Source: Nibricoccus sp. (GTDB lineage: Bacteria; Verrucomicrobiota; Verrucomicrobiia; Opitutales; Opitutaceae). From it: a stretch of 64,000 nucleotides of DNA. Of this stretch, positions 1-64,000 are shown piece by piece; within the stretch, counting starts at the first letter, position 1, and each line of letters opens with the position of its first letter. Below the pieces are notes generated by a model. It did no database searches. It was not told the origin of the DNA and saw only the letters and a list, made by a program, of their open reading frames with translations. The DNA lies in contig JASGHG010000001.1 of the NCBI GenBank assembly GCA_047602425.1, positions 2,208,001-2,272,000 on the forward strand. The letters are read 5' to 3'. The position numbers and the translations under genes are program-made.

Positions 1-1081
1 GAATCACAACCGACCGAAAGGAACCAAGAAACAAGTAAATCACGACGACTACGATCAACATCGCCTCGACCAGCGTGTGCATGACTTCAGAGATGGAGTC
101 ATTGATGAAAGCCGTGGCGTCGTAGAGCACGTTACCCTCCAGCCCTGCGGGAAATTGACTCACTAAATCAGGCCACATCGCACGCACACGTTTGATGACG
201 TCGATCGCGTTGGCTGTCGGCAGTACGCTGATGCTCATGCCCGTGGCATTGAGCCCGTTGAAGGTGAGCGCCGAGCCATAGTCTTCCGCGCCGAGCACCA
301 CTTCCGCGATGTCCCCCAGCCGAACCACGCGACCTTCCTTTTCAAGAATGACCATGTTGCGGAATTCTTCGGCGGAATGGAGATCCGTTTTTGCCGTGAG
401 GTTCACGGAAATCATCGAGCCTTTCGTCTGGCCTACGGCGGACAAATAATTTTGCGAGGCAAGCTTCGCGCGCACCGCCGCCGCGCTCAAGCCAAGCGCC
501 GCCATGCGGTCGTCTTTCAGCCAGATGCGCATGGCAAAGGTGCGTCCGCCGAGAATATCGACCTTCTGCACGCCCTCGACAGTCGAGAGCTTTGGCTGAA
601 CCACGCGAACGAGGTAATCGGTGATCTGATTCGAAGCCAACGTCTGGCTGGCAAAACTCAGGTACATCGACGCGGTCGTTTCGCCCACAGAAACGTCAAA
701 AACCGGATCTTCCGCCGCGGAGGGCAATTCGCTGCGCACACGATTCACCTTCGACGTGATTTGGGTCAGCGCGTCGTTTGGATCATAGTTGAGACGAAGC
801 TTGGCAGTAATGATTGAAACGTTGGAGGCGCTGACGGATTCGACGTAATCGAGACCGTCGGCCGAAGCGATTTCGCGCTCCAGCGGTGTCGTGATATAGC
901 CGCGCACCAAATCCGCGCTCGCTCCCGGATAGGCCGTGGTCACTTTCACCACCGCGTTGTTGGTTTGCGGATACTGACGGATGACCATCGATTTGAAGGC
1001 CAGCCAACCACCCAACAGAAGGAAAAGGTTGACCACCGTCGCGAGGATGGGACGGCGGATGAAAAGGTCGGTGAAACGCAT
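1..1081 (-). CDS. RND efflux permease (AcrB/MexI-MexW type), 5' part; runs off the window start
   Basis: Not in the ORF track. Manual translation from ATG 1081: MRFTDLFIRRPILATVVNLFLLLGG...RQYPQTNNAVVKVTTAYPGASADLVRGYITTPLE, a typical HAE1 RND N-terminus; follows the MFP gene. Confidence 0.93.
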   Translation of the reverse strand, partial: MRFTDLFIRRPILATVVNLFLLLGGWLAFKSMVIRQYPQTNNAVVKVTTAYPGASADLVRGYITTPLEREIASADGLDYVESVSASNVSIITAKLRLNYDPNDALTQITSKVNRVRSELPSAAEDPVFDVSVGETTASMYLSFASQTLASNQITDYLVRVVQPKLSTVEGVQKVDILGGRTFAMRIWLKDDRMAALGLSAAAVRAKLASQNYLSAVGQTKGSMISVNLTAKTDLHSAEEFRNMVILEKEGRVVRLGDIAEVVLGAEDYGSALTFNGLNATGMSISVLPTANAIDVIKRVRAMWPDLVSQFPAGLEGNVLYDATAFINDSISEVMHTLVEAMLIVVVVIYLFLGSFRSVVI

Positions 1082-1092
1082 GGTGCCTCCGC

Positions 1093-2193
1093 TCAGCTTT
1101 CGTGGGGTTTGGGTGCGGGATTGGCCTCGGGGGCGACCGAATTATCCACTTTTACCGCCGCGCCGTTGCGCAGTTTAATCTGGCCAGCCGTGACAACTTG
1201 TTCGCCGGTCTTCAGGCCCTCAAGAACAAGAATTAAATCACCCCGGGAAGCGCCGGTTTTGATAAAACGCTGCTTCACGACGTTGTTTTCGATCACGTAG
1301 ACAGTTTCGCCATAGGGATTGTGCACCACCGCTGTCGCGGGCAGCACCATCGCATGTTCCGTTGGCGGCAACATCACTTCGACCTTCACATACATGCCAG
1401 GACGTAACGCTTCGTCCTTGTTTTCCAAGGTCGCACGGACATCGACGCTCCGTGTGGCGTCGGCGACCCGCGGGCTGATCGCCGTGATCTTCGCCGCAAA
1501 AACGCGGTCCGGGTAGGCGTCCACGCTTAATTGCACTGCTTGGTCGACAGCCAGTCGGCTTACTTCCTGTTGCGGCAACGAGAAATCCACATGGATCGGG
1601 TTGATGCACTCCAGCACAACCAACGCGTCGCCCTTGGAGAGGAACTGGCCCGGGTAAACTTTCACAATACCAAGCCGCCCGGCAAAAGGCGCCACGATAT
1701 GTTTCTTTGCAATGGTTACCCTCAACTGGGCCACCGCCGCCTTCGTCTGTGTCGAAACCGCCTCGGCCGCGTCGAGATCGGAAGGTGTATTAGTGCCGTT
1801 CGTCCGCAACTCGCGCGCACGCGTGAGATTCCTTTCCGCCAATGTCGCCTGCGCCTCAAGACCGCGCAATTGCGCCTCTTCGCTCGCCGTGTCCAACACG
1901 ACAATGGCATCACCCTGCGCGACCACCGCTCCGGACTGCGCTACCACTTCGCGCACCAATCCATCCAACTCGGTCTTGATCGTGATGCCTTGAAAACTCG
2001 TCAACGACGCCACTGCGGTAAGGGTGTTAGGCCACGTTTGCTCAACCACGGCAGCCGCACTAACCGTGGCAGGCGGCTGAGCGCGGCCAGACATCGCGGC
2101 CATCATCTTGCGGATGGTATAAAACTTGTAGCCAAAGATCGCGCTGAAGGCGGCCAGCGCAATCAAGGTGGTGAGGGCAATGCGTTTTTTCAT
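1093..2193 (-). CDS. RND efflux periplasmic adaptor (membrane fusion protein)
   Basis: N-terminal TM, helical hairpin, IVAPFAGRLG and LRPGMYVKV motifs; start taken at MKKRIA. Confidence 0.93.
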   Translation of the reverse strand: MKKRIALTTLIALAAFSAIFGYKFYTIRKMMAAMSGRAQPPATVSAAAVVEQTWPNTLTAVASLTSFQGITIKTELDGLVREVVAQSGAVVAQGDAIVVLDTASEEAQLRGLEAQATLAERNLTRARELRTNGTNTPSDLDAAEAVSTQTKAAVAQLRVTIAKKHIVAPFAGRLGIVKVYPGQFLSKGDALVVLECINPIHVDFSLPQQEVSRLAVDQAVQLSVDAYPDRVFAAKITAISPRVADATRSVDVRATLENKDEALRPGMYVKVEVMLPPTEHAMVLPATAVVHNPYGETVYVIENNVVKQRFIKTGASRGDLILVLEGLKTGEQVVTAGQIKLRNGAAVKVDNSVAPEANPAPKPHES

Positions 2194-2249
2194 GATCAAA
2201 TTTTTCGTCGTTGGCTAAGTCTACTCGTTCGGGCAGGAGAGGCCGTGGG

Positions 2250-2822
2250 TTAATTCGCAGGCAGTGCCTCCGCTCGCTGGCGCAATTTCAGGCAGACTTC
2301 GGCAAAAACCTTGTGCTGCGCGGGCTTCAAACTTTCAGCCAAAACACTCGCCGCTTTGAGGAAGTGCCGGATCGCATTCGCCGCAATTTCCCGGCCATCG
2401 TCGGTCAAAAAGACCCGCACAACGCGACGGTCCGTGGCGAGGCGTTCGCGTCTCACCCAGCCATGTTTTTCCATCTGGTCCAATGTATCTGTCATGGCGG
2501 TACGCGTGATTTCCACGTGATATGCCAGATTCGCCGGACAGGACGGCACGGGATCGAGCGTGTAAAGTGTAACGAGGCTCAGAAATCGCGCCTCCGACAT
2601 TCCCAGCGGTTTCATGATGCGTTGCAAACCGTGTCTCACCGCCCGGCCGGCCGAAAGCAGCAGCAAGGTGGCCGCGCACGAAGACGGTTCACCAACGCCG
2701 CTCTGCCGGGCGATACACAACAAGCGTTGGAGCGGCATCGATGCCGCATCGTCGGAAAAAAGTCCGGCATCGTACACCGTTGGCGCGGACAATCTGGCCT
2801 TGGTTTTGTCGCGGGAGCCCAT
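2250..2822 (-). CDS. MarR-family transcriptional regulator
   Basis: wHTH with TRTAMTDTLDQMEKHGWVRRERLATDRRVVRVFLTDDG; upstream of efflux genes. Confidence 0.9.
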   Translation of the reverse strand: MGSRDKTKARLSAPTVYDAGLFSDDAASMPLQRLLCIARQSGVGEPSSCAATLLLLSAGRAVRHGLQRIMKPLGMSEARFLSLVTLYTLDPVPSCPANLAYHVEITRTAMTDTLDQMEKHGWVRRERLATDRRVVRVFLTDDGREIAANAIRHFLKAASVLAESLKPAQHKVFAEVCLKLRQRAEALPAN

Positions 2823-2828
2823 GGCAAA

Positions 2829-2933
2829 TCATTCGTGACGGGATCCTTTGTCCCTTGGGGTTGTATCGACAGCGATGAGCAAGATCATCGCCAAAATTAT
2901 CAGGATCACGACAATCATGCTAATTTCCTCCAT
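2829..2933 (-). CDS. Putative 34-aa single-transmembrane small protein
   Basis: MEEISMIVVILIILAMILLIAVDTTPRDKGSRHE*; SD-like GGAGAGGGG before the first ATG and GGAGG before the second Met; stop lies a few nt before the marR ATG. Confidence 0.55.
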   Translation of the reverse strand: MEEISMIVVILIILAMILLIAVDTTPRDKGSRHE

Positions 2934-3187
2934 CGGGCCAACCCCTCTCCATGCATCTCGCTTTTGCCTACACTCCTCGGCGGAGAAACGAAAACATCGA
3001 TTTCAAAAGTGGCAGGCATGGGCGCAGTTTAGCCGCATCGTCGAGGGACGTGAAATGCCAAGAGTGTCGTGCACTTATACCAAAAAGGCATAGCCGCGTC
3101 GCAGCCGTAACCTGCCTAAATAAAGACTCGTCACAAATTTTGCGTTCGGGCAGACAACCGTTTCTCACCGCACAGCAGTCTCTACCA

Positions 3188-4600
3188 ATGAATTCCCTCA
3201 AAATCGTTCGCGCCAGCGCCCTCTGCCTGGCTTCCTTGTTTCTTTCCCTGCAAGTCTCTGCAGTCGGGCCCTATCGCAACCGCGATAACCCCAATCCCAA
3301 CGACGAAGGCGAGGGCACTTACCCCATTCCCTACCAGCTGCCCACCGCCGCGGAAATCACCGAACAGTTGCAACGTGTCCATGGTTATCTGGTGCGCCAC
3401 ACACCTCCAATCGTGGTCGATTCAAGCAATGGGCAGCCGATCAAGGATTTTACCAACCCAGTCGCCACCGCCACGCTCGAGCGCACCGACTCCGGTTTCT
3501 ACCTGCTCGCCTATGAGATGGGCGTCGTCTACACCGGCATGCTCAAAGCCACCGCCGTGACGGGCGATCCGCGGTTCAACGAATACACGCGCGCCCGTTT
3601 CCAATTCATCGCGGACAAGACTCCTTATTTCCGCGCCCAACAGGAAAAATTCAATCTGGGCCGCCGCAACGCCTTCCGCGGTGTCCTCGAACCCCTCGCG
3701 CTCGACGACTGCGGCGCCATGCTCGCCGCCATCGTCAGGGGCCAAATCGCCAAGGTCGGCCCTTTACAACCGGCTCTTATCGACACGTGGAGCAACTATA
3801 TTGCACGCGGGCAATTTCGCCTCTCGGATGGCACCCTCGCCCGCCAGCGTCCACAGGCCGAGTCGATCTGGGCCGACGATTTCTACATGTGCGTTCCCGC
3901 CCTCGCCGAGATGGGCCGGCTCACTGGCGATACAAAATGGTTCGACGATGCCGTTAAAAACGTCCTCCAGATGTCGGCGCGCCTTTTCAACAAGGAACGC
4001 GGCATCTATACCCATGGCTGGAACGCGCACAACCCCGACGCTCCGCAATTTTATTGGGGAAGGGCCAATGGTTGGGCCGTGCTCGCCATCGCCGATTTGC
4101 TCGATGTTTTGCCGAAACAACATCCCGGCTACGAACCCGTGCTCGCACAGTACCGGGCGTTGATTCGTGGCGTTTGCCAGTACCAATCCGGCGCAGGAAT
4201 GTGGCACCAACTTCTTGATCGAAATGATTCCTACCTGGAAACGTCGGCCACTGCGATGTTCGTGTACGGTATAGCGCACGGCATCAATCAGGGTTGGATC
4301 AGTCCCACGACCTATGGTTCGATCGCGCAGGCGGGTTGGGCCGCTCTGACGACCAAAATCACCAAGGAAGGCGCTGTCGATGGCACCTGTGTCGGCACCA
4401 CTTTTGCGAGCGATGCTGCGTACTACTACGCCCGCCCGGCTAACACCGAAGCCCTTCATGGTTATGGTCCGGTTCTGCTCGCCGGAGCGGAAATGATCCA
4501 GCTCCTTAAGAACCCCGCCTTCGAAATCCAGGTCAAACTCCGGACCTATCACTACGTCCCAAAAGCCGGCGGCAAAACCGACTATCGCGAGCACCAATAA
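3188..4600 (+). CDS. Secreted GH105/GH88-family unsaturated glycuronyl/rhamnogalacturonyl hydrolase
   Basis: Signal peptide from ATG 3188; LDDCG, WADDFYM, WGRANGW, GMWHQLLD, YLETSATAMF motifs. Confidence 0.88.
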   Translation: MNSLKIVRASALCLASLFLSLQVSAVGPYRNRDNPNPNDEGEGTYPIPYQLPTAAEITEQLQRVHGYLVRHTPPIVVDSSNGQPIKDFTNPVATATLERTDSGFYLLAYEMGVVYTGMLKATAVTGDPRFNEYTRARFQFIADKTPYFRAQQEKFNLGRRNAFRGVLEPLALDDCGAMLAAIVRGQIAKVGPLQPALIDTWSNYIARGQFRLSDGTLARQRPQAESIWADDFYMCVPALAEMGRLTGDTKWFDDAVKNVLQMSARLFNKERGIYTHGWNAHNPDAPQFYWGRANGWAVLAIADLLDVLPKQHPGYEPVLAQYRALIRGVCQYQSGAGMWHQLLDRNDSYLETSATAMFVYGIAHGINQGWISPTTYGSIAQAGWAALTTKITKEGAVDGTCVGTTFASDAAYYYARPANTEALHGYGPVLLAGAEMIQLLKNPAFEIQVKLRTYHYVPKAGGKTDYREHQ

Positions 4601-4627
4601 GTAAACTACAGATCACCCAACTTTCTC

Positions 4628-4653
4628 AGGCCGCGCCAACTCGCGGCCTTTTT
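4628..4653 (+). terminator. Intrinsic terminator after GH105
   Basis: AGGCCGCG-ccaact-CGCGGCCT followed by a T run. Confidence 0.75.
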
Positions 4654-4821
4654 CATGCACTGGTGGCGAAGTTTACCAGATAGGGGACGTCTTGCTATTC
4701 GATGGTTCGGTTCCCTCGGGCTCGGCCGAAGTTTGTTATCGAAGTCTCAAAGAGCGTCAGAAATGAGCAAATGGCGCCTTCACGCACGGCTGTCGTCGAG
4801 ACTGTTTCGGCTCCGTCCTAG

Positions 4822-5763
4822 TCACTTTTCTGTGGCTGGAGCCGTCTTTGTCTTTTCCGAGGAATCGACGGCATCGTCCATGGTGACGGTTCGAGTTTCA
4901 CCGAGCTCTACCTTGCCCTTGCGTGAAACCCTTTTGTCGATAATTGATGGCTCGGACATCCAACGTCCGAAGTACTTCGACCCACTGGCGGCAAGGGCGG
5001 TCGAGGTCTCAGCTAACGACACCCCTTGAGCCGGCGTACTTATTTTTGTCCGCCAGAGCAGCCTGGCTTCGTCACGGTCGTAGGCGACCTTGTCGTAAGC
5101 CGAGATCACGACGAAATAGCAATCGTTTATCACCTGCTCCATCAGCACGCGGTTCTTGTCGTTGCGGATGGAGAAAAGATATACCGGATTCAGCAGGTTG
5201 ATGTCGGCGCCTCGGGCCGAGTAGTCGGCTTCCTGCTGGGCCTCCATCACCTCTTTCAGTTCCTCGGCAAATTTTTTTCCGCCGACGAGCACGGCGCGCG
5301 AAATCGTATTGCTCACTCCGTAACTGCCGAGCCGGTTGTGTTCGCCCCAAACCAATAGAAGAACCTGGGTCGCGGGATGCTCATCGGTGCCCTCCAAATA
5401 GCTGGCTAGCGCGAGCGATTTTTTCACCTCCTGCACCAAGCTTTCCTGCGAAAGCGTGTTTTCCTGCGACTCACCTTCACCTTCCATGTGATAGCCCGTG
5501 ATCTTGAGCAGGTAGTAAGTTGGATTGGACGGCGTGGGAGGCACCAGCCGCTTGCCCTCCTCGGTGGCCTCGGTGATGACCGAAATACCGAGAGCCGGCT
5601 TCGCTTGGAATGCCTTCGGCAGGAGGCTGAAGACGAAGGCCTTCTTCATCGGCTCGGCCTTCATGGGCGGTTGTTCTATGGCCAGTCCTTCGGCGTTCAG
5701 GATGCTTTGGCCCAAGACCAGTGTTAGGCTAACGGCCATCGTTCTGAAAAGAAGGGCGAGCAT
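4822..5763 (-). CDS. Secreted hypothetical protein, paralog of the upstream gene
   Basis: Signal-peptide-like N-terminus; shares FSLLPKAFQ, VITEATEEGK, VxSAYD, LLWRTK and VELGETRT with the neighbour; start uncertain (ORF open to 5811). Confidence 0.75.
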   Translation of the reverse strand: MLALLFRTMAVSLTLVLGQSILNAEGLAIEQPPMKAEPMKKAFVFSLLPKAFQAKPALGISVITEATEEGKRLVPPTPSNPTYYLLKITGYHMEGEGESQENTLSQESLVQEVKKSLALASYLEGTDEHPATQVLLLVWGEHNRLGSYGVSNTISRAVLVGGKKFAEELKEVMEAQQEADYSARGADINLLNPVYLFSIRNDKNRVLMEQVINDCYFVVISAYDKVAYDRDEARLLWRTKISTPAQGVSLAETSTALAASGSKYFGRWMSEPSIIDKRVSRKGKVELGETRTVTMDDAVDSSEKTKTAPATEK

Positions 5764-5807
5764 TTTGGACTTTGGCCGGCTAGCGCAGAAAGGCACTTCG
5801 GAGAAGC

Positions 5808-6770
5808 TCACTTTTTCCCGGTCGTCGGCACGTTTTTCTTTTCCGGTTCGCCGACAGGTTCATCCATGCTGATGGTTCGGGTTTCGCCAAGCTCCACCCT
5901 GCCGTTGCGCGAGATCCTTTTATCGACAATCGCTGGTTCGGTCATCCAGCGGCCAAAAAACGGCCCACCGCCCGCCACGAGCGCCGAAGAGCTTTCGGCG
6001 AGGGAAATACCGGCGGCAGCCGTGGTCATCTTTGTACGCCAGAGCAGTTTTTTCTCACCATGGGCAAAGGAAGCGAGGTCGTAGGCAGAGACTACAACAT
6101 AGTAGCAGTCGTCCACGATTTGGTGCATGAGAGCACGGTTTCTGTCCGAGCGGATCATGAGCCGGTAAACCGGGTTCAGCATTATGTCGCCGCTAGCCGA
6201 GTTGGATTGTTCTTCGATCGCAGCGGCCAATTCCTCGGCGAATTGCTTGCCACCGACAAGAGCGGCTCGTGAAAGGAGGTTCCGGTAGCCTATGTCTTCC
6301 TGTCCACCCATCTCGGAGGCCGGATCGTCCTCGGCCAGCTTGTTGTGCGTACCCCAAACAAAGAAAAGCACCAAAGATGGCGGGTGATCTTTGTCCGCTT
6401 CGAGGTAACCGCCCTCCACGAGGGATTTTTTCAGCTGTTTTTCCAGATGTTCGACCGAGAGCGTTTTGTCCTGATCCTTGCCATGGCCTTCGTGATGATA
6501 GCCAGATGCCACCGCCTGGTAATATGCCGGCTTGCCGGTTGTTGGTGGTTTCAGTTTTTTGCCCTCCTCCGTCGCCTCCGTGATCACTGTGATACTTAGC
6601 TCAGGATTGCTTTGAAAGGCCTTGGGAAGGAGAGAAAACACCGCCGTTTTTTTCAATGGTGGCGGCTTCAGCGGAGCTTGTCCGTCCTCCACCCCGGCCC
6701 CCGAGGTCAGAATAATGCTACCGATGAAAATGAAGCCGGACGTGAGTATTTTGATGGATATTAATTTCAT
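5808..6770 (-). CDS. Secreted hypothetical protein, paralog of the downstream gene
   Basis: Same motifs as the neighbour; start taken at MKLISIK (ORF open to 6797). Confidence 0.75.
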   Translation of the reverse strand: MKLISIKILTSGFIFIGSIILTSGAGVEDGQAPLKPPPLKKTAVFSLLPKAFQSNPELSITVITEATEEGKKLKPPTTGKPAYYQAVASGYHHEGHGKDQDKTLSVEHLEKQLKKSLVEGGYLEADKDHPPSLVLFFVWGTHNKLAEDDPASEMGGQEDIGYRNLLSRAALVGGKQFAEELAAAIEEQSNSASGDIMLNPVYRLMIRSDRNRALMHQIVDDCYYVVVSAYDLASFAHGEKKLLWRTKMTTAAAGISLAESSSALVAGGGPFFGRWMTEPAIVDKRISRNGRVELGETRTISMDEPVGEPEKKNVPTTGKK

Positions 6771-6823
6771 GGGCAGCGAAAATTTTGCATGAACCAATCG
6801 AAATCGGCCAGAGAGCGGTCGGG

Positions 6824-7444
6824 TTATTTCAAGTATTTCACCACCGCCTCAGTGCGGGAGCGGACGTGGAGTTTTTCGTAGATGTGCTTGAGATGGCTGT
6901 TCACCGTTTCGAGGCCGATGGAAAGCTTGTCCGCGATTTCCTTGGACAGGCAGCCAACGATGAGCAATTGCATGATTTCCTCCTCGCGACGGGTTAGCTT
7001 TTCGCTGGCCGGGGCCGAGGGTCGCCGGAAGGAAGCGATCACCTTGCGCGCCACCTCCCCGGTCATGGGCACGCCACCTTCGCGTACCTCCTGGATGGCC
7101 TTCACGAGGTTCTGTGCGGCGGTGCGCTTGAGCAGGTAACCGCTGGCGCCCGCTTCGAGCGCACGGTAAATCTGCTCGGTATCCTCGTGCACCGTGAACA
7201 TGATGATCTGAGTGTCGGGAAGCATGCGTTTGAGCTTCGTGGTCGTTTCGATGCCATTCCCATCGGGCAGCTGGATGTCCATGATGATGACATCGGGCGC
7301 AAGCTGCGGAATTTTTTGCAGGGCGGTCCGGACATTGCGGCAGACGCAAACGCAGGAAAGCGCGGGTTGTTGCTCGGCGATGATCTGCTCAAGTTCTTCG
7401 CAGATGCCGGCGTTGTCTTCGACGAGGGCGACAGTGGTGGGCAT
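6824..7444 (-). CDS. NarL/LuxR-family response regulator
   Basis: REC (LVEDN, IMDIQLP, GASGYLLK) plus LuxR HTH (LTRREEEI...HIYEKLHVRSRTEAV). Confidence 0.95.
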   Translation of the reverse strand: MPTTVALVEDNAGICEELEQIIAEQQPALSCVCVCRNVRTALQKIPQLAPDVIIMDIQLPDGNGIETTTKLKRMLPDTQIIMFTVHEDTEQIYRALEAGASGYLLKRTAAQNLVKAIQEVREGGVPMTGEVARKVIASFRRPSAPASEKLTRREEEIMQLLIVGCLSKEIADKLSIGLETVNSHLKHIYEKLHVRSRTEAVVKYLK

Positions 7445-7451
7445 GAAAAGG

Positions 7452-10400
7452 TTAGCTGGTTTTTTCGAAAGGCGGGAGGGTGGATAAACGAATGGGCACC
7501 GTAAGCGTAATCTGCGTGCCCGCACCAGGCCGGCTCTCGATCGCAATGCGAGCGCCAATTTCCTCGGCCCGGGACCGCATGTTGTGGAGCCCATTGCGTT
7601 CGGAATGTTCCTTGAGGGACGGTTCGAAACCGGCGCCATTGTCCTGTATCCGAATTTCAACGACATGGTCCGCAGTCGCGAAGGCCAGGGAGAAGAGACT
7701 GGCGCGGGAATGTTTCAGTGTGTTGTTCATCGCTTCCTTGCAGATCGCCAGAACCTCGTGCTGCGCGTCGACCGCAAGCGGCAACGGCGGTATGCTTTCG
7801 GCTCCCTCGACGCGACATTCGATGCCTGTGCCTTCGAAGAAAAGCCGGGCATGGCGGCCGGCAAAGGCGGCGAGCCGATCCCAAGAATTATTTTGCGGGC
7901 TCACGGTCCAGACAATGCTTTCCAAATCGGTGGCGAGCCCTTGGGTGCGATGCACCAGCGAGCCGAGGGTTTTCTCAATCTCTTCCATGTTGCGGTGCCG
8001 GCGCAGGCGGTCGGCGAGTAATCCAATCTGCGTCAGACTGCCGCCCAGTTCGTCGTGGAGATTGCGGGCTATTCGGGCGCGTTCGCGTTCCAAAGCGTGC
8101 TCCTCTTCGAGCCGGCGCAGACGAACTTTGTATTTGCGCACCGACCAGATGCGGGCGGCGGACGCGACAATCGCCACGGACGCCGCAATAATGACCAACA
8201 GGAACCAGCGGCTCTGCCACCAGGCACTTTCAACGTGAATGAGCATGCTGACTTCCTGCTGAGCCCACGCGCCATTCTGATCGAGGGCTTGTACAACCAG
8301 ACGATAATCGCCGGCTGGCAGATAGGCATAGCGGGCGGTTCGGTCTTCACCCGCCTCGTTCCAGTCGCGATCGAACCCTTCCAATTGATACCGCAACAAC
8401 ACGTGCTTCGGATGGGAAAAATTCAGCACTGCAAACCGGAAACGAATTTTTTGCACGCCCGGCGCGATTTCCAGACGCGGCTCCGTCGCATGATGCGGTC
8501 GCTGATCAAGCGCCACTTCCTCGATGTACATGCGTGGTGGTTTCTGCGGAGCAGCCAATGCCGTGGGATTCACCCCAACCACCCCCTTGTAGAGCGTGAA
8601 CCAGAGCCGTCCGTCCGCGCCTTTCCAAGAGCGTGGTTGCCCCACGCCCGGCGCCGCCGCGTCCAGCAATCCGTCGTCTTCGCCATAGGTCGCAGCGGTA
8701 ACTCGATTTAGTTTACCATCGGCTACCGCCAAAAGGTCTTCAATTTTCACTCGAAACAAGGCGCGCCGTCCCGCCATCCACAAACAACCCGCATCGTCCT
8801 CGAGGATTTGGTCGACAAATTCGTCGGGCAAACCCTGCGCCTTCGTGAATCGCACCAGGCGTTCGCCCTGCTTGAGCACCAAACCGCCCGCTGCCGCAAT
8901 CCAGAGTGTGTCGCTGTGGTCAAAGAGCAGCGAATGGATCGGGCCGGCGCGCCACTCCTCGGGACTGATCCGCTCGACCAGATTGCCATCGACAAACTCC
9001 AGCACACGAGCCCTGAGACGTGCGTCAATCGATTCGGTCGCCGCAATCAGAATCCGCCCTTGCTGGCTCTCCGCCAACGCTTCGAAACGATAAGGCAAAT
9101 TGCCCACGCTCTGGTAGACATTGTCCTGAAAAAAGCCCAAGCCGAGGTTGGAAGCCACCCACATTCGTCCGTCGCGGCTGCCGTAGAGAAAATGAATCCC
9201 GCGTACAGAGGGCTGCACCGGTTCAAGCCGTTCCGGTACTTGCGACGTTAGTCGGTAGAGATTGGTGTTGGAGCCCATCCAAACTACTCCCTTGGTGTCG
9301 ACCGCGACGCGCGAGGCGAAAAGCCATCCGCCGGCTGTAGCACCGAACTGTTGTACTGCGCCATCTTTGTAACGTACCAGCCCGCCGGCGCGATTCGCAC
9401 ACCAGATCGCGCCCGAAGCATCTTCGCACACCGAAGAGCTGAGATCCGAGGGCAGCCCGGCGCTGGTGTTAAGGATGTCGTAGTGCATCGGACGCAGCCG
9501 ACACAATCCGTCGCCCGCGGTGCCGGCCCAAATATTGCCGTCCTCATCCTCCATTACCGACAAAATCAAGCTTGTCCCGAGAGCGACCTTGCGCAGCGCC
9601 CCATCAGCGTAGACGTGCAAACCGTCGCGGCGCGTGCCAATCCACAATCGCCCATTCGAGTCTTCGAATAAACATTGAATGCCCGCCCGCCTTCCCGGCC
9701 AAGACGAACCTTCTATCATCGCCAGTGTCCGGTCCTGCTCGACTTTGATCAAACGCTCGGCACTCGAAACCCACACGCCTCCGGAACGAGCCGATGCGAT
9801 CAACAATGCCGTGCCCAGGGAGCCGGTCGACGGCTTCCACGGCACAAGCCGGCCATCTTGATAGTATCCAAAATATTCACCCGTCGCCACCCAGGTGCGC
9901 CCGCGTCCATCGGTCGCAAATGACGCCCGATTCACTCGCCGGCCTACGCCGGCGCTCTGCCCAAAACGCTCGATTTTGCCCTTTTCCCAGCGGATGAATG
10001 ATGTCGGTTCCGCGCCAATCCAAATCACGCCACTGGGTTCGACATAAAGATCGAGCAGTGTGAGTCCGGCCAAATCCGCCGTCAGAGGGTGCAACGATGG
10101 TTGTCCCTCCTTCCATTCGACCACGCCGCCACTCGCCGGCAACGTCAGGATCGTGCCCTCGGGTGTCAAAGAAAGTCCGCGGATATTATAACCAAAATCC
10201 GGCGAATTTTCCGCGTCCCGAAATTCCTTGAAGGCCACGCTGTCAAACCGCGCCAATCCCCCCGCTGTCCCCAGCCACATATAGCCACGTCTATCCTGAA
10301 CCATCTGATTGATGAAATTATCCGGTAAACCCTGCTCAACCTGCCAGCTGCGGACGTTGTAGGTCACTTCACGAGCCGTGGCTGACGGTGAGAGCAAGCT

Positions 10401-10454
10401 CAGCAAATTCAGTACAAAGACTGCGCGGATAAAGTGGGGTACTCGCCGATACAT
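7452..10454 (-). CDS. Sensor histidine kinase with beta-propeller (Reg_prop)/Y_Y_Y ectodomain and HisKA_3 core
   Basis: Repeated EDxxGxxWxGT blades, YQLEGFDRDW, TM, ERARIARNLHDELGGSLT, DNGAGF, NGLHNMRSRA. Confidence 0.93.
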   Translation of the reverse strand: MYRRVPHFIRAVFVLNLLSLLSPSATAREVTYNVRSWQVEQGLPDNFINQMVQDRRGYMWLGTAGGLARFDSVAFKEFRDAENSPDFGYNIRGLSLTPEGTILTLPASGGVVEWKEGQPSLHPLTADLAGLTLLDLYVEPSGVIWIGAEPTSFIRWEKGKIERFGQSAGVGRRVNRASFATDGRGRTWVATGEYFGYYQDGRLVPWKPSTGSLGTALLIASARSGGVWVSSAERLIKVEQDRTLAMIEGSSWPGRRAGIQCLFEDSNGRLWIGTRRDGLHVYADGALRKVALGTSLILSVMEDEDGNIWAGTAGDGLCRLRPMHYDILNTSAGLPSDLSSSVCEDASGAIWCANRAGGLVRYKDGAVQQFGATAGGWLFASRVAVDTKGVVWMGSNTNLYRLTSQVPERLEPVQPSVRGIHFLYGSRDGRMWVASNLGLGFFQDNVYQSVGNLPYRFEALAESQQGRILIAATESIDARLRARVLEFVDGNLVERISPEEWRAGPIHSLLFDHSDTLWIAAAGGLVLKQGERLVRFTKAQGLPDEFVDQILEDDAGCLWMAGRRALFRVKIEDLLAVADGKLNRVTAATYGEDDGLLDAAAPGVGQPRSWKGADGRLWFTLYKGVVGVNPTALAAPQKPPRMYIEEVALDQRPHHATEPRLEIAPGVQKIRFRFAVLNFSHPKHVLLRYQLEGFDRDWNEAGEDRTARYAYLPAGDYRLVVQALDQNGAWAQQEVSMLIHVESAWWQSRWFLLVIIAASVAIVASAARIWSVRKYKVRLRRLEEEHALERERARIARNLHDELGGSLTQIGLLADRLRRHRNMEEIEKTLGSLVHRTQGLATDLESIVWTVSPQNNSWDRLAAFAGRHARLFFEGTGIECRVEGAESIPPLPLAVDAQHEVLAICKEAMNNTLKHSRASLFSLAFATADHVVEIRIQDNGAGFEPSLKEHSERNGLHNMRSRAEEIGARIAIESRPGAGTQITLTVPIRLSTLPPFEKTS

Positions 10455-10759
10455 ACGGGCTATGATGCTTGCTACGTTGTGAACGCAACCATCACAACTC
10501 CCAAAAATTCACTAGAACTCGGGATGCTTGGGCGACCCGCTTTGGTCTACAATTCCGCTCTTCGAACCCAGCCCTCCCAGCCCCTAACTTTCACTGCCCG
10601 GCAACCCCAATTCAGGCCGGCAGCCGCATCCCGCGACCGCCAGCCTACCTCGAATACCCCGAGGTCGTCATCCCCCTTCCAACACCTCCATCCAACGCTT
10701 CCACTCCAGCACCCGCCAAACGGGAGCCAAAGTGGTTGTTGCCATCATTGAACTTCCAC

Positions 10760-13700
10760 ATGCAACCACACAAAAGAACCCAAACCTACCTCCGTCGTTT
10801 GGCCCTCTGCGCCTCGCTGATGACGGCATCAATCGCCCTGGCGCAGACCCCTCCAGCCGAGGAACCCAAAGCCGATTCCGCCAAACCCGCCACGGCAGAA
10901 AAACCAACCGCGGCTCCTAAGGAGAAAAAAGTCCCAACGAAAGCCGAGGCAGAAGCTGCCGCCAAGGCCGCCGAAGAAACCGCCGCATTTGACGAAAACG
11001 AGACCTTAGTACTTTCACCTTTTGAAGTCACCACGGACAAAGATAGAGGCTATCACGCTGGTTCCACCATGTCCGGCACTCGAATGGGCGCCGACCTCGA
11101 CGACATAGCGAATCCGATTTCCGTCGTCACCAAGCAGCAGCTCCTCGACTTCGCCGCTCGCGACATCAACGATATCTTCGCTTCTGAACTCGGTGTGGAA
11201 GGAACTCGCACCTTCACCGCCAACTTTAACGACGGCAAACAAGACGTAGACTCCGTAGCACTTAACCCCGAAACAGCCAATCGTGTTCGCGGCCTCGGCA
11301 ACGCCAACATCTCGGTCGGCAACTTCGGAAAAACCAACACCATTCCAATCGACGTCTATAACATCGATGCCGTGGAAATTTCTCGTGGTCCCAACTCCTC
11401 CATTTTCGGCATGGGCGAGGCGTCCGGCACCGTCAATTTGGTGCCGTCAGCTGCCAATTTATCGCGCGATCACAACAAATTCTCTTTCAGTTACAGTAGT
11501 ACGGACACGGCTCGAGCCACGATGGATGTTAACCGCGTGCTCTGGAAAAATACTTTGGCCATCCGCATCAACGCGTTGGCTAACAACCAGAGATATCTGC
11601 GCAAGCCATCCTATGATGATACCCGCCGTATCAATATCAGCAGCACCTATCATCCTTTTAAATACACAACCCTCCGCGCATCCTTCGAACGCTACAAAGA
11701 AAATTATAGTCGCCCCAATTCCGTCACTCCACGCGAGTATATGACTCTTTGGAATCAAATGGGCCGGTCTTCATGGAATCCCGCCACAAACCAGTGGAGC
11801 TATAGCGCTTACACTAACAATGACACGGGCATTTCTTACCCGGGCGGGACCGGCTTCATGAACGGCTCTAATAACGCCGGTAATGACGTAAGCCGTTATA
11901 TGTATCCTCCGACAGGCACAGCTTCTACTGTCAACGCACCATTCGGTCCAGCTTCTTTACCTAATGGCGGTGTCGTTGGTAGCAATCAACAACTCTGGAT
12001 GGGCAGCATTGGAACGAATCGTGTCCGCCCCCTTATGATGATCGACAATGGTCAAGTCATTTGGGCAGGCACCGAATATTACACAACGGTATCCGGCACT
12101 ACCACCGTCTATCACGACTCACTCCAGTTCAGGGTGCCGGATAACTACCTTGTGCCCGCTGAATACCAGACAAGTACGTATGGCAACTTGTCTTATGTTC
12201 CGATTAAGGCCTCCAAAGACAAATCGTTCTATGACTATGAAACACTCAACCTAGCCGGTCTTAATTATGGCAGAAAAAAAGGCGACACTTGGCGCGTAGA
12301 ATTCGAACAATTTCTCGTTAATACACCCATGAACGTATTCGCGTTCCAACTGGGTCTGTTCAAAGAACGCATCGAAGATTACCGCCGTGCCTTCGTGGGA
12401 AATGGCGGCGACGGTGTACCGCTCTATATACAGCCTGATGTAAATACTCATCTGCCGGATGGAACTCCTAATCCAAAATATGGAGCTCCTTTTATTTCTG
12501 CTCTCGCTCCGCAGACTTACGTAAATCCCATCGATACACGAACCCATCGCGCGAATGTGGTTTATCAGCTCGACCTCACCAAAGAGAAGAGTTGGCTAAA
12601 GCACCTCGGCAGAACCAAGGTCCTTGGATATGCGGAAGAGTTCTATAAGACTGAAGCCCCGAGCAACCTTCGCTATCAGGATCAGATTTCCAGTGTTTAT
12701 CCGTACTTCTTGGCCAGCAACATTCGCAACAGTAACGATGCCAAGTTCGTTACTCGTTACTATTTGGGCGACTCCGTCGGCGGCAACGTGGACTATGGTT
12801 CGAAGGCACCTCCTATTGAAAACTTCATTACTTTCCGCCGTTTTGGTTCAGTAGCGGGCGAAACCCCCGGCTGGTACACTCTCGAAAACGTACCGGTTAC
12901 ACCGCAGTATTTCGCAATTTCTACCGTTCATACGGAAACCACCACACGAGGCATGATATTACAGAACTACCTCGTTAAAGATCGCGTGATCACCACATGG
13001 GGTCGCCGTCGCGATACTCTTCGTACACGCGGCACGCGTGACCAGGATCTCACGTCGACCAGCTTGATTGATCCTATTTCCGCTCGCGATCCGATAACTG
13101 GCCTCACCACCTCTTTCGATTGGCTCGATAACTACGATGATTGGAATATCACGAATCGCCAGACCATGGCCCGGCAAGCTATTGGCTATACCGACAACAA
13201 AGGTATTGTCGTCAAACCTACCAAGTGGCTCAGCCTGCGCTACAACCAGTCCACCAGCTTCAAGCCCGACGATTTCGGTATCGATTTCCAGGGTAATCCG
13301 CTTGAAAATAACGGCGGCGAAAGCAAGGACTACGGCTTCTCGATTAATTTGTTTAAGAGTAAAGTTTACCTCACCGTCACTCGTTATGAAACTTTCTCGC
13401 GCAATTCACGCCAAGGGTCGATCAATGCTGTCGCGCAACGCATCACCCTTTTGGACTACGATATAAATCCATCTCAAGATGGTAGCAAACAAGACCTCGA
13501 AGATTGGCTGTTGGGACAGGTTCTCCGCTCTCAAGGCTTGATGGATACCACGACTCCGGATCCAGGATTTGCCAGCGCTACCCCCGCGCAAGTGGAAGCA
13601 GCATTGCTGGACACTCACCGCCGCATGGGCCTGACTGAAGAGCGTATTCTACTCAATCGTACTTATACCCGCGCCATGACTGCAGATCGCAAGTCCAATG

Positions 13701-14387
13701 GCTACGAAGTCTCGCTCGATATCAACCCAAACCAGTATCTATCGATCAAACTCAACGGTTCGCAATCGGAAACTATCTTTACCAATTTTGGTAAAACCTG
13801 GCAGGATTACAAAAAAGAGCGCATGCCCATCTGGACCACGATTCGCAGCCCCTATGACGGCAGCCTCTGGTGGACCACCGTGCAAACCGGTTCAACGCCA
13901 GCCCAAGTATGGGTTTCAAACAATGAAGCGCCGATGAAAGTGAATCTAGCCCTTGAGGGAAAACCGGTGCCTCAGTTTGCCAAGTACAAAGCCAATGCCT
14001 TGGCTCGTTATCGCCTTGCCGGAATCTTCAGAAATACCCCTATCGTAAAAGACATGACTGTCGGTGGTAAGGTAAGCTGGATAGACAAGCAAGCTCTCGG
14101 CTTCTACGCGGCACCCGCTGATAACGTAAATGGTGATATTCGCGTACGTGAATACGATGCTAGCCGTCCGATCTGGACTCGCGCTAAGTTCTACGTCGAT
14201 GCGTTCGCGACGTATGACTTCCGTATGTTCAAAAACCGTATCAAGGGTAACGTCCAACTTAACGCCAAAAGTGTCGGCGAAAACGGTCGTTTGCAGACGT
14301 TTCGGCGTCAATCCGGACGGTTCAAAGTTCAACTACCGCATCATCGATCCGACCGAGTACATCCTCAGCGTGAACTTCGAGCTATAG
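10760..14387 (+). CDS. TonB-dependent receptor with an apparent +1 frameshift near 14300
   Basis: Signal peptide, LVLSPFEVT TonB-box-like segment, plug motif VEISRGPNSSIFG; the plausible C-terminus FGVNPDGSKFNYRIIDPTEYILSVNFEL* is in another frame ending 14387, while the unshifted ORF ends 14398. Confidence 0.88.
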
Positions 14388-14429
14388 ACGCCCAATGAGT
14401 TTTGTTTAGTAGGGATCCGTTCAGTAAGC

Positions 14430-14462
14430 AAAAGCCCCGGTCTTAAATGACCGGGGCTTTTT
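14430..14462 (+). terminator. Intrinsic (possibly bidirectional) terminator after the TonB receptor
   Basis: AAAAGCCCCGGTC-ttaaat-GACCGGGGCTTTTT. Confidence 0.9.
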
Positions 14463-14541
14463 GTCGAATGTATCAAACGCCATTGCCTCCATGAGATCAT
14501 ATCACATGCAATGTCGTCCCAGTGGCTGTTACCCCATGAAT

Positions 14542-14574
14542 AAAAAGGCCGCAGCTTTGTATAAGCTGCGGCTT
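14542..14574 (-). terminator. Intrinsic terminator for the minus-strand small gene
   Basis: AAAAAG-GCCGCAGCTT-tgtat-AAGCTGCGGC. Confidence 0.75.
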
Positions 14575-14589
14575 ACAAACTATGATACT

Positions 14590-14985
14590 TCACCAGATAT
14601 ATGACATATCATAAACCCAATCGGGATGGCTCGAATCGTACGCCACTACCGAATAATTTCCTGCAGGAACATCATCGATTATCCAACTGCCCCAACTTCC
14701 TGCAAGCGAAGCCGCGCCGCTTGTCCCGTAAAAATAATCACTCCAAATCCAATCAGGACTCTGATGGCTGTAGTCAAAAGAGGTAACTGTGTTAATGTTT
14801 GCGATAGTTTGTCCTGTATCATTATTAACCAAGGTGAAGGAATAGTCTCCACCGTAATACATCTCTATCGTTAGGTTTAATGTGCCAGCTTGTGCGCCTA
14901 AATTATAGGTTTTGCTGCCAGCATGGAGTACGGACGCAAGCGAGGCAGAGGCGAACAATATGAGAGCGTAAAACAATTTTTTCAT
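14590..14985 (-). CDS. Small secreted hypothetical protein, AT-rich gene
   Basis: MKKLFYALILFASASLASVLHA signal peptide; aromatic, beta-rich mature part; has its own terminator. Confidence 0.7.
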   Translation of the reverse strand: MKKLFYALILFASASLASVLHAGSKTYNLGAQAGTLNLTIEMYYGGDYSFTLVNNDTGQTIANINTVTSFDYSHQSPDWIWSDYFYGTSGAASLAGSWGSWIIDDVPAGNYSVVAYDSSHPDWVYDMSYIW

Positions 14986-15256
14986 TTGGTATATTTATTC
15001 GTATTTTTTGGGTCATGGCAGCGGTGCGTAAAAGTCAGATTACTCTCCCGCAAAATCTGCCGTTTATAGCCTCTTAGATCTTTTGAGGCACGATCTTATG
15101 ATAGCAATTCTTCGACCTTCCCACATCCCCAATAGTGGTGACTGACGCGAATTTATGGACCGTCTAGTCTGGTCGGGCCTACTTCTCCAACCATGAGCTA
15201 TGCGATGCAACGCCTGAAGGGTTGCGCGGCGCGCTGAAGGTGTTTTCCTCAAGAGT

Positions 15257-16111
15257 GTGCGCAACCAGGGTTTTTCAATTTCCCGCAGTCTGATTTTTCT
15301 CGTGCTGGCGGGTTATTTTCTGTGGGTCGTGTATCCCATGCTCTGGGTCGTGTACTCGTCGTTCAAACCCGACGATGCGATCTTTCGCGATGTCTTCGCC
15401 CTGCCTTCGCTGGATACGCTTCAATGGAACAATTACCGGCAGGCGTGGCGTGAGGCGCATTTCGGCGATTACTTTCTTAATAGCGTGGTGGTCACCATTG
15501 TATCCGTGTCGCTGATACTCCTGCTCGGATCGATGGCCGCGTATGCGTTGAGCCGTTTTTATCACCCGCTGGGCAATCTGCTTTATGGACTTTTTCTCGC
15601 GGGACTGATGATCCCGGTTCAGCTGAGCATCGTGCCGCTGTTCTTTGAACTAAAGGCGGCGGGGCTGCTTAACTCAAAGCTGGGATTGATTCTTGTCTAC
15701 ACGGCCAATGGATTGCCGTTCGCGATTTTCATCCTTGCGGGCTTTTTCCGCGCGCTGCCGCGTTCGTTGTACGAGGTCGCGGTGGTGGATGGTTGCGGCG
15801 AAGCCACGGCATTCTGGCGGGTGATGCTGCCACTCGCGCGGCCGGGGTTGATCACGGTAGCTATTTTCCAGTTCATCGGAATTTGGAAGGAATATTTCTT
15901 CGCGTTCATGTTTACGTCGGGCGCCCCCGGCGACGATGTGCGCACGCTTCCGCTCGGACTGGGCAATTTGTCGGTCGCGGCGCAATATCACACTAATTAT
16001 GGTATGCTTTTCGCCGGCATCGTGATGGTGACGCTACCGATTCTCCTAGTGTATTTGCTGTTACAAAAACAGTTGGTGAAAGGTATCACCGCCGGGGCGT
16101 TGAAGGGATAA
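15257..16111 (+). CDS. Carbohydrate ABC transporter permease (MalG-like)
   Basis: Six TMs, EAA loop LYEVAVVDGC, C-terminal QKQLVKGITAGALKG. Confidence 0.93.
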   Translation: MRNQGFSISRSLIFLVLAGYFLWVVYPMLWVVYSSFKPDDAIFRDVFALPSLDTLQWNNYRQAWREAHFGDYFLNSVVVTIVSVSLILLLGSMAAYALSRFYHPLGNLLYGLFLAGLMIPVQLSIVPLFFELKAAGLLNSKLGLILVYTANGLPFAIFILAGFFRALPRSLYEVAVVDGCGEATAFWRVMLPLARPGLITVAIFQFIGIWKEYFFAFMFTSGAPGDDVRTLPLGLGNLSVAAQYHTNYGMLFAGIVMVTLPILLVYLLLQKQLVKGITAGALKG

Positions 16112-16243
16112 TGCCTCGCAACGTCCACTTCACCGAGGTACGGGTTCGGGCTCTCCCCACAAGAGCGGGGCAAGGCTGAGCTTAAGGCAGGAGGGATTCG
16201 AGAAGGTTATGCGTTTTTCTATTTCGTTTGTCCTTAGTAAATG

Positions 16244-16268
16244 GTTTGTCGTCTATTAGATGACAAAC
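16244..16268. repeat. TA-W-TA palindrome family copy (REP-like), one mismatch
   Basis: GTTTGTCGTCTA-T-TAGATGACAAAC. Confidence 0.8.
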
Positions 16269-16473
16269 GATTGGTGCTGTTGTGCATTGGCGAACAACCC
16301 TAGGCGGTTGAGGGCTGACACGTGCACCCACCTGTGAGCCGCACATTGGGAAAAGGAAAATCTTTCAAACCCACGTGGGCGCAGGGTGGACCCATCAGAG
16401 CGCTATTTGGTCGGCCGGAGACGTGATTAGCCGTAGCTAGGCGTTTTCCAAATTCTTTTGTCCTTAGCAATCG

Positions 16474-16498
16474 GTTTGTAGTCCATTAGATGACAAAC
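16474..16498. repeat. TA-W-TA palindrome family copy, degenerate
   Basis: GTTTGTAGTCCA-T-TAGATGACAAAC; flanks resemble those of the 16244 copy. Confidence 0.75.
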
Positions 16499-16561
16499 GA
16501 TTGTGCTTGGTCGTATGGTGCCAGGACAGTCTTTGGCGATTGAGGAAGGGATGGTGTTTTG

Positions 16562-19500
16562 TCACTTAATGGATGACAGCCCGCCGTAGGTGTCGGCGCG
16601 GGAGGCTTCATCTTGGGAGGCAGGGCAGCGAGCGAGTGCGATCGCCAGGTCTTGAGGGCGGGTGGGCTTGGGAATGTAGTCGTTCATGCCGGCGTCGAGG
16701 CAGGTTTCTCGGTCGCCAATCATGGCGTTGGCCGTCATGGCGATGATCCATTGCGTGGCAAAACGGGGATTCTGACGAATACGGCGAGTGGTTTCGTAGC
16801 CGTCGAGTTCGGGCATCTGACAATCCATGAGGATAACGTCGTAAGTGGACTTTTCGATGGCTTCGAGGACTTCCAGGCCGTTGCCAACCACTTCGATTTT
16901 ATGACCGTATTTCTTGAGCTGCATGGTCGTGACGCGCTGATTCACGATATTGTCCTCGGCAATGAGAATACGGAGAATTTTAGCGGTTGCTTTTGGTTCA
17001 CTCGTTGGCTCGGGTTCGGATGGCGTAGGAGGAGTCGCAGTGGGCGAAGCCGACTTGGCCGGGCGCGAGCCGTTGATAACGCTGAGAGTGCGCAGCAGGC
17101 CTGACAGAAGTTCCCCCTGGCGGATGGGTTTGCCGAGATAGTCGACGATGCCGGAGGTTTTGCGTTCCTCCTTACTCAATTGAGGTGTGCCCGTGGTGAG
17201 GAGAAGCGTGTGTCGGCCAGATGGTCCGGGGAGTTGATGGATTTCCCGGGCAAGGGCGATCCCGTCGCAATCCTGCAGTTGCTGGCTAACAAGAAGAATT
17301 TGAATAGGGCTTCCGGTTGGTTCGGCAAAGCCGAGTTTTCCGAGAGCCGCCTGCCGGGTTGAAGCGAGATGGACCTTCATCTGCCAGACGGTGAGATAAT
17401 GCTGAAGGATGCGACAGGTGATGGCCTGCTGATCGACAATGAGAACAGGAATGTCTTTGAGACGAGCGATGGAAGAGCTGAGAGGTTCCTCGGCCCGGCC
17501 CTGTTGTTTGGCAAAGAGCGCTGTGAACCAGAAGGCCGAGCCTTCGCCGGGAGTACTGTCGACGCCAATCGCGCCGTCCATGAGTTCGACGATCTGCTTG
17601 CTGATGGCGAGGCCAAGGCCCGTGCCACCGTATTTCCGCGTGGTGGTTTCGTCGGCCTGACTGAACGGTTTGAAGAGGCGCGCGCGGGCTTCTTCGCTGA
17701 GGCCAATGCCGGTATCGGCGATCTTGAAACGAAGCCGCACGCCGAGTTCGGTTTCCTCCTCAAGGGAAACGGAAAGGTAAACGTCGCCTTTATCCGTGAA
17801 TTTGACGGCGTTGGAGAGGAGGTTGAGGATGACCTGCCGGAGACGGCCGGGATCGCCGCGCAGGGCGCAAGGCAGATCGTACGGGACGAGCGCGCCGAGC
17901 TCGAGGCCCTTTTCGTGAGCGCGGGGCGCGACCAGTTCCAGGGTGCCGTCGATCATCTCGCGCAGATCGAAGTCCGCCGTATCGAATTGGAGTTTGCCGG
18001 CTTCGATCTTCGAGAAATCGAGGATATCGTTGAGGATGGTGAGAAGCGATTCGGCGCTGTGTTTGACGGTGCCGGCGAGGTCGCGCTGCTCGGGCGTGAG
18101 TTTTGTATCAAGTAAAAGGTTGCTCATGCCGATCACGCCGTTCATGGGCGTGCGGATTTCGTGCGACATGTTGGCGAGAAACGCGCTTTTCGCCCGCGTG
18201 GTCGCCTCGGCCATGTCCCGGGCTTCGCGGAGGGTGTTTTCGATTTGTTTGCGTTCGTTAATATCGCGCACGACACCCAACATGCCGATGGGCACGCCGG
18301 CTTTCAGAATGAGCTGGATGTTTGTTTCGGCCCAAGTAACGCCGCCTGTGCGGGTGCTAAAACGACTTTGAAACGTGACGGTGCCTCCGTTGCCGTCCTT
18401 CAGCGAAAGGTGGGGCAGCGAATGCTGAATATCCTCCGGATGGAGCAGTTCGCGGAAATTCATCCGAAGGGCTTGCTCGCGGGAATAACCGGTCATCTTC
18501 TCGCCCGCGGTGTTAAAAGATGTGAACCGGCCAGAGAGATCGACGGTGAAAATGAAGTCGCTGGCGGATTCAAAGATTTCGCGATACTGGGCTTCGAGGT
18601 GCGCCTCTTTTTCAAGCTGGAGGCGGATTTGCACGGTTTGTTTTTTGACGCGCCGCTTGAGCGCAACGACCCAGATGACGACCAAGAGTGCCCCGCCAAA
18701 AACGACACCCGAGACGGTGAACACGCGGCTGATGTTCCACCACGGCGGCTGACTTATAACCGCGATGTCGGCCGGGGTGCGCAGGTGAAGCGAAAAGGAA
18801 TGTGGCAGGCCAAACTCGTCTTTTTCCAGTTCGTAGATGCCGGTCAGGTTGAGCAAGCTTCCGAGTTCCCAGTCGTCCTCAGGGCGACTTTTTGGCGATT
18901 GCCGGAGGTTTGCCTCGAAAATTGCGTCCTTTGTCTGAAGGACAAAATGGATTTTGTCATTCTGGATGTTTTTTTCGATGAGAATGCCGGAAATTTTGAC
19001 GAGTCGGTCGTCAAGCTCCTCAAGCAGGTTGCGCGCGGACTGCATGACGACCGGGACGGGCGGGCGGCCTGTGCCGATCTTGCGATAAATGGATTCCCGG
19101 AGCACGACCTCGCCATGTTGCCGGCCCGGCAGGCCGACAACTTCGATGAGATCGCCCGGGAACACGGGGGTCTGGGAACGGCTTTGGACGTGCAGGATTT
19201 CGTCGCCGTTTTGGATCAGGATCTGGCGTCCCGGGTATTGCAACAAAACCACGCCGGTGAAGCGGAGCCGGCGGTTGAAACCTTCGCGTGCACTGAAACG
19301 GTGCAGACTCGAAATGCTTCGCGTAGGCACATTAAATGGTTCGGCAGGCAACGGCTCCTCGATTTGTATATAGTAAGCCCAGGGCACCTGCAGTTGAATG
19401 CCGTTGAGCTCGTGATGCGTGTTGGTCTGGCCGGTGCAGACGCCTTGGACGCGCACAACGGCCCCCGTGAGCTTTTCAAGGTCTTGGGCATAGGGCACGC

Positions 19501-20941
19501 GGGCGGTAAATTCGCCGCCCGCAGCCGTCAACGTGAGCAGGTGCCAGAATCCGTCGTGCCTGACTTCCAGGACGTAGCCCATCATCTCGACCCATTGATT
19601 TTCCTCCACACCGGTCAGCGCCTGCTCGATGGTGATGGGGCGTGGTTCGGGCAGGGTGAGGCTGCCGGCCGAATCGACGCGGCTGGCACGCACGGCGTTG
19701 ACATAGCTGTCCTGGGTCGTAACGCCCGTCACAATCAGGTCGTTGGCCACACCGGGGGCCAGGGAGTCCATGTTTTCGCGGTAAACGCGAACACCGCCGC
19801 TGGAATCTTTGAGGATAAAATAGGGCGCGGCAGGCGACGACCAGAGCACGACACCACGAATTTGCACAGGGTAACCTTGCGCGGCCTGTTCCGGGGTGAG
19901 CTCGAGGATCTGTTCGGTGACGCGGAGCGTATTGGCTTCCGGGGATTTGGCGGCACTCGCGGATGAGGCGCGATAGAGCCCGCGTCGAAGGGTCCACTCG
20001 GTGCCATTGATCCAAGTATAGCCAATGGCCTCGATTTCATCGCCGACTTTTAGCGGTCGGGCCTGGGTCGTCTTCATGACGAGCTGACCGGTATTGTCGC
20101 GGATGACAACTTCGCGCCCCGGAGTAAAGCGGCGCACGTGGCCCCGGACACAAATGAGCTGGTCGTTGCGCGTCTGCGGGAGCCGTTCGATCGGCGTCGT
20201 GGGAAGGTTGAAACGGGCATCGTCCTTCAACGTTCCGACAATTTCGACCTTCGACGGGTCGCCGACCCACAAATCCACGGAATTCATCAGTCCGGTCGGA
20301 TCGCTTTTAAACAAGTATAAGCCGGTAACGCGCACCAGGGAGTCCGGCGTGTAAGGCACGTAGCCCGCCGCATCATGCCAGATGTTGCACGTCACGAGAT
20401 GGCCGTTGGAAATCAATTCCAATCGCCAATGGTGCTGGGTGACATCCATCGCATGGTTGATGTAACCTTCAAGTGTGACCAGACGGCTGTTGAGCTGGCC
20501 GTCGTTGGTAATTTCAGCGATTTTAACCGGCTCGATTTTTGCCTCAGGCAAAAGGTTGAACTTCAACGAATCGGCCGAAAGGCCCTTGGCGGGAATCACG
20601 GTGCCTTCGACCAGATAACGCTGGCCGCTTTTTATCGGCAGCGGTTTGTCCGGCGCGGAAGGTACGAAACCGTGGCTTCCACCGCATTCGCCCCAAAGCA
20701 GGTTCCACTCCGTGTCGTAATAATAAACCAACAGCTCCATTCTGACCGGATAGGTAGCCAGCTTCTCCTCATCGGTCATTTCCCAGAACTGGCTGACTTT
20801 GCTGATGACGAGCGATTTGGATTTGTTATCCGGTTCGACCGCGTGGGCAACCGTGCACGCCGTGACGAACCAGGCTAGAAAAATCCAGCATGGCCAAAGG
20901 CAGTATCCTAGCCGGTTGGCAAAAACATTACGGAAATCCAT
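16562..20941 (-). CDS. Hybrid sensor histidine kinase (repeated extracytoplasmic modules, TM, PAS, HisKA, HATPase, two REC domains)
   Basis: [43 protein letters not shown]...[10 protein letters not shown]; start taken at MDFRNV (ORF open to 21067). Confidence 0.93.
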
Positions 20942-21526
20942 CGTAAGAGTGCTGTTGCGCAAACAGAGCCCAACAGCCTCCTGCTTTTCATATCGTCGCC
21001 AACGACCCGGAACTTGAGTAGGGAAACCCCCTGAAATTTGGACGTTAAATCTCGCTAAGTGACTCAAATTCAGCGGTCAGAAATCCATTTGCCAGCCCGC
21101 GAGCGATTTCCTTCGGCCTCTCCGCCCGGGTCTTTCGTCAGGCTCGCCTGCCTGAGGTGAAATTCTCGTCCCTAGATTTCATGGGCTCATCGCGCCAAAA
21201 TGAAAAAAACCGGCATGCGCCATGCATAGGAACGAGGCGCATTCGCAATTCCATTATGATCTACGCCCGACGGAAATCTCCCTCCTACCCCGTCGCCCCT
21301 TCCGAGGTCCACGCCTTGGCAAGATTGGCCTGCTCGCTCCGTGACCGCGCCATAATTTCGCAAATGTCGGTGTCGCCAGCCCAAATCATGGGCAAGGGCG
21401 GCGCACGGCAAAACGCAACGCTCTGAAAAGCCGGCCCTGCCGACTGTAGGCGAATTAACGCACTCGGTGACAGGGTCCTCCGCAAGAATGCATCCGCTTC
21501 TTTCAAAATTTTCCCGCCAGAGTTCT

Positions 21527-21751
21527 ATGAACACACCTGCCGTATTTTTGGGCATTCAGCCCGGCTACAAAAATCTTCCTCCGGTAGAGCTTTACAACCT
21601 CCTCGCTCCCGTCGGCCACCACCCGGCCGGCTCTACAGTTTCACGCAAGACTCTCGAACAGCACGGCTATTCGCCTCCTCCTTTTTCAAAACCGCAACCC
21701 AGTAAACCACGTATGCCGCGGAATTTTCCGCAATACGGTGTAGTTATTTAA
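21527..21751 (+). CDS. Small hypothetical protein
   Basis: MNTPAVFLGIQPGYKNLPPVELYNLLAPVGHHPAGSTVSRKTLEQHGY...; protein-like composition, fills an intergenic gap. Confidence 0.55.
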   Translation: MNTPAVFLGIQPGYKNLPPVELYNLLAPVGHHPAGSTVSRKTLEQHGYSPPPFSKPQPSKPRMPRNFPQYGVVI

Positions 21752-23087
21752 CCACTACGGCCGCCGGTTTTTCGGTCGAACCCGGATCGCTGGCGGCCGT
21801 GGCATTCACGCGTTCCAGCAAACGGGTTAGGTAAAGCTGTTCCGGGCCAACCGCGGCCAGCTGGAGTGCGCGGCGATAACTTTCGGCCGCTTCGTGGTGA
21901 TGACCAAGCTGCCAATGGAGTTCTCCCACAACCGCATGATAAAGGTAATGGGCCTCCAACCGATCCCGGCGGGCGATGGCCGCCACCGCGTCCAAGCCAG
22001 CTTGCGGTCCGTGCACATGAGACACCGCCACCGCCCGATTCAGCGAGACCACAGGTGAAGGCTTGAGCCGGTCGAGCGCGTCGTAGTGCTGCAGGATGCG
22101 CGTCCAATCCGTCGATGCAAAATCCGCCGACGTGCAATGAACCGCCGCGATGCCTGCCTGCAGGTGATATTCGCTCAAATCGTTTCCTTGCGCCGCCTCG
22201 GTGAGATAACCCAAGCCGCGCATGATCAAACGCTGGTCCCATTTCGAGCGATCCTGATCGTGCAAGCGCAACAGGTCGCCTTGCTCGTCCGTTCGCGCCG
22301 GGAAACGCGCCGCGGTGAGCAACAGAAGCGCAAGCAGAGCGTGGGCGCGCGGCGTGCGGCCCACCGGATGGCTGACCAGCAGTTCCGCCAGTCGGATCGC
22401 TTCCGTGCAAAGTTCCTCCTTCAACAGGCGGTCGCCCGAGGACGCTTTGTAACCTTCGTTGAACAATAGGTAGATGGTCGCCAGCACGCCGTCGAGACGC
22501 GGGACGAGATTTTCGTTCTCCGGAATCTCGAAAGCCATGCCCGCCTCCTGGATCTTTTGTTTTGTTCGGGTGAGCTGTTTTTCGATCGCAGCCACGCTGC
22601 TCAAAAACGCCTGCGCGATTTCGCCCGTGCTGAATCCGCACAATATTTTCAACGCCAGCACCACCTGTGCATCCGGTGGGATTGCCGGATGACTGCACAC
22701 AAACATCAGCCGCAGTGCGTCGTCGCGAATCTCGTGCGCCACCCCCCACGCCACCGCCGGAGTCGCCCGCATCTGGTCGAGGTGTGTGACGATGGCGGAT
22801 TCCTTGGAGGTGGACATTCGTTGGTGTCGCAACGCATCGCGCCCCAGATTCATCGCCACCTGCGTGATCCACGCCGATGGATTCGCCGGAACGCCGCCCA
22901 TCGACCACAAGCGCAGCGCCCGCAACATCGCCTCCTGAGCCACATCCTCGGCCAAGGCCAGGTTGTGCACGCCCAGCAACCGGACCAACGCGCCATGCAG
23001 GCGACCCGTCTCGTGACGAAAAAAATGCTCCACCAGCGCGGCCGGCTGGCGGCTGTTAGGCGTTGGTACTGGTTCGTCCACGGACAC
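21744..23087 (-). CDS. ECF sigma-70 factor with C-terminal TPR-like extension (ECF42 type)
   Basis: AEDVAQEA sigma2, sigma4, YLLFNEGY, QDRSKWD, YHLQAGIAAVH, LNRAVAV; downstream of a YciI/DGPF gene; GTG start inferred. Confidence 0.88.
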   Translation of the reverse strand: MSVDEPVPTPNSRQPAALVEHFFRHETGRLHGALVRLLGVHNLALAEDVAQEAMLRALRLWSMGGVPANPSAWITQVAMNLGRDALRHQRMSTSKESAIVTHLDQMRATPAVAWGVAHEIRDDALRLMFVCSHPAIPPDAQVVLALKILCGFSTGEIAQAFLSSVAAIEKQLTRTKQKIQEAGMAFEIPENENLVPRLDGVLATIYLLFNEGYKASSGDRLLKEELCTEAIRLAELLVSHPVGRTPRAHALLALLLLTAARFPARTDEQGDLLRLHDQDRSKWDQRLIMRGLGYLTEAAQGNDLSEYHLQAGIAAVHCTSADFASTDWTRILQHYDALDRLKPSPVVSLNRAVAVSHVHGPQAGLDAVAAIARRDRLEAHYLYHAVVGELHWQLGHHHEAAESYRRALQLAAVGPEQLYLTRLLERVNATAASDPGSTEKPAAVVVK

Positions 23088-23092
23088 TTTGC

Positions 23093-23524
23093 TCAATAGG
23101 TCGCGGTTGCAGGCATGCCCAGCGCGGCCGGCTTGGTGTTGACGCCGAGATGACAATCCGGAGTCAACTCGCGGACCTCGATCAGCATGCCGTGCGCGAG
23201 CGCGGGATGTCGTTGGGCGATTTCCGTGGCTTCATCGAAGCTGCTGACGAGCAGTTTCACGTAACCGCCAATCGCCTCCTTCGCCTCGGGAAAAGGTCCG
23301 TCGGTGATCCGCGCGCCGCCCGCGCCCGAAACGACCCGCGTGCGCATCTCGAGCGGCTGGCCTTCGAAGGCTTTGCCCTGCGCCAGAAGGCCGTCGAACC
23401 AGGCGTTCCAGCGCGTGATCAATTGCTGGCGTTGTTCAGGCGAAAGGTTGCTGAAAACTTCCGGGCCGGTGTTTCGGAAGAGCAACATATACGGAGCAGA
23501 AGAGGACGTTGGTGCGGTTTGCAT
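23093..23524 (-). CDS. YciI/DGPF-domain protein
   Basis: TDGPFPEAKEAIGGY and IEVRE motifs. Confidence 0.92.
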   Translation of the reverse strand: MQTAPTSSSAPYMLLFRNTGPEVFSNLSPEQRQQLITRWNAWFDGLLAQGKAFEGQPLEMRTRVVSGAGGARITDGPFPEAKEAIGGYVKLLVSSFDEATEIAQRHPALAHGMLIEVRELTPDCHLGVNTKPAALGMPATATY

Positions 23525-23570
23525 TGTGGGAAGGGTTGAATGGCGTGCCGTGGGAGCAGTTCAAAAAGAC

Positions 23571-23598
23571 GACGAATGACCATACTCAAAAACGGACA
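23571..23598 (-). promoter_or_regulatory. Putative ECF42-type promoter for yciI-sigma
   Basis: Minus strand TGTCCG-N18-CGTC. Confidence 0.55.
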
Positions 23599-23654
23599 AA
23601 ACGTGGCGTTTTGCCCAAGTTTTTCCCTACGCGCGCAGGAATTTTGTTTTGCCC

Positions 23655-23681
23655 TGTCCGAATTGGGGACGCCCGTTCGTT
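23655..23681 (+). promoter_or_regulatory. Putative ECF42-type promoter for the SRPBCC operon
   Basis: TGTCCG-N17-CGTT. Confidence 0.5.
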
Positions 23682-23721
23682 GGGTGATTGAGATCGAAAT
23701 CACGTCCGACAACCAACCGCC

Positions 23722-24204
23722 ATGGAAACTGCCAGCCATCGCCCTCCTCCTCTCTCCGAACGCGTGCTCACCCTCAGCCGCATCATCGACGCCCCGCGTA
23801 CCCGCGTTTTCAAAAACTGGACCACCCGGCTTCCCGACTGGTGGGGCCCCCATGGTATGACGACTCCCCAGTGCGAAATGGACCTGCGGCCCGGCGGTAT
23901 TTTTCGCACCGTGATGCGCGCGCCCGACGGTACCGAATACCCCACCCAAGGCGTCTTCCTCGAAGTCGTCGAACCCGAACGCATTGTCTTCACCGACGCT
24001 TACCACCTGGGTTGGGAGCCCGCGGCCGATATTTTTTTCACCGCCGTGACAACGTTCGAAACGTTGCCGGGCAACAAAACCAGGCTCACCGCCCGCGCCC
24101 TGCACTGGACGGTGGCGAATCGCGAAAAACACGAACAAATGGGTTTCCACCAAGGCTGGGGCGAAAGCTTCGACCGTCTCGCCGCCCTCTCACTCCAACA
24201 TTAA
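23722..24204 (+). CDS. SRPBCC/AHSA1-domain protein
   Basis: SRIIDAPRTRVF, WWGPHG, DLRPGG, GFHQGWGESFDRL. Confidence 0.9.
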   Translation: METASHRPPPLSERVLTLSRIIDAPRTRVFKNWTTRLPDWWGPHGMTTPQCEMDLRPGGIFRTVMRAPDGTEYPTQGVFLEVVEPERIVFTDAYHLGWEPAADIFFTAVTTFETLPGNKTRLTARALHWTVANREKHEQMGFHQGWGESFDRLAALSLQH

Positions 24205-24217
24205 TCCCAACAAGATC

Positions 24218-24667
24218 ATGAATGCATTGCTCGATACCGAAACGACTGATAGCGACAAATCGAAATCCTTCGCCCGCTTTTTCCCGGCCATCGCCCGGAT
24301 GTTGATGGGCCTGCCTTTGCTCGTTTTTGGGCTTAATGGATTTCTCAACTTCATCCCGCCCCCATCGACACCGCTGCCCGAGGGCGCGATGGCCTTCGCG
24401 GGCGCTCTCGTCAACACCGGCTACATGATGCAGCTGATCGGCCTCACCCACCTCATCGTTGGAATTCTTCTGGTAACAAATCGGTTCGTGCCCCTCGCGC
24501 TCGCACTTTTTGCCCCATTCATGGTCAACAGCGTCGCGTTTCACCTCTTCCTTGAACGATCGGGCTTGGTCATGGCCGGCGTGTTTCTCCTCTTGGAACT
24601 CTATCTCGCCTGGGCCTACCGCCACGCGTTTCGACCCATGCTTTCGGCAAGAATGACGCCTTCCTAA
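24218..24667 (+). CDS. DoxX-family membrane protein
   Basis: ARMLMGL..VFGLNGFLNF, four TMs. Confidence 0.8.
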   Translation: MNALLDTETTDSDKSKSFARFFPAIARMLMGLPLLVFGLNGFLNFIPPPSTPLPEGAMAFAGALVNTGYMMQLIGLTHLIVGILLVTNRFVPLALALFAPFMVNSVAFHLFLERSGLVMAGVFLLLELYLAWAYRHAFRPMLSARMTPS

Positions 24668-24699
24668 ACCAACGACCAGAATCTTTAACCTTTGTCATC

Positions 24700-25233
24700 A
24701 TGAGCTCCAAAATCCTGATCGTTGTCGCTGTCGTCGTAATCGTGTTTTTGATCGTCGTTGCCCTGCAGCCTTCCCGGTTTCGCGTGGAACGTTCGCTCAC
24801 GATCAATGCTTCGCCCGCAACGATTTTCCCTCACATCAACGATCTGCAAAAAGCCGCCGTCTGGTCCCCCTGGTTGAAAATGGACCCCGCCGTCAAAATC
24901 GCCTATTCGGGGCCGGCCAGCGGCGTGGGCGCCTCATCTTCCTGGGTCGGCAACAATAAAATCGGCGAAGGACGCCAAACCATTATCGAGAGCCAGCCCG
25001 GCGAGCTGGTTCGCATCAAGCTCGAATTTTTCAAGCCCATGGCCGGCGTTTCCACCGCCGATTTCTCGCTGAAGCCCGCTGACGGTCAAACGACCGTGAC
25101 GTGGAGCATCTATGGCGAAAATAACTTCATATCGAAGGCGTTTTGTCTATTCATGCGGCAGGACAAAATGATCGGCACGCCGTTCGAAATGGGCCTCGCC
25201 AATCTCAAGACACTCGTAGAATCCTCCAAGTAA
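24700..25233 (+). CDS. SRPBCC/polyketide-cyclase-family protein
   Basis: N-terminal TM, VERSLTINAS, WSPW, GLANLKTLVE. Confidence 0.88.
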   Translation: MSSKILIVVAVVVIVFLIVVALQPSRFRVERSLTINASPATIFPHINDLQKAAVWSPWLKMDPAVKIAYSGPASGVGASSSWVGNNKIGEGRQTIIESQPGELVRIKLEFFKPMAGVSTADFSLKPADGQTTVTWSIYGENNFISKAFCLFMRQDKMIGTPFEMGLANLKTLVESSK

Positions 25234-25277
25234 AAGCCGACCCATCCGCCAACGCTAATATCAACCAGGAATATCTT

Positions 25278-25640
25278 ATGCCCAAGTATGTCGATGGCTA
25301 CGTGCTGCCCGTTCCAAAGAAAAATCTCACCGCCTACCGCCGCATGGCAAAGGTGGCCGCCAAAGTCTGGCGCGACCACGGCGCGCTCGACTACAAGGAA
25401 TGCGTCGGCGATGACCTGGCCGTGAGTTGGGGCACGCCTTTTCCGCGCCGGATGAAACTAAAATCGGGCGAAACGGTGGTATTTTCCTTCATCGTCTTCA
25501 AATCCCGCGCTCATCGCGATAAGGTCAACGCCAAGGTCATGGAGGACCCTCGTCTTCAGGCGTTCATGAACAAAAAAACCATGCCCTTCGATATGAAGCG
25601 CATGGCCTACGGCGGATTTGAAGTGATCGTCGACGATTAA
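25278..25640 (+). CDS. DUF1428 (YbaA-like) protein
   Basis: YVDGYVLPVP, GALDYKECVGDD, MPFDMKRMAYGGF. Confidence 0.9.
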   Translation: MPKYVDGYVLPVPKKNLTAYRRMAKVAAKVWRDHGALDYKECVGDDLAVSWGTPFPRRMKLKSGETVVFSFIVFKSRAHRDKVNAKVMEDPRLQAFMNKKTMPFDMKRMAYGGFEVIVDD

Positions 25641-25659
25641 AATCCGCCGAACGAAACGC

Positions 25660-27063
25660 TTACTTGGACCAAAACTGCAGCCGCAACCAGCGACGATGAC
25701 GCTGGCGGATTTGTTCCGAATAGATCGCGTAGGCCGGATCCATGCTCGCCAGGTTGCGCTCCTCCGTCTTCGCGCGCACCCAGTAGACAAAGGCCAGGCC
25801 GCCCAGCATGAACATGTTTCGCACTCCGTAACTCGTGATCGTCATGCTTCCGACGCTAAACAACACCGTGCCCCGGCTGTCTACGAATGGAATCGATGCC
25901 AGGAAAAAGGCGCAGATCTTAGTCACGTAGGCCGGATGCTTCAGGAAGTAGTATGGCCCGCCCGTCACGATGCCACGGTGGGTGAGATTCGAAAAACGCA
26001 GGCCAAAGGCGATCGTGGCCCAAACAAACATCGTCTCGAAAAAAAGTATGCCGAAACCGCACGCATACAGCATCGGCAGGCTGAACCCCGGGAGTTTGGA
26101 CTCCCAATTGCCGTCCGACCAATATCCCAGATACAAATTTCCGATCATGGTCCAAAATGGCTGATAACAGACGAGCGCCGCCGTCCACCCCAGCGCCGTC
26201 GGTTCCGCCGAGCGCACGTGCGATTGGATCCAGCGCAAAGTCAGGATGTATCCGCAGGCCACAAACGCGAGGTCGATGCTAAAGAGAAAATTATGGAGAT
26301 AGTGATTGATTTGGATGAAAGCCTGCGCCGCTTCCATGCCGCTGCGGTTCGTGAAGATCTCCCACGCCTGCGTATTGTGGGCGCGCCAGTGCAGCCCGGG
26401 GAGGTTGTTGCAGAGGAAAGTGAACATCAGCGGCAGGAAAAATCCTTTCACGGCCCACGTGCGCAGATGGTTGTTAACCTTGGCCCAGTTCACTTGTTTA
26501 AAGTCTAACAAGATGGCCCGCCCAAAATGCCAGTAGCCATCGCGTGGATCGGTCATCCGCGCATCGATGAGAAAAAAGTACACCACACATACACCGAGCA
26601 CATAGGGTCCGGCTTTGCGGCAGAGCAGGAAGAAGTTGCTGTAGAATCCCGCATCGGGTTTGAAGCTCGGATTGTACTCGGGGAAAATCCAATAGAGCAG
26701 CGTCACCAATGCCACCGTGACGAGCAATCCGAGCAATTTCACCAGTGTGCGCTCGATCGAATACTCATGCTGCTTGGTGATGCCGTCGATTGGCCCCGCC
26801 GGTGACCTGAATCGCAGTAACAGTGCGTCGCACGCGATCATCGGCAGCGCCGTGAACCCCATCAGGATCAGCCCCTCCCAGTATCGGGAAAGTTCATACA
26901 ATGGTCCGGATTTGTTTAACCACACGACACCGATAATAAATCCAACGACTCCCACCCAGCCCGTGATGGCCGAGGGAATGAAGTCCGGTTTCGTATCGGG
27001 AGGATAAGGAAGTTGAACGGGTGGCTTGGCCGCACCGGTGGCTTGGGGCAGTTTCGAAGACAT
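25660..27063 (-). CDS. Multi-TM protein with C-terminal ICMT/PEMT-like methyltransferase domain
   Basis: RFSNLTHRGIVTGGPYYFLKHPAY and RAKTEERNL motifs. Confidence 0.8.
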   Translation of the reverse strand: MSSKLPQATGAAKPPVQLPYPPDTKPDFIPSAITGWVGVVGFIIGVVWLNKSGPLYELSRYWEGLILMGFTALPMIACDALLLRFRSPAGPIDGITKQHEYSIERTLVKLLGLLVTVALVTLLYWIFPEYNPSFKPDAGFYSNFFLLCRKAGPYVLGVCVVYFFLIDARMTDPRDGYWHFGRAILLDFKQVNWAKVNNHLRTWAVKGFFLPLMFTFLCNNLPGLHWRAHNTQAWEIFTNRSGMEAAQAFIQINHYLHNFLFSIDLAFVACGYILTLRWIQSHVRSAEPTALGWTAALVCYQPFWTMIGNLYLGYWSDGNWESKLPGFSLPMLYACGFGILFFETMFVWATIAFGLRFSNLTHRGIVTGGPYYFLKHPAYVTKICAFFLASIPFVDSRGTVLFSVGSMTITSYGVRNMFMLGGLAFVYWVRAKTEERNLASMDPAYAIYSEQIRQRHRRWLRLQFWSK

Positions 27064-27141
27064 GTGGTCGGCGCTCAGTTGAACCGCTGCCAGCCCCCGC
27101 CGCAAGTTCGCGCTGCGCCGTCTGCGTGTTTCAATTGTAAA

Positions 27142-27168
27142 AAAGTGTCACGTAATACGTGACACTTT
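27142..27168. repeat. TA-W-TA palindrome family copy (GTCACG variant)
   Basis: AAAGTGTCACGTA-A-TACGTGACACTTT, perfect 13-bp arms. Confidence 0.8.
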
Positions 27169-27241
27169 GGCTGTTTCTCTATCGTAAGTGGTTGGTTAAG
27201 GTTGCGAGGCGGGTTTGGGCCTCGATTTTCATGCGGCAGGC

Positions 27242-29746
27242 CTAATCTCGCACAGAGTCACGCTGGCGCAGCACACGCAGCACCACCGCCGAACCGATCA
27301 ATACCAAGACGAACATCACCACGGCCACTGCGGTCGCGCGGCCCACCTCGAATTCACGGAACATGGTCGACACCATGAGCGTGCTCAACACCTGCGACTG
27401 GCTGATCGGATCCTGCGACGTGAGCAGCCAGATCATTTCGAAGGTGTTCAAGCCTGCCACGACGATGAAAACCGCCGAAATTGCCAGGACGTCCCAGATG
27501 AGCGGCAGCGTGATCGTGAAAAACTGCCGCCATGCGGGCGCGCCGTCGATTTCCGCCGCCTCGTAAAGCTCGGGATCGATGCCCTGCATTGCCGCGAGAT
27601 ATAACACTAGGTTGAAACCGCAGGCCATCCAGATGTAGATGGGAATTAGCGCACGATAAAGGTTGTCCTGCGAAAGCCAGGGATACGCTGCGAACGACCG
27701 CAACCAGTCGCTACCAACCCAGTCGCCGATCTTGACAATTGATGCGTTAACCAGTCCCCCATGCGGGTCGTAAGCGTTCATCCAAAGCAGCGTGGCCGCG
27801 ATGCCGCCAAGAAGATTAGGGAAAAGGAAGACCGCACGGAAAAAATTCGCGCCAAAAACACCGCGATGGATCAGCGCCGCCAGAAAGAGCGAAAGCGGCA
27901 CCACGATCGAGGTCGGCACGAGCATGATGTAGAGATTATTCCGAAGCGCGTACCAAAACGTTTCGCTTTCCAGGAAGAGCCACTTGAAATTGAAAAGCCC
28001 CACCGCCGTGCGAGTCGCGCTAATGCCGTCCCAGCGGGTAAAGGCCCAAACCAACGCCTGTACGCCAGGCAAGATCACCAGAAGGCCGAACAGGATCAAC
28101 GCCGGTCCTACAAAACCCGCCGCCATCGGTAAACGCAAACGGCCGAGGTGGCCTTCGGCTCTGGCCGCCACCCCGCCCTCCCTCCGGCGCACCCGGGTGC
28201 GGCGCGCGGTTTCCCAGCCAAGCCACCCGATGGCGGCAGCCAGCACGAGGAGCAGCAAAGCCGGTTTCCACCGATGTTTGACTTTCACGCTGGTGGGATC
28301 GGCTGCGCGGACCCGTTCGGATTGCGCGGCGGTTTCCAAGCGTTCGCCATATTCGCGTGCGGAGATGCGACCGGTCATGAGTTGCTGCCGCAAATCGCTC
28401 ATGGATTGCTCCCAAAGGGCCAGGAACGCCGCCGATTTGGGACGTCCGCCGTCGAATGCGGCCGGTGCTTTGGCGATTAGTCCGGCAATGTCGCGCAAGG
28501 CATCGGAGAAATCCGAGATTTGTGCTCCGTAAACCGCCGACGTTGCGTCCTGCATGTGGGCAAAGGCCCGCGCGCGTTCCTTCGACGTCAGGAAGCGGAA
28601 AAAGTCCACCGTGGCCTTTTCGCGCGCTGGGTCGTTTTTTCGGAAAACAAAATAATACTGCGCCTGATACTGCAGCGTATCCGGATGCGTGATACCGTCC
28701 TTGAAAACCGGAAAGTTCATCGCGCCAATCGTGAAGCCGGCGGGGATTTTTCCTCGCACTTCGCTGCCCAACCACGAGCCAGCGACAGTCATGGCGGATT
28801 TACCGTCGAGAAAAGCCTGCTCGGCCGCGGTGTGCGTCATGCCTTCCCAACCCTTCAGCATATAGTTCATCGAGGCGCGTTGCTGAACCTCGGCCGCACG
28901 GATAAAACGCGGATCCGTTCGCGCGCCGGGCGCCAGGGCGTTGTAGGCGTTGTAACCTTCTGGGCCCACGAGGTTGAAGTAGGCCGAGCGCAAAAACGAA
29001 TCGCCATAGCGCATGTACACGCCGGGCAGCGTGAGCGGCGCGATGCCTTGGGCGCGGATTTTTTCGCAGAGTTGGAAAAATTCGTCCCAGGTGCGCGGCG
29101 CTTCCCAGCCGTGCTCGGCGAACATCTCTTTATTGTAAAAGATCGCCCAGACGGCATAGGCAAAGGGCACGCCGTAGACTTTGCCTTCGTGCGTCCAGCG
29201 GTTGAGCACACCCGGCAAAAAGCGATCGCGCCAGCGGCCGGTGCCTTCCCAATCGGGGCCGTCGAGAAACGGCGTGAGGTCGACGATCTGTTGCGCGTCG
29301 ATCATCTTGTCGTAGATCAGATCCGCGTCGGTTGCGTTGGGCAGATCGCCAGCCATGACGCGAATGCGGACTTTTTCGTGCACGCGGGCATTGCCCGTCA
29401 GATTGACGCGCACGTCAGGCCGGAGTTTTTCGAAAAGTCGCGCTGTCTCCTCGAAAAACGCCGCTCCGTAGGCCTGCGCCTGAATCGGAATATCGATTTC
29501 AATCGGTTCGGGTGCGGCGGCGGCCGTCGGTCCTTCCGCCGAAACCCGAATGACCGCGGCCAGCGAACAAAAAACCACCACGCCAGCCAAAAGGTGGCGA
29601 AGATGTCGGGGAAAATTTGAAGCGGAAGAGGTCAGAGAGGTAACCAGGGAGGGAAATAGTTTTGGAGGAGTTTGGGGAATTTTTCGACGATGATTTGCGA
29701 AGGGTTCGTTTACACAAACGTCACGCGAAGCTCTCACGGTTGTCAC
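27242..29746 (-). CDS. Fusion of sugar-binding protein and ABC permease (MalF-like)
   Basis: SBP motifs (YGVPFAY, FYNKEMF, PRTWDEF) followed by a TM domain with LYEAAEIDGA; true start probably about 100 nt downstream of the ORF start. Confidence 0.88.
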   Translation of the reverse strand: MTTVRASRDVCVNEPFANHRRKIPQTPPKLFPSLVTSLTSSASNFPRHLRHLLAGVVVFCSLAAVIRVSAEGPTAAAAPEPIEIDIPIQAQAYGAAFFEETARLFEKLRPDVRVNLTGNARVHEKVRIRVMAGDLPNATDADLIYDKMIDAQQIVDLTPFLDGPDWEGTGRWRDRFLPGVLNRWTHEGKVYGVPFAYAVWAIFYNKEMFAEHGWEAPRTWDEFFQLCEKIRAQGIAPLTLPGVYMRYGDSFLRSAYFNLVGPEGYNAYNALAPGARTDPRFIRAAEVQQRASMNYMLKGWEGMTHTAAEQAFLDGKSAMTVAGSWLGSEVRGKIPAGFTIGAMNFPVFKDGITHPDTLQYQAQYYFVFRKNDPAREKATVDFFRFLTSKERARAFAHMQDATSAVYGAQISDFSDALRDIAGLIAKAPAAFDGGRPKSAAFLALWEQSMSDLRQQLMTGRISAREYGERLETAAQSERVRAADPTSVKVKHRWKPALLLLVLAAAIGWLGWETARRTRVRRREGGVAARAEGHLGRLRLPMAAGFVGPALILFGLLVILPGVQALVWAFTRWDGISATRTAVGLFNFKWLFLESETFWYALRNNLYIMLVPTSIVVPLSLFLAALIHRGVFGANFFRAVFLFPNLLGGIAATLLWMNAYDPHGGLVNASIVKIGDWVGSDWLRSFAAYPWLSQDNLYRALIPIYIWMACGFNLVLYLAAMQGIDPELYEAAEIDGAPAWRQFFTITLPLIWDVLAISAVFIVVAGLNTFEMIWLLTSQDPISQSQVLSTLMVSTMFREFEVGRATAVAVVMFVLVLIGSAVVLRVLRQRDSVRD
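29709..29746 (+). promoter_or_regulatory. Pho-box-like 11-bp-periodic direct repeats
   Basis: TTTAC(29709), GTCAC(29720), CTCTC(29731), GTCAC(29742) upstream of the phosphatase operon. Confidence 0.45.
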
Positions 29747-29770
29747 ATCACGCGGTTAAATAATGGGCCG

Positions 29771-30283
29771 ATGTTTTCCAACTTGGTCAAGAGTGCGAGC
29801 CGTTTGCTTAGGATACAGGCCACCGGTCGGCGCGAATTTCTTTCGCTGGCGCTGATTTTGAGCATTGGCGCAGCCAACCGCGGGCTCGCGGAGCCGTCCG
29901 TGCTGACCTTTGCGCAAATGGTCGCCTGCCCGGTGAAGGAGGTCGGTATTCGCGAAAAGGATCCTTCGGCCAACGTGCTGCCAGAGGCAATCCGGTCGGC
30001 CGTGGGAAGAGAGGTGAGGGTCACCGGTTATATGTTGCCGTTGGTTATGGAAAACGGACGGGCCCGCCAGCTGTTGCTTATGCGCAATACCATGGCGTGT
30101 TGTTACGGCCAACCTCCGGCCGCGAACGAATATCTCGTGATCAAAACGCCGCCGCCGGGATTGCCTGTCACCCAGGATGTGCCGGTTGCGTTGCAGGGCG
30201 TGTTTCGCATCGAGCCCGTGTTCCTCGGCGGAGCGCCAGTCGAATATTTCCATCTCGATAATGCGATCCTCGCCACTCGTTGA
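29771..30283 (+). CDS. DUF3299-like exported protein with Tat-like signal
   Basis: TGRREFL signal; GREVRVTGYMLPL, ACCYGQPPAANE. Confidence 0.7.
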   Translation: MFSNLVKSASRLLRIQATGRREFLSLALILSIGAANRGLAEPSVLTFAQMVACPVKEVGIREKDPSANVLPEAIRSAVGREVRVTGYMLPLVMENGRARQLLLMRNTMACCYGQPPAANEYLVIKTPPPGLPVTQDVPVALQGVFRIEPVFLGGAPVEYFHLDNAILATR

Positions 30284-30292
30284 ACTTGTCCC

Positions 30293-30877
30293 ATGAAATC
30301 ATCCTGTTTTCACCTCGCCGTCTGCATCGGCCTGCTCGCGTCTGCTCTCCTTCCGAGTCAAACCAACGCAAAGAGCCTAGGCTGGAACGCCGACACGCTT
30401 TCCCAAGAGCTCGCCGCCATCAAAAACCTGCCAGCCCCGCCAGACGATGTGACACATTTGAGGTTTTCGGATTTTTTCATCTCTCCCAGCGGACCTCGCG
30501 GGCTAGAATACACAGCGGCGATCAAACGCCTCGATGGCCAACGCGTGCGTATTCTGGGCTTCATGGTTCGGCAAACGCGCCCGGCGCCGGGCACCGTGCT
30601 GCTCGCATCCTATGCCTCCTTTACCCACGAGGGCGAATATGGCCTCTGCGACGATCTGCCGCCCGCCACGCTTTTCGTGCGGGTTCCGAAATACGCCGAT
30701 CTCGCCGTGCCGTTCACGCCTGGTCCGCTCCTGCTGACAGGCAAACTTGAACTCGGTCCGCGCCAGGAGACCGACGGACGAATCTCCCATGTACGGCTCG
30801 TGCTCGACCCCGAAAACATTCTCCCGTCCGTCGCTGCCGCCAACGAACCACACAAAACCGTCACGCACGCCGATTGA
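30293..30877 (+). CDS. DUF3299-like exported protein
   Basis: Signal peptide; LDGQRVRILGFMV, HEGEYGLCDDLPP, LTGKLELG. Confidence 0.65.
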   Translation: MKSSCFHLAVCIGLLASALLPSQTNAKSLGWNADTLSQELAAIKNLPAPPDDVTHLRFSDFFISPSGPRGLEYTAAIKRLDGQRVRILGFMVRQTRPAPGTVLLASYASFTHEGEYGLCDDLPPATLFVRVPKYADLAVPFTPGPLLLTGKLELGPRQETDGRISHVRLVLDPENILPSVAAANEPHKTVTHAD

Positions 30878-30904
30878 TCCGAACCACCGCTTTTCTCACC
30901 GCTC

Positions 30905-32923
30905 ATGAAAATCAAATCCAAACACCTCCTCGCGGGGCTCGCATTGGCCTTTAGCGCCACCGCCAGTGCCCTCGCTGCTCCCTCCGTCTCGCGTCTCACG
31001 CCGCCCAGTCTTTTGTTTTCCACGGGCGAAGCCGGCGCGCCTTACATTGCACGTTTCCTGCCCGGACAGCGTTTCGATTTGCAGGCCACGGTTCGTCCCG
31101 ATCCCAGCCAAACCATCGTCAGCGCCTCCTTCTTCATCGACGACAGGCCCGTCGCTGGTGCGGTCACTCTGATTCCCTGCAACGTCAATGTCCCAGCCAA
31201 CACCGTCGCTCCAACTTTGCGCGCGATCAGCCTCCAGCGTCCGGGCGTGCATACGCTAACCATCAAAGTTAGGCAAAGCGATGGCTTAGTCGCGACCGCG
31301 AAAGGCGAATTCGAAATCGTCGGCATCGAGCACAACGGACGCCGTGCAAAGAACATCATCGTCATGATCGGCGATGGCATGGGCATCGCCCATCGCTCGG
31401 CTGCACGGATTATGTACAAGGGCATTTTTCAGGGCAAAGCCCTCGAGCCGCTCGAAATGGACGCGATGGACTCCACTGCCCTCGTGAAAACCGCCTCGCT
31501 CAACTCGATCATCACCGATTCTGCACCCGGCGCCTTTTGTTATTCCGGCGGCAACAAAGCCTACAACAATCAGGAAGGCGTTTTCCCCGACGACACCACG
31601 GACAAGTTCGACAATCCCCGCGTCGAACTGATTGGTGAATACTTCGCTCGCACCGCCGGCAAAGCGCTCGGCATCGTGACCACGGCCGACGTCTTTGACG
31701 CCACGCCCGCAGCCTTCGGCGCGCACACGCAGGATCGCGGTGCGGGCACGGGCATTTGCGACGGTTACCTTGACGAACAAGTCGCCAAAGCCAATCTTCG
31801 CGTTCTCCTGGGTGGCGGTCGTAAATGGTTCCTCCCCAATACCACGCCCGGCAGCGCCCGCAGTGCGTCCAACGACGCGGTCCTCTCCGCCGAACTCGCC
31901 AATGCCTGGGGCATTCCCACTGGTGCCACCGATCCTAGTCGCAACTTGCTCGCCGATTTTCAAGCCGCCGGTTTCGCCTACGCGCCTGACAAGACCGGTC
32001 TCGATGCCATCGCCGAAAACACCACGAAACTCATCGGCCTTTTCGCGCTCTCCAACATGAATGTTGCGAAAGACAAACTCGATGGCCGCCGCGGCGTTAT
32101 TCCGCTGGGCGCCTCGCAATCTGTCGTCGCAGACTATGGTTTCCCGAACCAACCGCTGCTCGACGAAATGACCACCGCTGCGCTGAAGGTCCTCTCTAAA
32201 AATCGCCAGGGCTTCGTACTCATGGTTGAAGGCGCTTCCATCGACAAGCAGGCGCACAATATGGACAGCGATCGCTGGCTCATCGAAACCATCGAATTCG
32301 ACAAGGCGATCGGCGTCGCGAAGGCCTACGCGGAAAAAAATCCCGACACGTTGGTGATCGTGACCGCCGACCACGAATGCGCGGGCGTCAACATCATCGG
32401 CTCCTCCGTCGTCACCAACCAAAACCTGATCTCACGCTCAACCAATCCCGACGCGACCACGGGCACCACCCGTCTTCGCGATCAAGTCGTTGGCACCTAC
32501 GAAGCGGCGGGCTTTCCCATGTATTCGCTCGCAGCCGATGGTTATCCGGTTTCAACCGATGTCGATTATAAGATGCTCATTGGTTATGCCGCCAACTCGG
32601 ACCGTTATGAAGATTGGCTGACCAATCCCCGTCCGCTGCGCGACAGTCAGCAACCTTTCAACGGTATTGCTCCGCTGAATACATACCCAAATGGTCCGCT
32701 CAATCGCGACAACGCGGGCAACTTCCTTGTTACCGGGCAGGTTCCCGGATCTTCCGCCGTTCACACTGGCTCCGATATTCCGCTCACCGCGACCGGCCGC
32801 GGCGCCAGCCTTTTCCGGGGCGTGATCGACAATACCGACGTCTTCTTCCTCGCCGCTCAGGCCGCGATTGGCGGTGTCGACGAAAGCGACGACCGCCGGC
32901 CACACCACGGCTGGCATCGATGA
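30905..32923 (+). CDS. PhoA-type alkaline phosphatase with N-terminal extra domain
   Basis: IGDGMG, TDSA (catalytic Ser), DATPAA, VEGASIDKQAH, TADHE, HTG metal-ligand motifs; signal peptide. Confidence 0.93.
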   Translation: MKIKSKHLLAGLALAFSATASALAAPSVSRLTPPSLLFSTGEAGAPYIARFLPGQRFDLQATVRPDPSQTIVSASFFIDDRPVAGAVTLIPCNVNVPANTVAPTLRAISLQRPGVHTLTIKVRQSDGLVATAKGEFEIVGIEHNGRRAKNIIVMIGDGMGIAHRSAARIMYKGIFQGKALEPLEMDAMDSTALVKTASLNSIITDSAPGAFCYSGGNKAYNNQEGVFPDDTTDKFDNPRVELIGEYFARTAGKALGIVTTADVFDATPAAFGAHTQDRGAGTGICDGYLDEQVAKANLRVLLGGGRKWFLPNTTPGSARSASNDAVLSAELANAWGIPTGATDPSRNLLADFQAAGFAYAPDKTGLDAIAENTTKLIGLFALSNMNVAKDKLDGRRGVIPLGASQSVVADYGFPNQPLLDEMTTAALKVLSKNRQGFVLMVEGASIDKQAHNMDSDRWLIETIEFDKAIGVAKAYAEKNPDTLVIVTADHECAGVNIIGSSVVTNQNLISRSTNPDATTGTTRLRDQVVGTYEAAGFPMYSLAADGYPVSTDVDYKMLIGYAANSDRYEDWLTNPRPLRDSQQPFNGIAPLNTYPNGPLNRDNAGNFLVTGQVPGSSAVHTGSDIPLTATGRGASLFRGVIDNTDVFFLAAQAAIGGVDESDDRRPHHGWHR

Positions 32924-32960
32924 TTTTTGCGGTAAACCGAGGTTAGGTCAGGTTATGGGG

Positions 32961-32992
32961 AAGGCCGGCATCTTGCGATGCCGGCCTTTTTT
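32961..32992 (+). terminator. Intrinsic terminator
   Basis: AAGGCCGGCATC-ttgc-GATGCCGGCCTTTTTT. Confidence 0.9.
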
Positions 32993-33069
32993 GTGCCGAA
33001 AAACGTCGCGTGCCCGCCCACTTCCGGTTTTGCATCGTGGGTAAAGCGGTCAAAACCGCACCCACGGCC

Positions 33070-33420
33070 ATGTATCAAGTCACCTTTTCCGAACAAAGCA
33101 TGCGCGAGCTCAACAAGCTCGACAAGCTGGCCCAACTGGAGGTTGTCGAGCCCATCAGCAGCCTGAAGCCGGCCGATCTCGCGAATCCGCGGGAACCGCT
33201 TGGCCGGTTCAGCCGCGCGGGACACACACTCTACCGGTTGCGCGCGGGCGAATTCCGCTTCTATTTTGAGGTCAATGGCGAGACGTTGCACACGGTGTAC
33301 ATTCTCCACAAAAATTCGCTGGAGGATTTTCTCCTGCGCAACAAACTGCCCGTTTCGGAAGCGCAGCTCGTCGAACAACATTCCAAATTCTGGAAATACC
33401 TCGAAACTTTGACCAAGTGA
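33070..33420 (+). CDS. RelE/ParE-fold protein without adjacent antitoxin
   Basis: MYQVTFSEQSMRELNKL...LYRLRAGEFRFYFEV; stop overlaps the next start (GTGA). Confidence 0.7.
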   Translation: MYQVTFSEQSMRELNKLDKLAQLEVVEPISSLKPADLANPREPLGRFSRAGHTLYRLRAGEFRFYFEVNGETLHTVYILHKNSLEDFLLRNKLPVSEAQLVEQHSKFWKYLETLTK

Positions 33421-34325
33421 GCGATCCCATGACGCCGGACGATGTTTCCTCGCAGCCAGAAAAGGAGCGCGAGGATCCTTACACAGTCGCCAACGCCTCG
33501 CGCATTTATTTTCTGCCGAATCTCATGACGGCGGGAAATCTCTTCTGTGGGTTTTCCGCGTGCCTCAAATGCATCGAAGCCGCGTTCACTGTGCGCAGCG
33601 TCGAAGCCGTTACGCTGCCGCTTGGTGCCATCGCACTTTATAAAGGCGCCGTGTGGTATATTTTCGGCGCGATGGCATTTGATGCGTTGGATGGACGTCT
33701 TGCGCGCATGGGCGGCCGGGAATCGCTTTTCGGCGCGGAATTCGACTCGCTGGCGGATGTCGTCTCATTCGGTTTGGCGCCGGCGTTGATGGTTTACTTT
33801 TTGATTTTGCCGCCAGCCGAGGGAAACCAAAATTTTCTGACGCTGGGTGGCCTTCTAGGCTTCGTCTATTTGCTCTGCGCAGCCGTTCGCCTTGCCCGCT
33901 TCAATGTCATAACTCATCCCCTGCTCCACCGGCCCGATTCCTGTGGCAAACCACCGAACAAGGATTTCGTCGGGCTTCCCGTGCCCGCAGCCGCCGGCAC
34001 CGTCGCGGCACTGGTGCTCTTTTTGCTCAACCTCGCCGAACACGACAAATCACTGCAACGTTGGACCCTCGCGCTTCCACCACTCTTGGTTTTGATCGCC
34101 GTCCTGATGGTCAGCACGGTCCTTTATCCCAGCGGCAAACAAGTCGATCTGCGCACCAAAACCCGCCTCACCAGCCTCATTATTTTCATCGTCGTCGCCG
34201 CGGCTGTCGTTGCCTTCAAGGAATATGGCATGCTCACCGCCTGCCTCGGTTATGTCTTCTATGGGTTGGTTCGGCACCTGCGCCGTCAGCAAACCTCAAA
34301 AGCCGTGCCGCCGTCCCTTTCTTGA
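33417..34325 (+). CDS. pssA: CDP-alcohol phosphatidyltransferase (phosphatidylserine synthase type)
   Basis: LPNLMTAGN, DALDGRLAR..G...FGAEFDSLADVVSFG, RLARFN, FVGLPVP. Confidence 0.85.
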   Translation: MSDPMTPDDVSSQPEKEREDPYTVANASRIYFLPNLMTAGNLFCGFSACLKCIEAAFTVRSVEAVTLPLGAIALYKGAVWYIFGAMAFDALDGRLARMGGRESLFGAEFDSLADVVSFGLAPALMVYFLILPPAEGNQNFLTLGGLLGFVYLLCAAVRLARFNVITHPLLHRPDSCGKPPNKDFVGLPVPAAAGTVAALVLFLLNLAEHDKSLQRWTLALPPLLVLIAVLMVSTVLYPSGKQVDLRTKTRLTSLIIFIVVAAAVVAFKEYGMLTACLGYVFYGLVRHLRRQQTSKAVPPSLS

Positions 34326-34567
34326 ATTCTTTGTGAGCAACCCCCCGGCAACCCACCAACAACTTCACCCTTGCGCATAACCCGTCGGTTATTGGTCCCA
34401 CACTTTTGATTTACTCACACGCCATTTCGTCCATTTTTCTTAGGAGAAACCCCCGGTTATCCCAGTTTTTCGCAGCCTATAAGAATACGGATAACATTCA
34501 TTATTGAATTAGGTTCTATTTAGACTTTGTTAATTGCTCAGCATCACCGCGTGTTCCCCAGCATTCC
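34326..34567. other. Candidate replication origin (oriC)
   Basis: Degenerate DnaA boxes at 34332, 34372, 34411, 34457 and 34466, then GCC, an NAN-trio run and an AT-rich stretch, directly upstream of dnaN. Confidence 0.55.
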
Positions 34568-35692
34568 ATGAAATTCAAAATTAATCGCGATCACTTCAGC
34601 AACGGACTCGCCCAAGTCCTCAATGTCGTTGGCTCCAAGGCCACCATGCCGATCTTGAGCAACGTGCTGATCGAGGCTGACAAAGATTTCATCCTGCTCA
34701 CCACGACAAATCTCGACCTCGGCATCCGCTGCAAAATCAAAGCCGAGGTCAAAGAAAGCGGCGCCGTCACGCTGCCCGTCAAACGTCTGGCCAGCATCGT
34801 GCGCGAAATGCCCAACGTCGATGTCTCTGTCGACGCCTCGCCCAGCCACCAGGTGAAACTCACCTCGGGCGGTTCGAATTTCCGCATCATGGGCATCGGC
34901 AAGGAAGAATTTCCTCCCCTCCCCGAGTTCGGCGACGAGAAATCCTTCACCCTCGAACAAGCTGAACTCACTTCAATGCTCAAGAGCGTGTCGTACGGTC
35001 AATCCACCGATGAAACGCGTTACATTCTCAACGGCGTCTACTTTAGTTTCAAAGACGGCAAGCTCTCGCTGGTGGCCACCGATGGCCGTCGTCTCGCGCT
35101 TATCAGCAAGGACATCGAAGTGCCCGCCGCCAGCGCCGGCAGCATCATTTTGCCCGCCAAGACGGTCAGCGAACTCGTTCGAATGCTCGACAAGGGCGAG
35201 AAACTGAAAATCTCGTTCAACGAGCGCCGCGCCGCGTTCCAAATCAATACTGACAAAGATAGCAGCGGCCTCGTCGATAGTATCTACCTCTACTCCAAGG
35301 TCGTAGAAGGCAACTATCCGAATTATAACCAAGTTATTCCCAAAGAGACGCACCAGCGCATCAAGCTGGAGCGCGAACTTTTCCTTCAGTGCGTGCATCG
35401 CGCAGCGCTGGTTTGCAGCGAAAAATCCAACTCCGTGAAGGTGAAGCTCAGCAGCAATCTGCTCGAGATCACCGCGCAAAGTCCCGATTTCGGCGAAGCC
35501 CACGAATCCATGGCCATCGCCTACAGCGGCCCGGAACTTCAGGTCGCTTTCAACCCGCAGTTCATCATGGACCCACTTCGTTCGCTTACGAAGGACGAGG
35601 TCTTCTTCGAAGTGAAAGACGAGGTAAGCCCCGGCGTGTTCAAGACGTTGGAAAGCTTCATCTGCGTCATCATGCCGGTTCGTCTCAGTTAA
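34568..35692 (+). CDS. dnaN: DNA polymerase III beta sliding clamp
   Basis: [44 protein letters not shown]. Confidence 0.98.
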
Positions 35693-35714
35693 AAACCAAA
35701 TACGGAAGAAAGTC

Positions 35715-35771
35715 AGGACGCCTGGGCGCCGGACACGCCGTTGCAACGGATGACCGGCGCCCAGGCGTCCT
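35715..35771. repeat. Long GC-rich hairpin downstream of dnaN
   Basis: 18-bp perfect arms AGGACGCCTGGGCGCCGG / CCGGCGCCCAGGCGTCCT with inner palindrome CCGTTGCAACGG; no T tract. Confidence 0.8.
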
Positions 35772-35823
35772 TGCCTTGAAAGACAGCCATTCTGGGCACA
35801 TCCTTCCGTTGCTTCCATAGCCG

Positions 35824-36702
35824 ATGTCTCCGACCTATCTTCTTTTTGGCGCAATGATTCTCTCGTTGATGCTGATGCAGCTCAACCAGCGCTACGCCTC
35901 ACCCGTCATCGCGATCGTGAATCGCTGGCTGCGTTGGATTATTTTCGTCCTGCTCTTCACGAAAGTGACTTTGGACTTGGGTTGGCTCGACCGTCCCTTC
36001 TGGGTTTTGGCCACCGGCTACTTTCTCCTCTGGTTTCTCGGCGAAACGATTTATATGTGGCTGGCCATTCACGCGCTGAGTGTCAGTCCCTTGCCGCTGT
36101 TCCCGCGCTTCACCATCAACAGCTCGGGCGAAGAATGGCCGACCAACCCGCGCTTCCTCACGATCCGTGATTGGCTGCGCAGCCACGGCTTCAAACATGT
36201 GCAGGCGTTGCGCGCCGAAGTCGCGTCCGGAGTTTATCTGCGCGTGTCAATTTACCAGGACACCAACGCTCAAACGCGCCTGCAAATCACCTTTCTGCCC
36301 CACCCCAACGGCGCGATTTCTGTTTGCTACAGTCTCTCGACTCAGACCGACGGCGGCTATCGCTACGTCACCGATAATCTTTACCTGCCTTTCGGCGGAT
36401 TTTACCCCGAAAACTGGCTCGTTTCCCGCCATCCCTGGCGGCGTTCACTCTCGGCGTTAATTGCGAGTCATCGCAACCGCCTTAGCACCGCCAATGTGAT
36501 CGCGCTACCTTGGACGACCGAGCCCCTCAACGATCTCAATGCCCAGCAAGTCGAACTCGAACAGATCAACACCGAGCTCGGCTTCCTCCATCCGCATCAC
36601 GACCGCGAAGAACAAGGCAAGATGACCTACGAGGGCCGTTACCGCGTGTGGAAGGAAATCTGGCTCCTCAACTACCTCGGCCGCAGCGCCCGGTACGAAT
36701 AA
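35824..36702 (+). CDS. Hypothetical membrane protein
   Basis: Three N-terminal TM segments plus soluble domain; fills the gap after dnaN. Confidence 0.8.
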   Translation: MSPTYLLFGAMILSLMLMQLNQRYASPVIAIVNRWLRWIIFVLLFTKVTLDLGWLDRPFWVLATGYFLLWFLGETIYMWLAIHALSVSPLPLFPRFTINSSGEEWPTNPRFLTIRDWLRSHGFKHVQALRAEVASGVYLRVSIYQDTNAQTRLQITFLPHPNGAISVCYSLSTQTDGGYRYVTDNLYLPFGGFYPENWLVSRHPWRRSLSALIASHRNRLSTANVIALPWTTEPLNDLNAQQVELEQINTELGFLHPHHDREEQGKMTYEGRYRVWKEIWLLNYLGRSARYE

Positions 36703-36772
36703 AAATTAGCCGACATTCGGCAACTCTTGGCAACTTTCCTAACCGCGTCTCAGACCCAACTAAGTCAGACCA

Positions 36773-36797
36773 GTTTGTCATTTAATAGATGACAAAC
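36773..36797. repeat. TA-W-TA palindrome family copy
   Basis: GTTTGTCATTTA-A-TAGATGACAAAC between convergent genes. Confidence 0.8.
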
Positions 36798-36831
36798 CGG
36801 TTTAAGTCCGAGTCTTGAAATGCCCGGGCGC

Positions 36832-38118
36832 TTATGTCTTTTTCCGCAATGTCGCCACGCACTCCAAGTGTCGTGTCTGCGGGAAAAGATCGAAGGGTTG
36901 CACGGCCGTCAGTTCATAACCAGCCGCCGTAAATAATTTCAAATCGCGCATCTGCGTCGCCGGATCACAACTCACATAGACCACAGCTCGAGGGCCAAAG
37001 GCGAAAAGCTGATTCAAAAACGATTCGTCACAGCCCTTGCGCGGTGGATCGATGATCACAACCGTTTCGGTCGCGGGAAATGTCAGCCCAGCAAAAATCG
37101 CCGAAGCATCGCCGGCCTGAAACGTTGCGTTCAATATTCCATTGGCCACCGCATTTTCCCGCGCGAATGCCACTGACGATTCGCTGATCTCGATGCCGGC
37201 CACACGTTCGAAAGATTTTGCCGCGGTCAACGCGAACAGCCCGCTGCCACAATAGGCGTCTACAAGGAACCGCGCGCCCGAAGCCGCTGCCTGTTCCCGC
37301 ACATAACCAGTAAATGCCGGTAAAATGAATGGGTTGTTCTGGAAAAAATCCCGCGCCAAAAAATGCAATTTCACCTCGGCAACGTTTTCCGTGATCACCT
37401 CGTCGTAATCCGTCGTTACCTTCCCCCCCGCGTCGCGTAGTAGAATGGTTGCGCCGCGCGTGTATTCGCCGGCCGCAGCTTTCGCCTGAATTTCCGCGCG
37501 CACTGTCGTCAGGCGTTGATTGATTGGTTCGGTCGCAATTTCGCAACGCGGCACATCAAGTAGATCGAATCGTGTGCCCTGCCGGAGAAATCCGATGGGA
37601 AAACATGTGCGCACGCCCTGGGTACTTGTCCCTTGAGATATGTTCCCTTCGCCGCTTCTCGGTGCGGCGAAATGCGGCGTGATCTTCGATCGATAACCAT
37701 ATTGTGCCGGCGAACCGATTGTCGGCGAAACGGGAAATTCGATTTCCGCCATGTGTTTTAGAAGCTCGCTCACTTGACGCTGTTTCCACGTGAGCTGCTC
37801 CGCATAGTCGAAATTCTGGTACTGGCATCCGCCGCAGCGCGCAAAAAGCGGACACTTTGGCTGAACGCGATACGGCGACGGAACGACCACGGCGAGCAGA
37901 TCGGCCTCGGAAAAATTCTTGTGATTGCGAAACACCCGCGCTTTCACGCGTTCGCCAGGCAAGGCGAAAGGCACCATGACCACCCACCGAGAATCCGGCG
38001 CATCCGGCAACGGCACACGACCGAGCCCCACGCCGAGGTTGGTCAACGTGACGATGTCCAGTTCGAGTTCCTGATGATACGCGAATGGGCGGTCGTTGAA
38101 CTTTTTCTTTTTAGCCAC
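36832..38118 (-). CDS. RNA (uracil-C5)-methyltransferase, RlmD/TrmA family
   Basis: TRAM domain, CPLFARCGGCQYQ, FFQNN, DAYCGSG, DPPRKG, YVSCDP, DLFPQTRHLE; GTG start inferred. Confidence 0.93.
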   Translation of the reverse strand: MAKKKKFNDRPFAYHQELELDIVTLTNLGVGLGRVPLPDAPDSRWVVMVPFALPGERVKARVFRNHKNFSEADLLAVVVPSPYRVQPKCPLFARCGGCQYQNFDYAEQLTWKQRQVSELLKHMAEIEFPVSPTIGSPAQYGYRSKITPHFAAPRSGEGNISQGTSTQGVRTCFPIGFLRQGTRFDLLDVPRCEIATEPINQRLTTVRAEIQAKAAAGEYTRGATILLRDAGGKVTTDYDEVITENVAEVKLHFLARDFFQNNPFILPAFTGYVREQAAASGARFLVDAYCGSGLFALTAAKSFERVAGIEISESSVAFARENAVANGILNATFQAGDASAIFAGLTFPATETVVIIDPPRKGCDESFLNQLFAFGPRAVVYVSCDPATQMRDLKLFTAAGYELTAVQPFDLFPQTRHLECVATLRKKT

Positions 38119-38252
38119 GTCCTGACAACGCACACCCCGCCGCCCGAATCAAAAAAAAACCGTCCTCGCGCGCCCCGTCATGCCCAGCCCCCTTTCAAAA
38201 TTCTCTTCCGGATTCCTCCAACTCCTCAAAAAAATTTAACGGTCCCCACCCA

Positions 38253-38360
38253 AGTCAGAGTAACCTATTAGGTTACTCTTACTACCGGTCAGCTGCTTAA
38301 AGCTAACGCAAAATGGATGGTAGTAGCCGATCATAAGTAACCTAATAGGTTACTTTGACT
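38253..38360. repeat. Inverted doublet of TA-W-TA palindromes (REPIN-like)
   Basis: AGTCAGAGTAACCTATTAGGTTACT ... AGTAACCTAATAGGTTACTTTGACT, with inner ACTACC/GGTAGT complementarity. Confidence 0.85.
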
Positions 38361-38439
38361 TTCTGGCGTGGCTGTTGGGGTTTCGAAAAATATGAGCTTT
38401 TTGTGGCCAACTTGCTGCGGATTTACGAAAGATGTTTCT

Positions 38440-39240
38440 GTGCCCATCGAAAAAATCACCAGCCTCCAAAACCCGCGCGTCAAACAACTCGTGAAATTGC
38501 GCGATCGGCGTCCGCGTGACGAAGCAGGCGTTTTTCTCGTCGAGGGCTACCGCCAGATCCGCCGCGCGTTGGAAAAAAACATCACCCTCGCCGAACTCTA
38601 TTACTCTCCCGATTGGTACCTCGGCGAAAACGAACCCGCGCTGATCGAAAAAGCCTCGGCTGCCGGGGCCCAACTTTTCGAACTTTCCAAAGACGCTTTC
38701 GCGAAGGTCGCCTACCGCGAACGGCCCGACGGTTTGCTTGCCATTGCGCCGCAGTGGAAACGCACGCTGGCCGACATTACGCTGAAGCCGCTACCCTTCC
38801 TGCTAGTCGTCGAAGCGATCGAAAAACCCGGCAACCTCGGCACGATCCTCCGCAGCGCCGACGCCGCCGGCGTCGACGCGGTGATTGTCTGCGATCCGGT
38901 CACGGATGTTTTCAATCCCAACGTCGTGCGTTCATCGACCGGCGTGCTTTTTTCCGTGCCGGTGGTGATCGCCGAAAGCGGTCCGGTGCGTGAATGGCTG
39001 CGCGCGAAAAACATTCGTGCCGTCGCCACGACCCCTTCCGCAACCAAACTCTACACGGAAACCGACCTGCGCGGGCCGCTTGCGATTGTGATGGGCAGCG
39101 AACAGTACGGCCTGAGCGATTTCTGGCTGAAGGAAAGCGACGCCCAAGTTCGCATCCCCATGGCCGGCCAGGCTGACTCACTGAACGTCGCTATGGCCAC
39201 AATCATTACCCTCTTTGAAGCAGTTCGGCAAAGAGGGTAA
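38440..39240 (+). CDS. TrmH/SpoU-family RNA methyltransferase
   Basis: ITSLQNPRVK, IEKPGNLGTILRSADAAG, GSEQYGL, IPMAGQADSLNVA. Confidence 0.95.
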   Translation: MPIEKITSLQNPRVKQLVKLRDRRPRDEAGVFLVEGYRQIRRALEKNITLAELYYSPDWYLGENEPALIEKASAAGAQLFELSKDAFAKVAYRERPDGLLAIAPQWKRTLADITLKPLPFLLVVEAIEKPGNLGTILRSADAAGVDAVIVCDPVTDVFNPNVVRSSTGVLFSVPVVIAESGPVREWLRAKNIRAVATTPSATKLYTETDLRGPLAIVMGSEQYGLSDFWLKESDAQVRIPMAGQADSLNVAMATIITLFEAVRQRG

Positions 39241-39266
39241 ATATCTCGTCAGACGATACGAAAAGG

Positions 39267-39932
39267 TTAGAACCTAAATTTATAACCAAGATTTATGGCC
39301 TTAATCGTGCCTTGGGTAGTATCTTTGCCGCTGCTCATCCCCATAAGCTTGGCACCTGCCGTGATTGCAGAGCGGTCGTTTAACTTATATTCCGTTCCGA
39401 TTTCCGTCGCATAGGTAAACACATTCGAGTTGTTTGTCTGGGTCCACGAACGGGGGAACGTCTCGTAACCCGGAACGCTTTGGCCTATGTATGTGTTTGT
39501 CGTTTTAGTCCTTTGCCAAGTGACACCTGCTGATACGCCGAAATATAGTGACCAGTTTTCACTGAGTTTGCTTCTATTTTTATAACCAATTAATAGAGGT
39601 ACAGCTTCAAGCTTTGTTTTTGGATCCGCATAAAGATAAGAAGGTATAGTATAAGGCGACGATTTTGTCTCCGTGTCGAAATACATCACCTGCAATTCGA
39701 GCGCGTGTGTATTATTGAGATTAATGCCGGAGGAAAGGCTGATCGCTGGTGCATTTTTAAATGTATGTTCGCCATATGGATATCCGACACCTGCCTTGAG
39801 TTTAGGACCGGTGTCAAAGAAAAGATATTCGATTTTTGAATCTAGATAAAAGCGCGAGTTTTCAGACCCGGCGGCATGGAGAAACGGAGCGGCGATGAGC
39901 AGCCCGCAAAGGACGGCGATTTTTGTACGCAT
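39267..39932 (-). CDS. Outer-membrane beta-barrel protein, AT-rich gene
   Basis: Signal peptide MRTKIAV...LHA, alternating beta strands, C-terminal LGYKFRF. Confidence 0.8.
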   Translation of the reverse strand: MRTKIAVLCGLLIAAPFLHAAGSENSRFYLDSKIEYLFFDTGPKLKAGVGYPYGEHTFKNAPAISLSSGINLNNTHALELQVMYFDTETKSSPYTIPSYLYADPKTKLEAVPLLIGYKNRSKLSENWSLYFGVSAGVTWQRTKTTNTYIGQSVPGYETFPRSWTQTNNSNVFTYATEIGTEYKLNDRSAITAGAKLMGMSSGKDTTQGTIKAINLGYKFRF

Positions 39933-40183
39933 AGTGGATTTTGGTGGTGAACGATTTCCTAAACCGGCCAAAACCCCGGGAAATTTTGGCGATAGCTCCA
40001 TGACAAAGTACGGTTTCTTTTTGTTCCACCGATTTGTTTCCACCAATAAAAATGGTTGGAACTTTTTGCGCACGCCACGGTTGTTTGCGAAACAGAATCC
40101 AACAAGCCCGCGCTATTTATAACCTGCAAAATGCTGCCAGATAATTTCTGAGGACAAGTTGCTTTCGTCATCTGCAGCGTCCG

Positions 40184-40211
40184 AAAAAAACGCCCGGGGT
40201 GACCCCGGGCG
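40184..40211 (-). terminator. Intrinsic terminator of the VPDSG-CTERM gene
   Basis: A7-CGCCCGGGG-tga-CCCCGGGCG. Confidence 0.8.
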
Positions 40212-40240
40212 CGGATCCAACGAAAATATTTTGGAGTGTC

Positions 40241-40816
40241 TTACGCTGTCTTTTGGCGGCGTACGAGTAGTCCCACGGCGATTAAACCGAGTCCAAGCAG
40301 ACCGACGGTGGCGCCGCTGTCCGGAACGTTGTTGCCGTAGGCGGTGATGCTGGAGACGTCGCCACTGGCGAGAGCGGGAGCCCCGTCGCCCGTAGCGCCG
40401 TCGTGGGAGTTGAAGAACGTCCACGAGCCTGTGCCATTCACATAGTAGAGATAGTCGGCGGTGCCGCGATCGTCAGGAACGTCACTGCCACCCCAGCTCA
40501 GCACGATGTACTGATAGCCGGTAAGGTTGAGCGTAATGCTATACACATTTGACCCGAAGGCGCTGCCCAACGGGTTGATGGCGTCTCCTTGGTTCACTTT
40601 CACGGTCGTCGAACCGACGTCGGTCGGCACTGGTGCGCCGGGATAGCCCATGGTGTTGAACGTGGCGATCGAGGTGATAGCCCATTGTTTTACGGTGTCA
40701 TCACCGTTGTTGGCGGGCTGCGTGGTGACGGGACTGTAGGCGATCTGAATCGGATCTGCGAAGACCGCTACGGCGAACGCGCCAAAGGCGAATAGCGCAA
40801 GAATTGATTTTTTCAT
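40241..40816 (-). CDS. VPDSG-CTERM (exosortase-targeted) surface protein
   Basis: Signal peptide; C-terminal VPDSGAT + TM + RRQK. Confidence 0.92.
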   Translation of the reverse strand: MKKSILALFAFGAFAVAVFADPIQIAYSPVTTQPANNGDDTVKQWAITSIATFNTMGYPGAPVPTDVGSTTVKVNQGDAINPLGSAFGSNVYSITLNLTGYQYIVLSWGGSDVPDDRGTADYLYYVNGTGSWTFFNSHDGATGDGAPALASGDVSSITAYGNNVPDSGATVGLLGLGLIAVGLLVRRQKTA

Positions 40817-40867
40817 GGTAATGTTAGTTGAGCTAAGCTGGGACAGAACTGGACAATGACTGGCAAT

Positions 40868-40883
40868 AGCAGGCGAAGCGCCA
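40868..40883 (-). promoter_or_regulatory. Sigma-54 (-24/-12) promoter
   Basis: Minus strand TGGCGCTTCGCCTGCT (GG-N10-GC) about 50 nt upstream of the VPDSG-CTERM ATG. Confidence 0.65.
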
Positions 40884-40982
40884 AGTAGGCATCCACACGA
40901 TTTGTACTCCTCATGCTCCAGTCATTCAGAGAAATATATATGTTGGCTGCGACGGCGCCCTAACCGTCTTACTGCGAAAAAC

Positions 40983-40999
40983 CGTAAATCTTTCCGACA
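40983..40999. promoter_or_regulatory. Putative enhancer for a sigma-54 activator (PEP-CTERM-box-like)
   Basis: CGTAAATCTTTCCGACA (YGT-N11-ACA) 100 nt upstream of the -24 box. Confidence 0.55.
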
Positions 41000-41340
41000 T
41001 GAGTCAGCAAAAACTTACGGGAGGCCACTGCACGAAAAGTCGCGCGTTGGGCTCCAGAACAACGCGTGAGAATTTGTGCGCGCGTCATCTTGAGGGCTGA
41101 AAAAAGATAGCTCAACGTATCGCAGTTTTTCTTTTCTCTCCTGCTCTGCGTTCGTAAACAGGTCGGGTTATTCGTGCCGCTTTTTTAAGCCGAGGCTTCG
41201 TGCACAAGCGCATTTTCTCCGATAGCAGGCTTGCTTCCCTGCGTCTGCGCGCTTCACGTTGCTTCATCGCCTGCTTCACGATCCCGCACCTGGAGGGTTC
41301 GGCCTCCTTCCCCACTTTTTAAACAATACATCACATCATC

Positions 41341-42414
41341 ATGTCCAAAGCCGCCCCCGCAAAAACCGCCTCCACCGCTGTCGCCACCGCCAATGCCGCG
41401 CGCGACAAAAACATCGAACTCGCCGTTTCTTCCATCACGAAACAATTCGGCGAGGGTTCGATCATGCGTTTGGGCGATTCGCACAAAATGAAGGTTGAAA
41501 CGCTTTCGACGGGCTCGATCGCGGTCGACCTCGCTCTTGGCGTTGGCGGTCTGCCCAAGGGCCGCATCATCGAAATCTACGGACCGGAATCCTCCGGTAA
41601 AACCACGTTCTGTCTCAGCGTCATTGCCGAAGCTCAGAAAAGAGGCGGTTTGGCCGCGTTCATCGACGTCGAACACGCGCTCGATCCAAAATACGCCCGC
41701 GTGGTCGGCGTGAATCTCGACGATATTCTTATCTCCCAACCCGATTCCGGTGAAGACGCGCTGAACATCATGGAAGCGCTGATTCGTTCCAACGCGATCG
41801 ACGTCATCGTGCTCGACTCCGTCGCCGCGCTCACCACAAGAGCCGAACTCGACGGTCAGATGGGCGACGCCACTGTTGGTGCTCAGGCTCGGCTCATGTC
41901 GCAAGCGATGCGCCGTCTCACCGCGGTCGTTAGCAAAACCCAGTGCGTCTGCATTTTCACCAACCAGATTCGCGAAAAGATCGGCGTCATGTTCGGCAAT
42001 CCGGAAACCACCTCCGGTGGCCGTGCGCTGAAGTTCTTCGCCTCCGTCCGCATCGACATCCGCCGCAAGGACCAGATCAAGACCCCCGAGGGCAAGGTCA
42101 TCGGCAACCGAACCAAGATCAAGGTGGTAAAAAACAAGGTCGCCCCTCCGTTCACCGAGTGCGAGTTCGACATCATGTACGACGAGGGCATTTCCAAGAC
42201 CGGTTCCATCCTCGATCTCGGTCTGGAACATAAGGTCCTCGAAAAGAAAGGCGCTTGGATCGCCTACAATGGCGAACTCATCGGCCAGGGCCGCGACGCC
42301 GCCAAACAAACCCTCAGGGACAAACCCGACGTCGCCGAAAAGGTGATCAAGGCCGTGCTCGAAAAAGTCACCATCACCGGTGGCGCGACCGTCACGGGCG
42401 AGAGCGAAGAGTAA
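41341..42414 (+). CDS. recA: Recombinase A
   Basis: [51 protein letters not shown]. Confidence 0.99.
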
Positions 42415-42430
42415 GTTTAGCTCCAACAAA

Positions 42431-43786
42431 ATGTTCGTTAAACGCCGCCTGATCGCAAACCGCCGCGCAATTCTTTGTGTGGCGGCCGTTTTTTCCGCCA
42501 CGGGGCTTGTTCAGGCGGCGGATTCCGCCGACAGCGCACCGGTTTTGATTTCCCGCACCGCCGGTCAGGGCGGCGGTTGGTCCTCGATCGCCGAACTCAA
42601 AAAAGCGGCCGAGGCGCACAATCCACGGGCCTGCGCCCAGTATGGCGACGCCCTGCTGCGCGGCGACGGGGTAAAGCAGGACACCGCGCAGGCGATGATG
42701 TTTTTGCGCGAGGCATTCGACGCTGGCGAACCCAATGCCGCCTTCCGCCTCGGCAAAATTTACGACGATGGCGAACACGCGCCGCAGGATTTCGCGAAAG
42801 CCTTTAGTTATTATGCAATCGCTGCCAAAGCGGGCGTGGTCGAAGCGCAGTACAACCTCGGTGTACTCTACGTCAGCGCCCGCGGCACGAAGCGCGATTA
42901 CGTCGAGGGGCTCGCCTGGCTGATCGTCGCGACAAAAAAAGGCGCCACAGGTGAGGGCGAGGAAAAGACCCGCGAGCAGATGCAGAAAATCAAACTCGGC
43001 CAGCTCATAAGCGCGGCCGAAAAGCGAGCCGCCGCGATTTTGAAGGATCCTTCGGTGGCTGAAGTCAATTTCACCCCGCCAAAACCAGTCGCTCCCGCTA
43101 ATATTTCGCCGCCCGCCAAGGTCGACCTCGGCGACGCGCCATCGAAGCCGGGCACCGTGAAAGTGGCGCCACCGTCCCTCGCTCTGCCTGACGTGAGCAA
43201 AAATATCGAGAGCCGCCTCAACACCACGCAGGAACTCAGCCCGCCCGTCAGCCTTGTTACGCCCCGCCAGACGATCAAAAGCTGGACCACGCTGATGGCC
43301 CTGCGCGCCGAAGCTGCGCAACGCGAACCGATCGCCATGTGGGCGGTCGCCAAGGTTCATCTCGATGGCAAACTGGTACCCGCCGATCCGAAACGCGCGA
43401 TGGAGCTTTTCGAGGAAGCCGCTACCGCAGGCAGCGCCGATGCCGCCTACCAACTCGGTGAAATGTATTCGTGCGACACCTACGTGCCCCACGATGACAC
43501 GAAGGCTTTTAACTATTTCAAACAGGCCGCCCTCGGTAAAGTGCGCCCCGGCTACTATAACCTTGGGGCCTGTTATATGAACGGCTCCGGCACGCCGAAA
43601 GACGTGGTGGAAGGTCTCGCCTGGCTGATCGTCGCGAAAAAACACGACATCGATCCGCACGCCGAAGGCATCGCCCGCATCCGTCTTCAAAATAGCGATC
43701 CCGCGAAAATTCCCCTCGCCGAGAAACGCGCCGAACAGATTCAAAAAGAGCTTTTCCCGGAGCCCAGGAAAGCGGCCAGGAAATAA
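42431..43786 (+). CDS. Secreted Sel1-repeat protein with two modules
   Basis: Signal peptide; AQYNLG/AAYQLG repeats; VEGLAWLIVA occurs twice; Pro-rich linker. Confidence 0.88.
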   Translation: MFVKRRLIANRRAILCVAAVFSATGLVQAADSADSAPVLISRTAGQGGGWSSIAELKKAAEAHNPRACAQYGDALLRGDGVKQDTAQAMMFLREAFDAGEPNAAFRLGKIYDDGEHAPQDFAKAFSYYAIAAKAGVVEAQYNLGVLYVSARGTKRDYVEGLAWLIVATKKGATGEGEEKTREQMQKIKLGQLISAAEKRAAAILKDPSVAEVNFTPPKPVAPANISPPAKVDLGDAPSKPGTVKVAPPSLALPDVSKNIESRLNTTQELSPPVSLVTPRQTIKSWTTLMALRAEAAQREPIAMWAVAKVHLDGKLVPADPKRAMELFEEAATAGSADAAYQLGEMYSCDTYVPHDDTKAFNYFKQAALGKVRPGYYNLGACYMNGSGTPKDVVEGLAWLIVAKKHDIDPHAEGIARIRLQNSDPAKIPLAEKRAEQIQKELFPEPRKAARK

Positions 43787-43840
43787 CGGCGCGCCTTTTC
43801 CTTTGGCGTTTTTGCAGAGACGGGTTTTTGTTCGCGTTAC

Positions 43841-45196
43841 ATGGCCAGCAATCAGGACACCATCGCCGCTCTTTCCACGCCTGTGGGCACCTCCGCCATC
43901 GCGGTGTTGCGAGCGAGCGGCCCGGCTTGCGCCGACGTGACTCGCGCGATTTTTGGGCAACTCCCTTCGCCCCGGTTTGCCACGCATTTCGACTATTGCG
44001 CTCGCGATGGGCAGATCCTCGATGATGTCATTGCGACGTATTTCGCCGCGCCAAATTCCTACACGGGCGAAGATACCTTGGAAATTTCCTGCCACGGAAA
44101 TCCGTTCATTGCGCAAAAAATCCTCGAAGACTTGCTCGAGCGCGGTTGCCGTCACGCTGAAGCGGGTGAATTCACCCGACGCGCATTTTTGAGTGGCCGC
44201 ATCGACCTGAGTCAGGCTGAGGCGGTGATGGATCTCATTCACGCGCGCAGCGAACGCGCTCTCGCCGCAGCCAATCAACAACTTCGCGGCAGCCTCGGTC
44301 GTCACTTGGCGCAGCTGACCGATGACATTCTTTGTGCACTCGCACGCATCGAGGCCTACATCGATTTTCCAGATGAAGATCTGCCCACCGAAGACCGTGG
44401 CATCGTTTTGGACAGCATCGATAAACTCATCGGCGGAACCAAACAACTTCTTGCCACGCAACATTATGGCGATCTCCTCCGCGACGGTATAAAAACCGTC
44501 ATCATTGGCGAACCCAACGCCGGCAAAAGCTCCCTCCTGAATCGCCTCGTCGGCCGCGAACGTGCGCTCGTCAGCCCCGAACCAGGTACCACGCGGGATT
44601 TCATCGAGGAACGCGTGGTGATCGGCCCTCACTGTATTCGCCTAATCGATACAGCCGGTCTTAATCCCTCCCCTGCCCCGCTCGAAAAACTGGGCATGGC
44701 CAAAACGCTCGAGCGCGCCGCGGAAGCCGACTTGTTTCTCCTCGTGCTGGATGCTACGCGTCCACATCCGGGCTTTCCGGCGGAAATCGAGGACCGCCTC
44801 AACGCGGAGAATGCGCTCGTGGTTTTGAACAAGTCCGACCTTGGCGCGCGCGCCGAAGCGACGAAGGAATTGGCAGGCCACGAATCCGTGCAGGTCTCTG
44901 CGCTGACGGGCGCCGGCATCGACGCGCTTACCGCGGCGATTGTCCGACGAGCCGACGCTTTTTCCCAGACTCACGGTGAAGAAATCATCGCGATCAACGC
45001 CCGCCACGCCGATGCACTTCGACGCGCGCAAGCATGTCTCGCGGAAGCTCGCGCCAAGCTCGTGACACAAGGCCCGACCGAACTCCTCGCCAGCGATCTC
45101 CGCGGAGCGCTCGACGCCTACGGCGAAATCGGAGGCAAAATCGACAACGAGCGCATGCTCGATCGCCTCTTTTCCACCTTCTGCATCGGCAAGTAA
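43841..45196 (+). CDS. mnmE: tRNA modification GTPase MnmE
   Basis: DTIAALSTP, SYTGED, GEFTRRAF, GEPNAGKSS, GTTRD, DTAG, FCIGK. Confidence 0.98.
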   Translation: MASNQDTIAALSTPVGTSAIAVLRASGPACADVTRAIFGQLPSPRFATHFDYCARDGQILDDVIATYFAAPNSYTGEDTLEISCHGNPFIAQKILEDLLERGCRHAEAGEFTRRAFLSGRIDLSQAEAVMDLIHARSERALAAANQQLRGSLGRHLAQLTDDILCALARIEAYIDFPDEDLPTEDRGIVLDSIDKLIGGTKQLLATQHYGDLLRDGIKTVIIGEPNAGKSSLLNRLVGRERALVSPEPGTTRDFIEERVVIGPHCIRLIDTAGLNPSPAPLEKLGMAKTLERAAEADLFLLVLDATRPHPGFPAEIEDRLNAENALVVLNKSDLGARAEATKELAGHESVQVSALTGAGIDALTAAIVRRADAFSQTHGEEIIAINARHADALRRAQACLAEARAKLVTQGPTELLASDLRGALDAYGEIGGKIDNERMLDRLFSTFCIGK

Positions 45197-45256
45197 TTCT
45201 GCTTAGGTTCACATGCCCCCATTCAGACGCATGAACTCTGTAATGGTCGGCCAAAC

Positions 45257-45285
45257 ACGTTTGTCATCTATTAGATGACAAACGT
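45257..45285. repeat. TA-W-TA palindrome family copy
   Basis: ACGTTTGTCATCTA-T-TAGATGACAAACGT, perfect 14-bp arms. Confidence 0.85.
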
Positions 45286-45437
45286 ATGGCTGAGCTCTGG
45301 GAATAGCATAACGGCATTAAATTATGGGTCGGCTTCCCCACGAGGGCGGTTGGGAAAGAACTGAGCCTGAAAACCATAGTTATTCTTTGCATCCTAGGTC
45401 ATCGTTGTGCTAACTTTGTGACCAACAGTTATTTAAC

Positions 45438-47324
45438 TTGTTTACTTACAATAAGATACCATTCGACGTGATTGTCTGCGGCGCCGGCCATGCCGGCTGT
45501 GAAGCGGCCTTGGCGGCTGCGCGCATGGGTGCCTCCACCCTACTTCTTACGGGCAATCTCGACACCGTTGCCCAAATGAGCTGCAACCCCGCAATCGGAG
45601 GCCAAGCGAAAGGCCAAATTGTGCGAGAAATCGATGCCTTAGGCGGCGAGATGGGCATCAACACCGATGTTACGGGAATTCAATTTCGCTTGCTCAATGA
45701 ATCGAAAGGGCCGGCCGTTCAGTCTCCCCGCGCTCAGTGCGACAAGAAGGCCTATCAATTCCGGATGAAACACACGCTGGAACTCCAGCCTAACCTTCAG
45801 CTCTTCCAAGCCACCGTCACTAGCCTTATCTTCGAGCACGGTAAAGTCATTGGCGTGCAGACCAACCTTGATGTCACTTTCAAGGCGGCGACCGTCGTGG
45901 TGACCACCGGTACTTTCCTTCGAGGCTTGATGCATATTGGCCAGAACAAGAACGAAGGTGGCCGTCTCGGCGATTTCAGCGCCAAAACTCTCTCAGCCAG
46001 CTTTCTTGAAGCTGGAATCGAACTTCAGCGCCTTAAAACCGGCACCCCTGCCCGCTTACTGGGCCGGAGCATCGATTTCAGCAAGATGGATGAGCAGAAA
46101 GGCGACGCGGTCCCTACTCTCTTCGCTTATCACGACACCCGCGACCCGCGTGATTTGTTCCACGTGGAACAAACCGGCGAAAATGCTCTCGGCTGGGCTC
46201 CGGGTTCCAATCAAGTCTCCTGCTGGATGACTTACACCACGGCTGAGACCGCGCAAATCGTCCGCGACAATCTTCGCAAGTCCGCCATGTATTCGGGCGA
46301 GATCAAAGGCGTTGGCCCGCGCTACTGCCCAAGCATTGAAGACAAATTTGTTCGTTTTGCGGATAAGCCGCGCCATTTGCTTTTCCTCGAACCAGAAGGC
46401 CGTTCGACCAATGAGTATTACATCAACGGACTGTCGACCTCGCTTCCTTTCGAGGTTCAGCTCGAAATGGTCCACAGTATTCCGGGTTTGGAAAACGCCA
46501 TTTTGCTAAGGCCGGCCTATGCGGTTGAGTATGATTTCGCGCCTCCAACCCAGTTATTTCCGTCTTTAGAATCTCGAAAGGTCGAAAACCTATTCTTTGC
46601 CGGTCAAATCAATGGGACATCCGGTTACGAAGAAGCGGCGGCTCAAGGACTCGTCGCGGGCGTGAACGCTGTACGAAAACTGCGAAGTCAACCGCCGATG
46701 GTAATCGGCCGACACGAGGCCTACATCGGCGTGATGATCGACGACCTCGTAACAAAGGGTACGCAAGAACCATACCGGATGTTTACGAGTAGGGCGGAGC
46801 ACCGGCTTTTATTTAACCATGGCAGCGCCGAACTTCGCCTTTTGCCGCACCTTCAGGAACATCGACTCGTCACCGCGAGTCGCTTGGAACGCATCCTCCA
46901 AAAAAAGGAGCGGGTGGGGGAGTGGTGCCAGAAACTCGAAAAACTGCGTCTGACCGGGGCCAATGGCACCCTAGCGGACGGAATGCGCCGCGCGGCGACG
47001 GGCGGCGGTGAGCCGCCAGTTTTGCCGGAAGAATTCCGCTCTTTGCCGCCGGAAGTTCAAAGCGAGGTTTCGTATCGCGTTAATTACCAAGGATACTTGG
47101 CCCGCGAACAGCGGCAAATCGAGAAACTCAGCGAAGTTGAGAAAATCAAAATTCCAACGGGTTTTGACTTCCTTAACCTCCGCGGCCTGCGCAAGGAAAG
47201 CGCGCTTAAGCTGCACCAATTCCGGCCTTACACCTTGGGCCAAGCCAGCCGCATCAGCGGAGTTAACCCAGCTGATATCAACGTCTTAATGGTAAAACTC
47301 GCAGCAGGTAGAACGGTGGAGTAG
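45438..47324 (+). CDS. mnmG: tRNA uridine modification enzyme MnmG (GidA)
   Basis: [57 protein letters not shown] start. Confidence 0.98.
46156..46171. other. parS centromere-like site
   Basis: Perfect TGTTCCACGTGGAACA inside mnmG. Confidence 0.88.
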
Positions 47325-47414
47325 GAGCTGAACTGCCAGAGTAAGCTAACTGCGCACAAGTATGCGCTTAGGTCGGTCTTGCATTAGGAATTATCGGCAG
47401 AAATTGTCCCAAAA

Positions 47415-47439
47415 GTTTGTCATCTATTAGATGACAAAC
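47415..47439. repeat. TA-W-TA palindrome family copy
   Basis: GTTTGTCATCTA-T-TAGATGACAAAC, perfect. Confidence 0.85.
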
Positions 47440-47745
47440 GTTCTGGGTATTGAAGACCTTCGATTTGTGCACGGCGGGGCTGGGGGTCAATGGCATCGAT
47501 CTGGAGTACGCCGATGCCCGAGCAATTGGGAAGAGGTTGCGCTTCGATTCCTAAAAACCATCACGTAATAAAACGCGTTCTCCGTTGAAGCCTTCGTCTG
47601 CTCCTCCGTGGTGTCTTCCACAGGCACCTAAAAGGCAACATGGTAGTTGCATGAGCGGGAGGAGGAGTTCGCTTGTAACATTTGTGAAACGGTGGGGTAA
47701 AATCGCTCGGCATTTGTGACTTGTGGGTTCAGCTTGTCTCACGTT

Positions 47746-48462
47746 ATGGATGCAAAGCCTAAAAAGATTTTGATCGTCGACGACGAAGCGGATGTCACCG
47801 ATTTGGTGGCTTATCATTTGCGTGCCAAAGGCTTCCACGTGGAAACCTTGAACGACCCCAACGGCAGCATTGGAATTGCTCGTACGTTTGTCCCCGATTT
47901 GGTGGTGCTCGATGTGATGATGCCTGACCTCAACGGCATCCAAATCTGTCGGATGCTGCGGGCCGATCCTAAGCTGCAAAAAGTCCCGGTGATTTTTCTT
48001 ACCGCGAAAGCCGAGGAGTCTGATCGCATCCAAGGACTGGAGACGGGGGCGGATGACTATATCTGCAAGCCATTTAGCACAAAGGAATTAGTTCTTCGGA
48101 TCCAAACTATTTTGCGTCGCGTGACCGAGGGCGCGCCGGCTGAACCAAAGCATTTGCAGATCGGTCAGATCGCAATCGATGTTGATCGGCATATTGCCAC
48201 GGTGGCCGGTCTTCCAGTGGAGCTGACGGCGACGGAATTTAAATTGCTACGATTGCTGATGGAGCGTCGCGGTCGAGTGCAGACGCGTGAGCATCTTTTG
48301 ATCAACGTCTGGAATTACGAAACGGAAATCGAGACACGCACGGTCGACACGCATGTACGGCGTCTGCGCGAAAAGCTGGGTGCGGAGGCTGCTTGGATTG
48401 AAACCATACGCGGGGTAGGGTATCGCATGGCGGATCGAAAATCCGACGCATGTGTATCCTGA
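47746..48462 (+). CDS. OmpR/PhoB-family response regulator (PhoB-like)
   Basis: ILIVDDE, LDVMMP, GADDYICKPF, LTATEFKLL, TRTVDTHVRRLREKL. Confidence 0.92.
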   Translation: MDAKPKKILIVDDEADVTDLVAYHLRAKGFHVETLNDPNGSIGIARTFVPDLVVLDVMMPDLNGIQICRMLRADPKLQKVPVIFLTAKAEESDRIQGLETGADDYICKPFSTKELVLRIQTILRRVTEGAPAEPKHLQIGQIAIDVDRHIATVAGLPVELTATEFKLLRLLMERRGRVQTREHLLINVWNYETEIETRTVDTHVRRLREKLGAEAAWIETIRGVGYRMADRKSDACVS

Positions 48463-49718
48463 TTTCAATTACGCTCGGCCTCGCCTTGGTGGCAGCCCTT
48501 GTGGCTTTGTGGCGGCAGCACCGGTTGATGCGCCAACTGCACACCGCGCTGCTCAACCGCCAGCCGATCCTGAGCGAGTCCCTCCGGACCGGCGGCGATC
48601 ATGATTGGAATCACGTTTCGCAGGCCGCAAATGACTTGATTGCGGAATTCGGTCGGTTGCAGCAAATCCGTTCCGGGCAATTAACGCAGTTGGAGGCGAC
48701 GCTCGGAAGTTTGCAGGAGGCGGTCTTGATCGTCGATTCGGGCAACCGAATTATTCTGGCGAACAATGCGATGCAGGAAATTTTTCCGCGCGCGGCGAAT
48801 ATTCTTGGCCAACGCCTGGAGCAGGTCCTGCAAAGTGCGGCGTTTCTTCAATACGTGGACGATGTACGCAAAGGCGAAGCCCAGCCGCAGTATGAAATCG
48901 AGTTTGCCGAAGGGAATCGCGCGATTTGGGTCGAAGCCACCGGCACGAAAATTCCTTCTCTGGGCGCCGATAAAAATCCGTGGGCGCTCTTTGTATTGCA
49001 CGATATCACCAAGCAGAAAAAACTTGAGGCGGTGCGAAAGGATTTCGTTGCGAACGTCTCGCACGAACTGCGCACGCCGCTCAGTGTGATCAAAGGTTAC
49101 GTCGAGACTTTGGTCGATGACCACCAGACGATCCCCATCGAAGACCGCGAACGTTTCCTCCGCACGATCCAGCGGCATACGGAACGCTTGAACTCTTTGC
49201 TGGACGATTTGCTGGTTTTGTCGCGCTTGGAATCGATCAACCCGGGCCTGCGCCGCGAGTCGACCAACTTGGCTGATATTTTGCGCACCGTTATCGAGGA
49301 CTTCCGCGCGCGTCCGTCGGCGGCTGAGCACAAGATTGCCGCGACCTTCGCACCGATGATCGGGCCGCTGCTCATCGATCCATTGAAAATCACGCAGGTC
49401 TTGGAAAACCTAATCGACAACGCGCTCAAGTACACGCCCAAAGGTTCGCAGATCGACGTTTCAGCCAGTGTGCGCGAAGGAATGATCGAGATGAGCGTGC
49501 GCGATAACGGCCCGGGGATTCCCGCAGCGGACCTGCCGCATATTTTCGAGCGTTTTTATCGGGTGGACAAAGGTCGCTCGCGGGAAAAAGGCGGCACGGG
49601 TCTTGGTTTGAGCATTGTCAAACATATCGTGCAGCTTCACGGCGGCCAGGTGCGCGTCGAAAGCACACTGGGGCAGGGGACGACCTTCTGCTTTTCTTTG
49701 CAGCAACGAAGTGGTTAG
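48450..49718 (+). CDS. PhoR-like PAS sensor histidine kinase
   Basis: RKDFVANVSHELRTPL, NLIDNALKY, IFERFYRVDKGRSREKGGTGLGLSIVKH. Confidence 0.92.
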   Translation: MCILISITLGLALVAALVALWRQHRLMRQLHTALLNRQPILSESLRTGGDHDWNHVSQAANDLIAEFGRLQQIRSGQLTQLEATLGSLQEAVLIVDSGNRIILANNAMQEIFPRAANILGQRLEQVLQSAAFLQYVDDVRKGEAQPQYEIEFAEGNRAIWVEATGTKIPSLGADKNPWALFVLHDITKQKKLEAVRKDFVANVSHELRTPLSVIKGYVETLVDDHQTIPIEDRERFLRTIQRHTERLNSLLDDLLVLSRLESINPGLRRESTNLADILRTVIEDFRARPSAAEHKIAATFAPMIGPLLIDPLKITQVLENLIDNALKYTPKGSQIDVSASVREGMIEMSVRDNGPGIPAADLPHIFERFYRVDKGRSREKGGTGLGLSIVKHIVQLHGGQVRVESTLGQGTTFCFSLQQRSG

Positions 49719-52700
49719 ATTTTTACGCGGGCTGGCTTGGGAAGCGAACGCTCGCGCAACCAGGCGAAGATCACCGGCGTGACAATCAGAATGTGCACGA
49801 GGCTGGAGAGCATGCCTCCGACGACGGGAGCGGCGAGCGGCTGCATGATTTCCGCGCCGGTGCGACTGCTCCAGAAAATCGGCAGCAACGACGCGACAGT
49901 GGTGGCGACGGTCATGACCTTGGGGCGCAACCGCAGTCGCGCGCCGGCTTTGATCGCGCCGAGCAATTCATCGTGGTTCAGTTCGCGGCCGACTTCGGCG
50001 CGCTTTTTGGCAATGGCTTCTTCCAGGTACACGACCATGACGACGCCGGTCTGGATCGCCGTGCCGAACAATGCGATATAACCAACCCAGACGGCCACGC
50101 TGAAATTGAAACCCATGAAGTGTTGCAGAAGCACCCCGCCGGTGAGCGCGAACGGCACGGCGAGAATTACATGGGCCGCCTCGGAGATCGAATGGAACGT
50201 CATCACCAGCAGGCCAAAGATGATGAGCAACACGATGGGGAAAACGATTTTCAACGTTTCACGGGCACGGATCTGATTTTCGTACTGGCCGCTATATTCG
50301 ATGGTCATGCCGGGATCGAGCTTTAGCTCCTTGCCGACGCGCTCCTTGATTTCATCGACAAAGCCGCCGAGGTCACGCTCGTTCACGTTGGCCTGAACGT
50401 AGACGCGCAGGCGGCCGTTTTCGCTGGCGATTTCGTTTGGACCAATGACGCGTTTGACGGTGGCGACCTGTTTCAAAGGCACATAAGCGCCGGACGGCGT
50501 CGGAATCACCAAGTCGCCAATTTTTTCGATGTCATCGCGGTCGGCGCGATCGAGCCGAACCTGAATGGGCCAGCGTTCACGACCTTTGATTGTGGTGGCC
50601 ACGGTGGTTCCCCCGAGGCCGGTTTCGACGTAGCGGAAGAGGTCGGCCATTTTCAGACCATAGCGGCCCATCTCGGCGCGATTGGCTTCGATTTCGAGAT
50701 AGGGTTTGCCCTGCACGCGCGAAGGGGCGACGCCGGTGGCGCCAGAAATGGCGGTAATAATGCGTTCCAGTTCGAAGGCCTTTTGTTGAAGAGCGTCGAG
50801 ATTGTCGCCGAAAATTTTCACGCCGACCTGTGCGCGTATGCCAGTACTCGTCATCAAAATTCGATTTTCGATCGGTTGCAAAAATCCCGGGACGTAGCCC
50901 GGCACGGCGGTGAGTCGCTCGATGAGTTCACCGATGATCTGCTGCTTCGTCACGCCGGGCCGCCAGTCTTTCTGCGGCTTCAGCATGATGGTGGTTTCGA
51001 TCATTTCGATAGGCGCGGGATCGGTCGCGGTTTCGGAGCGTCCAAGTTTACCGGCTACGGAGACGACTTCCGGGTGCTGGCTGATGACTTTGTCCTGCCA
51101 GGCCATGATGCGTTTCACCTCGGTGAGCGAGGTGGCTGGAAGCAGCACGGGCATGAAAAGCAGGCTGCCTTCCTCAAGTGTCGGCATGAACTCGCTGCCG
51201 AAACCTTCCGTGTGCTTGGCGACGGACGGTGCGGCTTTGTGCAACCACGAATTCATCGCGCGAGGCAAACCGAAGGCTATCACCAAACAGGTTACCAGCA
51301 GCGTGAAGGCGAGACTGAGCACGGTTTTACGGTGGGTGAGTGCCCAGTCGAGCGTGGGGTTATAAGCCTTCAGCAGGAATTTCATCAGCCAATTTTCGTG
51401 CTCCGGCTTGAAGGGCCCGCGGACGAGCAACGTACAGAAAACCGGGACGGCAGTGATGGCGAGAAGGGTGGCGCCAAGCAGGGCAAACGATTTTGTGTAG
51501 GCGAGGGGATGGAAGAGTTTTCCCTCTTGGCCGCTGAGCAGAAACACCGGCACGAAGGCGAGGATGATAATCGCCATTGAAAAAAACATCGGACGGCCGA
51601 CCTGTGTGGCGGCTTCGAGCGTTTCCTTGAACGTTTCGGCGGCGGTGAGGCGGCGTTTCAAGTGCTCCTCCGCAATCTCGCAGTGCCGGATCACGTTTTC
51701 GGTCATCACGATGCCGGCATCGACCAGCACGCCGATGGAGATCGCGATGCCCGTCAGCGACATGATGTGCGACGGAATGCCGAACTCTTTCATAAGGATA
51801 AAAGAGATCAGGATCGACGCAGGCAGCGGCAGCGTGACGATCAGGATGCTGCGGAAGTGGAACAGAAAGAGGATGTGCGCGAGCGTCACGAGGATAACTT
51901 CCTCGGTCAGCGCGTGCTTGAGCGTGTCGATGGCACGCTCGATCAAATCGCTTCGGTCATAGAACGATTCTACGGTCACACCTTTCGGCAGGCCGGGCGC
52001 TATGGCGGCGAGCTTGGCCTTTACGTCGTTGATGACCTTGTAGGCATTTTCTCCATAGCGCATAACGACGATGCCGCCGACGACTTCGCGGCCATTCACG
52101 TCGAGCGTGCCGCGGCGGAAATCGCCCCCAATCTCCACGCGGGCAACGTCGCGCAAATAGAGCGGCGTGCCATTGCGCGGCATGAGCGGGATGGATTCGA
52201 GATCGGAGATTTTGCCGACGAGACCGACGCCGCGCACGATGTATTCGGCGCCATTTTCCTCGATGGTTTTGCCGCCGACGTTGAGATTGCTGGCGCCGAG
52301 AGCATCCATCACCTCGCCGAGCGGTACGCCAAATTGTTTCAATTTGAGCGAGGAGACCTCGACCTGGTACTGTCGCACGAAACCACCAAGGCTGCCGATT
52401 TCAGCAACGCCGGGAACCGCCGCGAGTTGATAACGAATGAAAGTATCCTGAAGCGTGCGCAGGGAACCGAGATCCTGCTGACCGGACTGATCCTTCAAAT
52501 AATATTGGTACACCCAGCCCAACCCCGTTGCATCCGGACCGAGGCGGGCGGCGATTCCCTCTGGCAAAAGGTTCCCCAGTGAATTGAGACGTTCGAGCAC
52601 GCGGGTGCGGGCAAAGTAATTTTCAATCTTATCGTCGAAGATGACGGTGAGGAACGAAAAGCCGAACATCGAAGTGGCGCGCACGGTTTTCACGCCGGCC

Positions 52701-52927
52701 AGACCCTGAAGCGAAACGGATAGAGGGTAGGTGATCTGGTCTTCCACTTCCTGCGGCGAGCGCCCCGGCCAGTCGGCGTAGACGATCACCTGGTTTTCCG
52801 ACAAATCGGGAATGGCGTCGATCGGGATGGTGCGCAGCGCGAAGAATCCCCACGCACAAAGGCCTAGAAAGGCGCTTAGGACGAGAAAGCGGTTGTGGAG
52901 CGACCAAGTGATGATGCGATTGATCAT
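49715..52927 (-). CDS. cusA: CusA-type Cu(I)/Ag(I) RND efflux permease
   Basis: DAIPDLSENQV, LGPDATGLGWVYQY; Met-triad contexts LLFMP, APIEMIET, RILMTSTG. Confidence 0.9.
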   Translation of the reverse strand: MINRIITWSLHNRFLVLSAFLGLCAWGFFALRTIPIDAIPDLSENQVIVYADWPGRSPQEVEDQITYPLSVSLQGLAGVKTVRATSMFGFSFLTVIFDDKIENYFARTRVLERLNSLGNLLPEGIAARLGPDATGLGWVYQYYLKDQSGQQDLGSLRTLQDTFIRYQLAAVPGVAEIGSLGGFVRQYQVEVSSLKLKQFGVPLGEVMDALGASNLNVGGKTIEENGAEYIVRGVGLVGKISDLESIPLMPRNGTPLYLRDVARVEIGGDFRRGTLDVNGREVVGGIVVMRYGENAYKVINDVKAKLAAIAPGLPKGVTVESFYDRSDLIERAIDTLKHALTEEVILVTLAHILFLFHFRSILIVTLPLPASILISFILMKEFGIPSHIMSLTGIAISIGVLVDAGIVMTENVIRHCEIAEEHLKRRLTAAETFKETLEAATQVGRPMFFSMAIIILAFVPVFLLSGQEGKLFHPLAYTKSFALLGATLLAITAVPVFCTLLVRGPFKPEHENWLMKFLLKAYNPTLDWALTHRKTVLSLAFTLLVTCLVIAFGLPRAMNSWLHKAAPSVAKHTEGFGSEFMPTLEEGSLLFMPVLLPATSLTEVKRIMAWQDKVISQHPEVVSVAGKLGRSETATDPAPIEMIETTIMLKPQKDWRPGVTKQQIIGELIERLTAVPGYVPGFLQPIENRILMTSTGIRAQVGVKIFGDNLDALQQKAFELERIITAISGATGVAPSRVQGKPYLEIEANRAEMGRYGLKMADLFRYVETGLGGTTVATTIKGRERWPIQVRLDRADRDDIEKIGDLVIPTPSGAYVPLKQVATVKRVIGPNEIASENGRLRVYVQANVNERDLGGFVDEIKERVGKELKLDPGMTIEYSGQYENQIRARETLKIVFPIVLLIIFGLLVMTFHSISEAAHVILAVPFALTGGVLLQHFMGFNFSVAVWVGYIALFGTAIQTGVVMVVYLEEAIAKKRAEVGRELNHDELLGAIKAGARLRLRPKVMTVATTVASLLPIFWSSRTGAEIMQPLAAPVVGGMLSSLVHILIVTPVIFAWLRERSLPKPARVKI

Positions 52928-52956
52928 TTAGAAAATGGAGGTCAAACCTCGAAAGG

Positions 52957-53064
52957 GCCACAGGAGAGCGCAGAGCTCGGACACAGAGGGCACTGAGAAT
53001 CGCGGGTAGGCCGGGTTTGTCAGACTCTGTGAACTCTGTGTCATCGCTCTGTGTTCTCCGTGGC
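52957..53064. repeat. Imperfect inverted-repeat element (CACAGAG / CTCTGTG units) between cusB-like gene and cusA
   Basis: GCCACAGGAGAGCGCAGAG..GACACAGAGGGCACTGAG ... CTCTGTGAACTCTGTGTC..CTCTGTGTTCTCCGTGGC. Confidence 0.75.
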
Positions 53065-53080
53065 GAAATTTGTCTTTAGG

Positions 53081-54730
53081 TTATTTTATTTCTTCACCGC
53101 AGTCGGACATGGCGGAGCCGAAGAAGGGATTGCGCATCGGTTCGCCGCGCTGGAGCCAGCGGCCGGTGCCGAGGACGGGAGACATCGGACATTGATAAAT
53201 TTTCACCGCACCGGAGTGGTGCAGATGAGCGGTTTTCGCGAGGTCGGCCACTGCGGTGCTGAAAACTTCGAATGAGCGTCGAGCCGCTTTGATGTCAGGA
53301 GAGGCTTTCAGTCCCTCGGTGAATTGTGCGAGCGGGCCTTTGGCAGCGTCGGGCGACGACTTCACATAGGCCGCGAAATTTGTCTGAAGGCTGGGAATGA
53401 GCTTTTGATATTTCTCCAAATCATCGCTCGCAAGTGCGTCGGCCGCATCGGCCGCGGCGAGGACGAGCGGTTTTAGCGTCTCGATGTCGGCAGCGTGTTC
53501 TTCGGCCATGGGTTTTTCCGACGCCGATTCTCCGCTCGCGCTGTGCGCGAGTTGCGCCTGACCGTCGAGAAGCAGAGCGCCCTGGGTGACGACACGTTCA
53601 TTTGCATGCAGTCCGCCGCGGACCGAATAGTATTCGTCGCCTGCCGCGGCGATTTCGATGGTGCGCGGTTCGTACACACCGCCGCCTTTGTCAACGTAGA
53701 CGAGCGGCTTCGCTTGTGTATGCAAAACGGCACTACGCGGGACGAGTGTGGAATCAGGAACTTCGACCCGTACGTGGCCGGTGGCCGTGACACGGTGGAG
53801 CAGTTTCCGCTCGGCATTGTCGATGACCACGCGAACACGCGCGGTGCGAGTCATGGGATCGAGGTTCGGGTTGATGAAGGTGATTTGTGCGCCAAAGACT
53901 TCGCCGGGGCGCGAAGGCGTTGCCACCTCGACGTGCTGCCCCACGCGCAGCCAGGCAAGGTCGGACTCATAGGCGTCGAACAAAAACCACATCTTGGAAA
54001 AATCCGCGATCGTGAGAATGGGCGCGCCGGTCATGACATAGCTGCCTTCGTAGGCATTGCGCTCCAAAACCGAACCACCGACAGGCGCCAGAATTTCAGT
54101 CTCGCGGCTCACCGTTTCGGCTTTGGCGAGCGCGTCGATCTGCTCGGAGAGAAGGCCGAGACGAAGGAGCTTTTCGCGGGCGGCCGCGGCGAGGGGCGAA
54201 TCGCTGCCACCTTGCGCGAGCGCGTGGAACTCCTGTCGCACCTGCAATAATTCAGGCGAATAAACGAGCGCGAGTGGCTGGCCGGCGGCGAATTCCTGTC
54301 CGACTTGGTTCACAAAAAGCTTTTCAAGCCGAACCTCGGTATAGGCGGAAACGATGCGGTGGCGCGTATCGTCGTCCTCGATCGTGCCGGTGACACGAAG
54401 CGTGCGGGTGAGCGGGCCGGTTTTGACTTCGCTGGTCTGGACTCCGATCACGGAGGCGGTCGCGGGCGTGAGAGTGACGAGCCCGTTTTTTGTCTCGAAG
54501 CCGGCGTCACCCTCGTAGACCGGCACCAGGTCCATGCCGCAGATCGTGCATTTGCCGGGTTTGTCGGACTTGATCCACGGATGCATCGGACTTTGGTAGA
54601 ACTTGATCGTACGTCCGCCGGCCGTTGCCGAACCAGTCGCAGAGGCATGATCGCGTTTTGCGATAAAGAATCCGGCGCCGCCGGCGACGGCGGCCGTGAG
54701 AAGGACGATTAGAAAAGTTTTGGCGTTCAT
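53081..54730 (-). CDS. CusB-type periplasmic adaptor with heavy-metal-binding N-domain and C-terminal extra domain
   Basis: YQSPMHP..KPGKCTICGMDL; C-terminal YQCPM...NPFFGSAMSDCG (DUF3347-like). Confidence 0.88.
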   Translation of the reverse strand: MNAKTFLIVLLTAAVAGGAGFFIAKRDHASATGSATAGGRTIKFYQSPMHPWIKSDKPGKCTICGMDLVPVYEGDAGFETKNGLVTLTPATASVIGVQTSEVKTGPLTRTLRVTGTIEDDDTRHRIVSAYTEVRLEKLFVNQVGQEFAAGQPLALVYSPELLQVRQEFHALAQGGSDSPLAAAAREKLLRLGLLSEQIDALAKAETVSRETEILAPVGGSVLERNAYEGSYVMTGAPILTIADFSKMWFLFDAYESDLAWLRVGQHVEVATPSRPGEVFGAQITFINPNLDPMTRTARVRVVIDNAERKLLHRVTATGHVRVEVPDSTLVPRSAVLHTQAKPLVYVDKGGGVYEPRTIEIAAAGDEYYSVRGGLHANERVVTQGALLLDGQAQLAHSASGESASEKPMAEEHAADIETLKPLVLAAADAADALASDDLEKYQKLIPSLQTNFAAYVKSSPDAAKGPLAQFTEGLKASPDIKAARRSFEVFSTAVADLAKTAHLHHSGAVKIYQCPMSPVLGTGRWLQRGEPMRNPFFGSAMSDCGEEIK

Positions 54731-55977
54731 TGGGTGACGTCTTGTGCGGTCAGAAAATCGTAGGAGGCGGTGGCTTGGGCGTGTTCGCTGCGAACCTCGA
54801 CCAGCTTCATTTCGGTTTCGAGCAGGGCGCGCTGGGCCATGACGACCTCCAGCAATGGCGCCTGACCGCTCTCATAGGCACGGTGCTGAGTGGCGGCTTG
54901 CTGCTGTGCGAGGGGAAGAAGTTCGTTGCGGTAGCGGGCGATCTGCGTGGCGGTGATATTGATGCGTTGGATCACGCCTGCGACCATGCCAGCGAGTTCG
55001 CTTTCGGTCATTTGCACCTCGGCGCGCGCGGCGGTGATCATGCTGCGCGCTTCGGCGCGCTGGGCTTTGTTGCGCTTGTCGTTAAACCAAGGCACGCTGA
55101 ACGCCACGCCGGTGTCGTAACTGGAAATCACGTCGCCACTGCGATTCATCTGGCGGCCACGCACCATGATTTCAGGATCGATCGCACGATTTTTTTCCGC
55201 GATGGCGAGCTGGGCCTCGGCCGCTTTCACGCGGCGCGCGGCGCGAGCGAGCTCCGGATTGTGAAGGCGGGCGTGGGCCAGCGCTTCGGCGGGCGTGATC
55301 GAAATCGGACGAGCCTCAGGCAGGTTGAGAGGCGCGATCGCGGTCGCGGGCTCTCGCAACATCAAGGCGTTGAGTTTGCTGACGTCTTCTACGCGCATCG
55401 CGGCGAGATCGGCCTGTTCGGCATCGAGTCGCGCGAGTTCGGCCTGCGTGGTGATCAGATCCGCCTGCATGCGTTGACCGCGCTCATAAGCCTGGCGGGT
55501 CAACGTCACGGTTTGACGAAGGAGCGCGCGGAGACGTTCGTTAACGGCGGCTTTTGTATCGACAGCGGCAATACGCAGGTAGGCGGTGCGTGCCTGGTTG
55601 AACAAGTCGCGTTCGCGAACGGCGATGGCGGCATCGGCGACTCCGGCTTCCGCTGCGGCGGCTTCGGAGCGGAGTTTGTTGCGACGGCTCAGCGGAAGCT
55701 CTTGCGAGGCGGTCACCTCGATTTCCGAGTAAGTCGCGAAGCGTAACGTATCCTCGCGACGCCACTCGACTCCAACCTTCGGATCCATCCAAGCTTTTTC
55801 CTGCGCCACGCGCGCCCTCATGGCTTCGGCTTCGGCGCGCGAAGCGGCGAGCGCTGGATGATGTGTGCGAATGGCGGAAAAAACATCGCCGAGCGTCAGC
55901 GGCGGCGGCGGTTCTTCAGCGGCCATGGTGCTGGCGAACAGCACCGTGGCGAGAAAGCTTAAGGCTGGGCGTCGCAT
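54727..55977 (-). CDS. TolC-family outer membrane factor
   Basis: Signal peptide, helical OEP repeats, AYESGQ motif; first large gene of the efflux operon. Confidence 0.88.
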   Translation of the reverse strand: MRRPALSFLATVLFASTMAAEEPPPPLTLGDVFSAIRTHHPALAASRAEAEAMRARVAQEKAWMDPKVGVEWRREDTLRFATYSEIEVTASQELPLSRRNKLRSEAAAAEAGVADAAIAVRERDLFNQARTAYLRIAAVDTKAAVNERLRALLRQTVTLTRQAYERGQRMQADLITTQAELARLDAEQADLAAMRVEDVSKLNALMLREPATAIAPLNLPEARPISITPAEALAHARLHNPELARAARRVKAAEAQLAIAEKNRAIDPEIMVRGRQMNRSGDVISSYDTGVAFSVPWFNDKRNKAQRAEARSMITAARAEVQMTESELAGMVAGVIQRINITATQIARYRNELLPLAQQQAATQHRAYESGQAPLLEVVMAQRALLETEMKLVEVRSEHAQATASYDFLTAQDVTQ

Positions 55978-55983
55978 GGAAGA

Positions 55984-56322
55984 TCAGGCCTTTTTCTTTT
56001 GAGCGGCTGCCTCGTCGATCAGCTTCAGATACTTGGCGGGATCTTTTTTGAATTTGCCAATGCACATCTTGCAGCAGAAGCGCACGAGGCGGTCGGGTTT
56101 GCCTTCTTCTTTATGGATATAGTCGATGGGTGTCCCCATCTCGCCGAGCTTTTCGCCCGAAACGACGCACGTATCAAGCGGGTAGGCCGCGGTGTCGGCA
56201 GCTGCGATCAATTGCACCGATGTCGGTTTGGCGGCACAGCAACCGCCGCAGGAGGAATCGCCGGCGGCGAACGCCAGGGAGGCGAGGGAGACAAAAGGGA
56301 GGAGGAGGAGTGATTTTTTCAT
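55984..56322 (-). CDS. Small secreted Cys-rich metal-binding protein (YHS/TRASH-like)
   Basis: Signal peptide; SCGGCC, CVVSGEKL, RFCCKMC..FKKDPAKYL. Confidence 0.75.
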   Translation of the reverse strand: MKKSLLLLPFVSLASLAFAAGDSSCGGCCAAKPTSVQLIAAADTAAYPLDTCVVSGEKLGEMGTPIDYIHKEEGKPDRLVRFCCKMCIGKFKKDPAKYLKLIDEAAAQKKKA

Positions 56323-56348
56323 ATGGGAATAAATGCGGAACAGCCTCC

Positions 56349-56376
56349 TTACGCCCGACAACTGGCGAAACCCTCA
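56349..56376 (-). promoter_or_regulatory. ECF promoter copy 1 (efflux operon)
   Basis: Minus strand TGAGGG-N16-GCGTAA. Confidence 0.75.
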
Positions 56377-56393
56377 AATATTTTGAATAAATC

Positions 56394-56421
56394 TGAGGGG
56401 TGCGCTTATCCTCAGGTGTAC
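56394..56421 (+). promoter_or_regulatory. ECF promoter copy 2 (autoregulatory)
   Basis: TGAGGG-N16-GTGTAC. Confidence 0.7.
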
Positions 56422-56440
56422 GGTGAGCAAAGAAATCATC

Positions 56441-56746
56441 ATGAATCCAAATCCGAACGACGCAGAACTGGGGCCGCTGCTCCGGGAAAATTTTCAGGTT
56501 GGGCCCGCAAAAACCCCCGCGTTTCGTGCTGAGGTGTGGGCTCGCATTGAGGCCAGGCGCCGGGCTCCCGTGACTTGGAGCGCATGGCTGCGACTGAATG
56601 CGATGCGTTTTGCCCTGCTCACGATCGCTACGATAACAATTGGCAGTGTCGGTGGCGGCTGGATCGCCAAAGCCCAGACCGACCAAAACCGCGAGCAGCT
56701 GGTGCGGCAGTACCTCGCGAGCATCGATCCGCACCAGAAAATCTAA
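56441..56746 (+). CDS. Putative single-TM anti-sigma factor
   Basis: Short cytoplasmic N-terminus (FRAEVWARI), one TM, short tail YLASIDP; precedes sensor and ECF genes. Confidence 0.65.
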   Translation: MNPNPNDAELGPLLRENFQVGPAKTPAFRAEVWARIEARRRAPVTWSAWLRLNAMRFALLTIATITIGSVGGGWIAKAQTDQNREQLVRQYLASIDPHQKI

Positions 56747-56757
56747 GCCGCACACCG

Positions 56758-57261
56758 ATGAAATTCCGCTGGATCGCCGCCTTTTTGATTTTCGCCCTTG
56801 GGTTGGTAGCGGGTGGTTCGACCTATCTTTGCTTCCGCAAGCCGCTGCCGGTGGCATCCGCGGGAGAGGATGCGTCGCTTCTTTGGCTGCGCTCGGACTT
56901 TAATTTACCTGCGGACAAGATGGCGCGCATCGCTCAACTGCACGAAGCCTATCGGGGAATCTGCGACGAGCATTGCCGCCAGATTCGCGAAGCACGCGTC
57001 ACTGTGAAAAAAATGCGCGCCGCCTCGGCCGAGCATTGCGACATCGTCGCCGCCGAAGCAAAAGTGGCCGATCTGGACCGCGTGTGTGTTACGAGCCTGG
57101 AGGCCCACCTGCGGGAAATTGCCGGCGTGATTGGCGGTAATGAAGGAGAGCGTTATCTTGCCGTCGTGTTGCCACGCATCGCGCATTTTGATCATTCCGG
57201 AGCGCCGAACCTTAATCTAGACACCACGGACAAGACGCATGACCACCACGCCCATCACTGA
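56758..57261 (+). CDS. Periplasmic heavy-metal sensor (CnrX/Spy-like helical protein)
   Basis: N-terminal TM, WLRSDFNL, LHEAYRGICDEHC, further Cys/His, His-rich tail THDHHAHH. Confidence 0.7.
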   Translation: MKFRWIAAFLIFALGLVAGGSTYLCFRKPLPVASAGEDASLLWLRSDFNLPADKMARIAQLHEAYRGICDEHCRQIREARVTVKKMRAASAEHCDIVAAEAKVADLDRVCVTSLEAHLREIAGVIGGNEGERYLAVVLPRIAHFDHSGAPNLNLDTTDKTHDHHAHH

Positions 57262-57841
57262 GACGGGCACGCCGACGGATGAGGACCTGATGGTGGCGCT
57301 GCAAGGAGGCCAGGATGCAGCGCTTGCTTCGCTCATGGAGCGCTGGGAACTTCCGGTGAAAGCATTTCTCCAGCGCCTCGGTGTTCCCGCGGCCGACGTG
57401 GAGGACGTGGCACAGGAAGCATTCGTGAAACTTTACGAAACACGGGCGCGGTTTCACGCCGGCTCGGCTTTCAAACCATGGTTACTCACGCTCGCAGGCA
57501 ATCTCGGGCGTAATCGGTTGCGGTGGAGATTCCGGCGGCGCGAAGACAGCATCGAGGCTATCGACGCGGCTCAAGCTGGCGGTTTTCAACCGGCTGATCC
57601 CACGGCGATGACAGGCGCGGTAGTCGCGGAAAAAAACGCGCTCCGGCAGACGGTGCGCGCAGCGGTGGAAGCGTTGCCGAACAATTTGCGAGAGGCAGTC
57701 GTGTGCGTGGAACTGGAAGAAATGAGTTACAACGACGCTGCACAGGTCATGAAATGCTCAACCAAGGCCGTGGAAACCCGGCTGTACCGTGCGCGGCAAT
57801 TGTTGCGCACGACGCTGCAGAGCTGGCTGACGAAAGAGTGA
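57239..57841 (+). CDS. ECF sigma-70 factor
   Basis: TDEDLM, VEDVAQEAF, FKPWL, sigma4 MSYNDAAQVMKCSTKAVETRLYRAR. Confidence 0.93.
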   Translation: MTTTPITETGTPTDEDLMVALQGGQDAALASLMERWELPVKAFLQRLGVPAADVEDVAQEAFVKLYETRARFHAGSAFKPWLLTLAGNLGRNRLRWRFRRREDSIEAIDAAQAGGFQPADPTAMTGAVVAEKNALRQTVRAAVEALPNNLREAVVCVELEEMSYNDAAQVMKCSTKAVETRLYRARQLLRTTLQSWLTKE

Positions 57842-57875
57842 GCGATGACGGATGCGACTTGGGGGAGGCCGACAT

Positions 57876-57905
57876 AAAAATAAGGGCGCCGGATGTTGGC
57901 GCCCT
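57876..57905 (-). terminator. Intrinsic terminator for the minus-strand small gene
   Basis: AAAAATA-AGGGCGCC-ggatgtt-GGCGCCCT. Confidence 0.6.
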
Positions 57906-57924
57906 GGTTTGAGAATTTCGCGAA

Positions 57925-58224
57925 TTAGGATTTCGCCTTGGTCGCGCAGCAGCTCATCGAGCTGTCATTGCAGTCGGAACAATCCATGTTCGTGCTGACG
58001 ACCTTGCGGATCGGAAGGCCGCGCGGGCCGGTGGTGACCTGAACCACCTCGGTGACTTTGCACTTCGAAGTGGGGGTCTGGGCAGCGGCATCGCGCGCGG
58101 CTTTGGCAGATCGGGCGACGGCGCCCACGCGGGTGAAATAGTCGGCGCCGGGACCGGCGCTAAGCGAGGAGGAACCTAGAGCGACCAGTGCGACGAGGGG
58201 CAGAAGAATGCGGAAGGATTTCAT
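57925..58224 (-). CDS. Small secreted Cys-rich hypothetical protein
   Basis: Signal peptide; C-terminal MDCSDCNDSSMSCC; own ECF-type promoter and terminator. Confidence 0.75.
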   Translation of the reverse strand: MKSFRILLPLVALVALGSSSLSAGPGADYFTRVGAVARSAKAARDAAAQTPTSKCKVTEVVQVTTGPRGLPIRKVVSTNMDCSDCNDSSMSCCATKAKS

Positions 58225-58268
58225 GAGAGGGTGTTTTGATTGTTTTGGTGAATTAACTTCGAGTCACC

Positions 58269-58296
58269 TTACACTCGGTTATTGGCGAAACCCTCA
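58269..58296 (-). promoter_or_regulatory. ECF promoter copy 3
   Basis: Minus strand TGAGGG-N16-GTGTAA; shares TGAGGGTTTCGCCA with copy 1. Confidence 0.75.
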
Positions 58297-58401
58297 GGAA
58301 TTCCTCAGAAAACCTGCGACAAGAAATGAGAGGCGCCATGTAGCTTTGCCTCGTTTCGAAACGGCGCCGGCGGCGCGCCACAATCGAGCCCGACTAACAG
58401 C

Positions 58402-61341
58402 CTAACGCTTCAGCAGGAGCAACCAGGCGCCCGAGGAGGGTTTCGCAAAACGGTTGTCGCGGTCGAATTTCGCAGACTGAACGGCGCCGGTTTTCGCGTC
58501 GCACCAGAGGGCGGTGCGATGGGTGCCGGCGTTCTTCAATTCGACGAAGGCGGATTCGCCTTCGGGGAGGAAATAAAGCGAGATGCTGCGGTTTTCATTG
58601 GCGAGGAGCCAGGTGCTATTACCGGTATCGACCGGTTTTAGTTCGGCGAGACAGTCTCCGAGATGCTCGCGCACGAAAGCGATGAAGGCGCGGTCATCGC
58701 GATCGTTTTTCAGCGGCTGGGCGGCGGCGTAATCGGCCAGCAGCGGCATCGCGCCGCCCGCCATTAAGATCGGAACCGGACCCTGACCCGCGTGGGGAGC
58801 GATGATGGCTTTGTCGGGGAAGCGGTCGCGATATTCGCGGACTTGTTTGTACACGAGTGCGGCCGTGCCCTGTGGAATGAGATCCTTGCCGAAGGCGGCG
58901 GTGCGGTCCTCGCGGAAAGCAGTTTTGCCATCGCTGTGCGGGGCAAAGAGGGAACCATCAGCCAGATACTGCCAGTAGCGCTGGTCGACGGCGGCGACGA
59001 GCGAGGCGCGTTTGGGGTCGGCGAGAATGGCATCGGTGATGGCTTTGCTGGTATTGAGAACGATGAATACGCGTTTGCCGCGGGCGGCCTGCCATTCGGC
59101 GACGGTATCGAGGAAGAATTGTTGGAACGAGAGCGGGCCGGCGAATTGGAAGGCGAGGGTGTGGATGACGTTGGGTTGCCCGTCGAAGGCGTCGAGGCCG
59201 TGCCAAATGAAAAGCCGGTGCAACTCGCGGCGCACGGGATGGCTGATATCGTAGAAGTCGGCGACGATGCCGATTCGCGAACCGTTATTGGTGAAAGGTG
59301 GCGGTTCGGTGAAGCCGGTTTCCTGAATGCAGTTGGCGGAGCGCCAGGGAAATTCGGCCCAGTGTGCAGCGGCTTCGACAAAGTTATGATGATTGTAGAA
59401 ATGATGGTAGAGAATCATGTCGCGGTGGGCGCACTCGGTCGCGAATTCACGGAGACGATTCCAATACCAAGGGTTGAACTTCGTGAGATCGTATTTGCTC
59501 AGTCCATCGGCGGCGGTGCCTTGGCCGCTGCGAGCCCACGGCGTTTCATAAAAAGGGGCACAGACATCGGCGTCGGGCTGGCTGATGGTGAGATGAGAAT
59601 CGCGGCGGCGGTCGTACCAAAGGCCGGGCCAGACGTGGACAAGGGTATTGCCGTTTGCGGCGAGGCGGGTTGCGAGCTCGGACAGATCTTCAGTCAGGCC
59701 GGGTCCGGTTTTACCTGGAACCCAGCGCGTGGCGCTCCAGCCAAGTTCGGCGGCGCGGGCTGGGATCGCCTGGCCTTTCCACCAAGCGTTGCTGGTGGCT
59801 GTGCCGAAAAGAACTTTGTTGCGAATAGTGAAGCGGCCATTGGTGATGCCGAAGGGTGCGGAAAGTGAGACCGGCGGCGAAAAAACGGACGGCGGAGCGG
59901 ATTGGCCGGAGGCCGTAGATTGGAGATCGGAGGTCGGGGGTCGGGAATCGGCGCGGTTTGACGCGGGTTCGGATTTGACGGATTGCCGGGCGGCGAGCTG
60001 AGTGCGGTAGAGGGAAAGTTTAGTGGAGTCGGAAAGGTTTTGGTTACTGGCACCAGGCGGGTTTTCGGCGAGGATTTTTTTGGCCGTGCAGTTCCACGCC
60101 ATGGAATTGGCGGCATTCCAGCCGGCGCCCTGAAAACGTTCGCCGAGGGTGCCGAGGACGAGGGAGCCACCGTCGATTTTCACGTTGTCAAAGAGTGTGC
60201 CGGAAGCCCAGCTCTCGATGGATCCGCTGTCTCCCGTCGCATGGGTAGCCACGCATTCGAAGAACACATTCGGCCCGGCCGCGCAGTGTCCCACGAGAAA
60301 AGGATGACGTGCGCCGTCGGCGGTGCAGCGTTGCACGAGGATTTGTTGTCCACCCACGTAGAAACCGAAGCGCCGCCAGCCAGCGTCGGCACCGACCGGC
60401 GCCTCACTCCGGCAGTCCTGCACGGTGATCGCGCGAGTGCCGGTGCCGAGCCAAACGGCGGCGCTGACAAAGTGGCGGGCGGTCACATCGCGTACCCAGG
60501 CGTTTTCTGTATTTTCAATCTGAATACCGATCCAAGCGTGTTCTTCGTCAGTGGCAGAATTGGAATCGAACTCACTCTGCAAAGTAAGATTTTCTACGCC
60601 GACGTTTTGCAGGCGGCTCGGCCAGTTGAGCGTTTGTGCGGTGGCGTTGCCATATTTGGCCTCAAGGGCGGTGGTGATGGGCGCATCGAACGTAACAGCC
60701 TGCGCGGCGGCGTCGATGGCGATAATGGTTCGGTCCCACTCGATCTCGCGGGAACCGGGCACCCAATTGAGACGGATGTCGGGAAAATTTCCGGGAAATT
60801 TGTCCATGCCGAGGTCTTGGGCCCACTCCTTCGTGCTCGGACGGCGGATGAGCACGCGTTGCCCGATCGACAGTCCATCAACCTTTGCAAGTTTGAGAGT
60901 CCGGCCTCCAACCGGGGCATCGGCGCCGATCGCGAGAGGAATGCCCAGCTTGCGATCCAAGGCGCTGCCAGAAATGAGAATGAGCGCCCGTCGCGATTGG
61001 CCGGTCGCCACCAACGTCGCGTTTTCGCCACGGAGTACGACACCGGAAGCGCGGATTTGCAGCTGGCCACTGACGGGATAAACGCCGGCTTTGAGGAGGA
61101 TGGCCCCTCGCAGGCCGGAGGGTGTGACGGCGAGCGAAGAAACTTTGTCGATAGCGGATTGGATGGCCGCGGTTGCATCGCCCTTTGACGGTTCGATGAT
61201 CATCGCATGGGCGACTTCCGGCAGGGGCAACTCTCCGCCGCTGAATCCCGCTTGGGAATAGTCCAGCGAAGCAGGCTCGGCAAAAAGAGCAACCGAACTA
61301 ACAAAAAGGAATAGTCCAAAAAAAAGGCGGGGACGGAGCAT
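58402..61341 (-). CDS. Secreted pectate-lyase-like beta-helix protein fused to a DUF6298-like domain
   Basis: DYSQAGF, GDATAAIQSAID, GVVLRG, WVRDVT; second domain with WARSGQG...KYDLTKFNPWYW. Confidence 0.7.
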   Translation of the reverse strand: MLRPRLFFGLFLFVSSVALFAEPASLDYSQAGFSGGELPLPEVAHAMIIEPSKGDATAAIQSAIDKVSSLAVTPSGLRGAILLKAGVYPVSGQLQIRASGVVLRGENATLVATGQSRRALILISGSALDRKLGIPLAIGADAPVGGRTLKLAKVDGLSIGQRVLIRRPSTKEWAQDLGMDKFPGNFPDIRLNWVPGSREIEWDRTIIAIDAAAQAVTFDAPITTALEAKYGNATAQTLNWPSRLQNVGVENLTLQSEFDSNSATDEEHAWIGIQIENTENAWVRDVTARHFVSAAVWLGTGTRAITVQDCRSEAPVGADAGWRRFGFYVGGQQILVQRCTADGARHPFLVGHCAAGPNVFFECVATHATGDSGSIESWASGTLFDNVKIDGGSLVLGTLGERFQGAGWNAANSMAWNCTAKKILAENPPGASNQNLSDSTKLSLYRTQLAARQSVKSEPASNRADSRPPTSDLQSTASGQSAPPSVFSPPVSLSAPFGITNGRFTIRNKVLFGTATSNAWWKGQAIPARAAELGWSATRWVPGKTGPGLTEDLSELATRLAANGNTLVHVWPGLWYDRRRDSHLTISQPDADVCAPFYETPWARSGQGTAADGLSKYDLTKFNPWYWNRLREFATECAHRDMILYHHFYNHHNFVEAAAHWAEFPWRSANCIQETGFTEPPPFTNNGSRIGIVADFYDISHPVRRELHRLFIWHGLDAFDGQPNVIHTLAFQFAGPLSFQQFFLDTVAEWQAARGKRVFIVLNTSKAITDAILADPKRASLVAAVDQRYWQYLADGSLFAPHSDGKTAFREDRTAAFGKDLIPQGTAALVYKQVREYRDRFPDKAIIAPHAGQGPVPILMAGGAMPLLADYAAAQPLKNDRDDRAFIAFVREHLGDCLAELKPVDTGNSTWLLANENRSISLYFLPEGESAFVELKNAGTHRTALWCDAKTGAVQSAKFDRDNRFAKPSSGAWLLLLKR
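59908..59949. repeat. Six tandem degenerate heptamers in the interdomain linker
   Basis: GGAGGCC GTAGATT GGAGATC GGAGGTC GGGGGTC GGGAATC. Confidence 0.65.
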
Positions 61342-61486
61342 CGGTGGGAGGAATTTATGAAAAACACTACGCCTCGGCCATCACTGGCGCCAATGGAAAA
61401 TAACTCCGCGCGAATCAAGAATCGGGGGAACGACGGCAGCGAGAAGCCTTGCGTCGATCGCAGTTTGGGGGAAACTGCGCCATTGG

Positions 61487-61840
61487 GTGAACAACGACGT
61501 TTTACCGAAGTGCCTCGCTTGCGGCGTATGCTGTTTCTCGCGGCTGGAGACTTATGTGCGCGTAAGCGGCGCCGACTGGACCAGACTGGGCGACGATGCC
61601 GGCCGCTACGCGTACTTCATAGGGCATCGCGCATACATGAATATGGAGGAAGGCCATTGCGCGGCGTTAGAGATACAAATAGGTTCGGAAGGTACACGTG
61701 AATATATTTGCAGAGTCTATGATCGACGGCCCCAAATCTGTCGCGATTTGGAGCGAGGTTCCCCTCAATGCGCCGGCGAGCGTTTGCTCAAAAGCGACCG
61801 GCCGTCGGAGAGTCCGAGCCCAATGGAGGTAGCAACTTAG
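61487..61840 (+). CDS. YkgJ-family cysteine cluster protein
   Basis: CLACGVCC, CAAL, CRVYDRRPQICR. Confidence 0.85.
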   Translation: MNNDVLPKCLACGVCCFSRLETYVRVSGADWTRLGDDAGRYAYFIGHRAYMNMEEGHCAALEIQIGSEGTREYICRVYDRRPQICRDLERGSPQCAGERLLKSDRPSESPSPMEVAT

Positions 61841-62760
61841 CGCGGCGGACGAGACTGGCTGCCCCGGTCGAGCTTCTGATCGTCATAGGAGAGAGGATCC
61901 TCGATGGGTTCCAGGTGGGTGAAAACGGAAGAGTCCTTCACTGCGGTCCGGATCTCCGCTTCAATTTTTTCCAGCAAGTCATGGCCCTGTTGCACGGACC
62001 AGGCGCCAGGGACAAGCACGTCGACGGCAATGAATTTCCGCGCGCCCGCCTGGCGCGTGCGCAGTGCGTGAAACTGGATGCCGTCATTTTCATGCCGGGC
62101 AAAAATCGCCTTAACCGCCGTGATATTCTCGAAAGGCAGGGCAGCGTCCATAAGACCCGCGATGGAGCGGCGCACGATTTTAACACCGGTCCAGACAATG
62201 TTGGCGGCGACGAGAATGGCCACGATTGGATCAAGGCGTGTCCAGCCCGTGACCGCCACTGCGCCAATCGCGGCCACGACGCCCACCGAAGTCCAGACAT
62301 CGGTCATCAAGTGATGGCCGTTCGCTTCGAGCGTGATTGAATTTCGTTTGCGACCGACGCGGATCATCAACAGTGCCGTCGCGAGATTGATGACCGAGGC
62401 CGCGAGCGAAACCACTAAACCGACTCCAATTTGTTCCAACGGTTTCGGGTTCAGCAGGCGTCCGTAGGCGGCCCAGGCGATGCTGCCAGCTGCGATCAGG
62501 ATCAATGTACCTTCAACGCCGCTCGAAAAATATTCCGCCTTGTTGTGCCCGTAAGCATGTTCGTCATCCGCCGGGCGCGCGGCAATTTTCAACATCGTCA
62601 AGGCCATGACGCCACCGGCAAGATTCACGAGGGATTCCACGGCATCGGAAAACAATCCCACCGAACCTGTCAGCAGATACGCCGTGGATTTCAGCACGAT
62701 CGTTGCGATCGAGGCCGCGATCGAAATCCAGGCAAAGCGGGTGAGGGAGACTTTTTCCAT
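61837..62760 (-). CDS. Cation diffusion facilitator transporter (FieF-like)
   Basis: GSVGLFSDAVES, HAYGHNKAEY, HLMTDVWTS, THLEP. Confidence 0.93.
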   Translation of the reverse strand: MEKVSLTRFAWISIAASIATIVLKSTAYLLTGSVGLFSDAVESLVNLAGGVMALTMLKIAARPADDEHAYGHNKAEYFSSGVEGTLILIAAGSIAWAAYGRLLNPKPLEQIGVGLVVSLAASVINLATALLMIRVGRKRNSITLEANGHHLMTDVWTSVGVVAAIGAVAVTGWTRLDPIVAILVAANIVWTGVKIVRRSIAGLMDAALPFENITAVKAIFARHENDGIQFHALRTRQAGARKFIAVDVLVPGAWSVQQGHDLLEKIEAEIRTAVKDSSVFTHLEPIEDPLSYDDQKLDRGSQSRPPR

Positions 62761-62920
62761 GAGGGATTTTGCCGATTTGTGAGCGACAAAAAAACACTGC
62801 GAGCATTCTCGGGGTTCGGGCAAATGTTTTCGCCAAAAGGCTTCGGATGGTTCTGTCTGGCATTCCCCTTCTGCAAGTCCGCAAGAACGGCAAAGCAAAA
62901 CACCCAGCGACTAGGGCAAA

Positions 62921-63802
62921 ATGTCTTCCGCCATGAATTCCGTCCGTCCAGAAACTTTGCACGATTACCACGAACGGTTGAATCGCGTGCTGGTGCACAT
63001 CGACCAGCATCGGAGCGAAGCGCTTTCGCTCGACCGGCTCGCGGGAATTGCCTGCCTTTCGCCCTGCCATTTCCACCGGACCTTCCGGGCGATGGTTGGC
63101 GAACCGCTGGGGCAGTACGTGCAACGAATCCGCTTGGAAACCGCCGCCTTGCATCTGCAAACCTCGACTCGCAGCGTGCTCGAAATCTCGCTCGATGCAG
63201 GTTATGAAAGCGCGGCGGCCTTCACGCGGGCTTTTGAACAACGGTTCGGTCTGGCTCCCACCGAATGCCGCGCTTCCCACCGTTTTGAACTAAAAGTGCG
63301 CGCGGCCAAACTAAAACAAAATAATACCGCCAATATGATCGCTCCCGAAATCCGCCACCGCACTCCCACTGCTGTCGCCTTCGTTCGCCATACAGGTCCT
63401 TATGCTTCCGTCGGCGCGGCCTGGCAAAAAATCTGTTCCTTCGCCGGTTCGCGCCAGCTGTTGGGTCCCAAAACCAACTACATCGGCATCAGCCATGACG
63501 ATCCAAACATCACCGCTAATGAACAATTGCGTTACGACGCCTGCGTGACGCTAGACCGCGAACTTCAGCCCGCCGGTGAAGTCGGCGTACAAACCATTCC
63601 GGGGGGCCGATACGCGGTCTTTCTCCATTGTGGGCCTTACGAAAATTTCAATGCGACTTACGACGCGATCTATCGCGATTGGCTTCCGAGCAGCCATGAG
63701 CAGTTGCGCAACCAGTCTTCATTCGAGATTTATCTCAACTCGGTGGAAAACACCCCGCCAGCGGACCTTCGCACCGAGATTTGGGTTCCGCTGGAGAATT
63801 GA
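62921..63802 (+). CDS. AraC-family regulator with GyrI-like effector domain
   Basis: N-terminal AraC HTH (SPCHFHRTF, FTRAF); C-terminal HDDP..LRYDAC, GGRYAVFLHCGPY. Confidence 0.93.
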   Translation: MSSAMNSVRPETLHDYHERLNRVLVHIDQHRSEALSLDRLAGIACLSPCHFHRTFRAMVGEPLGQYVQRIRLETAALHLQTSTRSVLEISLDAGYESAAAFTRAFEQRFGLAPTECRASHRFELKVRAAKLKQNNTANMIAPEIRHRTPTAVAFVRHTGPYASVGAAWQKICSFAGSRQLLGPKTNYIGISHDDPNITANEQLRYDACVTLDRELQPAGEVGVQTIPGGRYAVFLHCGPYENFNATYDAIYRDWLPSSHEQLRNQSSFEIYLNSVENTPPADLRTEIWVPLEN

Positions 63803-63855
63803 GCTCAATCCAACCGATCCACCCACCACCACTATTTTTAAAATCACAATAATAT

Positions 63856-64000
63856 ATGGCACCGAAGAAAATCGATCTGAAGAAGGAGCTGAAAGAGCTC
63901 TATGGCGCTCCGACGAAGGAGATCGTGCAGATAGAAGTGCCAGCACTCTGGTTTCTTATGGTGGACGGGCAGGGAGATCCAAACACGACACCTGAGTATG
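63856..64000 (+). CDS. GyrI-like domain protein, 5' part; runs off the window end
   Basis: Manual translation MAPKKIDLKKELKELYGAPTKEIVQIEVPALWFLMVDGQGDPNTTPEY. Confidence 0.8.
   Translation, partial: MAPKKIDLKKELKELYGAPTKEIVQIEVPALWFLMVDGQGDPNTTPEY

Follow-up and report, generated by a model that had tools for sequence, protein, structure and literature searches.

How is a Cus-type efflux operon controlled when, instead of the CusRS pair under which such pumps are usually found, it lies beside a module resembling CnrYXH, which controls Ni/Co efflux and is the one system of its group to have been studied? This question is raised by a locus of Nibricoccus sp. (Verrucomicrobiota, Opitutaceae; contig JASGHG010000001.1), examined within a window that is the whole 64,000-nucleotide stretch of DNA analysed. 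Open reading frame and domain checks found the gene set at 49715..58296 where a first-pass annotation, made from the letters alone, had placed it, and coordinates and strands agree that the anti-sigma-like, sensor and ECF genes are divergent from those for a small Cys protein, a TolC-type, a CusB-type and a CusA-type protein. The features are as follows.

49715..52927, minus strand: CusA-type heavy-metal RND permease, 1070 aa, with Met592, Met642 and Met692 (TIGR00914, 1076 bits)
53081..54730, minus strand: CusB-type membrane fusion protein, 549 aa, with an N-terminal heavy-metal-binding domain (PF16576, PF19335)
54727..55977, minus strand: TolC/CusC-type outer membrane factor, 416 aa (PF02321)
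55984..56322, minus strand: small YHS/TRASH-like Cys protein, 112 aa, probably exported (weak YHS match, E 5e-4)
56350..56376, minus strand: predicted ECF promoter of the pump operon (matrix rank 2 genome-wide)
56394..56420, plus strand: predicted autoregulatory ECF promoter of Y-X-H (matrix rank 6; same position in 24/41 related loci)
56441..56746, plus strand: CnrY-like single-pass anti-sigma candidate, 101 aa (hydrophobic stretch, conserved family, complex model)
56758..57261, plus strand: CnrX-fold membrane-anchored periplasmic sensor, 167 aa, with Cys69, Cys73 and Cys110 and without the CnrX nickel site (profile, alignment, model)
57239..57841, plus strand: ECF sigma factor, 200 aa, with a CnrH-group-like region 4 recognition helix (domain, family models, tree)
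57883..57905, minus strand: terminator-like hairpin with a T run after the 99-aa gene (consensus scan only; 13 sites against 13.3 expected)
57925..58224, minus strand: small, probably exported Cys-containing protein, 99 aa, of an unnamed family, putative third regulon member (motif upstream)
58270..58296, minus strand: predicted ECF promoter of the 99-aa gene (matrix rank 3)

The best explanation of the whole, to which we assign a probability of roughly 0.65, is a CnrYXH-type trans-envelope switch with a copper input and a three-promoter output. The single-pass anti-sigma factor would likely keep the ECF at the membrane until the CnrX-fold sensor detects copper, probably as Cu(I) and also Ag(I), likely by means of the conserved Cys69, Cys73 and Cys110. 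By analogy with CnrYXH, the sigma factor would then be released, and it is predicted to start transcription at three TGAGGG-N16-GYGTA promoters; these would drive the Cus-type efflux operon, the genes of the switch and that of the small exported cysteine protein.

The CnrYXH-like architecture that had been proposed is borne out by the Y-X-H gene order, by the homology of the sensor to CnrX and by an anti-sigma candidate that could be modelled on the ECF. As expected for ECF291 (formerly part of ECF20), a single-transmembrane anti-sigma candidate is present at position -2 of the sigma factor and a CnrX-homologous membrane-anchored protein at position -1. The anti-sigma candidate belongs to a conserved family and its hydrophobic stretch starts at residue 57. 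It has no sequence match to CnrY, a lack of homology for which the ECF291 group description allows, and its profile found nothing in the PDB. When modelled with the ECF, the complex scored 0.81 against 0.00 for the best control, the mark for this score being reached by 116 of 157 solved pairs and by 2 of 215 mismatched ones; the runs share at least 96% of contacts, with a partner pLDDT of at least 74. The high score may reflect the solved CnrY-CnrH complex. In the model, residues 6-39 of the candidate touch sigma regions 2 and 4, which points to binding between the two proteins, and this small orphan protein is likely a single-pass anti-sigma factor that would hold the ECF at the membrane.

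The ECF is 27% identical to CnrH and falls in a separate Verrucomicrobiota clade. This clade and that of ECF291 are each supported, and their union, although not rejected (p-AU 0.477), appears in only 32% of bootstrap trees. The Verrucomicrobiota clade also contains the ECFs of two paralogous Y-X-H modules of the same genome, which have no pump beside them. No Cys-rich C-terminal extension, a trait of the CorE-like ECF238, was found in the window's sigma factor. CorE and CorE2 of Myxococcus xanthus (ECF238) are likewise copper-responsive ECFs that use cysteines, but they sense in the cytoplasm and CorE has no anti-sigma factor. A separate CorE-like sigma lies beside a P-type ATPase elsewhere in the genome.

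With CnrYXH (Cupriavidus metallidurans CH34, pMOL28) and NccYXH, the module shares the Y-X-H order, the single-pass anti-sigma, the membrane-anchored four-helix sensor of CnrX fold, the RND pump as output, and autoregulatory and pump promoters of identical spacing. It differs in its pump, which is of Cu(I)/Ag(I) type and divergent rather than a downstream CnrCBA, and in its sensor, which lacks His42, His46 and Met123 and carries three invariant cysteines.

Judged by its sequence, this sensor is a CnrX homologue that has lost the nickel site and gained three conserved cysteines. A 149-sequence family profile retrieved CnrX (E 3.5e-7) and NccX as its leading PDB hits, whereas single-sequence and close-alignment searches missed CnrX; hhalign gave a probability of 96.6 against it. 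The structural model (pLDDT 89.7) has CnrX as its top match (rmsd 3.2, 104 aligned) at a Z of 9.2, modest for a helical protein. Foldseek returned no match at E<=0.001, with CnrX chains at ranks 2-7, and the match to PF13801 was weak (E 0.006, below the cut-off). There were also weak structural matches to CsoR/RcnR (Z 7.5-8.2); CsoR is a helical bundle that uses Cys/His for Cu(I), but it senses in the cytoplasm. The sensor family comprises at least 340 clusters (E up to 1e-10, 50% identity).

His42, His46, Glu63, His119 and Met123 of CnrX correspond to Leu41, Arg45, His62, His117 and Ile121 in the window's sensor, and in the alignment neither the His42/His46 pair nor Met123 occurs in any of the 149 homologues. 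Met123 is described in a review (PMC7689651) as conserved among CnrX homologues and suited to periplasmic redox conditions. By contrast, Cys69, Cys73 and Cys110 occur together in 144 of the 149 (Cys110 by itself in 148), while His62 is kept in 128, His117 in 134 and His72 in 88. The first-pass annotation had pointed to a CDEHC motif, further cysteines and a His tail. The two cysteines of the motif (residues 69-73) and Cys110 hold across the family; Cys25 and Cys94 are not conserved, the His tail is limited to close relatives in columns that are mostly gaps, and all three were rejected as family features. On alignment, His62 and His117 are a remnant of the CnrX site, and Cys69 and Cys110, which would share their hairpin register, appear placed for a plain disulfide.

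Direct metal-thiolate binding by the sensor is, in our estimate, a tentative proposal with slightly less than an even chance, and we hold with the same reserve that a CnrX scaffold may have been rebuilt in Verrucomicrobiota into a periplasmic Cu(I)/Ag(I) sensor with a three-cysteine thiolate site in an oxidising compartment. An unlikely but serious alternative is that the cysteines are not ligands, Cys69-Cys110 forming a structural disulfide or the thiols being oxidised or reshuffled under copper stress, and that His62/His117 bind the metal together with His72 or His146. Free thiols are unusual in the periplasm. Methionine is preferred in this compartment because it is oxidising, according to the same review (PMC7689651), and both the shared register and the retention of the two histidines fit such a reading. 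However, three invariant cysteines are an odd number, so one would be left free or would link protomers, and none of them is needed for the fold of CnrX, NccX or three alphaproteobacterial sensors. The exchange of the Met123 site for three cysteines in this family offers a natural experiment on a sensor fold that changes its metal yet keeps signalling across the membrane.

These alphaproteobacterial sensors belong to ECF291 modules of Sphingomonas AAP5 p150, Novosphingobium pLA3 and Caulobacter henricii pCB4, which lie beside copA/copB/copC/copD or cus genes and have the same Y-X-H order, with the motif before several units. All three (n=3 checked) keep His42, His46, Glu63, His119 and Met123 and lack the Cys triad. 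The ECF291 description already records copper genes next to CnrYXH-like modules, and Caulobacter, too, has a Y-X-H module adjoining a Met-triad Cus pump, so the earlier reading of this locus was overstated in that respect. What sets the present module apart is the loss of the CnrX site and the Cys triad in the sensor, not the copper neighbours. A literature search found no paper on the module.

The pump itself carries the CusA Met-triad contexts that had been reported: Met592, Met642 and Met692 align with Met573, Met623 and Met672 of E. coli CusA, to which the permease is closest (880 bits, against 542 for ZneA). The best NCBIfam model for the adaptor is CusB, at a score below its cut-off. The cluster thus has the Met-triad RND, CusB-type adaptor and outer membrane factor of CusCFBA/SilCFBA under CusRS/SilRS, but domain and family scans found neither CusF nor a CusRS pair in it, and the operon begins instead with the YHS-like Cys protein. 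Outside the cluster, the genome encodes two CusF domains, and its best kinase scores 208 bits against the CusS-family model (cut-off 292.55). The 112-aa protein has longer homologues carrying YHS/TRASH families, and its Cys52, Met62, Cys83, Cys84 and Cys87 are found in 72-73 of 73 short close homologues; it might be a metallochaperone in place of CusF.

The module is present in 28 of 34 genomes of the window's family. Copper genes adjoin it in 20 of 30 long loci, 15 with a Met-triad RND and 5 with a multicopper oxidase plus a CPC/YN/MxxSS P-type ATPase. The RNDs near the module are 38-95% identical to the window's pump and, therefore, more than one pump lineage is involved. From these neighbours, copper is quite probably the signal. 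It seems rather improbable that the sensor responds to Ni, Co, Zn, Hg or envelope thiol stress, with the Cus pump as only one of its outputs. The fetched flanks of 10 of the 30 loci contain no copper pump, oxidase or ATPase (several lie beside ppk or an aldehyde dehydrogenase), the genome has the pumpless paralogous modules, and the only studied relative senses Ni/Co; but the Ni/Co ligands are gone, the Met triad is present in every RND that adjoins the module on the regulated side, and copper oxidases and Cu(I)-type ATPases are the other neighbours often seen. If the copper and thiolate readings are both true, a copper-sensing trans-envelope ECF cascade with new ligand chemistry would stand in for CusRS across the family. 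The module would also account for the control of copper efflux in a phylum where regulatory genetics is scarce.

The output side of the switch rests on three sites that had been reported to share the geometry TGAGGG-N16-GYGTA. All are real, although each had been drawn one base too long at its downstream end, and all stand just upstream of a transcription unit, the -10 elements ending 27 nt (56350..56376), 20 nt (56394..56420) and 45 nt (58270..58296) before the ATG. The window has 3 matches against 0.02 expected, and none of 100 shuffles had 3 or more, for a pattern chosen after the fact. The proposed genome scan gave 3 strict occurrences in 5,158,924 bases, all at the locus and within 2 kb of the ECF; this raw count is ordinary, since the same half-sites with other spacers (8-29) occur 0-7 times each, but the clustering and placement are not. 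With a matrix built only from 24 relatives' sites, the window's sites rank 2, 3 and 6 in the 5.16-Mb genome. In 24 of 41 related loci, which are kin and not independent, the sense strand carries the motif at the distance expected, whereas each of ten control windows gives 0 of 41-42. On pMOL28, the cnrY promoter is CAAGGG-N16-CCGTA and the cnrC promoter CGAGGG-N16-CCGTA; the window's motif has their geometry and is therefore the known CnrH/ECF291-type promoter rather than a new motif. Computationally, then, a regulon of three ECF-read promoters finds support. A scan of 49000-59000 found no sigma-70 promoter-like site (2.6 expected).

A shade less probable than a different signal is that one of the two paralogous same-clade ECFs reads the three promoters too, or is their main reader. 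Their own operons are preceded by RAGGG-N16-KGTTA, with nearly the same -35 element, and in a related locus (L093) GGTTA at one promoter faces GTGTA at its divergent partner, which may mean that a single sigma reads both forms. Nevertheless, the paralogues' own -10 elements are unlike all three sites, one of which directly precedes the window's Y-X-H, and all strict sites lie close to the window's ECF. That the sites merely resemble promoters by accident, or serve an unrelated regulator as operators, has next to no probability, being largely refuted by the held-out ranking, the positional conservation and the geometry identical to the cnr promoters, despite the post hoc pattern and a count within the range of other spacers. 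Since the module is small, at three genes, and its three promoters are defined, a heterologous reporter test of the proposed copper switch is straightforward and could yield an orthogonal copper/silver biosensor.

For the 99-aa protein, an Atlas search found no family. It had 15 matches, of which 6 were dropped as spurious frames; in 3 of the 9 true homologues the strict motif precedes the start by 51-79 nt. The top matrix match in the genome (G000, 4858959) runs antisense within a coding frame and was rejected as a fourth regulon member. The genome's CorE-like sigma is not preceded by a site, and the CusF-domain genes are not among the top-40 matrix hits. In five scanned genomes without copper genes near the module, sites in trans precede metal-type genes in only 2, and control patterns give similar raw counts. 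In one of these two, where the module stands alone (G270), the sites lie before an outer-membrane efflux gene and a homologue of the 99-aa protein; in the other, also with the module alone (G282), they lie before an operon of a CorE-like sigma and a P-type ATPase. If the copper and thiolate readings are true, the cascade would, in some genomes, drive a CorE-like sigma as a second tier.

All the genes and all three motif sites claimed by the first-pass annotation are present in the window, where an exact search places the sites as follows:

56350-56376, (-) strand: motif site 1
56394-56420, (+) strand: motif site 2
58270-58296, (-) strand: motif site 3

These three matches to the strict motif (TGAGGG-N16-GYGTA) compare with 0.02 expected in the window. 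The genome scan that had been suggested found them to be the only strict matches, but other spacers yield 0-7 genome matches and, consequently, the bare count is not the evidence. Judged by sequence, the motif is one already known, the CnrH-type promoter. For instance, in pMOL28 the cnrY promoter is CAAGGG-N16-CCGTA and the cnrC promoter is CGAGGG-N16-CCGTA, and PMC13492112 gives CCGTATA as the verified -10 element of cnrYp. Table 4 of that source lists ATACGC and CCCTCA as the consensus of ECF291, the sigma group of CnrH; these elements look like TGAGGG...GCGTAT printed in reverse complement, with -35 and -10 exchanged, and they fit the cnr promoters only when inverted. The same motif occurs in three alphaproteobacterial Y-X-H (anti-sigma, sensor, sigma) modules adjoining copper genes, and the region-4 helix of the window sigma, KAVETR, is like that of the CnrH group and unlike that of RpoE-like proteins.

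Promoter conservation was assessed in 42 related loci, leaving out the window's own locus and a duplicate (L082, which carries the sensor of L001); one of these did not extend far enough to cover the target stretch. YRAGGG-N16/17-YGTA, a pattern set post hoc after the data had been viewed, is found on the sense strand 270-420 nt upstream of the sensor in 24 of the 41 loci and in none of ten same-size control windows of related loci, although the genomes with the module are related and locus and site counts are thus not independent. Scanning both genome strands with a matrix built from these 24 sites puts those of the window at ranks 2, 3 and 6; the top match, antisense inside a gene, was discarded. 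Reading by eye 15 loci that lack a strict autoregulatory site revealed a variant in 11 (GAGGG or GCGGG, then GGGTA, GGTTA or GTTTA, frequently two of them back to back), and no clear variant in four, all from more distant families. A second promoter dialect, with GGTTA as the -10 element, was seen at L084, L085, L094, L090, L091, L093 and L097; the sigmas of L084, L093, L094 and L097 fall in one tree subclade, and the L093 promoters mix both -10 forms.

We consider the regulon well supported. Most likely, the anti-sigma would hold the sigma at the membrane, periplasmic copper would be detected by the cysteine cluster of the sensor, and the released sigma would transcribe the pump operon, the Y-X-H operon that encodes it and the gene for the small Cys protein. 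We put the probability of this wiring of switch and targets at about 0.9. In both trees, verrucomicrobial sigmas group in a single clade (93/97 and 96/96) separate from that of the CnrH group; a union of the two is neither demonstrated nor rejected (p-AU 0.477) and is present in 32% of bootstrap trees. The published ECF291 group is described as 98% Proteobacteria in PMC7826278. The 101-aa candidate anti-sigma has no family match and no match to CnrY, but it is conserved at position -2 and has a single hydrophobic stretch. In the complex model its first 50 residues lie on sigma regions 2 and 4 (0.81 vs 0.00 for the best control), a mark reached by 116 of 157 solved pairs and 2 of 215 mismatched pairs, with at least 96% of contacts agreeing between runs and a partner pLDDT of at least 74; this pass may reflect resemblance to the solved CnrY-CnrH complex.

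The distinctive point is the swapped chemistry of the sensor. Its profile (149 sequences) first matches CnrX (E 3.5e-7) and NccX (E 9.6e-7) in the PDB, and hhalign gives a probability of 96.6. In the model (pLDDT 89.7), an N-terminal membrane helix is followed by four further helices, and the top structural match is again CnrX (Z 9.2, modest for a helical protein; rmsd 3.2 over 104 residues). The Ni/Co ligands of CnrX, reported as His42, His46, Glu63, His119 and Met123 in PMC6851896, correspond to Leu41, Arg45, His62, His117 and Ile121 in the window's sensor. Neither the His pair nor Met123, called conserved among CnrX homologues in PMC7689651, is found in any of the 149 homologues, whereas Cys69, Cys73 and Cys110 are all present in 144. 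His62 is kept in 128, His117 in 134 and His72 in 88; 118 have a Met one turn after the Met123 column, where the window sensor has Ile. By contrast, three copper-linked alphaproteobacterial sensors have the complete CnrX site without the cysteines. From the hairpin register, Cys69 would lie opposite Cys110 and Cys73 one turn off, an arrangement compatible either with thiolates binding Cu(I)/Ag(I) in trigonal geometry or with one free thiol beside a disulfide. Direct thiolate binding is proposed only tentatively, at slightly under even odds; a main rival reading has His as the ligands and a disulfide in a structural or redox role.

Copper or silver is quite probably the signal, a signal of another kind being the main rival on this point. 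The pump is most similar to E. coli CusA and, as had been claimed, retains the methionine triad. Among 30 long-flank loci (10 of 14 close loci, four having short flanks, plus 20 fetched regions), 15 have a Met-triad RND near the module, 38-95% identical to the window's pump, and five a multicopper oxidase with a P-type ATPase bearing CPC, YN and MxxSS, a Cu(I)-type signature; the remaining 10 have neither. The third target, the 99-aa protein, belongs to a real small family: of nine true homologues, three carry the strict site and two more a form of it with one mismatch. In five of the genomes where the module stands alone, pattern counts are similar to control; still, G270 has sites directly upstream of an outer-membrane efflux gene and of a 99-aa-protein homologue, and G282 has one directly upstream of a CorE-like sigma and ATPase, where a two-tier sigma cascade is possible. 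A CorE-like ECF with a Cys-rich tail also lies directly upstream of a P-type ATPase in the window's genome (G000:C1:2742940-2745601), and such a pair adjoins the Y-X-H module at L004, L008, L010 and L011. Lone modules often adjoin ppk, coding for polyphosphate kinase (L111, L123, L124, L126, L127, L128), often with an aldehyde dehydrogenase, and several of these modules are on the strand of ppk and downstream of it. There is a link between polyphosphate and copper handling.

The module architecture, the promoter and the copper neighbours of ECF291 are already in print. Among the papers listed by full-text searches of non-subscription literature, none deals with such a module in Verrucomicrobiota or with a CnrX of the cysteine type, and CorE is the only copper-sensing ECF named in the accessible text of a survey (PMC10141476).

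The genome is closed (5.16 Mb), and the GC of the cluster (0.593) is near that of flanks and genome (0.574), giving no hint that the cluster is a recently acquired island. Opitutaceae and other Verrucomicrobiota supply the nearest named relatives of the ECF; the sensor family occurs in 38 of 401 genomes sampled across the phylum and in 28 of 34 from the window's family. A further main rival to the proposed wiring is cross-talk from two paralogous Y-X-H modules of the same clade (G000:C1:753504-755233 and G000:C1:2725334-2726662, both on the (-) strand), whose promoters have nearly the same -35 element as the window's. RAGGG-N16-KGTTA lies upstream of both. One is headed by a small exported peptide rich in Cys, and its sensor is shortened but contains Cys; the other has a single 233-aa frame that joins anti-sigma and sensor.

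Other features were observed nearby. Two genes at 61487-62898, 3 kb from the cluster, lack the promoter motif; one encodes a protein of the CxxCxxCC family, the other a CDF transporter whose best model, scoring below its cut-off, is MntE. A PhoB/PhoR-like response regulator and kinase (47716-49718), convergent with cusA and with overlapping stop codons, look unrelated to the module. Elsewhere, G000:C1:4855705-4863006 holds at least six paralogous genes in tandem, coding for exported proteins in which GNVGIGT motifs recur.
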